This document shows positions 1 to 64,000 of a DNA stretch of 64,000 nucleotides, one piece after another. Made by a program: the position numbers and the translations under genes. Position 1 is the first letter of the stretch. Every line of letters starts with the position of its first letter. Origin of the DNA: Lingula anatina (lineage: Eukaryota; Animalia; Brachiopoda); assembly GCA_051362555.1 (NCBI GenBank), contig CM120642.1, positions 17,360,001-17,424,000 of the forward strand, written 5' to 3'. The notes below the pieces were generated by a model, which saw only the letters and a program-made list of their open reading frames with translations, ran no database searches and was not told where the DNA came from.

Positions 1-2084
1 GTTATTTTGGCAGACCGTTAAAATTTCAGGAAAAATATTTTTCCTTTTGCTAAATATAAGTGTTTATACGTTAAATGCATGTATCTAGTGTAAATGTGGG
101 AATAAGTTAGACAGTGTCAATGTTTTGATAAAAACGATGGAAAACTACTGTCACAATCCATATGTATGATGTCGATTGGGGCCGTTTACCAAGCCTGAAG
201 GAGTTGCGACACAAAAGAATACTTTTATAATGTGCATATTTTGGCGTTCAAAATGTTTCATATAAATATTTGATAGTTCTTGCAAATAGTTATATCAAAA
301 AAGTGGTAAACTGCAGTACAATGCACAATACCTAATGAATGTTCTGATCATCTAATATTCATCATGTTTTTGTTGTTATAAAAATTCTAGATAGATGTTC
401 TTTTTTATTTGTGACAAAAAGAGTGAAAAAAATCATTGAAGCAAAACAGTATGGCCAGCATTACGTTAACACAGATCTGCGTCAGAGGCACATGATATTT
501 TCCCAAGAGCAAGCGACACCTGCTTATAAAGCAAACGACAACTATATGCATATAGTTCAAATCTATATAGGCAATTCGCTGAAGTGCAAAAATAAATGCT
601 TTGCCAGAATTTCATAAACCTTGAAATTTAATTACATGTCGCTATCTACTCTTTTGCATGGTAAATTGACTTGGTTAGGTAAATTTACTTGGATTTGCCA
701 AGACCGTAATTCTAACAGATGGCTCTCTTACCTCCATTGGAGCAATTTACAGAATCATATTCTGCGATGGGACAGCTTATGTTTGATGCCAAAACAACTG
801 CAATGATAAAGATTTATATCGACAGATAGTATCAATTTTTATTATACCGTCACTGGCCAATCCAGGAGGGGGGCACATTAATAGAAAATGACCAGCAAAG
901 AGAGACATTATGCGAAATAGTTATGGGGGACAAATTTACTGTGAAATGTAGGGGCCAAGGATGGGATTTTTTTTTCTTGGGGGGGGGGGGGGAGGGGGGG
1001 AGCAGTAGGAAAGAGGAGTATGGAGTAACACCCATTCGAAAGGGGTGGTCTGGGTCCATTATGCCTCCTTAATCCGCCATATTGTATCATATTTACAAAA
1101 AGAAAGTTAACAAACATAAATTCAGTGAAGTCAGGTACCTTCTTCAGATATAGAAAGATAATACATGTAAAACAAAAATTGAATATTTTTAAAATAAATG
1201 CATTGAAATTTCACAAGTAAAATAAGTAAATAAAAAGATCAACTTATTGATGACCTAAATTTAAAAATAAAATAAATGCTGTATTTATCTGGTTATTCGT
1301 TTATTTATTTATTTATTTTTTTTTCATATTTAAAGATTTAACATCCGGGGAAAATGATATAGAAATCGCGTTTGGTGCATATAAGTACGGGTTTACCATA
1401 TGTTAAAATTGTGAAAAATTGTGGTCTTTCTGTTCCTTATAACCTGTTATCACTTTTCCAATTCGCCTTCCATCCTTTTAAATCATAAATACCATTACAA
1501 AAACAGTGAGTGCAATTGGAAGTAGAATTGTACGAACAATAGATAATAGGAAATCCATTAGACTGAACTTTATAAACACAAATTGTCGATAACACGAGGA
1601 CATATAGTTAAGGTTATATTTATTTTTTAAATGATAACAAATATTTGAAGTGATGCCTATAGTGAAAGGAGGACAGTGTCAAAAGACCTCAAAGAAACGG
1701 TTATCAATATTTAGAAAACAATAAATATTGACTATAGGAAACCCTACAGATTAATGTTAACGTTCGATATACGGCATATATACATTGAAAAACTATCATA
1801 AATACAATTCTTCCTTATTGACTCTCTTTTAGTGTACTTGAAATGAATTCGAAAAACGAGGAAAAACTATAAGCAGGGAGTTTACAATATTTATTATAAA
1901 ATACTGAAAAAGATATTTTGATAAAACGCCTACAGTTCACTCTGAAGAACGCCGTAAAGTCAATGGAGGAAAAGAAAATGAAAATTTTAAAAACATATGT
2001 TGGACTCTTTTTTTTTTTGCAAGTAAGAGAAGAAAAAACAACTTTTATTCATAACAAAAAGCTTGAGGAATTGTAAAGCCTTAC

Positions 2085-2275
2085 CTTTACACCAATCATT
2101 GATTTCCTGAAAAACGAAATAATACAGTAAACAATTCTGGAGGCATTGGCCTGTTTTCTTTATTTGTGGTTAATTAAGAAGAATATACATGTACATCGAT
2201 GGTGTAATAGATGGATAAGAAAATGAATGAACAAATTCATAGACAGATTAATAAACAGGTGAATCAGCGAGCAGA

Positions 2276-2322
<47 letters not shown>

Positions 2323-2824
2323 GTAAATAAATAAATAAATAAATACATCGCACGACAGTCACTAACGTTTTTTGAAAATGAAATGGTTATCTTATCTGTT
2401 TTACATGTACTATCTTAAGCAATCTTTTAATTTTAACGGTCTTTCCTGATATACAAGTCCTACTTACTTTCTTCAAAAACGATTTTGTCCCTTCGATGCT
2501 CTCTGTCCCGAGGCATTTTCCAATGGTCTCGTTGTCCTTCCGGACCCCAACAAGAACACATGTCTTATTCGTGTAATGGCCTCCACCGCAATTTACAGTA
2601 TCTAGACAACTGACAAGGCAGCCAAGAAAATTCCGTCTCTGTGAAGTAGATAATTCTTCATATAGAGGAGCCCTATGATCAGTTTCAATCTGCCACAGAA
2701 AGTCCTTGTAGACGTGAAAGTAGGAGGTGACTGTTTCTGTGGTGTTAACTACGTCCACGTTAACATTGAAAACTGACAGCAGTAAAAAGCTGGAGAGTAT
2801 CGCGCGGTGGATGCCTCTCATCAT
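2085..2824 (-). CDS. Secreted PAN/apple-like domain protein, 5' portion (exons 2824-2468 and microexon 2106-2085; remaining exons not identified)
   Basis: Signal peptide MMRGIHRAILSSFLLLSVFNV, then PAN-like Cys pattern CxxxC..CGG...C. Donor AAA|gtaagt after 2468 (phase 0). 22-nt exon EINDWCK+G bounded by tttttcag and gtaagg. 5'UTR acceptor at ~2885. Confidence 0.7.
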
Positions 2825-5800
2825 CGCAGTTAAACACTTGTCACTTTCCGGGTTTTGGACAGGTTAAGCCTTTTGTGTCTTACACTGAAAAAAAAAGGAC
2901 TAAAAAGAATTATTCCCTAGATTATTTTCCACAACTTAAAAATCTCTTAAGGCTCTATATTTACGTCCGTAGTTGAACTAATTGTTATACCCACACTCTC
3001 TACTGTATCTGTGCGTTTCCCAAGACCCTAGACAATATCTATTGCCAGATATACTACTAGTGTTTAAATGCTTGAATTAGTCTCTGAACATGAGCATCTG
3101 ACGTTTACAAAACGCTCTAGGTGTGTTTAGTGTACGACATTTGTTCTCCAGTGAGATGCATTGATTGAGACATACTGGCACAATATACAAAGATGTTAGA
3201 TAATGACATCTGTGAGAATTATTGGCATCTTCAATAAAGAAGAACGCGTGTGCATGTGCCTCTGATCGAATAAAACATCACTTCTTCGTGTTTATTTAAT
3301 TCCATTTATTTCTCCATTAGTTCTTTTTGTGCTTGTTGTCATCTTTTTTTTCTTACTATACCGGACCGTTCAATAAAAAAGACAAGCTTTTTGTGTGGAA
3401 TTAGAATGCCCAAAATGTAAAACCAAGCTGGACATTTATCGGATTTTATTTTCTGACAAAAGGAGGGAAAGGAAGAAAATAGAAAAAAAATGATATTTTT
3501 ACAACTTGTTTCTATAAGTCTACGAATAGATATTTATTTTGTCACCACACATCGAAAGAGGTAATTTTTACCCTTGTACTGGTTGCGATTTCATTGATGT
3601 GCTCTTCTTCTCTAACACATTTCACATCTGCATTTTATCTCTTCTGGAACAACGCCTTTCATTAGTTCAGCAAATTTTGTTACTGATATGTTAGATTGTC
3701 ACTTATTTCCTTAATTCGTATTTTGCCACGGTCATTTCTCATTTGGGTTCATCACCTTTATTTCGCGTCCTTTAGAAATCCTTCAACATCTGTAATAAAA
3801 TCTGGCCAGTAAAGTGCATATTCGTTTATTCTACTTTATCAATATTGATACTTCAATCCACTTCTTGTTTTCCCTTCTACCATCACTGTTGAATCGGATT
3901 CAGAAGATAAGACATGGGTCTGTGTGTGTGTTGGGCGCGGGGGGGGGGGGGACAACCAGCTCCCCACATAAATGCCCTTTCAGACATTGGGCCCTTCGTG
4001 TGAAGCGAAATAGTTTCGAGTAAACTGATCGACTCAGGGTGCGCACAATGTAATCATATTAACGTTAAGTAAAACAGCTGGAACCGCCGAGCCCACAATA
4101 ATAAGTCCTGAATACAGGGACAGTTTAATTAACCCACCCCGCTACGCGTTTTCAATATAGCGCATTGTACAAAATTGTGGCATAGTACAAACCTAATAAT
4201 ACGTGCGCGTATCTAGCATACCAGACACCTGCAGACGGCCTGGTTCATTCTATTTATTAGCTGCAAATATAATACAGATGTGTTCACACTTGTCAAAATT
4301 CCAAATCTGTCCATATATTTTATCACAAATATGTTTTTTTTCGGTACAATTTCACAATGACAACATGGCAACCCATTCTATGTCCCATTCCAAGACAACT
4401 ACAATTACAATAATTTTTTTTCAAAGACTGATATTACTTGTATACACTTGAATCGACACTTTGACGTAGCACATTCCTCGGGAGCTAAGAAACGTGACAA
4501 TATGGAGAAAAATCGATACATTTTTTATTTATCTCATAAGCAGTAAATTTAAGTTATCTTAAGCATTTACCGGGTAAAAGCTTACTGGGGAATCCGACGC
4601 GGGAATGGGCTCTCGATATTATACCGTGTAAACGTGGTGCATATATAACAATATACGTCATAGCACGCAGTCTTAGCACGGTTCATGCAGGAAGGTGGAA
4701 ATTCAGGGTGCACCTGTTCTGGTCATGGCACCACGTACCCTCCTCAACGGCGAGGCGACATACCTATATATACACCTGTGCCCTCTGTATAGCTGGCGTA
4801 TGTACATGTGTACATGTATTTCTGCACCACAACCTCCTCCACAACCTCCCTAAACAGTTAATATATATGCGTGGCTTTTCTTATTCATGCTAAAATGGCC
4901 ACCAGTTATGTATGAAGGTATGGGATTTTTCCGAATATCGGCGGATTTCCGACTTTTGGGGAGCCAAGAATATCATTGGCCTAGACGACCCCCTGGACCC
5001 CACTCTATATTTTTAATATTTTCACTAAATATATAGTCTCATCCCTGTGTATGTACAGTGGTAAGTGGTAACTTTGTGAAACATGTTACTATCCTTGATA
5101 AATATGCTGGTTCAGGCACTGTCAACAGTGATGGCATTTCTGCTTCTCCTAAACATCTGTTTTGCGTCGTTTTTGCTGACGGCAAAACAGTAGCTTGTAA
5201 CACCCAACAAACTTCTTTGCTAGAAATTGGAAAATTATATAGCAAAATTACATCGTGGATTTTTAAACCATGATAAGGATAATGGTCTCGCATAGTTTCG
5301 GTTTCATTTTTTAATATGATCTCTAAGGCTAATACAACGTTTTAATGTCCAGGTTTTACACGTTCAATAGAAGACCAAGAAGGACAATCCACATATATTG
5401 CAGGCTTAAGTTTAAAAAAAGATGACAATTGAGCAAAATGAAGTAAAGAGTAATGACAATAACTTATTGACAAAAAAAATAAAGGGAGGATGAGATGGAA
5501 TTGCGATAATTTCTAAGTTCTGATTCCCACAGTACCGATGTATCTTTAATGTCAGTCGGTTATTTTCAGACCTCTCTATCTCCCATTTGTTTTTCCAATT
5601 ATCTACACAAATATCCGACATGCAAAGAAAACCTTTCAGTTTATTACTGGGGTCTCCCTCGTGGAATAATCATCGACACTCAGCTAAAAGTTCTTAGTTT
5701 GTTTCCTTTTTTAAATCTTCTTTTTTTGTAGTTAAGTTAAATTATAGCGCACATGCATAAAAAATGAATTATTGTTGTTAATGCATAGGCCTACAAGGTA

Positions 5801-6285
5801 ATTTCAAATTAAAGCCCATGTGCGCCGAATACAAAATACCCGGTAAAGGCATGTAGTGATCGAGTAAATAACTTCACTGTGCTCGTCAGCAGATTTCGAA
5901 CAGAAACTTTGATTATTTTCAATATGGGAAGAAATTCATAAAAATAAGGTAATGGAAAAAATATGGGAATGACATAAACAGTGCGTGGTATCTTCAGGCT
6001 ATGGAAGCATCATCTCTGCTCTTGAAACAAATTTCAACGCATTTAAAATGTTTTAAGACAGGTATATGAAAAAAAAAAACAGATCTAAAAGTGCACTCGG
6101 TGACATTGCGACCCGCATAGCGTCTAACTTAAGTCAGCTTTAGGAATACGTTAAAACCTGTAGAAGTAACATTATACGTTAACAGGTTAAGTATGCAGAG
6201 CAGTTCAGGAGAGAAACATGTGAATGAAGCCACTCGACTCTAAACAGGTCTAAACTACATCAAACTTGTGTCAGGTGTGAATCCG

Positions 6286-6300
6286 CCCTTTATATAATCA
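6286..6300 (+). promoter_or_regulatory. Candidate TATA box, with adjacent GC box, for the small secreted-protein gene
   Basis: ccgccc-tttatataa about 570 bp upstream of ATG 6861; motif match only. Confidence 0.3.
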
Positions 6301-6860
6301 GTGTGGTAATTTCCCTCCCCGATAATGCCTATTTCAATCTCCTGTTCTCCAACTCCATTCATGTGACCTTTTCGACGAGTTGTGAAAACATCACTTTACG
6401 ACCCACAGGTTAACGTAGTAAAGGTCCCGAGTAGCGCGTCTGCGAACAGTCTGTCTCTCCACGCCAACTGCGGTCGGTCTTTACGGCCTGCTCAATATGT
6501 TTACTACGAACAAAATGGACCTTTCACGCTAGCTGCGTCTCACTTCAGCTTCGTCCGTTGTTTTCAGCGCCTGATGTTATTCTAAAAAGTATAATCGGCA
6601 TTTGATGCGGGCCGGTAACCCCTAGTCTAGCCCTTCACGAGCCTCGGTTAAGACCGGGTACTTCCTTTATGTTTGCGGTTTAGGTTAAAGTTAAAGCTTT
6701 GCAGCAGCAGCAAGGTGAACGCATTTATTCCGAGCTGGTCTGGGAATGTTAACGGCGTTATTTATCAGAGTAGTATGTAACCGTCTTCTTATTTAACGGA
6801 AGAGGGAATACACGTACAGCTGGGAGGATTACGTGAGGATAGTGAGGATACTTTTAAAAG

Positions 6861-6987
6861 ATGACGGAAAAGACTGCAAAGCGTTTCGTGTTAATGGTTA
6901 TGACGGGTCTCGTAGCGATCAGCTGTTTCTGCCCCAGAACACAGGCGACTCTGAGCTCTAGTAATGGCCCCCTAAAAGGTACGTACG

Positions 6988-7030
<43 letters not shown>

Positions 7031-7775
7031 AACCTGAACAGCTATTCTTGTTTTCAGCCACCCAATACTCGTATAATACACATCCAAACTAGCACTGAAA
7101 CTGATGCTTGTTTCACCATATCAAGGTGTTTAGGGTGTATTTCATTACAAAAGTCAACAAATAATAAAGGGTGATGATGGAATAGCCAAGCTTGTCGAAC
7201 TTTCTTGATATCCTATATAGCCACCTCTTGAAATGTAGCTTGAAAGTTTCTGTCCGTGTTTGTGTAACCTAGATTTTTATAGTTTCAACTGGCATTTCTT
7301 CACACCACTCTGCTACAACCCCAGCAATTTAGATATATTCAGGCACGTATGTCAATTTATGGATCAGTATTTATTTAGTTATGTATATATACACCGTTTT
7401 CGTCTTACTAGCTTTTGCAGTACTGTACAGTCATAAGGCTATGGAGAGACACATAAATCATATAACCCAACTAAATTAGCTCTCGTGTAGGAGATGTTTA
7501 TTATCCCACATCAACGGTGTTGTCGACGCTAAGCAGAGCCGTTTTTGTTTACTACAAGACAGACCCGAACGCCAACTAACAGTATTATACGGCACGTGTT
7601 TCTTTCTGTTACACATGTCTGTATAAAAGATGAATGAGTGCACGCATTAACGTTGTAATATTTGGTAAGAGATAGTGGAAGGTCAGACTCATATGTCTAT
7701 GTTTAGTACTTTACATTTCAAAGAGCTTTAAATTTATACGAGACCGCAATCTAATTTGTTTGTCTCTCAACGCTC

Positions 7776-7808
<33 letters not shown>

Positions 7809-8770
7809 CTGGGGAGAATAGATAGTGTGTGTGTATGTGTGCCAGAGTGTGTGTGTGTGTGTATGTGCTTACTTATGAGAGGTAGAGAGCGAGTGAATTG
7901 GAGAGAGGTGGAGAGAAAGATAGAGGAAGAGAGAGAAAGAGAAGAGAGGGGATGTCCTCTTTAACCGGTTCATCCATGATCTCTTCGACCCATTGTTTTT
8001 ACGCCTGTTAATCCCCTCCTAAATTTACCGCAAAACCTCGTTTTCAGAGTTCTGAAGACGGTCTATGTCCCTCCTGCAACTGCCCTGTGTGCAAACTATT
8101 CACCCATTCCTAAAGATGTCTACAACATACCCCTGATTACAAAATTACTTCATAGAGGTTAGGAATAAGGCTTTGGACAATACGGCCGGGCGCGTCTCAA
8201 AACGTCCCAAAACTGAACGAAAGGAAAAAAGACAGAAACAAACATTCACACGCGGAAACTTCACTTTGTCTTTGATAGAAGCCTGTCTTGTCGCACAACG
8301 AAAAAAAAATCGGTTATTTATAGGAATGTCAAGCAGCACGCAGAACAAGTGTACGTATGGAAAACTGATACGAATTGTCAGTCAAGTAAGAAGTGCTTAG
8401 ATGAATGGCAGGTCTCTGAATCGTATTCAAAGAATGGCAAGATCTGCATTGACATTTGACCTCTATAAAAGATATTTTAGCCTTACTTAAAAATGACAGC
8501 AGTTCTCTCAATATTATCAAAGTGGGCCAGGGAAAATTCGGAAACTTGAACAAGGACAGACCCCCCCCCCCAACAACTCGTGTCTAATCGCCCCCCCCCC
8601 CCCCCCCTTTGCGCCACTGGGGTCGTTAACCTCCGCTAAAAGGTCATGTTTTCATTTGACATTTTTGTTCATCAGGTGGTCCTTATGCCTTCGATTATAG
8701 ACTTGAAAGACGACAGGACTATCAAAGACTTCTTAGGCGTCTCCGACGCAACATCCCCGGCTTTGACTGA
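6861..8770 (+). CDS. Candidate small secreted peptide precursor (exon 6861-6978; possible 33-nt exon 7559-7591; last exon 8676-8770)
   Basis: Exon 1 MTEKTAKRFVLMVMTGLVAISCFCPRTQA-TLSSSNGPLK is a signal peptide ending at phase-1 donor G|gtacgt. Acceptor ttgttcatcag|8676 continues in frame: GGPYAFDYRLERRQDYQRLLRRLRRNIPGFD*. Confidence 0.5.
6990..7027. repeat. (TG)n microsatellite
   Basis: Perfect TG run. Confidence 0.95.
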
Positions 8771-9579
8771 CAGATACATTGTCTGTGGCAATGAAATGAT
8801 GACATAAATAAGATACAGGGTGTCTCTGAATTACGGAAACATCACTATTGAGAACTTACTTTTTTTGGTTTCACAGATAAGATACATTAATCAGCTGATT
8901 TATTATCTTATTTAATATGTACATTTTCGATATTTGAATCAGACATTTTGTTCGAAATATTTATCAGTAAAATGTATTTGCCTATGTGTCCAGACTTTAG
9001 ATACACCAAATACTAATTGAAATATACACTCTGTGGCCATGAAGGTCCGTATATTTGTAAACCTATCTCTGCTACATGTATATATATTATCCAGGTTCTT
9101 TTTGGGTTTCCGGTCATTAGACAAACGACGTACATGTATACCTTACGTTGCTGAGTGGCCCAGACCGGTTAAATGAGTTTTGATGATGTTTTTGACCATG
9201 TCTGTTGCAATGCTTTAAACAGGGTACATATCAACTATCCAAGTCACTGACTCCATATTTACTATGTGTAGGAAAGGACTGTGCATGTTTAAGGTCAAAA
9301 GGGACATAAGACCCGTTTCCAGTCTGCCCCACCCACTTGTTAGTCTTCGATATTTAAGTCTAGCCTAATAGAAATTTTATATACTAATAGGCGTATGTTT
9401 TTATTGCGAATAAAAAGTATTTATCCCCATGCCGACATCTTTTCCATCACTTCTTGCCTGGCGTGTGTTTCAGGCAAGTAGTGACGGATGTAGGGGAATG
9501 CTTACTGTCCCTCCCCCCCTTTTCTTCTATTTTCTCTTGATAATCCACGAACCTCATTTGCGTCTCATTTGCGTCTCAG

Positions 9580-9839
9580 TTCACGACAATAAAGCACGTA
9601 ACGGTGACAGTAGCTGCTTTTTGTCCGCTGACTCCAGTTATCACCACCTGATTACAATGGTTGGTGACATTGATTACAACTGTCTTGACGTTGAAGGGGT
9701 GTTTAGATGTATACGCTGTACTAGTGCAAAAGGTCGTCCCGTGTCTGGAGTGCAGTTTACCTCTAGAGCAGCGAGGCAGGCAGACAGTCTCTCTTTCTCG
9801 GTACACACAATGGGCCTGTGCTATGCTGTTGATAAATAA
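9580..9839 (+). CDS. Possible alternative terminal exon encoding a small Cys-containing domain
   Basis: Acceptor gcgtctcag|, phase 1, compatible with donor 6978. 86 open codons (VHDNK...CIRC...CYAVDK*) followed immediately by AATAAA. Confidence 0.3.
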
Positions 9840-11750
9840 ATAAATAATATAATTAATTATTTAATAATAATAATTATAATAATAATAATAATCATAATCA
9901 TAATCATAATAGAAAATAATAGCAGAAGAAGTCATGTTTTCCCTTTTTGCTTTGTACCAAGTCTGTGTCTAGCGACAGACTAGTTGCATTAAAAGTTTTG
10001 GGATATTCTTACAAAAACAAATCCATTCTTTGTCGACGAATAACCATATGCCTTGGATGGCGCCTTCAAGTCCCTTAAAAACCGTGATAATTTTTACACG
10101 TATATCCCGAGCGCGCTCATAGTTAGGTGACCGTGACTCTCTAAGCATTGTGCTCAGAGAATTGAAGAGAGCAACGCAATGTAAAAAGAACATGAGCGTC
10201 ACTTTATTCCTCATTTCCTTTGGTTAGGTAATTGACTTCGTGGGAACCCGATATAAAGTTAGCTCTGGTAAAATAGACGTAAATACCTCAAGCCCCCCCG
10301 GGTAACAAAACTAAAGAGCGATTAGCTTATTTTTCAATGTCGTTGCAAATAGTGAAGTTGAAAAGGACTACACTTAAGCAAGCAAACGTCGAGTAAATAT
10401 TTTGTGGGTTTCGCTCTACGAGCGCTGCAGTTGCAAATCTAACTGCTGATTTTGTTTTGAGACAAATATGTAACAACCCTTTGCGTGAGATTATGTCCAT
10501 TTGAAGACAGGAAAAAGTGTTGTTTCACAAAACTCTCCGGCATGTTTCAGCTTTGTTGTTAGACAAAGGTTGACATATATATTAAAGATACATATATGTC
10601 TGGTATGTTTGTAGAAGTCGAGAGAAGACGATAAAGAAAGCAAACTTTTACGTCACTGTGGGCTACAGTATCACAAGCAACAGCGGATCCCAGTGGAGAG
10701 GAGGGGGGGGGGGGGCACAAAAGGCAAGAGCCCATTCTTTACTCCAGGAATACTCCATTACTGGTTGCGTTATTCCCCTTTTATCTACCCCCCCTCCCCC
10801 GGCCAATAAAAAATGGCGAGCCAAATAAGACAACCCAAGAAATTTTGTACTTTCTTGCGTCCTAAACATTTTACAAATTATCCCGTCTTTTGTTGTGTGA
10901 GACAAAATCCATTTATCCTTGTGCTATTAAGCAAAATTCTGGGTCAGACAATGATGGCTCAATATGATTTAAAAAAAAACATGAAAAATGATCATATAAT
11001 ATGACTTACATATATGTTTTACATTGCATTAATTTGTTTTATTTATCAAAATTAAATTAAGAAGAGAAAATGTGACATAAAAAAAGTAAAATAGAAAGTA
11101 GGCGACTAATCAATGTCAAAATAATTATAGTAACTTGATTGATAAGCATTATAAGTTGAGTAAAAGGGTAACGAGTCTTCATATGAGATTCCACATTAAT
11201 TCCTCAGTAATACATAATTGTAAACAACACATAGAAAAATAGTTAAGTCCATTTTACCACCAAAACGGCGGTTATCGCAATTATTCAGAAATCTGTGCTT
11301 GTTATCAGACTACGTGGACCTTCATAGAAGGCTACCCTCCTATATGATCTCGTAAGAGATTACTGTAAAAAACACACAGAAACAATCGACTCAATTTGAA
11401 TGTCGGAACGGATTCATAAAGCAGTGGAAGTTATATGGGAAAATTGTCACATACCCAAGGAAAACCGATTTATTGCACTCTTCCCGCCAAAATGAAGTTG
11501 TCATCCATTTTACAAGAATTTTGTTAAAAAAGACTGATATTCCCAACAAGCCTGGAAACTTTCGATGACATAGGTGACATAACCAATAAAATTAACCTGG
11601 ACTGAATGTAGATCAGGAATTTTAACTTATTTTGATCTAATTTAAATTAAAATGTATGAAAACGCGTTTGAATATCGTATTATAAATAAATGGAAGAAGG
11701 GGCGTTAAAATTGGGAATCTTATGATAAAAATCGAAGGCGTTCGGTGTAA

Positions 11751-11785
<35 letters not shown>

Positions 11786-13230
11786 TTCAAGAAAGGGGCA
11801 CCTTTAATTATATTCATATGAGTGTATATAAGAACATTTGCTGTGGAGGCGCTGTAAGCTGGTTTTCCATTTTAATTAACACGCTATAAGGATGTAGCCA
11901 GCAATAACGACCATCATATGCAACCGACCAAACAGAAAATGACGACATACAAAAAGTATGTCTATATGTAAGTAGCAAATTTACTTAAGGAGTTTGAAAA
12001 AGAGGAACATGTGCTTTTTCTTCGTCAAAAGAGAAATAAGTCCCCCGCAGTGGACTTTATTCCAATTTAATTTTAGTTCAGCTTTGTTCAGTGAGTCATT
12101 CAGCGTCTGCATCACATTCTAAATGTGTTCTGTCATGTAAAATGGCGTTTTGTTCGGGGCATGAAACACACGCACGCACACACGCACATACGCAAGTACG
12201 CACGCAGACACACAATTATTTTAACACGGTATTTAAAAAGAAGTCATTACAAAACAACGATAGTATTTATATGTATATAATCAATGTTCAGTCATAGAAA
12301 ACCAGGACCAGTGGGTCTTACTATACAGCTTCCATATTTGTTACTAGAAGAAAACTTTGCTTTTGATAGATGTAACCCAACGACCATCCAAACCAGTCTG
12401 TTTACCACACGTGTTTGTTATATAGTTCGTTATAGCAGCTCTCCTTGCCATTTTACCATAATAAACCGAGGAAAATACACCCTGTAACATTTAATCCGAA
12501 AAGAGGCATCTTTTCACGTGCGTTTATACCTCTCTGGCAGACCTTCGTTTTACACATGGTCTTCCGTCTGTGATTTAACCAAACCATACTGTTTCTATAC
12601 TTGTATATTCCTCCCGCCTTGGGCGTTTTGCCGTTTACATCCAAACATATTTCTTCCCCACATTCTGGGCCTAATATATTTTTATGATACATAATTTGAT
12701 GTGTTATAATCTTTGGAGATGAACAACGGGGAACGTCTGGGAATGGAAATAACAACTTCGTATACAGCTGGCAGCATGTTGCCGCGCAAAACTAGTTCAG
12801 ATTACTTAAAGAATGTTAGGGAATATTTATACATCTTTTTTTTTCTAAAATTCTCCCTTGCAATTATCTTTAATGGCAGAGGAGAGCATTTTGTTTTAAT
12901 CTCAAAAACAAGTGCAGTCTTAGGTCTTAGGTTACTCCAAAGAGGAAGGCAATTAGGCCGGGCTGGCATTAAAATTGCGTTGTAGAGGAGGGTGAATGTG
13001 GAACTTGTTTTTTGAATTACACATTTTTCCCAGCTGAGGTAATCCGAGAGGTGATATATTTGCCCGAGTGCTTGCCGATGTGGTGTTTTTACTTGTTGAA
13101 GGTTTAAACAATTTGCTTCGGCTTGGGGAGAAATGAAACATGAGCTAAGGAAAGTTTGCTTAGTGTGCTAAAATTCTGGTAACATGAGAGAGAGAGAGAG
13201 AGAGAGAGATAGAGAGAGAGAGGGAGGGTA

Positions 13231-14257
13231 CCATGGCCCATAGGAGCCTACGCGTGCGTCTTTTAGACGCCCCTTTACATGCGAAAACGACAAGGCCTAT
13301 GCCGAGTTCGTCTTTTACTACAGAGCTTTGAGAGCCGAAAATGGCATGGCTGTGTCTCTTTCGCCACTTACTGAACTCCAGAGATGCGAGATTGACACGA
13401 CCCATGTCGCGTTTGTCTCTCAAAAGACACTGTTATAAAACATGAAATAGGCATTACGTGTGATTTTCGCAGCTGAATAAGTAGACCCTTCTAAACGAAG
13501 TTGACGTGACCTTAGAGTCATGTCGCTTTCAACTTTTACAAACCTCCAACAAAATCTATCTCCACACAGACGCGCGCGACATGTAGGCCTACAATTGGAC
13601 ATGGGTCAGTTGAAAGCGACATTAACCTAAATGGCTCATGTTACTTTCAGCCAATTAATTTGAAACAGAAGGACCGTCTTAAAACCCTTTATATTTGAAT
13701 CCTTGAAAATAAAAATATGAGGCCATATAATTATTACAAGCAATTAGCCACACTGTTATCTAGATAGCACTAAATTATGATGGGATTCAAATGAAAAAAA
13801 ATGTTTTGGGACAGCACAACACTGTTTCAAATTAATTGGATTTGACATATAAGAGATGGCTGAAAGTAACATGAGCCCTTTAGATTAATAGGGTTTCAAC
13901 TGACCCATGTCCAATAGTACATGTCGCGCGCGTCTGTGTGGAGATAGATTTTGTTGGAGGTTTGTGAGAGTTGAAAGCGACATGACTCTCAAGTTACGTC
14001 AACTTCGTTTATAAGGGTCTACTTATTCAGCTGCGAAAATCACACGTTATGCCTATTTCATGTTTTATAACAGTGTCATTTGAGAGACAAACGCGACATG
14101 GGTCGTGTCAATCTCGCATCATGGCGAAAGAGACACAGCCATGTCATTTTCGGCTCTCAAAGCTCTGTAGTAAAAGACGAACTCGGCATAGGCCTTGTCG
14201 TTTTCGCATGTAAAGGGGCGTCTAAAAGACGCACGCGTAGGCTCCTATGGGCCATGG
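13231..14257. mobile_element. Non-autonomous foldback DNA transposon, ~440-bp TIRs, TA target duplication
   Basis: 13231-13668 is the reverse complement of 13822-14257 (termini CCATGGCCCATAGGAGCC...GGCTCCTATGGGCCATGG). TA at 13229-30 and 14258-59. Inserted in a GA-rich tract. Explains the mirrored ORFs 13160- and 14080+. Confidence 0.9.
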
Positions 14258-17200
14258 TAGGAGGGAGGAAGAAAGCGCGGATTACTCAGCCAGGGAACTC
14301 TGTCTGGTTGTATCCTTAGATCTCTAACTGACAAGGACACAGCCCCTCATCTTCCTCGTGCCATCAACGCATTTCAATCATTACTCAGGTCGGATCGAAT
14401 TCCCCAGTGGCATTGCTAGTGTAGGGTAAAGTAATTGTGTACAGTTAATTCGATTCGCATGCTTCTGCCTATCTCAAGCCTACTTTGAGACAAGCTCTTT
14501 CATTCTGAGATAATGTGGCAAGTGAAATGTTGACTGCATTACGTCATGCAGAGACATTAGTTTTCCTGCATGTTAATCAAATGGCACAGACTGTGATGTT
14601 CATCATTTTGTATAACCACATACTGTTTATTGTAAAAAAAATAAATAAATAAACAATTCCAATTGCAAGTGTTTTATTAGGAAAATATTTACCGACGAGT
14701 AGGAATTAAGGAATGCATATCTCTGTTACATTTTGACAAAGAATATCTCACCATTTTCTTCGTTTAATTCTTAATTCATCTTCATGTTTCTCTCTATTCT
14801 ACCGTATTTTATCTATTTATTTATTTTTTCTTTTGTGAATTGATTTCATATGAGACGGCACCTCAATTAGACTTCTGAAATCCATGTATTGCCTCCAATT
14901 TCGCGTCTGGCCCCGTGGCCCTTCATTCAGTTGGAAAAGTTAACTGGGTTGACACAGGACCAACAATGACGATTAGACGTTTTGCTGTCGGAGTCATATT
15001 TCGCTCCGCTTACTTGTTCTTTTCTAACTCCATTGTGAGCTGGGGGTCGTTTAGAATCACTCAATGGGCTCTCGAGTTTTATTTATCCGGTAAGAAGTCG
15101 AGTGTATAAAACGGCAGTTTTCATGACTTCCGAGTACAATTTGTCATATTAGACGGGTAACTTGATGCCCCCCAGACATCGCACAGCCCCTCGTGCTCCG
15201 TGTCGCCGGTCAACAATTGTCTGCGACTTTTAATGCGACAACTCCACTAAACCCGAAAGATCAATTAAACGATGACTGACTTGTGACAGTGTATAGTGTA
15301 CACGAATCTTCTGCTCCCGACCTTTTCGTGCTTCTCATACATGTAATATCATGTTTGGATCTTGTCCTTGGATCTTGTCTTGGATCATTGGATAGAATGT
15401 TGATTATTTTTAACTATGCAGGACCCCAAGTTTTTTCAAAATATATAAGAAAAATATTAACATTTTAGCATAAGGATTGACAATGAACGTGATACTTTAA
15501 GCTTTTAAATCATACATGATTTTAGGCGTGTTTCTATGTAATGTAAGTGTGGTCGACCATACTACATGTAGGTACAACAGATTTTAAACTGACATGCTGA
15601 CTGTCTTATATACGGTAGCCTTAATAAGGACACGGATCTGACAGCATGCGACTATTCTCAATGGCAACATTGGGCGGGCAACAAAATTGATTAGATTTGC
15701 ACATAATGATGAGATAATCGCAATCGGGCAGCACAGTTTTGGGTGGACTCAATTTGATAGGAAACACGACTACCTTGTGGGACTGTGATGGAGACCTCTC
15801 CCTTCCTTCTTTCCAGCTTTTTTTTTCACTCAGTGACATATTTTTCTCATCATCTAGATGTATATGGATGTATTTAGTTTCACGTTTTGCTGCACGGATT
15901 TCATAGTGACCTGAAAATTATATTCAGACTTATTTCCACGCTTTTGTGATGTAAAAAAGAAAAAGTGTAGAGCAGGCTGGGCCGTCTTTGGGGGCGGGGG
16001 GCGGGGAATTATACTGTAACAACGTTAACATTGTGAGCAAAAGGACTTTCTACGCCAGGTTCATGCTTTCCAACTAGTACTGCAAGTAGCTACATGTACG
16101 TCCTTACTACATTCCCCATCCCCTCTTTCCACGCAAAATAAAATGTAATTCCAAGTGACAAATTGTAGAGTGATCGATCACCCTTTTACGTATTCTACCA
16201 CAGTCGACCTGGAGAATTTTTTCAAGTGGATTTTAGAGTGTGTTGTTTTTCTTCAAACCAGAATTAATATGGATTAACACTTATCCCTGCAACCCGTTAC
16301 TAACCATGCATCTACACGTATAACATTTCGAGCACTACACAAAAGCTTACGAGAATTAGACATCGGACAAGTTGAGTTTTAGAACCGAGAAAGAGACTCA
16401 ACGTGCTAAATAAAATCGTTGTCACAGTTCTGTCCAGCCAGGGGGCGTTAGCTGCCTCGTCTATCATACTCATGACTCGTTACAAAAGAAAATCAGTTTT
16501 CTCTGCACCAATCAATCATCAAGTATTTAGTTTCAAATTCTCATCCAATGTAACTTAAGGCAGAAAATTACCCAGAGTTCACAGGTTTATGGGAAGCTGT
16601 CTCCATTCAGAGGTTGGTTTTTCACCCATCCCCCTTCTTGTCTTCATAGAACGGCACAACAAACTAAATCAAGAGATTTTTTATTCTATGCTCTGTAAAG
16701 TAGAATTACCCTCGTCTGTTATTTTATATTTGCCAATTAAAGCAAGGGAAAATTCCGTATCTTGTGCAAAATCCTAGATCCGCCAAGGATTTCAGCATTC
16801 TGAAACTCTAGGCGGGATTCTGAATAACGGGGTGATAACAGATGACCCGGTGTCTCGTGCATGAGGTGAATGGAAATCTAATTATTAAGGATCTAGTTAT
16901 CAAACTGACTATTTTATATCTTTGCACTTTGGCAATAAGTCAGGGATTACTTGTCACTCTTTTGGGGTTCATTTTACACCTGTTTATCTGATTCACTGTG
17001 GTAAATCACTACCATAACCCCCCCCCTTTCCCGGCAATTCCAATGTAGTAGTATAAGGTCTATAAATAATTCTTTAAAAATGCTTATTCGTACGAAATAT
17101 GTGATGCATTTACCACTGAATTCCAACCTAATTGACTTTGACAAAAACAAGCAGATCAAGTTCTGTTTCAAAACAACTTAAACTATTTTAGATTTAAATT

Positions 17201-18546
17201 CTAAACTATTCACTCATACAAACGCTTTCTTTTACATCTTTTGAAAGAATTTTTAAAATCTTTCAAATAAAAAGCACAGTTGGGTAAGTGCAAAATTTGA
17301 AAATGGCACTCGAACTCCCTGTTGTTCAAAGGTATTTTAAAAAATAATATACATGTGAAAACACAGCCACCGTCTTCAATTTTTACACAGGATTGGCTTT
17401 GACAGGACTGGCATCGGTATTCAATTTTATGTCATGAAAACAAGGCGCTGTGCTGTCAAGACCTGAGAATGTTGAAACAATATTTAGTTTGTAAATTTAG
17501 TTATTGCGTTCTCATGTTGAGATGCATGTAAGATAAGTAGATGTAGGAGGACGCTGGTGTTCTTCTGTTAAAAAATAACGAAGAAAAATACAGTGTTAAA
17601 GTATCTACATTTTACTAGTGAAGTCAAATAAGATTCTAAATTGAGTGTAAAGGTATCCTATCTATTGAATGCTTTCTATTTACAGTTACAAAGTGGTACA
17701 TATTTGCATATGGGACTTTCAGACAAGTACACGTATATCTTTATTACGGTTTGAATACACTGTAACACTAGCACAGTGCTATGTGAGGAAACATTACAAC
17801 CTCATATAAGACGCAAATGTCAGCATTATTTTTAGTGCTAAGATAAAAAAGTGTGGATCGTTATTTTTCGAGCAATTATTTATCGTTCTCACCTGCTGAA
17901 TGCAAAATATCAAATAAGATCTATTTACTAAATGTCAAGTGCGCGTCTGCACTGTTGAGCTTGGGCAGCATTCCTGTGTTTTTGATATATCAGGTTTATT
18001 GCAAAATTCACCCATGCTTGAATTTTACCTTTCAAGGAGCACGTTATGTGTACATATGTGCTGACTTAATGAAAGCTAGATGCGCGTCTTGTCAATAAAG
18101 CATGTACTAGCTGTCTGTGTCTTTATCTTGAAAATACGTAGGGAGAATTGTGTGTATTCACAGGGTAAATGGCTTTGTGAATTATCCCACTGTGAGATTT
18201 TCTTGACACCAAAGCAACGCAAAACCATTGCCAAAATTTCAAAAGGATTGTAAGTTAAACTAACTCCTCCAATCTTCAACATCTTACCTGAATTTAAATT
18301 GATACCTACACTTCAAGTTAGCTTTGAGGGTGGCGGTCTGTCTCAAATATAGACAGAATCAAACAAAGGGGCATTGATAGAAGAGATCAGTTGCAAAAAG
18401 TTAAAGTTTTTTTCAAAGCGGGAGGATAGATAAGGACTGCATGTGGTTCTGAACAACGGATGCCCAATGAAAAGGCAGACCCGTCCTTGAACACTTAATA
18501 AAAAGATTATTCATGTTAAAAGAAAGAAAAGTAAAAAATATCGATC

Positions 18547-18549
<3 letters not shown>

Positions 18550-18614
<65 letters not shown>

Positions 18615-18682
18615 ACTCACATACAGACTACAATGACATACACAAGTACATGCACACACAATTGTTGACATGCATAAGCACG

Positions 18683-18735
<53 letters not shown>
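18550..18735. repeat. Compound (CT)n/(CA)n/(GA)n microsatellite
   Basis: Direct inspection. Confidence 0.9.
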
Positions 18736-20145
18736 CTGTCACCTCAAAGACACGTCTGATGGGTTATTATGCTTATCAACTAAAGGCAAGGGCACTGTTT
18801 ATGTGAAACACGAGAATCATAAGTACCATTTCGCATTCACCCGGGCTAAAAAAACAACCGCCACACGTGCAGGCAGTATTGTTAATCAACAAAACGGCGG
18901 TCGGTGAATCATAGATGGGAATGAGATTCTCTTATTGTTCAGGTGCATTCTTTAAGCCTAGAAGTAGCATAATGTATTTGTAGCAAAATAAACCGATATT
19001 ACCTCAAATATCTACGCATTACGCGCGCATACGTTGGCGCAATGAATGCAATGCTATTCAAGCGAAATAAATACTTTATCTTTTTCCCTATGTACAACAT
19101 TAGTAGCATATTTTTGAACTGAGAGAAAGGCAAGCGATATAATAATCCCAAACCGCGAAATATGCACCACATTTAAAGCCATCCTAAGCTTTCGTGCGTG
19201 ACCTCGAATTCTAATAATTTTTATTCTTAATAGGATTAAAGGCGCTGATACGCATAGGATATTTAAGTCATGTATTGACTTTCAACCACAAATCTCGCTT
19301 TATTCCGACACAAAACTTCTCCTATAATTATAACTTTAGCACACTATGCCTGATACATGTACATGTACATACCGTGTAAATGAACTGAACTTGTGCTGAC
19401 CACTGTGATATTTATACGCCTGGACGGGGATTCCTTAATGTGAAAAAAAGATAAAACAGCACAGTCGTGGGATATTAGCCCCTTTAAACCCCATACAGTA
19501 AAGACAAGGTGTTGCAATATGGATACATGTTTTAGTACAATGCATTACACGTCCAAGTGCATGCAATAAAAGAATTAACAGATAAATGAATTGAGAAATA
19601 AATGCATTTATGGAAAGAAAATAAGATAACTAAGAAAGTGTTCGGTTTTACAGATATATTCATCAATCAATTATAAATCTTTTAGATGGATAATTGTGCA
19701 AATTTCAAGATTGTTGCATTGACGTGGGTTTAATGCTAACACGGAGGTAAGAATTGAGCAAAGACATAAATGCTAGATGGCATCTTCGTAGCCCAGACGC
19801 TTAACAAAAAATACTATCATTTTATATCAAAGTTAAGCATTGTGCATTTCCCTGTCATTTCAAAGCATGTGCAGACATTAAGGAGAATTAAAATGTTTGT
19901 GGCTGTAGAATGCTTGAACTGGTTTTGTATAGGGTTGCCTTTTATATGCGTCTCTTAGCACAAATTACAAAATACAACTTTCCCCACCCCTACGTTATAC
20001 AGGGAATATTGAGCAAAAGTCCTACACTGTAGAAATAAGCAGCATAGCTAGTGACTTACATACATCACAAAACATTTGTGCACCATTTGTGAGTCAGGAT
20101 TTTCCCCTGTGTTTGATACACATGTACATGTATGTATCAAGATTC

Positions 20146-20183
<38 letters not shown>

Positions 20184-21281
20184 TAACATGGAAGGCTTCT
20201 GTTGAGAAAATGTTTTATATGTTTCTATTCATTCCATTAATAAAAAAAGAGATATATCAGTAATAAGTAAATAAACAAAAGGTGGTTTGTTACAGATCAA
20301 CGCTACTCTGTAGGCTATACAGACTCTGACCTCCTGGGCTCTCTTATTCAGAAGCCAGACGTTCAGTTTCTTTTCGTAGGATTGAATTTCCCCTTGAAGG
20401 CCCCACAAGAGAGGCACCTCGGTTCACCTTGTAATGAGATAGATTCTTTTTGTCAGTATTCAGTATATATGTACTTATCCTCAATCTTTTAAACTGCAAC
20501 TGCGCATGCCACGGTGAGGCCTCGTTTTCGATTTTTTATGAAGGTTTCAAAATGAAAAAGTTTATGCGCGAGAGCGAGACTTGCAGTTGGAAAACGCCAA
20601 ACATGTTTTTATATACATGTAGTTGGTATATACTTCAAATCCAATAGGAAGAGGTCCATATCATTGTCACATAATAGACCGTTTATATGTGCAGTGTATG
20701 GTGTCATTCGTTAGCACAATACGTCGCGACTTAAACGACTAAGCTCCCCATTGGCACTGGTGGATTTTGATCAGCCGGTCAACGTTCCAACATTTACAGT
20801 ATTTTTTTCTTTACTTTTCCTTTTTTCTCGCTTAGGCATTTTGACGTACACAGATATTAGAAGGAATAATGGTCGAGTAATACAATTTTTATCAGTCAGA
20901 ACCAAAACTGGTATTTAAAAAAAATATTTCCAACTTAATATTTGCAGATCTGTCGGTCTATTCTTTCTCATGTTTGAGTAATGGAGTAAAACATGAAAAC
21001 AATCGCAAAATAATTTCACAGCTTGCTACGCAGTCTTTGCGTTTTTGAGAACAAAGTTTGCGTAGGTGCTTATGTTGGGGTTTCACGTCAGTATGCGTTT
21101 TGTCTGTAATTTTGACTGGTATTTTCGAATTATTTTATGAAGTTTATATAGTAGTATTTGGTTAAAACCCGTTCTAGCAGATCAATTTATTTTCGACTCC
21201 TAGCAGTAGGCCTATATCGTATGTATAGGCATATACTTGGGACTCTTATAAAAGATGCATGGTTATATTGCTATATCTTTG

Positions 21282-21333
21282 GCTAGATGAAATGATTATG
21301 AGTTATTGCTAGATGAAATGATTATGAGTTATT
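21282..21333. repeat. 26-bp perfect tandem duplication
   Basis: gctagatgaaatgattatgagttatt x2. Confidence 0.9.
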
Positions 21334-21541
21334 TTTTATCCAATACCTGATTCAGGAAATGAATTGACTGTTGTAGAAGGAAATGGAGTTGGATGTTGCG
21401 GAGAAATTAGTTCATTCAGCTCCTCCAGCATGCACAACGAAACGCGTGTAAAGACGCGCACAGATACGTAGTGTACTGCTACACACATTCATAGACAGAC
21501 ACATTAAAACAGTAAGTCAGCGCGCACCCGCACACACCTAC

Positions 21542-21573
<32 letters not shown>

Positions 21574-21797
21574 TTTGTTACATCTAGTTACTTCCTTCTC
21601 TAGCTTTGGCAATGCACGTGGTCATGTGTGTTTTAACAATCACACGCAAGTAAGCACTCTCTAGAGCTTGGCATTACCTTTTGACAGCCACGCTGCATTA
21701 AAGAATTACAACTGTGCGAAAGCGGCAATATGTAACATAAATTGCGTTAAGTACGAAGTCATATCCGCTACTAATTTGACATAATAACCGGGAGAAA

Positions 21798-22715
21798 ATG
21801 TTGTTTTTGGCTCATATTGTGTCAGAGACGGGTGTTCTTGTTGCGTTTTTTTTTCTTCTGGTGTTGGTATACCGAGTGAGTGTCCCTAAAATGTCGATTC
21901 TTTAAAAATTATTACATTATTCATTGGCTTATAGACGGCATTAAACTTACTTGCCTAGACACAATCTTTTTGTCATTCTTTTGCATGCTTTTCTTGAAAT
22001 ATGATGCTAAGTGGGATGAACCAAGAAAGTATTCTCTTTGGTCTGTGTATTGGCAGACATGACTTGTGTAGGCTGGGTAGTTTTTCTTATTTTATTAACA
22101 TTCTCTATGATTTTACGTCCCACTTGCTTCATGTGTGGCAGCAGCACGTTCTTGGAATAAGAGACACGATGTCGGGACGAAATAATTTTAGGTGGTTGCG
22201 GCTTTATTCTTGATTGTTCCTCGATTGTTTGAAGAGATGTTATGAATCTTTGCCAGTGATGAGATTTTGATTTATGTTTTCTTATATGATTTCTCCATTG
22301 GTCCCTCCTTTCAACGTTAGGCATAGGCACTTGGCTGTTGATGATCTAATTTCAATTTGCGCATTTTCCATAACGTCTGAAATAAATCCACATAGTGGCA
22401 GGTTGCTTCCTTCACCCATTCTGCTCTTGTCGTTTGTAAGCTCTGTTTACAACAAGTGCGCGTAGGAGTTGCGGTTCACATACAACTGATTCCACGTACA
22501 CTACCAAGATACACACTGCAAAATAAAAAATCGCTTCCTTTGCTTTTCTTTTATCATTTAACTCTTTTTTTATTTTCTTTCTTGTTGGTGGGAGTGTGAC
22601 ACTCTTTGGAAAATACGTGATAAACGCCTCATGGTAGTTGAGAGCTTTCAAGTGTTTACAATGGAGCAGAATTGAATATGCCATGCATACAAAACTCTTT
22701 TCTAACTCATTCTAC

Positions 22716-22771
<56 letters not shown>

Positions 22772-25700
22772 CACCGTTTGTCAAAGAGCCGCGATGTCAG
22801 AGTAAAATGCATTTTAGATAAAAGAGATTTCTTATAAACAAGAATTATCATACCACGCACCTTTCCTCCCTTTCTGAACCTCTTTTAATTATTTGAGGAT
22901 CATTGAGCACGTGCTGGCGTGGGGTTACACTGGGAGAGTTGGAGCTAAAATAACAATTCTGGCACGCCTTCTCCCTTCCTGTTTACTCTGACTTCTTTCT
23001 TGACTTTGCTTGGTCGGCTGGTAGAGTTTGGGAACATTTTTATTTTTGGCGCACAAGCGGCGACATGAGTCACCATCAGTTTGCTTTGTATACTTAAGTT
23101 AGGTCAAACCGTCCGAACTTCGAATTCAGACGGAATCGGTTTTGTTGGGTAAAATCATTTGTAGATTTTGACGCGATTTCATGATGCAAATGAATGCAAT
23201 TTGAAGAAGATGTTTGACGCTTTCTATGAACATACTCAGATAAATTAATTTCTTGAAATGATGGCCTTTCATTATAACCATAAACAATTGAATTAGCTAA
23301 GGTGCAGACAAATGAACAAAGGGAAAGTAAAAATTGGCAGTTGAAGAGTATTACAAAAGCCAAACCTTTAGAATTAATATCGTGTTTGATAAACTACATG
23401 GTTTAATCAACCTTAAACGAGATTTTTCTTTGTAGATTGGTGCAAACTGGTTTAGTTTGATGATATGAACCCTTTCGTTTTCACAAAAGAACGTAATGAA
23501 ATTTAGTCAGCTGTAACCAATGTTAAATGAATATTCTATTTCATTTAGAGTAAAAATCGATTACGAAATTCAGAAAGACAACAACAGTTTATTAAAGTGG
23601 TTATACATGTAGTCCGGAATTAAAGTGGACAATTCTTTCGGACTCTTATTTTCAAACCAACTTTCAGTCAAAAACTTCCTGTGTGAAATGAGGCTCTGAA
23701 AGCTGCTGTGAAAGTGCTTTAATGCGTAATGCAGCTGTCAAAGTTGATCAAACATTTCGAAAATATAAGTAACAGTTAGAATGGGGTTGCCAAATGGGGG
23801 AGGGGATTTCCTGATGGTAATTTAACTTTGTTTCTTTTTATTTATCTTATTGAAAACTGTGTTAACTGTCTTTACTTTGTTAGTACATTTCTTTAACTAC
23901 TATTAGATACCTGAACTTAACATATTTGTCGTGTATTTTTATTTCTGGTCGTTGCCAAGATTTTTTCTAACTTCAGAAAGAATACGATATTTCTTAAACA
24001 AAAAAAAAAAATAATAATAAAATAAAATAAAAATAAATAAATAAATAAATAACTAGGAGCATAACTTACTTAAGAGTTGTCTAGCGTCTGCACCGATGTA
24101 TATGCTTTAGCTCATACGCAGTAGAGCCTCAGTATGTCGAAAAGTTTTTTACACCACCGAGCTCAATGATTTCTCCGATCTCTTGTGTCTATAGGGACGT
24201 CACGTCATCGGGGACTGGGGGACTGCATGTATGCGCCTTCAAAAGCGTGTTGCAGTTTTCATCCACGTTATCGCAGAAATACATTGTTTGGGTGTAAAAA
24301 GTAATGACAAAATGATAACAACAGCATTGTCTTTTTTATTTTCAGACACATTCAGGGGCCTTTTCTTCCGAATAGCAAACGAGCATCTCACCGTTCCGTC
24401 TGTGAAACAGCTCCTAAATAGTTCGGTGGAGGCGTGTGCGGAGCTCTGCGTCAAAGAGACCGAGTTTGAATGTCGGTCTTTTGAGCTTGACAACGTGCAC
24501 AAGACGTGTCACCTTCACAGGAAGAACCACGAGGACGACGGGGTGCGACTGGAACCGGGGACGGGGACGGATCATTACAGAAGTAAGTCGGGATCACTCT
24601 CAATATAAACAGGGGCAGATCCAGAGTTATTTTCTGACAGTCTTCCAATTTATCTTCGTTGATCCATCCTCCATTTTTGACCGTCTTCAATGTAAACCTG
24701 AAAATCTGACCGTCTTCCGGAAGACCCAGAAGACGCCCTAAATCCGCCCCTGCTAAGGGCCCATTCCCATAGACACAATCGGTCTACGTAGATGGACTCA
24801 AATCAGCGGAGACTTTGAAATCAGATAAAAATATTCAGACGCGGCATCTTGTTTCCAGTGTACTCGTACAAGCACCAGCTTTTCTGTATTCTACTTAACG
24901 CCAGGAGGAGGCGTCTTAATCTGTTAAATTACTTGCATTCAGCGGAGTTAGGTCGATCCACGTACACGTGTCCTTGGAGATGGGGCCTTTAGTTTTTTGC
25001 CAGGTTGGTTGGGAGAGAGGGGCCTAAACAAAAATTTAACTGTAATATAGGGCACAGAGATGAAGACTTTTTCGTTACATAATTCTTATGTAGTGGGGAG
25101 GGGGGGGGGGTACCTCCGGAACTTAGGAGGTGGTACATACCCTCCTTTCCCCCTTGTATCCGCTACTACTCACATAGTGGACATTTGAGTTACATGTTTG
25201 ATATAGTATTAGTATTATTTTGGTATGAGGATTATTTTAACGTTTTGCCATTTTAGTAGTATTTACCTTGAATCACTTTATCGCTTTGACCTGCCTCAAA
25301 CGCCCAAGATTTGTCTAGAAGTTACAATGAAGAAAAAACTTTCTCTTGTTTATTTATTTATTTATTTATTTATTTATTCCGCACAGCCAACTACGTCAAG
25401 CAGTTCAGCCGCATTGTAAACCATGTCATTACCCTCCGACACAATCGTAAACTCCCGTCTATCACGGTGGAGGAATGCGCCCGAAGCTGTATCTACGAGA
25501 TGGCTTTCCAGTGCCGAGGTTTCGACTACGATCACGAGAACACGATTTGTTGGCTGACAGAACTTGACGCGCAGAGCGCCGGGGGACTACGGCAGTTTAA
25601 CGGCGTGGATTGTTACGAGAAAATTCCAGGTACTGTTATCCGGGTTTACACGTTTTTTGGAAGTCTTCAGAATACGTAAGGTTTATCCCGCATATGAAAC

Positions 25701-27526
25701 TCAAGATAATTTTCATTTATTCTAGAACACAAAGTCCTTCTTTACCTTTTGTAAGTACAAATATGGGTCACTTGCAACACTTTGTAAATAAATTCAAATT
25801 ATTATATTATATTATATTATATACTTATTCGTTTCACTTAATCGCATATAAATCATTTATTGTCTAATAACTCGCAACGAAAAAACCAACCACCGTTTCC
25901 AATACAAATCATTTATTTCGTTAACCCTTGCTATGAGCTGTTGTTTGCTTGGCTGCGTTACAGAATGCGTACACACCACGCACTGACTGTCCTTCACAAA
26001 CTCTCCGACTATAACCATTTACAAACTTCTCTTATTTCCTCTACTTCTGCTATTTTCTTTCCCTTCTTTTCTTTTTCTTTCCTTTTTTTTTTTTTACACT
26101 TTTCAACCACCTTTTATATATTTCAATAAATTCTTTCGTTCCATATTTGAACTATTTCATTTTTATAAATATATTACCGAATGTGTAAATGCCCAGAATT
26201 TACTGTACATCAGAAACCACTATTTTCTAATGTCTTATCCCAACTACTATCTCTTCTTTGTTACCAATTTTGTACATTTTACACTGATCTATGTTTACTT
26301 CATTAATCATAATTATTTCTAAGCACATACCCTTTAATACTCCAATAAACTTATTACAGCTGTTCCATTTTGTGCCTTCTCTGATATATCACTTTCTTGA
26401 CCAAACTTCTATATCATTAAAAATATTCTTTGTTTTATATTTGCGATTTACTTGGACCAGACGCAGCAAGCTGAAAACAGCCTCGAATGAAATCTGCTCA
26501 TCTCACATTTCCTTTTATACTATTGTGCAATGCACAATCTGCGCATGTCAAACTCCCCGCCCTATGAACCCATTTCCTCACCTGAATTACTTCTCTAACA
26601 CATTTTGCGTTGACTCGTTAAACGACAATAAATTCATTTATATTATATTATATTATATTATATTATATTATATTATATTATATTATATTATATTATATTA
26701 TATTAACTGAATCAGAATTACCTCAGTAAAAAAAAAAAAATCTTTAAGATGAACGGTCTACTTGCAGTGGGTATACGGTCCCAATTCATCAACTACGGCT
26801 CCGGGCGGCTACGGAACCTCCCTGGTGGTAACGTGTACAACCAGGTCCGACTGGGGTTGTCACTGGAGGAGTGCGCCCAACTGTGTAACGACGAGGCCAC
26901 CTTCCACTGCCTGAGCATCGACTATCAGTTCTCAGAACACGGCTGCTACATGAGCGAGTATATCGCGGCTAATGTGTACGGCTTGGAGACTGGACTTGTG
27001 AGGGGTGTCATGCATTTTGAGAAAATAGGTGAGTTTTCACTTTCCCATTCGGTCTACGTAAATCGATCCAGCTCAGGTGGGACTCATGCTGAATGCAATC
27101 AGTTTTACTGATTAACAGGCATCCTCCTGACGTTGGGTAGAAGACAGATTACAGCAAAGGTGGTGATTATGTACCGGTATGTAAGTTGGAAACAAGAGGG
27201 GTGTGCTTCAATGGGAATGGGCCCTTAAACGGGGTCCAATCATACTGAGTGTATACGGTCTAAATTAAATTAATACATATGTAATTAAGCAAGCCTATGT
27301 CACATGCTCCTGTGTGAGAGTGCGAGAAGAAAATTATATATATTTTGCATCTATTTACAGAAACCTATCTCCAGTTTTTCTACCCCACCCCTTACGCAGT
27401 GTTGCTAGGCAACAACCATAAGAAATATTCCGGTGTTACTCCTAATTACTGCGCCAGGATGTGCCTCCAAGAAGATGGCTTTATTTGTCGTTCCTTTGAC
27501 TACCAGGTATGTTTGCATGCCTCTCC

Positions 27527-27574
<48 letters not shown>

Positions 27575-30500
27575 TTTCAATCACATCACAACCATTAGCG
27601 CATCAGACATGGAAGCAAAGGGAAATCCTCCCTTCCCTGGTGCACATGTTGCTTTTTTTTTCTAATTGGTTTGTGTCCTACATAAAATTGACGCCCTACG
27701 ATCATTAACACGGCTAACGAGTGATTGGTAAAATGTCTATTTTTTATAATATTTTATCCCTCTAGTCCACAGTTTAAAATTATGTTTTACAATGTAGATT
27801 CGAGACGGGACATGTCTGATAAGCGCCAAGACAGGAAGTGATATTGGCGGACTATATAACCAAGGAATGGCACAGATCCATCACTTTGAAATGAAACCAT
27901 TCTTAGGTATGTGCTTATTGAAATAAAAGAAGACTATTTGTGAACTGAACGCAGGTTCGAGGCGGGTGCGCACAAGTATGACCGTAGCCTTTGTGTGTTT
28001 GACTTGTTTAAAACAATGTGACAATGAATGTAAATGCATGCAAGCTTTTGTTAGGTAATGGTCTATTTTTATCACGTTTTACTGATCTATTTATTTTTAC
28101 AAATACTAATTGTGGTTCTAAGTATAGTTGACGCTACTATGGTCAGCGTAGCTTCAGCCTCGTTTAATAAACTCTTTTTCTCAAGACGACCAAATTTATT
28201 GACCAGGAATACAATCTGCGTCGGAGTGGGATGTAACTGTCATACTGTCCTTCTCGCAAAGATACTCCATTGCTTATCGGACATCTAGACCCCAGCTGAA
28301 TTAAGTAATGATGCTAATAATTGTATTCATTTCTTTTATGGGGATTAAAATATATGTCAAATGGCGCGTTTTGAACCATGAACATTTAAATTAAAGTCTG
28401 AACTAGGCTCAATGATGCGCCTTTGTTTTTCATGGAAGAATGCGGCGGTGAACTGAAGGAGACAAAAGGGACGATCGCCTCACCGAATTGGCCGCGGAAC
28501 TACGCACCCCACCAGCACTGTGAGTGGAGGGTGACGGTGCCTGAACATAAGGTATGAATGCGCCCTGTTGTCAAGATTCGTATTTCTTAGTTGTATCTTT
28601 CTAAATATATAAGTTCCCTCTTCATTTCTCAGACAGAATTCAATACTGGTCCACACATACAAGCAAGAGCTATTCTTTCTATCTGTATTTTTTTCACTTT
28701 TTTATTTCATAAGACGGCACACTTGTAACGTCACAACACAGTACATTTCGAACCACACAACTCTCTCTAATTCTTACATTTTGAGAACCTGCTAATCATC
28801 AGTTTGCCTCATTTACTCTGTATCATCTAAATGACAAATATTTTTTTTCTATTATAGGTGGTTCATTTCACGTTCATTCACTTCGACTTGGGCCTCCAGA
28901 CGTCCGAAACGTGCGCTGACCATAACGACAGGCTGGTCTTCTCAGAAATCTTACAGCCAGGAAATCAGACACAGATCTACTGCACACAGCCAAACACAAA
29001 GAAATGGATTTCCAAGACCAACGTTGTAAACGTGACGTTTACGTCTGACGTAGTAGGTGACGCCCCCGGGTTTCGGTTGTTTTATTCCGCTGGTGAGTGG
29101 GCAAAAGATTTAGAGGAGTGATACGGTGCATGTAAATCCTTGCAATTTTTTGCCGTAACAAAACCTTTACTTTCAAGGCAGCTGGAGTACATAAGTGCCG
29201 ATTTTTATTCAATGGATTTCGAAATAACACTATTTTTTATGCATCTGTTTAGTGTCTATCCTTTTTGTTACTTTTATCGTGACCACTGCGAGCTACTCAA
29301 TTGCACCTGTTGTGACGAACTTTATGAACACGTTTTTAGCAAACTGGTTTTATAGTAGGCTAGGCTATTGTAGTAGTTCATTGTTTGATTAATATTTTTG
29401 TCTACTTTTCTTGGATTGGGTATCAGGTTTCATAAAACTGCACCTTTTTATATTCTCTGAATGGCCTTGTTTTCCTCATTAGTTCTTATGGAAACGCTTT
29501 ACAAAAACTTAATACAGAATTTTAGGCGTTTTTAGAAGGATCAATAATAATAATAATTGTAACTTTGAACTCCGTTGTTATTTTTAGAATGGCCGTGCAA
29601 CGCGGAGCTGCGCCAGGACCAAGGACTGTTTGCGTCGCCGAATTTCCCCGAGAACTACATGTCTTCGTCGCGGTGTTCTTGGCACATACGCGCCCCGCCA
29701 CGCCATCAGATACTGTTCCGTATACACTACTTCCACCTGGAACCACATCCTAGAGATATCTGTTCAAACAGGTACTGATATATTTTGATGGAGATTCATC
29801 TGTGTAGTCTTTTGATTATTTTATACGCTTAAAACTTTCAATTTCGACACTTACTTGAGAAGTACCTCACAAAGTTTTCGATCACTACTGTGGCCTTTTT
29901 TCACCGAGTTATAGCCTATAACATAAGGTACTGATATTATATCGTACAGAGAGAAGGACGGGGCCTAATATTATTTTAGACTTCATATGATTCCGGCTCA
30001 ATTTGAAATTTTTATTGTGTTTTATTAAATCCCGAAGTTTCGATTGTCGAGATCCTTGAAAACGATTAATAACCCGATCGAGGTATGGTTGCCAATTATT
30101 ATTATTATTTTTAAAAAATTTGACCGACAAACACGTTTAATGAAAAGGCCAACTTTAGGTTCAAAATGTAACCCGCACGATCATCATTGCTAAGTAGTTT
30201 TAGGGTTTCAAAAGGTGGGTTATTAATTACCTCCGCCAAGGAGGTTATGTTTTCACCCCTGTCTGACTGTCCGTTTGTTTGTCATCAACATAACTCAAAA
30301 AGTTATGGACCGATTTTGATGACATTTTCAGGGTAGGTGGGAAATGGGTTAACTTAGAAGTGATTAGTTTTTGGTGGTGATCCGGATCAATAATCAATCA
30401 ATAATAATCAAAAATCGCTGCCTTGGCGTAGGTCTGCGCTCTCGGAGTGCTTTTCTAGTTCAATATTTGAATGGAATTCGTTCTCACTTATCCTTTTTCC

Positions 30501-31519
30501 GTTAAAATTTCACGTGAATTTGTACATGAAAACATTAACCTTAAAATGCCGTTGACACATGAACACGCACACGTCCCATGTAATGTTTTCTGCTTCTCCC
30601 CTCAGGTTGGACTACGTGGCAGTGTACGACGGTTCAAGCAACTCCAACAGACGCCTGGGCATCTATTGTGGTGCCCGGGCCCCCTTCTCCCTCATGTCCA
30701 CTGGCAGCAACCTTCTCGTAGAATTTTCCTCAGATCCACAGGGTGAGCGAAAGGGATTCAACGCCACCTATCATTTTATATCCAACTATGAGATACCTGA
30801 TGAAAACCCATCAACACGCAAGCCGAGTGAAAAACTCCCGGAGGTGACGCAAACCACGACAAAGAAGCCGGATGAGTCTAAAATAGTGATCCAGTTTGTA
30901 CCAAAAGATGAAAAGGAAATTGTCAATCCGCCAAAAAGCGATGCAGGTGAGTTTTTTTTCGTAAGGTTGTGTATCTTATAAAGTCTGAAGAAATAAAATG
31001 ACACAAGTAAAATAAAATTCTCATTATGAGGCACATTACTGTTCAACTTTCCTTTCATGAAGCTGCATATTTATGCTGTCCGCTTGCACAATGTTTGGTT
31101 GGCTTAATAAATGTTCTGTTTGGCACAAGATTCAAATTTGGACCGAGAAAAACGCTGGCTTAAGCGTCTTTTATGACTGTCATAGGCATTTAAGTCCGAC
31201 AGTTGATTCAAAGAGATAGCAAATTAAATAGTTAAATAAGTTTAAATAAATTAAACAGTTTAGTAAGATGAAGTTCTTTTTTTTCCGCGCAGTTTCAAAG
31301 ACTGACTCCCAGATACAAGAAGCTGGCGGCGGAGACATGACATGGATCATAGGAGTGGCTTTAGTGGCCTTACTCATCGCAGTGGTTATCCTGATTGTGG
31401 TCATTATATATAGGTAAGCCATCTTTATCTATTGAGCTTTTATTTGTTTGGCGTTTATATGTTTATGCTAGTATGTAAATATCTTTTATGTTAATTTATT
31501 AATTAATTAATTTATTTGT

Positions 31520-31570
<51 letters not shown>

Positions 31571-34500
31571 TCTGCCTCTCTCCGCTGCAATTGATACTGG
31601 TTGTCAATTTTGCTTTTTACCCAAAACATGCCTTTGAAATATTATCCAAATGGCATGGTGGTACACACCCGGAAGGCAGCTACGCCTCTCTGATAGTGAA
31701 GTTGCATTTTCGCTGTTTTTTTTATGTTTCTTTCAGCAATTTTTCATATTCTGTGTTTTTGCATGGCACAATAGTTTACACCCTGAATGAACATGTTCTG
31801 TCTATAGCTGGCAGTTGTCATGGTGCTCAGTATGGATTTGTTATGCATGGCATTCTAATTATCATATACGATAGAGTAATGTATGTTTTATGTCTTCTCC
31901 ATGGCACCATGCATGTCATTGTAGTAGAATTGTTTTGTAATGCATTTGTAATTTGTATGTTATGTATGGAGCTCAATAGTTGATATCATTTATGTCAAAG
32001 ATTTCAAATCGCCTGTCAAGAAAATCTGGTTAATTCTTCATAACATAAATGTTTTACAGGAGAAGAAAGCTTCCAAAAGAGCCGAATGACCACGAGTGAG
32101 TGCACACTAGCTTACGGATTCTCTAATCTCTGTTCTGCCACTTAAATATGGTTTGGCTATTGGTTTTTCATATATTCTTTATAAATATGACTCTTATATG
32201 TGAATCTAATCTACTGGTACATTTAATGTTGGCCATAACCTGAAAATAACCAATTATCACTTAATGTTTCTTTAACATTCTTCAGTTGTCAGGTTGCTAT
32301 TAAATTTGCATGATTTACAGGCCATTATCCGTGTACGAGGTATGGAGAAAAACGCAACTCTCCTTTGCTATATGCTTTTGAAACGAATGAGGTCTTTATT
32401 AGGCCTACGGTATGTGAAATAAATACCCACAGCCGCCTAACCGTGAGACTTTCAAAATGTTGTACACATGATGATAGACAGTGTCAAGGATGTTCGTAAC
32501 ACAGTATACGTTTGTATTTACTTTTTGATGTGCCTTTCTTTGAACACAACATGACTGAGCATTGAACATTACACGCCGTAACCTTTCTGAAGCTTGGGCT
32601 GAACATGTCTCATTGTTGCCCCTTATTCAAGTTGAGATAACAGCTCATCATATTTTTCCGTGAGATTGGCAAATGGTATGTAGCGGTAGTGCTGCATCCC
32701 ATGAGAGCAAGCCTCCTCCACCATCTCCAAAGCCCAGCGGTCCATGGTGTGTATCCACTGGTAGGCAGTGTGGATAGGGTGTGAGCGGGATGTACCGTAC
32801 CATCCGTTGTCGTACCGGGCTGTTGTGCTGTTAATCACCCACTCTTTAAGCACCTCAGGCATCGGTTGTCTTAAAAATTGATATAAATTCACCGCTTCTC
32901 GCAGAGGATTTTTGACGATGTCTTCGTACCGGATGTCAATGATTCTGCCTGGGAACCTCCCTTCTAGTTCAAGACGGGTTTTTATGTTGTCTGTTAAGTT
33001 TTGGCAGTGTTCGTCTGTTGTTTTTTTAAAGGCCGCGACTGTATTTTCCCAGCTATTTTGGCCACGAAGAAATGCATTGAAATTTGACCACATGGCACCT
33101 AAAAAAAAAAAAAAATCAAGAATTAGATTACACAATCAATTATTTCAGATTATAAAATATTATATACTCTCTGAGTTAAACATACGCATAAAATATTATG
33201 GAATGTTATGACAAGAACATAATGAAAACTTTTTAAAATCTCAGATTTGTTCTATAATTATCACATAGTTGTTCTTTAGAATGTTAAATACGTTTATTTT
33301 AATTCATTCCCTAACCTGCGCATTGCATGATTGTTTTGCTTTACATATACCTTTAATATAATATCCTAAATTCAAATAGTTCGGTATTCAAAATCAACTT
33401 ACCTCGAGGATCTCGTACCAAATGCAATATGTTTAGATCCGGGTTCTTATCCAAAATGTCCTCCGTCATCCGCAAGGTCATTCTGATAGTTTTGAATGCC
33501 ACGATACTGGCATTGCGGCACGCACGTGTTAAGAGTGGTCGGCAGGACCTGTCGTCAGTTTTGTTTAATATGCACGCCTTAAAGCTTCCCAAATGGTGAT
33601 GTCTGTCATCTACAGTGAACCATTTGTGATACGGAGGTACTGGGGCGAGAATCGATATCGGAACCTCACTGAATCTACAGTTGAGAAAGTCTGTTAAGAT
33701 TTCTTTCACCTTTGGCATCTCTTGCAATGGACGAGGGGCAAGCCTGGAAGTTATAACATGGAACATTCTCTGATTACCCGTCAGCCATCTTGGAAAAAAC
33801 TGATCACTTGGTGTCACCTTATCCACGAATGCTAATTATCAGCATTTAAATAAATATACCAGTGCAACGATAATACCACAATAATAAATTATTATTTATC
33901 TTACCCGTTTTTGTGTGATGAGCCCGGAAAAAGGTTGTACTTTAATAGCCATTCCACTGCCCATAGAGGCTCAAAGTAATAGAAGGCGCTGGGGTTGTAG
34001 TTGAAAAGGTTTCCAAGCCAAGACGAACCCGATCTGGCGTATGTTAAGATAATCACTTGTTTCCCTGTGTTTTTCTTGACATCTGAAATATGAAAAAGCA
34101 CATGTACGCCTAAATGTAAAATAAAACCCCCGGATATTTCCCATTTTCTTAAATCATGAGTTTTAGATGCTACGTATAGATAGATTGCAATAGAATATAG
34201 ATTAGTTGAAAAGTCTTAGTTGGTGTAAAAGTGGAACTTAAGATTGAACTAATATTTCCTCGACTGATATTTGCCTGCCCAACTTAGATAAGAGCTCTCT
34301 TTCAAGAATCAACCAGGTTTTGTTTATACACATTAATTAGTTTTGTTTATACATAGTAATGTCTTGTTTGTGGGTATTTTTTTTACTGTTGATGGTCAGT
34401 TCAGATTGACATGACACAATGGATACTCAGTAGTACAGAAGGGTGACAAAAGTCTTGCATCATTTTGCTTGAAGATGGACAACAGATGGGTTTATTTGGT

Positions 34501-36643
34501 TTTGCAATTGGTGTTTTATTGAAAAGCTATTATGTTAAGTTAGTATATTTTACTACAGGTTTAAAGACGAGTGGTATGCCCTTAAAACGCATGCTAATGT
34601 ATTTTGTCTATACAGTCTGACCAGACACATCTTGGGGACATCTACACCATCCTCACTGAGAGATACAATTTCTTTTCTGTGTTCATATGTGAGCTCCCGT
34701 TTTTTCACCATAGAAGAAAGTTGACAGAAACATTTGAAAAAAAAAAAACATTCAATAACACATGGATGAAAAGTCGTCACTGGTTACGTGAGCAATACAT
34801 CGCGGATCACTTTTTCAAATGCCACATGGTGCAATTTCTCACAGATGATCCAATAAATTTGTTACCCCTCTGTAGATATACATATTACAGAGCAATATTA
34901 AACATACCTTTGACCGATTCTCTGTAGCTGCTTGAGCCAGGCAAGAATCCTGCTTGGGATGTGTACACGTTTTCTCGTATACAGTACAAACAAATAACCA
35001 TTAACACAAACGCCAGTGCAATCCTTCTTGCACAACTGTATATGCATTTACCTTTCATTTTAACTTCATTTACGAAGTAAAGCTTCATTTATTAATATGC
35101 GGCGTATATTTAATCACTGATCAGAATAAGATGATGTACGGGTATTCATTATGGACAGGCTGACAAAAGGCTGCTATAAATTTGCGAACAAATCCACAAA
35201 TGTCATCTATCAGTCACTGACTTTTTAACATAAATATTAATATTGTGATGGTCGGGCAACGGTGTAAGGCCCCATTCCCATAGATACCATTGTTCTGCCT
35301 GGATCGACCCAACTCTGCGAGGACTGTCGCTGATTGCAATCAGTTTAATTGAATGGCACACCTCCTCCTGGCCTTAAGTAGAATACAGGATAGCTGTTGA
35401 AATACGAGTACGTTGGAAACAAGAGGAGATTAAGCTGTCAGTTAAGCTGATTGCATTTATCGAGAGTCTCCAGAGTTTGGTCGATTGACGGAGACCGATT
35501 GTGTCTATGGGAATCGGTGCTTTGTCTGTCTTACCTGTATTCATGAAGGAAGAATGCGGTTTTAATTTGGTGCGTGTTGTAATGCAGATTCCGCCCTTTT
35601 GTATTCTATCTTTAACTGAGTCTTAGGCAGGCAGGTCTACTTAATTTAATCTATTTCTTCATCTGGCATTTTGCAAACTGGGGCCATTTTTCACCATTTC
35701 CAGCTTCTATTAGGCCCGGATCTTAAGGTTGTTCTTCTTTGGTCCATTAAGCATCACGATGCTAACGGGAAATAACATTCAACTTGAAAATTGAGCTATC
35801 TCAAGTTGTGCATTAATACACGATCAAAAATACTAATAGTAGCTTAAAGGGCAATTTAAATTTTCATGTCATTTGGTTAATTTGATTGCACACATCGAGA
35901 CCCCCTGCAGAGTTGGATCGATCTGCGTAGACCGATGGTGTCTATGGGAATGCGGCATAGAGTTCAAGTTCAAAGTTCATTCACAGTGTTGAAAATGCAT
36001 AGAGTTTTGTAACAATCTAACCAATGTTGCGTTGATGTAGAAAGGTTGATGTAGAAAGGTTATTGCGCTGTTTTATTCTAGTATGCATGTTAGAGTATAG
36101 TTGCACCAGGTTTTCTTTCATTCTTATTTTTTCAGCTTATCCCTGCTTTACACCTTATCCCTGCTTTACTTTATCTGTATATTCTTCCCCGAAAAAAATG
36201 CACGCATCATGTATTGTTGATAATTTTCTTTTTATCTTAAAGAATAATTTTATTGATGCGACGCCCTAGCTGCACTTATCCGAGATGAGTAAAACAGTAA
36301 TCTTTAACTTATTTTATGATCCAAGTAGTAAAGTGAGAGCGGTCATTCTAAAATGTATTATCGTTTTAGGAGGAGACAAACGAGAAACCAAGACAGATAT
36401 CTGTACAGTGGAGAAAATGTTACGCTTTATCGAGGAGACAGGTAATAATGTAAATTAACTGCTCTAACCTAGAAAACACACCAAGATACACTAAAGCGAC
36501 AAGAAATAAATAAATATAGAAATAAAAATAATAAATAAAAAACGAGGGCTACGGTATTCCTATATTTTTGTATTGGTCAAAAAGCCATGATATCAGTTCT
36601 CTTATAAATTTTCTATTGTTTTTAAGCCATACGCACGCACACA

Positions 36644-36689
<46 letters not shown>

Positions 36690-37938
36690 GTTGCCTTGTG
36701 TAAGTGTGCACTCGTATGTATCCGTGCCCGTTTGTGTTTCTTTTAAATGTATTTTTAAAAGACAACACATGTAATATAAGGAGGATGAAAGGTTTTCTTA
36801 ATGTATGTATTTTGAAGGCAGCATCTCATGACATGTATAATATTTTTTCTTTATTGTAAACCAAAGTATCCGCCATTGTTTGATAGGCCTATGTTGGCTG
36901 ATTGATAGAAATGTTTTTTGTTTGGTTGGAATGTATCAGAACACTCATAATAATGTTGATTCGCGGACTGACTAGTCCACGTATCAAATATGGCGCTCAC
37001 TTGACAATAGATTCCCGCACCCCCACACGTGCCTTTCCAGCGGGGGCAGAGCAATTAAATCTCGACACGCTTTCAAGTGGGTGGCGCCATATTTGATCCG
37101 TGGATCTGTTAGTTCGCGGATCAAATTGTTCTGAATGTGCCCTATGTTGGTCTGGTCAGTCTAAAGCATAAGTATAAAGCATGACTTGAAAAACGATCAC
37201 TAATATTTTTTACTTCAAAACGGGCTGTTTTCCTTTTCCAGTGAGTCACCATACGATGCGCCCGCTGATGAGACAGCGGCCATGCAGCCGTATGGAGAGA
37301 GAAAGTAAGTCGTCCCACTAAAATGTTGACTTAAAAAGACCACAAAAACGTGGAATGGGATTTGATTTTGATTTTCGTAAAAGAGGTGTTTGAGTTAGCA
37401 GATATTTGGAGCAGTCGTTTATAAGAACGTTTGAAAAATTACGTTTGAAAAATGACTGATTTGTTTTGATAGAAATCTGTTATTTAATTTGTAGGCCTAT
37501 TGGGTGTGATACCTCTCATGTTCAGTTCCAACTTTATCTCAGGCATACATTTATATCACATTGCCTACCTTTGCTTTAAAAAATAACTGAAAAGAACGAC
37601 AATTGTGATTCGACTTTGATCGTGTAGTTAAGTGTATTATACAACGCTGTGATTCCTTTTGCTGCTCGGCCACTAGTTTTTATTTATCAACGAAGTCTAT
37701 ATATGCCTGTTTTGTGTGTAATTGTCGATAAGAACATCACTTAACTTTACTCTTCGTTCAGTTTTTCTCTTTATTGTCCTCACAACTTATTAATTAATTA
37801 ATTTATTTATTTATTTTCAGCGAGAATATTTACGAGAGCATTCCAGAGCTGGATAAAAAGAACTCCTTCAACAATCCAATTTACGGAAAGGAAAAGGCAA
37901 ACATGGCCAATGGCGAACCCTCAAAGGGCAGTAAATGA
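21798..37938 (+). CDS. Single-pass type I membrane receptor: signal peptide, 4 PAN/apple domains, 2 CUB domains, Ser/Thr/Pro stalk, TM, Tyr-motif cytoplasmic tail (~782 aa)
   Basis: Phase-consistent exons: 21798-21875, 22142-22191, (23436-23449), 24346-24582, 25387-25629, 26768-27028, 27361-27506, 27798-27906, 28439-28551, 28858-29092, 29588-29771, 30606-30946, 31293-31413, 32060-32095, 37242-37304, 37821-37938; total 2349 nt. PAN motifs EECAxxC...FxCRSFDY; CUB motifs CGG..IASPNWP.NY, DYVAVYDG, FSSD..GF; TM WIIGVALVALLIAVVILIVVIIY-RRRK; tail YDAP, ENIYESI, FNNPIY. The first three exons are less certain. Confidence 0.88.
22720..22768. repeat. (TA)n microsatellite
   Basis: Perfect TA run. Confidence 0.95.
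24610..24752. mobile_element. hAT-like MITE
   Basis: Termini CAGGGGCAGAT...ATCCGCCCCTG; no TSD recoverable, and a second MITE abuts the right end. Confidence 0.6.
24757..24988. mobile_element. PIF/Harbinger-like MITE (GGGCCCATTCCCATAGAC family)
   Basis: TIRs gggcccattcccatagacac / cacgtgtccttggagatggggcct, TAA/TTA flanks; related copies at 27040, 35268, 35897 and 46161. Confidence 0.7.
26640..26705. repeat. (TATTA)n pentanucleotide microsatellite
   Basis: About 13 perfect units. Confidence 0.95.
27040..27225. mobile_element. Degenerate copy of the Harbinger-like MITE
   Basis: Shares ggtctacgta, cctcctg and gttggaaacaagagg, and ends atgggaatgggccct-taa. Confidence 0.6.
30226..30460 (+). mobile_element. 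Helentron-associated (HINE/DINE-1-like) non-autonomous rolling-circle element
   Basis: 5' subTIR acctccgccaagg, gtct/gttt microsatellite-like tract, 3' subTIR ccttggcgtaggt, terminal stem-loop gcgctctcggagtgc followed by ttttctag. Confidence 0.75.
32623..35088 (-). CDS. Golgi carbohydrate 6-O-sulfotransferase (CHST1/3/4/5/6-like), copy ST1, nested antisense in a receptor intron (~391 aa)
   Basis: Exons 35088-34908, 34082-33905, 33743-33403, 33098-32623 (phases 1,2,1; 1176 nt). Type II anchor RRIALAFVLMVICLYCIR, 5'PSB TYARSGSS, YYFEP, 3'PB LVRDPRG, RYED. Confidence 0.9.
34436..34872 (-). mobile_element. Internally deleted Tc1/mariner element
   Basis: TIRs CAGAAGGGTGACAAA / CAGAGGGGTAACAAA (reverse complement), TA on both sides. 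Retains a transposase N-terminus-like sequence MVKKRELTYEHRKEIVSLSEDG (ATG 34711, minus). Confidence 0.75.
35268..35520. mobile_element. Harbinger-like MITE copy
   Basis: ~45-bp TIRs ggccccattcccatagata...tgtctatgggaatcggtgc; a half copy lies at ~35897-35957. Confidence 0.7.
36936..37145. mobile_element. MITE with ~50-60 bp imperfect TIRs
   Basis: tgattcgcggactgactagtccacgtatcaaatatggcgc pairs with gcgccatatttgatccgtggatctgttagttcgcggatca. Confidence 0.65.
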
Positions 37939-40900
37939 AGCACAAATGCATTACAAGACCTTTCATGGGCACTAGTTCGGAACCATTATTGCTCGGGAAT
38001 CTCCGTATCGGTCGGTCTTTTCCGCGTCACGGAGAATTCCGAAAATTCAGCGCTGAGAAGCGCATTTGCTTTTCAAAACCTTTAAAGGTTCTATAGGAGA
38101 AAGAGCAAACGTATGTGGTGGAGAAATAAGGCAACTCAAGATGATAGAATTTCAATAATATTATCAAAAGGTCACTCCATATTTACGTGACCCCTAAAGA
38201 ACCAAGGGTGCTGTTAAATCTACACTATGAACTTTATAAATATGGTTGTGCACAAAATTACTGAATTATTATTTATTAGCATCAAGCAAACAATGAATCT
38301 TACGACAACACATACAATTTTAATACTCTTGAGATATCCTCCAAGACCGAAAATCTCATTTTGCGATATTATATGCTTCACATTTAATTGCAGTGCGTTT
38401 CATTTTCTGATCAGGTCGCTAGCGGTGTGTTGAATAAGCGTAAACATTTAGTATTCTTCAGCAAAGGCTGATTATTTATATTATAAGCAATAGATTATAA
38501 AAGATGCTTTAAATACGACGCTTTAAAGCAGCTGAATCATCAAATCTATAAATTTTGTATGTATAGGATTATCGTTTATCAAGGGAGTCCCTGCTTTTGG
38601 GTGATTTTGTTCTTACCAATTGCTTTTCAGAATCGTCGCTTGATTTGGCAGTAGACATGTATAAGTCACTGACTAAATTAAAAAAAAACATTCTGCTAAA
38701 ATTAATCTAATTGATATTCTGTATAAATGCTTAAGATGAATGACCTACGCAAAGGTTAGCCAATTGATGGTGTATTATTATGTTGTCACAAAACCAATGT
38801 TTGGATGAAGTGTACGCGTGAGTAGTAAATAACGGTGAACCTGGACACATTAACTTTTGAATGAATTACTTTAATTATCAAGGCAAAGGCAAAGCCAGAA
38901 CATGCATATAGCTCGGTTTATTCTTATTTGCTTTCAATTATTTTTACTGAATGGCATATACTTAAAGATTCACAGAGTTGAAGAACACAATATTTACTAT
39001 CTACTTATGTTTATAGGCACTTTTTATCGGGTGCGGGTCACTCGATTCACCTGCTGCAGATATCTTTTATTTAATACTCAAACTTCGATGAACGTTAAAA
39101 AATTTTTCACACTCTGAATTTTCATTGAGCACTATATGATAAACTTAAAGCGTTTTGGCAAAATTTATAGGCAATGCAAATATTTCCGTTTAAGTTGCCT
39201 TAATTCATTGCATTTACTAGAACTGCATGAGTTTACATACTTTGATTAACGCTATGGGAATTGTTACTTTTTCAAAACTTACATTGCTTACTTGATTACA
39301 TGTGGATGTATTAACTTCAGCTTATATCATAACAGTGATATTTTGATTAATGCCTATTGGCAATAAACGAGTTTTTCTTTTGACCGATGAACACGAGATC
39401 TTCGGCTTAAGAAACCTTACCCAAACCTTACTCGCTATTCTGAGCCAATAAAACATCGTGCAGACGTGTTGTCACGTGCGATTGCTTTCTGAAGACGGTC
39501 GACCCTGCAGGAATCTTAATCAGAAAAATGGAAACTCCCTTGTAGTAAACAGAGAGGTTTATCATCAAAATGATAAATTGGTATTTTATGTATAAGAAAA
39601 TGTTGACTATCAATACCATCCACGTTTATGTTTTTCATTCACAGTTTTCCTATTTTATATTTTGTGCAGTTTCAAATGATAAATGTGGCTTAAGAATAAA
39701 ATAATAAATTGATGATGTTGTTTTGTTTTGAAGCATTTTAATTAAAATCCGTGGGGATATTTGAAGGTCCAACCAAAAATCTCTGATAAATTAATACAGA
39801 TAACCGAGTGTCCAGAATTAAAATTGACCAATTAACTGTCCCCATTACATGAATATATACCGATAAATGATACTGATAATATCTTAATTGCTGCCCATGG
39901 CATGTTCTTCCCACATCGTATGGCAATGATTGTGATCTCAGACAAAACAATTACGCTATTTACGCTTCAAAGATGGTCCTCTTGAAGAATTTGGTTAGCA
40001 TTATAAAATCATTATTTGTCCAATATGTTGTAATTGCAAGGTTAGAGCAAAATCTGAATGTAAATGCGCGGATTGTGTAGAGAAAGTAGCCTATTGCTAT
40101 AAGCTGTGGCTTTCCAACCCTTTAATAATAAAATAATAAAAGATGCAGTGTTTGGTAAAATAAATACTAAAAAAAAGGTATTACATTTGCATTTTGTTAA
40201 ATACAAAAAACGTTACCTTTAACATTCTGAAATTCCAAATCAACAATATTGTGAATATGGAAGCGATATCAATAAACCCGTGTATGGAACATGAACTTAA
40301 TTTGCCTTATTAAAAACAATGAAGCTGAATTTGTAGTATTGTAAAGTGTACGTCCGTACAAAACATGCAATTGCAGGCCGCTGCCTCTCGGATGAAAACG
40401 GATTATTTAAAATTCAAGTACTTTGATGTTTTTTCCACTGATTATCACACTCGAATTTGAAAATTCTTTCATGACCATAATTGGGATAAAAGCAGGTCCT
40501 CACTTCATCCCTTTGAACAATCTGATTTCGACCCTATAAGACTAATTTAATGTCTGCACCCTATCCCAGGAGGCTACATGTGCTGGTGTTGTATTATACA
40601 ATGGAGGTTTATCAAAAAAGCTTCAAAAATCATGGCAGAGAGCATTGAATAAAGATATATGCACACATATATGTTGAGTTGTGTTGAGCTTATTGAATTT
40701 TGTCTGTCTTATTCCAATTAAAACTGTCATTGTACTGCATGTACAATATCGGTCTTCTGGTACATGTACGCCACGCAAGTAATGCCGGTATTTATCGGTA
40801 TTTGAGCCGTCAAAGCGGGGCGAACAAAGTGTTAAATTCTATTACTTCTAGATCGCGTCAAGACATCTAAGACATTAACCTTTATATTACTGTGGATTTC

Positions 40901-41070
40901 AATTAGACGAAAACGTAAGTGATGCTTAAGTGCACGTTTTGAGGTCGATTTCATATTTGGCTCAGTTATGGTGTTGGCATACACTGTACAAGTAACGACT
41001 CTATATTGAATACTTTGAATCAGCCAAGGGTTTTAGTCTATTATCTTATTGGTCAACCCGTGGATAGAGT

Positions 41071-42727
41071 ATGGCATGGAAATGGAGGTCAGTAACGAAG
41101 ACAATTTTTATGGCGCTTTCGTCTGTCTTCATGTTGGCCTTAATATACAGAGGCTTCCTGGGGTGGAATACTGTCTTCCTCCTTCCTGCGGAGAGCGACA
41201 ATATCCACATCCGGCCCACTTCAAGGAATCAGACAGTCGATAAACGGATATATGACGATGGTGACACTGGGAAAATTACACAGGATATCACAGGTAATAT
41301 GTGAACTTTACCTAGGCCTACACGTATACCTGAGTGCGGCTGAGACCTCGTTAACCTTGAAAACCGGCCTTGCGTAGCCTTATATTTCTACAATATGTTT
41401 TTGTGAATAGGGTTAATGGGGGAGACGAAACCTGATGTTTTGTGTTAATGCAGCTAGGATATAAAGTAATTAATATATTTGATGGCATACTACAAAACCA
41501 CCATGCACGAAAGCATTGTATTGTTATGTATTGTGTTGTGTTGTATTGCACTGATTTGCATCCCATTGTTTTGTATTGCATGGTGTAGTATTGTATTGAG
41601 AAACTTTTCTCATTTCAGGTTCTCAGAATGTATCAGCGGACAAAGTGATCCTGATGACGTACGGAAGAACTGGATCCACGTGGTTTGGGCACTTGTTTGA
41701 CTACAACCCCAACGCGTTTTATTATTTTGAGCCATTCCAATCGTTAAAGCGATATCTTGACAGGAGCAAGATACTGCGCTATCCACCTAACACGTTTAGG
41801 TAGCGCTTTGATCATATTTTATCTAGAATATTGGTAGAATATTAAGAAGTATAGGAATGAGTTTAAAGGCATACTCTTAAGACCTTTACATAGCAAGACA
41901 TTTTCTGTCAAGTTAATAATAGCTACTCTCCCTATAACGCCAAGGTATACCTTTCTCAAAAAAAAAAAAAAAAAAAAAAAAAAAACCGAGAAAATTTCAA
42001 ACTGTTTCTTATTCTTAGTTTCTCATTGATATCGTCATGAGGAGAATTTACCAGGCTAGTCTATCTCAAAACGTGTGTCCGTATGTACTCGTACTGTGGT
42101 ATAATTTCTAAAAATTCCCAGAGATACATAAATGATCAGGTGCATCTCCTTAAAACTATTTAATTCACCTAGTCATATCTCCTTTTCAGAATTCTTTCAA
42201 GCAAGGATAACATACTCCCAATGATCACACAGATTGCAGATAGTTTTTTAAACTGCAGATTTTCTGAGGTACCATTACAGATATTAGCCCCAGACCCCCC
42301 GACCCATATGTCTTTTACAGACGAGGGAAGACACAGGCAGCTGACATCTTACAAAACATGCATCACATCTGGCAAAGATGACGCTTCTTGCGTCCCGTTA
42401 TTATTATCTGCGTGTCACAACGCCAGCATAGTCGCCTTTAAAACTCTCCGCATGAAAATTGAAATGGCGGAGGAACTACTTACAAAGAACCCGTCGTTGA
42501 AAGTTTTGCATTTGGTGCGTGACCCACGAGGTGAGTCCATCAAGATGTACGTTTATTGCTCATAATAATACGATAAACTTGTGAAAATATTGTGGATTTC
42601 AAATCGATCTCCCCTCCCCCCAACCTAAAAGCAAATCAATCAAGTATTTTTGTTATACATGGACATGTATAACATCTGCAATGTTTCGTTTAATTACACT
42701 TCAGCAGATTTTACCTGAGCCAAAATA

Positions 42728-42803
<76 letters not shown>

Positions 42804-43818
42804 ACAGTTATTATCGTTAAGAGTATTTGCCAGAGCTAAAATTCTGTTTTGATGTAGATCGCTCGCCTAGAGACACGATACAATTAATTTGGAACGAACC
42901 TGGTATGTGTACGACCGAAAATCAGCATTCTTCAACTTTTCATAATGAATTCATGCTGTGCATCCACAAGTATGATTGCAAAATTTTCATATCAACATTA
43001 AAGTGTGTCACCTGAAGGTATTCATCTGTCTAAATTATCGGGGGATCCAGGGTTTGGGTGGGGTTGGACGGGGGGGGGGGGGGGGGGGGGGGGGCGTAAA
43101 CAAGCTTTGTTTCTCTTTTCTTGGCAAAAATGAAACAGTATAAGAGGAGAACTTTACTAAATTAGTAAGTAGAACACATGGATTGCAGATTGCTTTTAGG
43201 AAGGGGAAGGGGGTGAAGAGTTTCCTCCGAAACTGAGAACGAAATTGAGGAAGAGCCTGGGTCCGCCATTAAAAGTAAATGGCTTTTTTTACATTGCTCA
43301 TCTGTTTTTTTCTCTTTTAATAAGCAATGCTCCTGTCCATGGAGACGACGTTCCCCTATTACAGACAATTCGAAAAGCAACCAGTGGAACAACGACCTCA
43401 CGCCGACGTGAAAGGTATTTGTGCCGATATGGAAGACAATATCAAAGCTTATATCAAATTAAAATCAAAATTTCCGGACAGAATTCAAGATCTCCGTTAC
43501 GAAGACATGGTGCAAGAACCAATGGCCAAAGCGGTAGAGGTTTACAAATTTCTTGGGCAACCGATGCCTTGGGTGGTTCAAGACTGGGTTCGGAACAGCA
43601 CCTCGTCCAATGTTGACAACGGTCCCTATGGGACATCCCGCGTGGACCCAGTTCGGACTGCTTACAAATGGATACCCTCCATCATGCCCAAGTTTGCTGA
43701 GATGATCGACGCGGAATGCAAAATGCCGATCCAACATTATGGATATGGAAATTTCTTTGAATTGAAATTGAAATACGATCTCCCTGACAGTTACAGGACT
43801 GAAAAGCTGCATTTTTGA
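41071..43818 (+). CDS. Golgi carbohydrate 6-O-sulfotransferase (CHST-like), copy ST2 (~412 aa)
   Basis: Exons 41071-41293, 41619-41799, 42190-42530, 43325-43818 (1239 nt). Signal anchor, TYGRTGST, YYFEP, LVRDPR, RYED. Confidence 0.92.
42730..42798. repeat. (TA)n microsatellite
   Basis: Perfect TA run. Confidence 0.95.
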
Positions 43819-44534
43819 CATATATTGATAGATATGAGTCATATGACATTCTATCATTATGCCCACCATGCGCTCGCATAAGCACAATCCTGCGTCATTT
43901 GATATTAAGTATGTGTAGAAGAGTGTTTTACACCGAAACTTACTGCACAAATAACTCTTCACTTGCATCTCTCTGTTATTTGAGGTCAGTCAACTTCGGT
44001 TTTATTGCTCAGTATAGTTTTATCACAAAGTTATGGTCACTTTTTGGGCCTACGGAATATAATCTATACACAGTAATGCAAATAATATGATGTCCCATTT
44101 AGTAACTAGTGAGTGATTCTCTCTCTCTTTCTCTCTCTCCGACTGTGTGTGTACGTGTGCGTGTGCGTGTGAATGCGTGTACTGAAATGTCTCGTTCTAG
44201 AGGCATCACCATCCCTTTAATCAACTATATTAGTAATTAAGTCTCGTTTTAATCACTGGGTTGATTCAATAAAGAAGAATGTAAACCAGAAATGCGGTGC
44301 ATTGTTTGTCATTCGATATGTTAATTTTTCAATTCAAGGAATTCACTCTGCTGGGCATTTTTTAAGCATAAATGAATATGGAAACGACATCCATAAACCC
44401 ATGTCATTAACACGTAACTAAATTTGGCTTATTTAAAACACGCAAGCTGTATTTATCGAGGTAGAACAAATTATATGTCCAATACGTACAGGTTGCTAGC
44501 TCTTGTGTAGAGATGATTCACATCCCCAGAAATG

Positions 44535-44600
44535 CACTGACGTCACGTGACGTGACGTGACATTACGTCACGCCTAGCCCACTGCGCATGCGTGCATTTT
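44535..44600. promoter_or_regulatory. Dense CRE/E-box/NRF1-like motif cluster
   Basis: TGACGTCA overlapping CACGTG, repeated TGACGT, and TGCGCATGCG; motif match only. Confidence 0.35.
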
Positions 44601-46160
44601 TAATGCCAGATTGCCATAGGAAAATGAATGGGTTCGCGATTCGTAGGTAATTCGTGAGAATTGACAAACTAACGGCCTGATGCCGATAGACAGCAACGCT
44701 GTGATATGCTTCAAGCAACTCCTGACCAAATATCGCTAGGGTTTTTAAAAAAATTCTGTTGTACACACGTACTAAGAAGTTTGCCGTATATTGCCTAAAC
44801 TACCCTCAGCAAAACGCAAATATTTTCAGTAATAGTGATTTTAGACGGTAGATTCACTCAGAAACAAAGGGAAATTAATTCTTTGCCGATAGCACCAGCT
44901 GATAGCAGTAACATACAGAGTCTGATTAAAAAATTTCATGGCAATTGAAGATTTTTTACCACTGTACAATGGAGTCCAAACAGAGCACTTGGCACAAAAA
45001 CTGCCCAGTGCAAGGCCAAGAATTCAATCAGTATTTTCAATCATATTATCAGATTCTACATAAATTGACTGACCATATCACTACTCAGTATTTAACTAAT
45101 CTCTTAATCCAAAATTCCTATCATCATTTAATAATTATGCAAAATTCTTCTTTCAGATTGCTATTTATTTAAATTTTTAATGCTGCAACTGTTCCAAAAT
45201 AATCTTGTAGTAAAGGAAAAATGCAAATAAGAAGTGGAAGACCAATTTTACCCACAGTATTCAATTATTTGAATATAAAAAGAATAAGATCACGATTTAA
45301 CAAATTAAAATAATCTTTCATGAACTCTTTCATGAATAACATATTAAACAAAAATGAAAGTTATAAATCAGTGGTAATGGCTTATTCTGGAATATATGAC
45401 CTCTGTACATCATCAGTACCTGACTTGGTACATTATAGTTACTACTTGGATACAGAGTTAGATTTAATAATGTAACAATAAGAACAATATATATTATAAT
45501 AATAAACTTCTCTGCACATATCAGACGCTTGTTACCATGAACTAACACTACTTGACAATGGGCTGAGCACTTATCACAGAGTCTGTGTGCGATGCCATTC
45601 TTGTGCTGTGATTGGTTAGTTGAGTCACGTGAAGCCCTACTGTTGCGCCCTCGCGTATCGCGTAAATGCTGCACATTTCTGGCCATGTGTGGTTCAGGTA
45701 CCTCGGTATTCTCTGTGGTCCACAGATTATCACAAACTAAACTTTCTAAACTTTTTTATGACCATCATTGCGCTAAGAGAAGGGCCTGTCGTCTACTCTC
45801 TGAACAATCTGATTTTGACCTCCCCTCAAAAAAAAAACTATTATACATAGACCAAATGCCTGCACCCCTTCCCCAAAATGTATCTTTATGTATTGTATCT
45901 CCCATTGGCGGTTAATTAAAAAAAAAAAAAAAAAAAAAAAACGGCGCTCATAATCAGTACAGACAGCATTAAGTAAAGATATACATGCACATGCTTATAT
46001 ACGCACGAGTATTATGCTTGTGTTTCACTTACTCCATTTGATCTTTGCGGGCTTTCTTAATGTTACTGAATATTTCAGCTAGTTGACTCATTTTGTTTCA
46101 GCTAGTTGACTCATTGTACACTACATGCACATCAGCATGTGTCTTGTAACGCCTTTATTA

Positions 46161-46428
46161 GGGACCATTCTCAGACCCTATCGTACTAGTTTTGGATCGA
46201 TCTATCTCCTAGGGGATTCTCACTAAATTGCAATCAACTTAAGCGGCTTAGTTGTCTGTCACGCCTACTGAAGCTGATAGGGGATAATAAACTATCGTTG
46301 AACAGCTTCAGCAGGCGTGTCAGACATCTAAACCGCTTAAGCTGAAAGCAATGTAGCAAAAAACCTCTGGAGATGGACCGATCCTGTTAGATCTATCTAC
46401 AGGTATACGTAGGTATGGGAACCCAGTC
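46161..46428. mobile_element. Palindromic Harbinger-like MITE with TTA TSD, upstream of ST3
   Basis: ~95-bp imperfect arms centred near 46290; TTA at 46158-60 and 46429-31; absent from the paralogous ST2 upstream region. Confidence 0.75.
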
Positions 46429-46702
46429 TTAGCCCAGTTCTGAGCCGTTGGAGCGAAGCAAACAGTGTTAATTACTATGACTTCTAGACCACATCAAGAC
46501 ATTTAACACATTTACCTTTCTATTCTTCTGGTCTTTAAGTAGATATAAAGTAAATGCTGCTCATGCACATGCATTGATATTTATTTCATGCATTTGGTTC
46601 AATCATGGTGTGGACATACCAGTAACCACCGGCCACTGAATCTTTAACCCTCCAAGTGCTACACACTTATGTTTTATTGGTCAACCCGTAGATACACCGA
46701 GT

Positions 46703-49191
46703 ATGGCATGGAAATGGAAGACAGTGTTCATGGCGCTCGCATCTGTCTTCCTCTTGACTTTAATATACAGCTGCTTATTGGGGTGGAATACTATCTCGTT
46801 TCTTCCAATGAAGAGTCACAATATCAAGGTCCTGCAGCCCCCATCAAGAAATCAGACAGTCGATAGACGGAAACATGACGATCCTGACACTGGGAAATTT
46901 CCAAAGGATATCACAGGGGGTAATATATATATATGAATATATATATCCCGATGGCATAGTACTGGTACAACTACTGTGCAGAGGAAATTATTGTATTGTA
47001 TTGTATTATATTGTATTGCATTGTGGTATGTAGCAATGCTATGTGTTGCGTCGAATTGTCTTGTATTGCTTTGCATCCCATTGTTTTATCTTGCATGGTG
47101 TAGTATTGATTTGAATAGCATTTCTTATTTCAGGTTCTCAGAACATATCTGCGGACAAAGTCATCCTGATGACGTACGGAAGAACAGGATCCACGTGGTT
47201 CGGGCACCTGTTCGACTACAATCCCAACGCTTTTTATTATTTTGAGCCATTCCAATCGTTATATCGCCATTTTGAAAAGAACAAAACACTGCGCTACCCC
47301 AGTAACACGTTTAGGTAGCGCTTTTTACAAATGTCATTAAAAATATAGCGATCATATTAAGCACATGTCAAAAGTTCAAAGGTATACCCTTAAAACCTTT
47401 ATATAGCAACACAAAATGTTTTTTCATGAACATTAGAGCAACTTTCCCTATAGCACCAATTTATACCTTACTCATAAACGATAGGAAATTTCAAACTACC
47501 AATCTTTTCTTTAGTAATTAGTTTCTTATTTTAATCGTAATGATTGAAATTCACCATCCTTAATCTCCACAGCGGCATTGATTCAAAACGCATGAGGTAG
47601 TGGACGGCCATATAAGCACGTACAAGTACATCTCGTATAATTTCTAACAATTCTTGAGTGATTCTTGAATGGTCTACGTGACCTTAAATCATTTAAACAT
47701 ATCAAGTCATAATTTCTTTTCAGAAACGTATCAAACAAAGAAGACATACTGTCAATGATCACTCAGATTGCAGACAGTTTTATAAACTGCAGATTTTCTG
47801 AGGTACCATTAGAAATACTGGCCCCAGACCCCCCGAACCATATGTCTTTTGTCAATGAGGAAAGACATAAGCAGCTGACAACCTACAAAACATGCATCAC
47901 ATCTGGCAAAGATGACGCTTCTTGCGTCCCTTTATTATTATCTGCGTGTCACAACGCCAGCTTAGTCACCTTTAAAACTCTCCGCATGAAAATTGAAATG
48001 GCGGAAGAACTCCTTACAAAGAACCCGTCGTTGAAAATTTTGCATTTGGTGCGTGACCCACGAGGTGAGTCCAACAAAATAGGCGTGTATGGTCAATAAT
48101 GAAGAGAGAAACTTGCAATAATATTTTAGCGTTCAAATCTTATATACTGGGCGCCGAAAAGAGATATTTTGAATGTCAGTTGTCTGGAAACTGTAGCCAT
48201 CTGGCGTCGCCAATTAAAACGAACAAATGCCAGGGCCGAAGAGCTACATGTTCGCTCTAAACCTTTTTTTTAATGTGGGTTTAGACGTTCAATGTGAAAT
48301 GACCTGGCCCAGACACGATATATTTAATTTAGATTTAATCAGGTATAGAAGCCAGCATACAATAGATGTAGCCATGCTGTGCATCCACTACATTAATTGC
48401 AAGGTATTCCGTAAAGCATTTAAACAACGCGTTATCCACAGTGTATAATATTCTATGGAAAACATTGGCGGATCCAATTTATTAAAAAGTAGAAGAGGAT
48501 TATCTTATTACAAATTGTGGAGCACAATGATGGGAAATTGCTTGTTTCTGTCTAGTAAATGAATGTCATTATATCGTTAAAGAGGGAGGGGATCTTCCTA
48601 AATAAGGTGCATCAGCCCGTTCCCTGAACCGTTTTTGTAAGTGAATTATATTTCTGTTGCTTATTTCCTTTCTTTTTCACATTTTTCGTCGAATAAGCAA
48701 TGCTCTTGTCCATGGAGAAGACGTTCCCCTATTATAGACAGTTCGAGGACCAACCAGAAGAGCAACGATCCCACCCTGAAGTGAAAGGCATTTGTGCTAG
48801 AATGGCAGACAATATAAGAGCTTATATCAAACTTAAATCAGAATTCCCAGACAGAATTCAAGATTTTCGTTACGAAGACATGGTACAAGACCCAATGTCC
48901 AAAGCCGTAGAGGTTTACAAATTTCTTGGACAACCGATGCCTTCGGTGGTTAGAGACTGGGTTCGGAATAGCACCTCATCCAATGTTGACAACGGGCCCT
49001 ATGGAACATCCCGCGTCGATCCAGTTCGGACTGCTTACAAATGGATACCCTCTATTTTGCCAAAGTTTGCTGAGATGATCGACGTGGAATGTAAATTGCC
49101 GATTCAACATTATAGATATGGGGATTTCCGTGAGCTAAAACTGAAATATGATGTCCCACAGAGTTATAGAACTGTGAGGTTGCATCTTTGA
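46703..49191 (+). CDS. Golgi carbohydrate 6-O-sulfotransferase (CHST-like), copy ST3, tandem paralogue of ST2 (~410 aa)
   Basis: Exons 46703-46919, 47134-47314, 47724-48064, 48698-49191 (1233 nt). Exons 2-4 have the same lengths as in ST2 and the same motifs. Confidence 0.92.
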
Positions 49192-49294
49192 CAGGCGCTT
49201 GAATGTGATGTCAGGAAATATGTTGTACTCCTCAATGAAACATATCCACTTTATTGAAAGGAATTACTATTTTAATGTACCGGGGTATGCACAA

Positions 49295-49619
49295 GTGCGT
49301 CTGATTTAGTCTTAACGTGTAATTTTAGATCACAAACAATGTAACACGGTCATAAATCATGAGTAAGACCATTACTGGACTGACTTCCAATTACATGTAA
49401 GTTGTTACGCAATTGTTTCCCCTCATACGTTCTCCTATTGTGAGCAGAGGTTCCCTCCATTGTGAGGGGAGGAAGTTGATTCACCATTTCAGTAGATGTT
49501 AGATAGTTTTTGATCTTAAAAGCAGACGCCATCCTTTTTAAAACTTTTGCTGCAATGATTAAGATCGCGTAAGATCATTTGTGATCGAAAATTGCACTTT
49601 AAGACTAAATCAAGCGCAA
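49295..49619. mobile_element. MITE with ~60-bp TIRs just downstream of the ST3 stop
   Basis: tgatttagtcttaacgtgtaattttagatcacaaa pairs with tttgtgatcgaaaattgcactttaagactaaatca. Confidence 0.65.
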
Positions 49620-51836
49620 TAGTGATGGGTAATGAACACTGAAGTACCCCCTACTTCCCCACTCTCTCCATCTTTCCCCTTCCCTTCCCACTCCACCTTA
49701 ACAAAAACACTTGAAATGACACAAAAGCAAATAGGTGCTCAGCTGTAGTTTGATCGTAATGGCCAGTTTTATGGACCCAGAGAATATATCTCTTAAAAAG
49801 AAATGCGAATAATGTGTTCCGCTTGGTGACGAGTGAGTATCCCTCTCTCTCTCTCTCTCTCTGTTAAATTGTCTCGTTCTAGAGGCACCACCATCCACTT
49901 AAACACCTACAGTAACTGTGGTGTCTTTTTTTTAATCTGTTTTAGGACTGCGTAAAAATATTAAAACAAATAATGAAAACACATACTGCATTGCATTGTT
50001 TGTCATTTTATATCCTCATTTTTTAATTCAAGGAACGTGCTCTAATGAACATTTTGAAAAATAGCTGTTCCAAGTTTAAATTAATAATAAATAAATACAA
50101 AAATTAATTACCTTAAATCAAATACGATAAATTCGCTCTCAACGTCAGCTGAAGAGAAGTATATATATATAATAACACCCATTTTTCTTTCAAGCTACTT
50201 CTTTGACCCAAATAACAATCATTAAAACTACTAATAATTTATATACTTTTACATTGTATGTCTCTCTTTACCTCTTATTCCCAGTGCCATTTCTTCTTGA
50301 CATATATCTAAGGCATACAGCTGCACAGATAACTTAAAGGGATAATAACTCTTCGTTTTTGCCAAAAATTGAATTTTCCTGGAGTAAATAACAATTTCCC
50401 CATACTTACCAATGGTTAATGAATCCATTTTGTACATTCAAAGTTAGTCCCTGGTTTTTTTCTAAAAAGTTTAGTCTTTTGTTAAAATCTCTTAAGTTAA
50501 AAGAGATTATAACAGAGTATAGCCATCAATGGAGGTCACGTGGTCTGAAGCCAAGCTCAGATATCAGAATAATAGCTATAACTGCCGTTTTTGTCGTAAA
50601 ACAGAATATATTATATTTCTATGAGTTATTCACAAAGTTTTTATTGGGAAATATAGACCTCACACGAAGAGCTATTATCCCTTTAAACAATCGCTAAATC
50701 ACGATTACAGGTACATGTATGTGCCTCTGAAAACGTTGGTTTGCTACACATATATTACACATCAGGACAATTTAATTTTTTTGAAATATACTAATAGCCC
50801 ATATCTTTAATGACACAGAGAACATAAACAATCGCTTTAACGCGATTATACAATATTTGCACATTTAATACGAATATGTCATTTAGTTATATGATTTATA
50901 TCTATAAATTAAATAAGTCATATCACATTTATTCTATATTCCTTTTTGCATGAAGTCTACATTTGCACAGGTACATATAACTTAAAGCATCGCTAAAACA
51001 CGATCTGAGCATATAAATATATACTGTTTTGTCACTTCTATAATAAGTACGATAGATATAATTTATAGTGGTAATTGCACATATAACATCTATTATCGCT
51101 AAAACGCAATTAAATACGAATGAAAATATCGTTTTTGCATATCTATGACATGCACATAAAATCAATGAAATACAGCTTCATTAAATGTACATGTACAACA
51201 TGTAACTTAAAATAAAATAAACGCGTTTGTACTAGTTCAGATAAATAAATAAGGTATTATACTGATGCATCTATGAAGATCTACTATAAAAATGTAACTT
51301 ATTTACTTCTTAAAGATCTATACGGTGCTTTCATATGAATCTACTAGTTCAGATGTAATGGCCTTAAAGGCAAAGAGAGTAAATTACACCAGGGTAAAAT
51401 AAACCAGATTTTTAAAAATCGATTATCACTGAAGTACATGTATCTTAACAGGACTAGTCGTGATAAAACTTTTTGTTTGTATTCACGCCTGATGGCCTTG
51501 GTTTGAGACGAAAAAGATAATAAATATTTTTACTCAGTGCACAACAATTCACTCCTAAAATAAAGGGGCATTAAAAAGTATGTTTCACAGAGACAACAAC
51601 AACAAAAAAAAAAAAAAAAAAAAAAAAGGATTAAAAAAACTAGTACTTTTTGCAGTTGATCACCGATAAAATATTGTCTCTTTAAGCACTTAATAGTATA
51701 CACGTGCGTTGACAATGAAAAAGCACTTAATACCTTACTATCTGTTGAACGCAGAGTACAATCCGGGGTGGGGCTGGCTTGATAACAAACTTTCCAGCAG
51801 CATGGACTGTTACGACCTCATGTTCGCTCCTGTCCT

Positions 51837-53541
51837 TCATTCAAGTTGAGATAAAATTTCATCATATTTACTCCTAAGTTTGTCATATGGCGTGTAGTTG
51901 AAATACTTCATTCCATGAGAGCACTCGTTCTCAACAAGCTCCACAAGTTTCAACGGGATGGTGGGAACCCACTTGTACGCTGTCTGAGCGGGATCCGTGC
52001 GTGACGTACCAAAAACACCGTTGTCCTCTTTCGCTGAGGCGCTATCCCGTACGAAATCTCTTACTTCTAAAGGCATACGATGTCCTAGAAACTGATACAC
52101 CTCTTCTGCCTTTCGCACGGGATCTTTAATGGCATCCTCGTAACGTATGACAAAAATTCTTCCAGGGAACTTAGTTTCCAGTTTTCGATACATGTTGGCG
52201 TTATCCCCTACGTTTTTGCAGTATCCCCGTATAAAATTAAACAAATTTATCCCAACGGGTGCTATTGTTTCGGTCCTCAGCTTTTCAAATGTTTTCCATG
52301 ACGAAAGCATCGTAGCTACAAAGAAAATGAAAAAGGGTCTGATGCAAGCCATTGAATTTGATATTGTAAACATTACGAGTAGGATTTGACGAATAGTTTT
52401 TTTTCATCGGAACAAAATTAATTACTTTGAACAAAATATTGATCAAAATTTAAGTTCGTGGTCTGTATATACAAAAAGTCTGATAAATAAGTAATGAAAT
52501 ATATATAACAGAACACTTGGTAAAATCAAATCACCTCTAGGATCACGTATTAAGTACAAGATTTTCAGAGCCGGGTTTCTATCCAACATGCCCGCCGTCA
52601 TCCGTAAAGTCATTCGGATAGTTTTAAATGACACGATGCTGGCGTTTTGGCACGCAGATGTTAACAGCGGTATGCATGGCCGGTCGTCGGTTTCGTATAA
52701 AATACAAGACTTAAACCTCGACATCTGGCGGTGCCGCCCTCCTATAGTAAACCAACTGTGTTTTAATCCGCCAGGAGCGAGCACGGAGAGGGGGACATTT
52801 TCAAAGTGGCAGTTCAAGAAATTTTCTGTTATCCGTATTGATACTGTCGTGTCTTTTGGACCCGGTGCTTGTCTGTAAAAATGTATATAGAATGTTTGTT
52901 TTATTTTGATATTTGTTTGTTCGAACGAACAAATAAACCGACTGATACTCAATTGAAAAGTAAGCATAGGGTTTTATAGACAAATAAAGCTCTACAGATA
53001 AATTCATTTTTTTAATTAACCATTAATCCAGATATTACGAAATAAAAAAGTGAGATAGAAAATTAAAAACATTTTTAAAATGTTACACAAGCTAACCTAT
53101 AAAGCGGCAAAAATGTATTCAAACACACACACAAAAAAAAAATAATAAACTAAACAGCAGAAATGCACATAATGACATAATGGCACAAGTACAATTTCAC
53201 TACAATGCTTTAAACCCCCTGTACACTGGACGGCGTCCCTTCTGCGTCCTTTGTGCGACCATAAAACTGGCATTGCTGTGGTCAAAAAAAGGAGGCACGA
53301 GCATCACTTTGGTTGCTAAATGAATCCTCAATGATCGGCTAGTTGTCGGCACGTGGAGTATTCTTTATTTTTACTCTCAAACGGGGCCGTTCTACGTGGA
53401 CGCAGAAAGGACGCCGTCCAGTGTAAAGGGAGCTGGTCTGTTTTAGAAAAGAGCAACGGCCATTTTTGAACACAAGACAATGACGAACCCACCCCTAACC
53501 CCATCTTAGCGACCAAGGTATTCATCATTCCTCAAAAAAAA

Positions 53542-53576
<35 letters not shown>

Positions 53577-54383
53577 ACAATAATAATAATAATAATAATA
53601 AATAAAAAATAAATAAATTAATTAATTAATTTAAAAAAAGAGAGAGAGAGAGAGACAAAGAGAAGTCATTATCCACCGACTTCTGCAGAAACACTATAGA
53701 CTTATCCAGTGAAAAAAATGAGGTCGCTATGTTTACAGCTCAAATCTGACATCAGTTCTTGGGGAAACAGGGAACTATCGATAACTGCTCACTCTGTTTT
53801 CCCTGTTGTGTATAGGAACTGTCTCCTTCTTTGGATATCTTCTTTAAGAGCGTGTAGAGGCTCAAAGTAGTATAAGGCATTAGGGTTGTAGTTCAGGAGC
53901 TCTCCCAACCATGACGAACCAGATCTGCCATGAGTTAAAAGAATCACTTGTTTGGCCGGGGTGATTTGAACATCTAGAAGAAAAAAAAAAGATCCAGCGG
54001 TCAGTGAGTGGCAACATCTGCTCACATCAGTCTGATAAACTTACGTCCAGGTTGCTCGTAAGCTAACGGTATGAAAGTTTTTTCCGCTTGTGTTTGTTAA
54101 TTATCATTTATGATCCAACTACCAAGCTAATGAACATTTTTGCTCAAGACAAAAACAGAAGTAGAGACTCGAAATTGTCAAAGCGTAAGTATTTTTATCA
54201 TTAGCTGAAAATCTACCGCACGTTTATCTTTTAACTTAAACAAGAAAAAACTGTCTAATGCATCCGTGCACTTTTTTACCGGTACTTTGTTTTCTGGGAT
54301 GACCGGATATTTATATGGATCTTATGCTACGTAATTTTATTGTAAGAAACAGCGATTTTGATATTCTCATTATTATTACCAAA

Positions 54384-54429
<46 letters not shown>

Positions 54430-54727
54430 TCAGTCCAATATGATAACGACTGAACCATTATCGAAAACCTTTTTAGCTTTTTTTTTATACATGCGCTTTC
54501 CACCTCCCAGTTTAGACATGGTGTCACTATACAAGCGTGGTTGTAAACTGTCGTTTTATTTAAAATTGCACACGTCCATGTGAGACAAATTTAGCTGAAG
54601 ATATTTGTCTTTTATGCGATACCCAAAACAGTGTGATTAAACCGAAAAGAATTATAATAAAAAGGGAAGTAATTTTAATGAAAAGGCCGTGTGTCTTCTC
54701 TGTAGAAGACTTCCATTTAATTAACAT
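51837..54727 (-). CDS. Golgi carbohydrate 6-O-sulfotransferase (CHST-like), copy ST4 (~383 aa with the proximal first exon)
   Basis: Exons 54727-54574 (anchor LFIKITSLFIIILFGLITLFWV; weak donor gtgtgc), 53973-53793, 52872-52535, 52315-51837. Motifs THGRSGSS, YYFEP, LIRDPR, RYED. Confidence 0.88.
53212..53434. mobile_element. Harbinger-like MITE in ST4 intron 2
   Basis: 33-bp TIRs ccctgtacactggacggcgtcccttctgcgtcc / ggacgcagaaaggacgccgtccagtgtaaaggg. Confidence 0.75.
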
Positions 54728-55473
54728 AGTACTAGGCACCTTTTCGGACACATATAGAACAAATTTAAGTGAAAGACATTTCAAGTCTATTAAACTTCAC
54801 ATTCCAGTGATTTTCGACGCTTCACGCATTTTAGGTAAACCATTAACTTGGCATGTAAGATAAAGATTGAGAAAGATGAGGAGCCTTAATGTTTAATTGG
54901 GACACCGTATTATTTGCCTCTCCCAGGGGTTTGCGATAGATTTTCCAGGTACACAGTGGGGAAATCAAACTAACAATCTTATTTTCTGGCACGAACTACT
55001 TGCATCAACAAACCGCTGGGGGTTACAAATAGCCAAAAACACCATCCAATCATCGATGAAGGATTTATGGGGACTGTACAGCGGGCATGATCTCCCCCTT
55101 TAGCTTCTGAGGCACACCCCGTTGTCCTCCAAACACACACGTAGTATACAACTGACCACACGACAGAAGACTGAATATACATATAGTGACACTATCCTAC
55201 TCTGCTGTTTTATATTATTCAAGTGATAGTGATAGTTTATTTCACCCTGACATTTTTGTCATTGGTACGGTAAAACAATAGTATATATACGAAATGTCAT
55301 AATAAAAATAACATTAATATAATACTATTTCAAAATAACAATGATAATGATAATAACAATATTAATGAATTTAATATGAGACTTGAGTATTTCGAACAGT
55401 GACGCGAATCATTTTGTATTCTTGTGCCCCCCCCCCCCCCCCCCCTAAAATGATCACCTACGTGGAAACTCAC

Positions 55474-55609
55474 TTGGTTCTGATGTATACGTCCATTGGA
55501 TCGTTCGAGTTGTGCACTTCAAAGTGAAGAGACCAGCACATATAAATGTAACCAGAAATACAGTGGCTCCTATCCGGGCGATAACACTCGCCTGGCTGTT
55601 CTCATTCAT
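55474..55609 (-). CDS. Alternative first coding exon B of ST4 (type II signal anchor)
   Basis: MNENSQASVIARIGATVFLVTFICAGLFTLKCTTRTIQWTYTSEP+A|gtgagt; 136 nt, phase 1, in frame with acceptor 53973. Confidence 0.65.
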
Positions 55610-56914
55610 AGCCTTAGTTTACCAACTGAACGCACGGTGGAAGCTAGATGTCTCCAAGTATGAGGGCGACTTCCGGTAATGCACCAAATTTCCCTTTAAC
55701 TTAACAGGTGACGACACTGCATGACGTTGGAGCGACGCCCTCTTGATTTTTTCTATTCTCTCTTCATACTCGCCATTTTATAACAACAACAACCAAACTG
55801 TATTTCACAGTGAGAGGCAAGTGCTAAAATTGTTGTTTTATTGAAATCAAATAAAAACATGTGTTAAGATACTTCATAGTATATTACTACTTCATAGTAT
55901 AAGCGTTACTACATGTACTTCATGATAGAAGGTGACTCTCATTGGTTAAAAAATAAGGCCCCTCAGGCGACTACGGGATATTTACCACTTCATGGGACAT
56001 TATATCCAAACATGTTTCAGTTCTGGTTGGATGTGGAAACCAGGTGTAAAGGTCGATATGATGTTTCATTCTAGACAGTGATTTCGAGAGTGACGCGTAT
56101 ATTTGCTATGGGTTGGGTGGTGGAGAAACATTACTCACTCACATGATAGTGCGTATTTTATCTCGTTGGAGTTTATTGAAGCTGTTATTTTCACATGTTC
56201 TCGCATATATCCGTGAGTTTAACTTCTATGAATAATGTACTTTATTTCAAGAGCTCCGGTCCTTTGACGGAAAGCACATAGCTAGTTCTTTGTTAAACCC
56301 ATTTAGTTTTGAGATTTTTCGGATTTCAGGACGATTAAAAACTGCTAACACTGTTGTTTTAACTTTTATTGTAAGCAAATAAAAACGTGGTATCTTATAA
56401 CACTGTGTACATGAAGTATTCCGTCAAATCTAACCACATTTGAAAAGAAAGTATTCAAAAGCATCTAAATTATAATTTATAAGGCTCATAAATCCTTTTC
56501 ATATTTTAATAATTTAATAATTTAGTAATTTTTAAATTACATTCAAAATATTTATTCACTTTATAATTACATCATGAACTGCATTTTGAGACTAAAATTT
56601 GCTCTTGATCATCAAACTGATAACATTTGCCGCAAGTAAGCCATCAACAACTGCTGTTTTATATTATTCGAGTGATAGTCATAATTAATTTCACCGTGAT
56701 ATTTTTATTATTGGTACGGTACAACAATAGTATACATACGAAATGTCAAAATAATAATAACAACATAAAATATTTAAAATAACAATGATAATGATAAAAA
56801 TAACTACAATGAATTTAAAATGAGATTTAGGTGAAACGAAGCCTCACTTATCCCCCCCCCCCCCCCCCCCCCCCCCACACACACACAGAGATGATCACCT
56901 ACGTGAAAACTCAC

Positions 56915-57050
56915 TTGCTTTTGATATATACTTCCACTGGATCGTTCGAGTTGTGGACTTCAGAGTGAAGAGACCAGCACATATAAATGCCACCAGAAAT
57001 ACGGTGGCTCCTATCCGTGCGATATCACTTGCCTGGCTGTTCTTTTTCAT
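56915..57050 (-). CDS. Alternative first coding exon C of ST4 (type II signal anchor)
   Basis: MKKNSQASDIARIGATVFLVAFICAGLFTLKSTTRTIQWKYISKA+A|gtgagt; 136 nt, phase 1. Confidence 0.65.
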
Positions 57051-57579
57051 GCTCTCCCTTTACCAACAGAACGCAAGGCAAGAGATTTCTCCGAGCAAAA
57101 AGCAAAAACCACGACGAGTTTTACCCCGTGTACATGTATATAGAGATTGAAACACTACTCGAATGAATGCAAGACAAAGAACGGAGTGGACTTATGACAT
57201 CTGCTATAACCGCGATCTTAGATAAAAAATTAATCACTTTAAGCAAAGCTTTACGCGAAATACAAACTTACATGAAGGCCCTAAGTGTGGGTTTTCAAAT
57301 TCCACCACACCACTTATTTCCGGGTTGTATGCGATTCAAAACTGTCAAGATAATTGACAGGTTGCGAAAATTTTCAGCAGGTGATAAAGTAGATAATTGG
57401 CCCTAAAATACGCCGAGCGTTTAAGATCGGGTGAATGTTAGCTTTAATAGACTTCGTCTCGCCTTTTATCTCCTCTATTAAGCGTAAGGTTATGAACCTT
57501 GTACACGTACTTACATACTGCAATTTGAACCTTGAAGATTAGCTTCAAACCACGGGACCATGCCCCCCTCCCCCTTTTT

Positions 57580-57992
57580 TTTCTGAGTCAGTTTTGGAAA
57601 ATGATGCTGTGATGATAGTCTTGGAATTTAACATCCCGTTATGTTGTGACAGAATGTTAGAAGCTAGGAAGCCTGATATAGTTGTTGTTGACAAGAGAAA
57701 TAACGAGACAGAGATAGACCCCCTACTAGATAGGCCTATTGTTATTCCTGACGATTTCGGAGTAAAAGAAAGGAAAGGAAAATGTACAAAAATGTTAGGA
57801 CTTAAATTTAGTGGTAAGAAGTCAACAGAATGTAGGACACAAGAGCAAGTGTAATTGTCAGCTGTGATTGGTGCTCTTGAAGCTATCTGTGGGCTGAGTG
57901 ACCGGCTAGCATTACTCCGTGTTGACCCTACGAGGATGGATGTTCTAACATCCAGCAAACAGTTTTACTATAAAGGAACGGCAAAATAATCG
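57580..57992 (+). mobile_element. Decayed 3' fragment of an RLE-type (R4/Dong-like) non-LTR retrotransposon
   Basis: ESVLEND...EARKPDIVVVDK restriction-like endonuclease motif, followed by frameshifted remnants VIGAL and IQQTVLL. Confidence 0.7.
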
Positions 57993-58326
57993 ACTTGCCT
58001 TTTCTGAATTTTACTGAGAATATATTTTGACTAAGTTTTTTCAAATATGAAGCCAATTCATAAGAAAAAAATTAAATGTGAAAAAAAAAAAACTTTTATT
58101 TTTAAATTTTAAAAGTGCGAAAAAGTGCTTGAGTTCAAAAAGTAAAATTTCCCTTGGTAGAGGCTAAGAGTCAAATATTTAATGCAATAGTTAAAAATTC
58201 TACAGATATTTGTGATTTTGATAAAATACTGAAGCGGTCATATATAGTTTTTGAGGGGGGTATAAAAAGTCCGATATTGAGGTGATATCAGGATTGTCTA
58301 TTACTGCGACGACTATTGAAAAGTGT

Positions 58327-61119
58327 TCAGTCCTCTTCAAAGCTGAAATCAAAGTCGAAGTCCCCCACCGGAGCATCCCATTCCGGCATGTCTTCTTCGA
58401 CCTCGATGTCATCACAGGGCATGTCCATTTCCATCATGCCACCTTCCGCCATGTCGGGCATCTCCATGGCCACTATGCCGCTGTCTTCCTCCTCGTCATT
58501 GGGTATATCCCACTGAAGCAAGTCGTCTGCCACCTCGTCGTCTGGCATGCCCCAAGGCACAAGATCACAGTTGTTTTCGCCAGTGCCAGAAGTTGGGGCG
58601 AGTGCTGCCACCTGTTGTGTGGTAATGTGAGTTAGGCGCCGGTGCGCCGTATCCGGAGGACACCTTACCCTCTCCATGTCCTTCAGGAAAGATTCCTGTA
58701 TGAAAGGAAAGATGACAACTATAAGAATAAAATAAATTCTAATTTCGAAAAACATCGATTAGATGTTTCCATAAAATTTATTATTTTAAAGCAGGTCACT
58801 GCATTTAACTTTATATTTCTGTGTGTTAATTAAGTTTTAGCCTATACTACGCTGTTTAATAAAATAAAGTATATAGATTTCATGTAACAATAAAATTGCA
58901 AAAGGGTACAAGTTTCTTGCGTGATCATGAATTACGAACAGATTTAAAGCCACTGGGATGACACATATATGCACATCTGTGTAAACATATATTAATATAA
59001 TTATACCAAAAGGGAAACCATACACAAATTTTTCGTTGGTGAAATACACGGAAAATGATGAATCAGAACAAAAGCACAAGCATATAAAAGTAAAGAATTG
59101 AACAAAGACGTCAGTACCTGGACAAAAGAAAGGAGAGGGGAGGATCTGCAGTCTACGGGGAACACGTTAGTGTGATAGTCAGCAAGCCAACTGACAAAAA
59201 AAAAAAATCAAACAAAAATGTAAAAAAAAAAGATAAATAAATAAATAAGAAGAAGAAGAAAGAAAGAATGAAAGAAAAACAATGATCAAATGCAACAGAA
59301 AGTGAACAAATACTGAACAGAAAGAAACAAAAGAAAGAAAATACCTACAAATATATTCAACTAAATTTATCATACAAGATGCATGATAGCAAGATGAAAA
59401 TGGCGAGAGAACCCTTACCGAAGGTGCAATATGCCAGTCACGTCCTTCACTCTGTTGACTTTATCACTGGAGATATAGAATCAAATGGACTTTTAGTAAA
59501 ATATGTTAACAATAAATCAATTCAACAAATTGTTAACAATAATCTATTTGAAACAAACAGTATTATTTATTAAATTCTTATCTGAGTCTTCTTAATGTCA
59601 AAACCTTTCTCGCGTTAATGCAAGGTTGGCTGAAAGAATGAATACATTGACCAAAAAATAAATACAAGAATAAATCAATCAAAATTCAGATAGAAAAATT
59701 GATAGTTAAATAAATAGACAGGCAAAAAAAGCATATCCATAAATGATAAAAAAGCGACTGACCAGATCAAATTCTCAGCAAACTCCCGGAATGTCGGTTC
59801 TGCATAATCGGCATGAAGGATATATCCAGCCAGGATTTTCACTTTGATGGCCGCTCTACCGTGTGGCTCGGCGTGCCAGAGAGGGTGTCTATTGAATATA
59901 AAATCGAAATTATAAAAATGCAAGTTTTTTTTTTTCATTTTTGAACTATTATTTACTTCCAATTGAAAAAAAAAGGAGGCGAATCTCTTATTTTGATAAA
60001 AAGGAAGAAAATGCACGACTCTAGCATTAAAAACCTCATTTTTCAAATGGCCATATGTGTTAGTAATTTTAAAACTGTGATCGGATAATACATGTATATA
60101 TTCTACCTGCCAACGTACAACTCGAAGATCATCACGCCGAGAGCAAAGTAGTCCGCCTGAACGGAAGCGGAAGTGCGCATGAGAATTTCCGGGGCGAGGT
60201 TCTTGGTGATGGTGTAAGCTACCATCCTCGGTCCCCAGCTACTCTCTCCGCTCTCGTCACAGCGGTGGGCGGACCCCAAGTCACACTGTTAAAAGGAAAT
60301 TAAAGGAATAACTGAACATGGTACAATGTAGATACACATACCGGTAGGCCCTAGCCTACGTGTCGCTGTGTGGTTGCCATGTAGGCCTACAGTGTTACTG
60401 TTTATTTTCTTTTTGCAACACATTTTAACAAACTGAAATTAAATCACCAACAAACCTTTTTTTGATGACATGCTGAACATAATTTAATCAGAAACTTCAC
60501 ACTTTTATCGTAACGATCAATGTGCAAATGGGATTCTAAGCCACCTACATGTAGGCCTATGTACTGCGCATTACAGTTGTACATGTACATAACATAATAA
60601 TATTGTCTTTTCATTTTGTGAATGATATCTTTGAACATTTCACGCTTTTATTGTGCGATTGTAGCTCACCACTTTGGGGATGCCATTCCGGTTTATCAGG
60701 ATATTATTCAGCTTAATATCAAAATGTATCAGTAGTTTATTCCTCATGAACTGCAGGGCCATACAGACAGACACCGTGATAAACTTGACAGACCTTGACT
60801 CTAGTTTGCCGCTGAAAGATGGGAAAATACGTAAAGAAAATATAATGCTCATCGTATTCTTTTAAATCTTATTTATTGATTGATTTAAATTTCGCTGATT
60901 TATATAGAATCATTGCGATATCTTTAAAGTACTGTAGGAAATGTTAAAATAAGAAATGTAGGCCTAGTCTGTGAAAAAAATATGATAATGATTAAAAAAG
61001 TATGTAGACTTACATAAATTTTCTAAAAAGTTAAATATCCAAACAAAACATTTGTATTACGAAAAGATGCAAATGGGTGATTAAAAGCAAAACACAGTTT
61101 ATCATTCGATAAACCTTTT

Positions 61120-61163
<44 letters not shown>

Positions 61164-61482
61164 AAGCAAGCAAAGGGGGAAAAATAAAGCTGATTATGTA
61201 AAAGTAATGAATAAAAACGTACTGATAATCGGTCAGACGCTGCAAGTCAAGTGGGCAAAGTTCTGTCAAGACAACAGGTAAGCCAGGCTTTACTTCAAAT
61301 GAATGGTGCAAACTAAAAATATCGATGGAAAATAACGTAATCAGAACTTAAATAATCTCAGTAAATGAAAATAAATATATAAAAGATAAAAAAAAAAAAA
61401 TTAAAATTAAATAAAGATAAACAATCAAAGATGAAATAAATCTTCCTCCATACCATGATATAACACCTTCAGGAAAAACTAT

Positions 61483-61514
<32 letters not shown>

Positions 61515-62635
61515 GGAAGAATAAGTAAAAAAATAGCATAAGGTGGGACTTGTCAATTGAGCGCGATTAGAATATTTACTTACAGAAAATGTAAAAATAA
61601 ATACAGGTACATGTAGTTACCTCAAAATGAAATCGCTTTTGAGCTCTTTAAGAAGAACGATCTCCTTTTCAAATGCTTGAGCCCTTTCGATGTCCACCGG
61701 CACTTTTAATGCCAGGTTGTTTGAAAACTAAAATAAGAACATGATTGTTATAGCCCACGCTATCAGACATGTTCCAATCGTCTGATAAAATAATATTGAG
61801 TTTAGGATTTGTAAAGGTTTACTGAGGAGGAGACAGTAGAGGAATGTCACCGTCAGTTCCCAGGGAGACTCCATCCAGTAATCCACACACACAAACACAC
61901 ACACAGCAAAGGATTGCAAAGGACAGCAAAGGATATAACATAAAGAAAGAATGATCATTTCTCTAAAAAAATAAACAGTTTTAACGCAAAGTAAATGGTA
62001 TAGAGTCTTATCATGACAAAGGCCTATCTAACTTAAATAAGATTCGTTCTAAATCAGGGCTTGACACTAACTTTTTTCGATACTGGCCCGAAATATCGGT
62101 AAATATTGCAAGGATGATTTGACACATGATATTTTAGTTGCTCTTTGGGCCAGTGACCCAAGCGATTCAATGGCCCCAGGTTGGTTTTCAGTGGCCCAGG
62201 GCCAGTGGGCCACCCTTAATGTCAAGCCCTGTTCTAAATAGATACATACAATGTGATCCAATGAAGTACATGTAATTTGAACTTTATTTGAAAAGGCTTA
62301 GGCCTACCTTGTACACGTGGCCGTAACTGCCGACCCCCAACACTTTGTTGTCAGGAAATCCATTCATGTAAAGCTTTCTAATCTGTAAATTAGACAAAGT
62401 TATTTGCATCAAGCACCGGTAAATAAAACCATTAAATATTTTCACAGAATGTAAAAAAAGAATGTTGAATTCTCTTCTCGAAATGTTAGTAAGCCTATTA
62501 ATGTTTTGGAGGATCATTTTGCCAAATGTATTTTGCATCCAGTTGATAATTTACCTTATTCTCCAGAGCTCTCCTTTTGATGTACTTATAGGTATGTTGA
62601 GCACCCAAAAACGCTAGATGCGAAATGATTATCAT
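58327..62635 (-). CDS. Divergent Ser/Thr protein kinase (non-RD) with acidic C-terminal tail (~429 aa, 10 exons)
   Basis: Exons 62635-62555, 62382-62308, 61727-61621, 61312-61223, 60811-60670, 60285-60107, 59888-59763, 59466-59419, 59190-59118, 58695-58327; 1290 nt, phases consistent. Motifs GVGSYG, ALK, helix-C E, HFDIKLNN, DLG, APE, DYFALG. Confidence 0.88.
62055..62231. mobile_element. hAT-family MITE with perfect 8-bp TSD, in a kinase intron
   Basis: TIR cagggcttgaca/tgtcaagccctg; ttctaaat at 62047-54 and 62232-39. Confidence 0.9.
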
Positions 62636-62699
62636 TTTAAAAAATAAACAACACAGATTGCTTTCTTCTGTTTACGCTAAATCTTGAATCTCTGTCGTT

Positions 62700-62810
62700 G
62701 CCATCTGACGTAATGGTGACGTTGCGTTACGTTTTGCTATGATCTATGGCGTCATAATATCATAACGCAACGTTATGGCAGCATTCCCGCTAAATAGGCA
62801 CGTGACTGTT
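62700..62810. promoter_or_regulatory. Candidate kinase proximal promoter
   Basis: CpG-rich patch 65-175 bp upstream of the ATG with TGACG half-sites, CACGTG and an 11-bp inverted repeat acgttgcgtta/taacgcaacgt. Confidence 0.35.
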
Positions 62811-64000
62811 TTGTATTTTTCAATTTTTCGACAGTGAAACGAGAGTAAACTGAGAGGAAAATACAGTTAGACTAAGTGAAGAACTTGCTATTTTAAGTTT
62901 CATTTCATAAATATAATTAACTGCATCGTTAATTTAAAGATTTTATCATTAATATATCTATTTTTAATCAATATATTTATATTAATTCTTATCTTTCCGC
63001 CCACGTCTTAAATAATAATAATAAAAAAATGCTTTTTCGGGGGAGGAGGGAGCGGGATCGGTGAAATTTAACCCCCCTCTAGAAAATCCTGGATCCGTCC
63101 CTGATGCACAATGCACCAATCAACCTTTACCATTCCTCAACACAATGTTTCATTGATAATGCTGATCCATCTAAAGAATTTGCCCCTCCGGAAAAATCAG
63201 CCATTTACATCTTTCATCGTTTGAAAAGTACGGCTTGAAAAATTGAACGTTTAGTTAAAGTATTTGTCAAATCTTAAGTCAATTCGTTATGCTGTGTTGA
63301 ATTAATTAGATGCTGGATTCAATATAACCAAAACAGATTGTTTTCGGAGGGGAGGAAAGCGCTAAGTGAGTGAGAACGGAAGTGACGTTTTTGTGACCTA
63401 TATAGCTCACTTGCTTTCCAGGAAAACGCGTGTGGGTCGTTTTTCACTTGTGTAGTTTATGAAACCGGTGATGTGATTACGGCGATTGTTCGTGGACATT
63501 GCTAAAGGTGAGCATTTCATGTGCGAAAATGCCAAGAAAAACCGATTGTAAGATATATTGTTAAAACTTGTGTTATTGTAGTTGCACAACGTTTTTTCAT
63601 TAAAATCAATTCTACTTGCTTACAAGCCGCTGATTTAATTAACAATTAAAATTACAAAAGTTCTGTTTTATTTTGAATTGGCCAAATACATCGATTTATA
63701 TTTATAGTTAGATATACAATATCTAATTCCACCTTGCATATGGTTTTTAGTAAGCTTTGATAATGACAGAAAATGACTGAAAACTTCATGGTGAAAGAGC
63801 CGAGGCAGGGAAATCAGAAATGGAAAAAAGAATGTCCGCCTATGCTGGCTTTAAACGTACATATAGTGCATACGTAAAATTTAAAGAAGATTACAGTTAA
63901 ACATTTTAAAAAGAAAATATGCCATTGATCTCTCCACATTTTTGTAGTTGCATAGTACAGGTACCATATTATGACTATTCCAAACTACAGGGTATTTGCA

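What the first reader, a model, noticed from the sequence alone, without database searches (positions are those of the whole stretch)
53793..57075. Sulfotransferase ST4 appears to have an array of three alternative signal-anchor first exons
Seen: upstream of the shared catalytic exons lie three ATG-initiated minus-strand exons (54727-54574, 55609-55474, 57050-56915). Each encodes a short cytoplasmic tail, one TM helix and a stem, and each ends in a phase-1 GT donor in frame with acceptor 53973. B and C are too short for the ORF track. They are duplicates with 15 substitutions (6 synonymous, 9 non-synonymous, only one of the latter in the TM core), no indels and intact gtgagt donors, but unrelated sequence beyond ~25 bp upstream of the ATG. 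A is a different anchor. Established: cytoplasmic-TM-stem regions set the sub-Golgi location and partners of glycan-modifying enzymes, and variable-first-exon arrays exist in UGT1A and protocadherins. Inference: promoter choice swaps the targeting module on one catalytic domain.
Basis: partly seen in the sequence, partly recalled or inferred. Interest (0 to 1): 0.85.

Follow-up and report, generated by a model that had tools for sequence, protein, structure and literature searches.

The report
Sulfotransferase with three membrane-anchor exons
A brachiopod sugar-sulfating enzyme gene carries three intact exons that each encode a predicted membrane anchor in frame with one shared catalytic part; one is the annotated start, the other two are likely but unproven alternative starts, and two sister genes are already annotated with swapped anchors.

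Summary
Three ATG-initiated, phase-1 exons (C 57050-56915, B 55609-55474, A 54727-54574), each with a predicted transmembrane helix, lie upstream of one acceptor (53973) and give open 377-383 aa frames. The gene matches Lingula anatina carbohydrate sulfotransferase XP_013421979 (370 of 377 residues), whose single database model uses B. C is a local duplicate of B (about 460 bp block) with only weak signs of selection (dN/dS 0.45, not significant). A is unlikely to be chance (0.7-3% per 1.5 kb) and resembles the first exon of neighbouring paralogs, but its donor is weak. Eight RNA runs were too shallow: no splice joint for any first exon. New support comes from the family: 2 of 13 Lingula paralog clusters looked up have RefSeq isoforms with different transmembrane anchors on an identical catalytic domain. 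Best reading: anchor-exon duplication gives this expanded family alternative promoters and anchors; about 55% that A or C is really used here, about 25% that all three are. A change of Golgi position is untested. It works like GCNT2/UGT1 variable first exons, except that the variable exon holds no catalytic residues. New variant of a known kind; moderate interest.

The parts
56915..57050 (-). Candidate first coding exon C (45 codons + 1 nt): tail, predicted TM helix, stem; duplicate of B; donor CAA|GTGAGT; use unproven
   Evidence: no protein; zero depth in 8 of 8 runs
56651..57095 (-). C copy of the duplicated block (about 45 bp upstream + exon + about 265 bp intron)
55669..55782 (-). Promoter-like motifs upstream of B (TATA-like overlapping YY1-like at -173/-170, two CRE half-sites, ETS-like at -67), lying outside the duplicated block; motifs recalled, function untested
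55474..55609 (-). First coding exon B (45 codons + 1 nt); identical in protein to residues 1-45 of XP_013421979; donor CAA|GTGAGT
   Evidence: about 100 bases of sense-strand depth in its bin in run X1
55202..55658 (-). B copy of the duplicated block
54574..54727 (-). Candidate first coding exon A (51 codons + 1 nt): basic tail, predicted TM helix, stem; resembles the ST2/ST3 first exon; weak donor GAC|GTGTGC; use unproven
   Evidence: no protein; zero depth in 8 of 8 runs
53793..53973 (-). Constant exon 2: strong acceptor, end of stem and 5'-phosphosulfate-binding motif (RSGSS)
52535..52872 (-). Constant exon 3: catalytic domain, ends in the RDPR motif
51837..52315 (-). Constant exon 4: rest of the catalytic domain and stop codon
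   Evidence: sense-strand RNA depth about 1-2 in X1 and X2

Best explanation
This is one carbohydrate-sulfotransferase gene whose predicted membrane anchor is encoded by a single small phase-1 exon, and the locus holds three intact such exons, of which B is the annotated start and at least one of A and C is likely a second, lower-level start. Shown: three open, in-frame anchor exons; B in the database protein; C arose with B by a local duplication of about 460 bp that left B's promoter-like motifs behind. Inferred: A is the older anchor exon, related to that of paralogs ST2/ST3; each exon would be transcribed from its own upstream promoter and spliced straight to 53973, skipping the downstream anchor exons because they lack strong acceptors; the catalytic domain would be identical in all forms. 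The likely gain is a different time or tissue of expression (B vs C) and, for A vs B, a different tail/helix/stem that could shift Golgi position or acceptor access (untested). Because the whole anchor sits in one exon ending in phase 1, any copy or newly arisen exon of that phase can be plugged in, which would explain why the same swap recurs in paralogs.
For: Frames and phases. B = N-terminus of XP_013421979. Anchor-exon scan: 6 of 13 hits in 128 kb are sulfotransferase first exons; chance of an A-like exon 0.7-3.1% per 1.5 kb. A vs ST2 first exon: Smith-Waterman 42, shuffle p 0.0018 (one of 15 pairs; about 0.03 after correction), vs ST3 38, p 0.005; 42 exceeds all 66 anchors of homologs, of which the best two are the ST2 ortholog itself (41) and an unrelated protein (40). 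B vs C: 0 gaps in 136 exon bases vs 6 in 253 aligned flanking bases (Fisher p 0.074); TM codons 1 non-synonymous vs 3 synonymous (dN/dS 0.11, p 0.07). Family precedent: 2 of 13 named Lingula clusters looked up (21 clusters) have isoforms with different N-terminal hydrophobic anchors on an identical catalytic domain: XP_023932891/2 and XP_013385859/60/61; hydropathy 1.6-2.8. No acceptor-like site in the 200 bp before A; only weak ones before B and C.
Against: Only one protein, with B, is on record for this gene, and its name has no isoform label; C and A peptides found no protein of their own (weak tests by the tool's own note). A and C bins have zero depth in 8 of 8 runs and no splice joint was listed, but B was also zero in 7 of 8 or nearly so and exon 2 reached depth 2-3 at best, so the test has little power. 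Overall dN/dS of B vs C is 0.45 (p 0.135 against neutrality) and fits 'B constrained, C neutral' (P 0.16-0.88 over the settings tried); exon divergence (11%) is close to intron divergence (13%). A neutral copy would keep its frame fairly often (no stop and ATG kept 0.61; no frameshift about 0.3). A's donor is weak and its likeness to ST2/ST3 beats the best unrelated anchor by only 2 points. The genomic layout behind the paralog isoforms was not seen; they are models, not experiments.
Confidence: 0.55

Rival explanations
1. Only B is used. C is a dead-on-arrival partial duplicate that did not take B's promoter along, and A is the abandoned ancestral anchor exon whose donor is decaying; the array is a record of anchor replacement, not a switch.
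For: Single B-only model; promoter-like motifs lie just outside the duplicated block; dN/dS and exon-vs-intron divergence fit one neutral copy; weak A donor; the only first-exon bin with sense-strand depth is B's.
Against: Both extra exons are intact at once: a rough neutral survival of about 0.15-0.2 each over the time since the duplication (0.61 x about 0.3), less for A if it was abandoned earlier; TM core of C is conserved; paralogs show annotated anchor swaps.
Confidence: 0.36
2. A, B and C are mutually exclusive internal exons fed from one shared upstream non-coding exon, so splicing rather than promoter choice picks the anchor.
For: Weak acceptor-like AG sites exist 16 nt before B's ATG and 104 nt before C's.
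Against: No such site before A; the sites are much weaker than the exon-2 acceptor (0.56-0.65 vs 0.96); promoter-like motifs directly upstream of B; no joint or loose end at these places in 8 runs (low depth).
Confidence: 0.05
3. C is an assembly artefact (a collapsed haplotype placed in tandem) or B/C belong to a dispersed repeat family.
Against: B/C divergence 11-13% is far above the 1.6% heterozygosity reported for the species (PMC4595640); the window has no N; the B/C block drew no pile-up of diverged RNA reads, unlike true repeats at 53216-53430 and 54109-54146 (hundreds of reads); the C peptide finds only XP_013421979; no third copy in the window.
Confidence: 0.04

Closest known systems
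Vertebrate GCNT2 (IGnT) variable-first-exon cluster
   Same: A Golgi glycan-modifying type II enzyme with tandem variable first exons, each holding the N-terminal TM segment, each with its own promoter and spliced to constant exons; arisen by tandem duplication and birth-and-death (PMC1885805, passages seen).
   Different: GCNT2 variable exons are highly similar to each other and long, with six conserved cysteines of the luminal part (that they carry much of the catalytic domain is recalled). Here the variable exon is 45-51 codons, ends before the first catalytic motif, and A is unrelated to B/C (p 0.28-0.38). Use of more than one exon is unproven here.
UGT1A / protocadherin variable-first-exon arrays
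   Same: Variable exons upstream of shared constant exons, with pseudo-exons and relics common in the array (PMC1885805, passages).
   Different: There the variable exon carries the substrate-recognition or ectodomain and the TM lies in the constant part (UGT1); here the logic is reversed: constant catalysis, variable anchor. Three exons, not ten or more.
Human B4GALNT2 exons 1S / 1L
   Same: Alternative first exons change the N-terminus and subcellular place of one Golgi catalytic domain (PMC9959560, passages).
   Different: Only the cytoplasmic tail changes; TM and luminal domains are shared. Here tail, TM and most of the stem would all be swapped.
Lingula anatina CHST paralogs XP_023932891/2 and XP_013385859/60/61
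   Same: Same family and species; RefSeq isoforms with different hydrophobic N-termini on an identical catalytic domain, the switch point lying shortly before the first catalytic motif.
   Different: Two anchors each rather than three; already in the annotation, whereas A and C are not; their exon layout was not seen here.
Vertebrate Gal/GalNAc/GlcNAc-6-O-sulfotransferases (CHST1-7)
   Same: Pfam Sulfotransfer_1, database name 'carbohydrate sulfotransferase 3', type II layout, RSGSS and RDPR motifs. The title of de Graffenried and Bertozzi 2004 (PMID 15220337; title only, seen in a reference list) states that the stem of GlcNAc6ST-1 determines substrate specificity.
   Different: The gene falls in a well-supported clade (0.997) whose named members are all Lingula proteins; orthology to one vertebrate CHST and the acceptor sugar were not tested.

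Membership tests
Golgi carbohydrate sulfotransferase (CHST/GlcNAc6ST-like) | PAPS-dependent sulfotransferase domain with 5'-PSB and 3'-PB motifs | tested here: met
   PF00685 E 1.7e-16, above cut-off, for P0001; RSGSS in exon 2 and RDPR at the exon 3/4 border (motif names recalled)
Golgi carbohydrate sulfotransferase (CHST/GlcNAc6ST-like) | N-terminal type II signal anchor (short tail, one TM, stem) | tested here: met
   Hydropathy peak 2.1-2.5 starting at residue 9-15 in A, B, C; hydropathy only, no topology predictor
Golgi carbohydrate sulfotransferase (CHST/GlcNAc6ST-like) | 6-O-sulfation of a sugar acceptor in the Golgi | not testable with these tools
   needs assay and localisation
Variable-first-exon cluster (GCNT2/UGT1/PCDH kind) | Tandem coding exons in the same phase upstream of shared constant exons | tested here: met
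Variable-first-exon cluster (GCNT2/UGT1/PCDH kind) | Variable exons are paralogous duplicates | tested here: inconclusive
   met for B/C (89% nt identity), not met for A vs B/C (p 0.28-0.38)
Variable-first-exon cluster (GCNT2/UGT1/PCDH kind) | Each variable exon is spliced separately to the first constant exon | tested here: inconclusive
   B in the RefSeq model; no joint for any first exon in 8 shallow runs
Variable-first-exon cluster (GCNT2/UGT1/PCDH kind) | Each variable exon has its own promoter | tested here: inconclusive
   motif cluster before B, one ETS-like site 273 bp before C, a CCAAT before A; no start-site data
Variable-first-exon cluster (GCNT2/UGT1/PCDH kind) | Array conserved across related species | not testable with these tools
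   no own genome held; the genome searches cover prokaryotes only

The most novel reading that the evidence does not exclude
The expanded carbohydrate-sulfotransferase family of Lingula diversifies by plugging interchangeable anchor exons onto fixed catalytic domains: at this locus all three anchors are used, at least two more genes do the same, and promoter choice sets where in the Golgi, and so on which glycans, one enzyme acts in tissues such as the shell-forming mantle.
Probability: 0.15. Interest if true: 0.72.

Novelty: new variant of a known kind. Interest (0 to 1): 0.45.

Why it matters
If A or C is used, the locus is a natural version of the anchor-swap experiment: same catalytic domain, different tail/helix/stem. 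[quoted passage not shown] If only B is used, the locus is still a snapshot of how one signal anchor is replaced by an unrelated one, which would help explain why anchors of close paralogs are so unlike each other.

Tried and rejected
Own genome: none held, so copy number of B/C and the assembly junctions were not tested. Run search: no RNA holder listed; nine raw-read runs were offered by species label. Eight of the nine were laid, 6-26% of each read: exon 3/4 depth about 0.5-2 in X1 and X2, exon 2 depth 2-3 in X3, almost nothing in X4-X8; no splice joint passed the 3-read threshold, not even between constant exons, so the lay cannot decide. The one listed joint near B (55446-57563) links two poly-G runs and was set aside as an artefact. 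Protein searches with the C and A peptides against longer proteins gave only XP_013421979 (1 of 10 candidates) and nothing (0 of 17). Likeness of B/C to the ST1 first exon was considered and dropped (p 0.04-0.09 in shuffles; 6-11 of 66 unrelated anchors score as high). No relic A-, B- or ST1-type exon near ST1-ST3. A Patella isoform pair differs only by an N-terminal extension, not an anchor swap. PDB gave only distant cytosolic sulfotransferases. Literature: nothing on alternative anchor exons in sulfotransferases or in Lingula in the listings (listings and abstract starts only; the library lacks most subscription papers; PMID 15220337 not held). Earlier scan notes: none.

Full report
Setting. 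The window holds four related sulfotransferase genes with the same four-exon plan: ST1 (minus, 35058-32626 region), ST2 (plus, from 41071), ST3 (plus, from 46703) and ST4 (minus, ending at 51837). A search with ST4 exon 4 found one protein, Lingula anatina 'carbohydrate sulfotransferase 3', XP_013421979. The B form read from the window matches it at 370 of 377 residues, all seven differences in exons 3 and 4, so the window is probably another allele or assembly of this species or a very close one. Proteins matching ST1 and ST2 lie on a scaffold of the same recorded length. The genome paper reports 30 copies of this family and 1.6% heterozygosity (PMC4595640, passages) and high expression in larvae and mantle (supplement passage). 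All four genes encode the whole tail-helix-stem in one first coding exon that ends in phase 1.

Observation. Confirmed as written for coordinates, phase, frame and substitution counts. The introns from A, B and C to the acceptor would be 600, 1500 and 2941 nt. Two details need correcting. The duplicated block is about 460 bp: it begins 45-49 bp upstream of the ATG and runs about 270 bp into the intron. And A's donor, GAC|GTGTGC, is weak: -0.15 on a recalled weight table, against 4.9 for B and C, 5.35 for ST1, 2.98 for ST2 and 0.38 for ST3; 11% of all GT sites in the window score as high.

Is A real? AT-rich DNA readily gives hydrophobic peptides, so I tested this. A fixed scan (ATG, 35-80 open codons, hydropathy at least 1.9 starting at residue 5-26, stem, phase-1 GT) over both strands gave 13 hits; 6 are the first exons of ST1, ST2, ST3 and A, B, C; the 7 others are scattered, several in simple repeats, and only one has a donor better than A's. 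The thresholds were set with these exons in view, which favours them. In 1500 simulated 1.5-kb stretches, 3.1% held any candidate and 0.7% one with a donor as good as A's. A also aligns from its first residue with the ST2/ST3 first exon (score 42, shuffle p 0.0018; 38, p 0.005; 15 pairs tested). Against 66 anchors of homologs (those of 149 hits that start with Met and have an N-terminal hydrophobic segment) none reached 42; the ST2 ortholog scored 41 and the best unrelated one 40. So A is most likely a genuine, old anchor exon, though the homology is marginal. Whether it is still used is a separate matter.

Is C alive? B vs C: pN 0.09, pS 0.19, dN/dS 0.45 (p 0.135); TM codons 1 vs 3 (0.11, p 0.07); stem 0.79; intron divergence 13% vs exon 11%. 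No gap in 136 exon bases vs 6 in 253 flanking bases (p 0.074; the flanks include simple repeats that raise the gap rate). A model with B constrained and C neutral predicts 6.5-13 non-synonymous changes (9 seen) and 2.7-5.4 in the TM (1 seen; P 0.03-0.26). The hints point to constraint on C but do not prove it. A cluster of promoter-like motifs lies 67-173 bp before B, just outside the duplicated block; C has one ETS-like site at -273 and A a CCAAT at -173 (motifs recalled).

RNA. Eight of nine offered runs were laid. ST4 is transcribed on the expected strand at very low level (exon 3/4 depth about 0.5-2 in X1, X2; exon 2 depth 2-3 in X3). The B bin had depth 0.44 in X1 (about 100 bases, roughly one read, which may be unspliced) and 0.06 beside the poly-G run in X8; the A and C bins were zero in 8 of 8. 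No splice joint was listed, not even between constant exons. This neither supports nor refutes A or C. It does show that B/C is not a common transcribed repeat: real repeats in the same stretch drew hundreds of diverged reads, the B/C block none.

Databases. One protein, with B, no isoform label; nothing with A or C. This is the main evidence against the three-way reading, tempered by low expression.

Family precedent. A search of 50%-identity representatives and a tree of 48 of the top 70 hits (those of 270 aa or more with the first motif) gave a clade with support 0.997 whose named members are all Lingula proteins. Of 21 clusters looked up, 13 are named Lingula; not all members were read in four of them. 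Two of the 13 hold RefSeq isoforms with different hydrophobic N-termini on an identical catalytic domain: XP_023932891 vs XP_023932892 (unique parts 53 and 43 aa, weakly related, p 0.03) and XP_013385859 vs XP_013385860/61 (42 and 33 aa, unrelated, p 0.77). Pairs split across 90% clusters would be missed, so 2 of 13 may be low. These are gene models whose exon layout I could not see, but they show both kinds of swap proposed for ST4, a related pair and an unrelated pair, in the same family and species.

Mechanism. Shown: three open anchor exons in frame with one acceptor; B annotated; B/C from a local duplication. Inferred: each exon would start from its own promoter and splice directly to 53973, the downstream anchor exons being skipped for want of strong acceptors; catalysis is the same in all forms. 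For B vs C (36 of 45 residues identical; C's tail is more basic) the likely gain is regulatory. For A vs B the tail, helix and stem all differ and could change Golgi position or acceptor access; the support for that is precedent only (B4GALNT2 passages; title of PMID 15220337; further knowledge recalled). My odds: A or C used 0.55; all three 0.25; B only 0.36; shared upstream exon 0.05; artefact or repeat 0.04.

Comparison. It works like the GCNT2 and UGT1 variable-first-exon clusters (PMC1885805, passages), which also carry relics. It differs in that the variable exon is the anchor alone and one exon is unrelated to the others. Membership cannot be granted until separate splicing and promoters are shown. 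No report of this arrangement in sulfotransferases or Lingula appeared in the listings; the library lacks most subscription papers.

Verdict. Real feature, plausible and partly supported interpretation, decisive RNA test still open. New variant of a known kind; interest 0.45.

Noticed in passing
proteins P0008/P0155 (XP_023932891/2) and P0157/P0009/P0158 (XP_013385859/60/61): Two other Lingula carbohydrate sulfotransferase genes have annotated isoforms with different TM anchors on an identical catalytic domain.
   Followed up: partly
window 35058-34908 and 34082-33905 (minus): ST1 has an intact anchor exon and exon 2 in the window, whereas its database protein XP_013379310 starts only around exon 3: the model is probably 5'-truncated.
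   Followed up: partly
window 43324-43815 and 48697-49188 vs protein P0151 (XP_013420569): In exon 4, P0151 carries ST3-type residues at 5 of 26 diagnostic sites and ST2-type at 18 (3 neither), while P0002 is ST2-type at 26 of 26: possible gene conversion or a further paralog.
   Followed up: partly
window 54783-54835 and 57402-57454: A 53-bp element, 74% alike and inverted, lies 56-108 bp upstream of A and about 350-400 bp upstream of C; repeat remnant or shared regulatory piece, unexplained.
   Followed up: no
window 53217-53430, 54011-54146, 55860-56335: Small dispersed repeats that draw many diverged RNA reads; 53217-53430 has 33-bp inverted ends (94%), like a miniature inverted-repeat element.
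   Followed up: no
window 13229-14259 and 46194-46384: Long imperfect palindromes (82% over about 1 kb; 76% over 190 bp) in the self-comparison.
   Followed up: no
window 58327-62550 (minus): Upstream neighbour with protein-kinase fragments (Pfam Pkinase E 3e-7 at 60643-60861, below the curated cut-off) and an acidic C-terminal frame ending at 58327; leaves about 1.2 kb for any promoter of C.
   Followed up: no
window 46703-46919: ST3's first-exon donor is also weak (0.38) and seems shifted by three bases relative to ST2's, so weak donors occur at first exons in this cluster.
   Followed up: no
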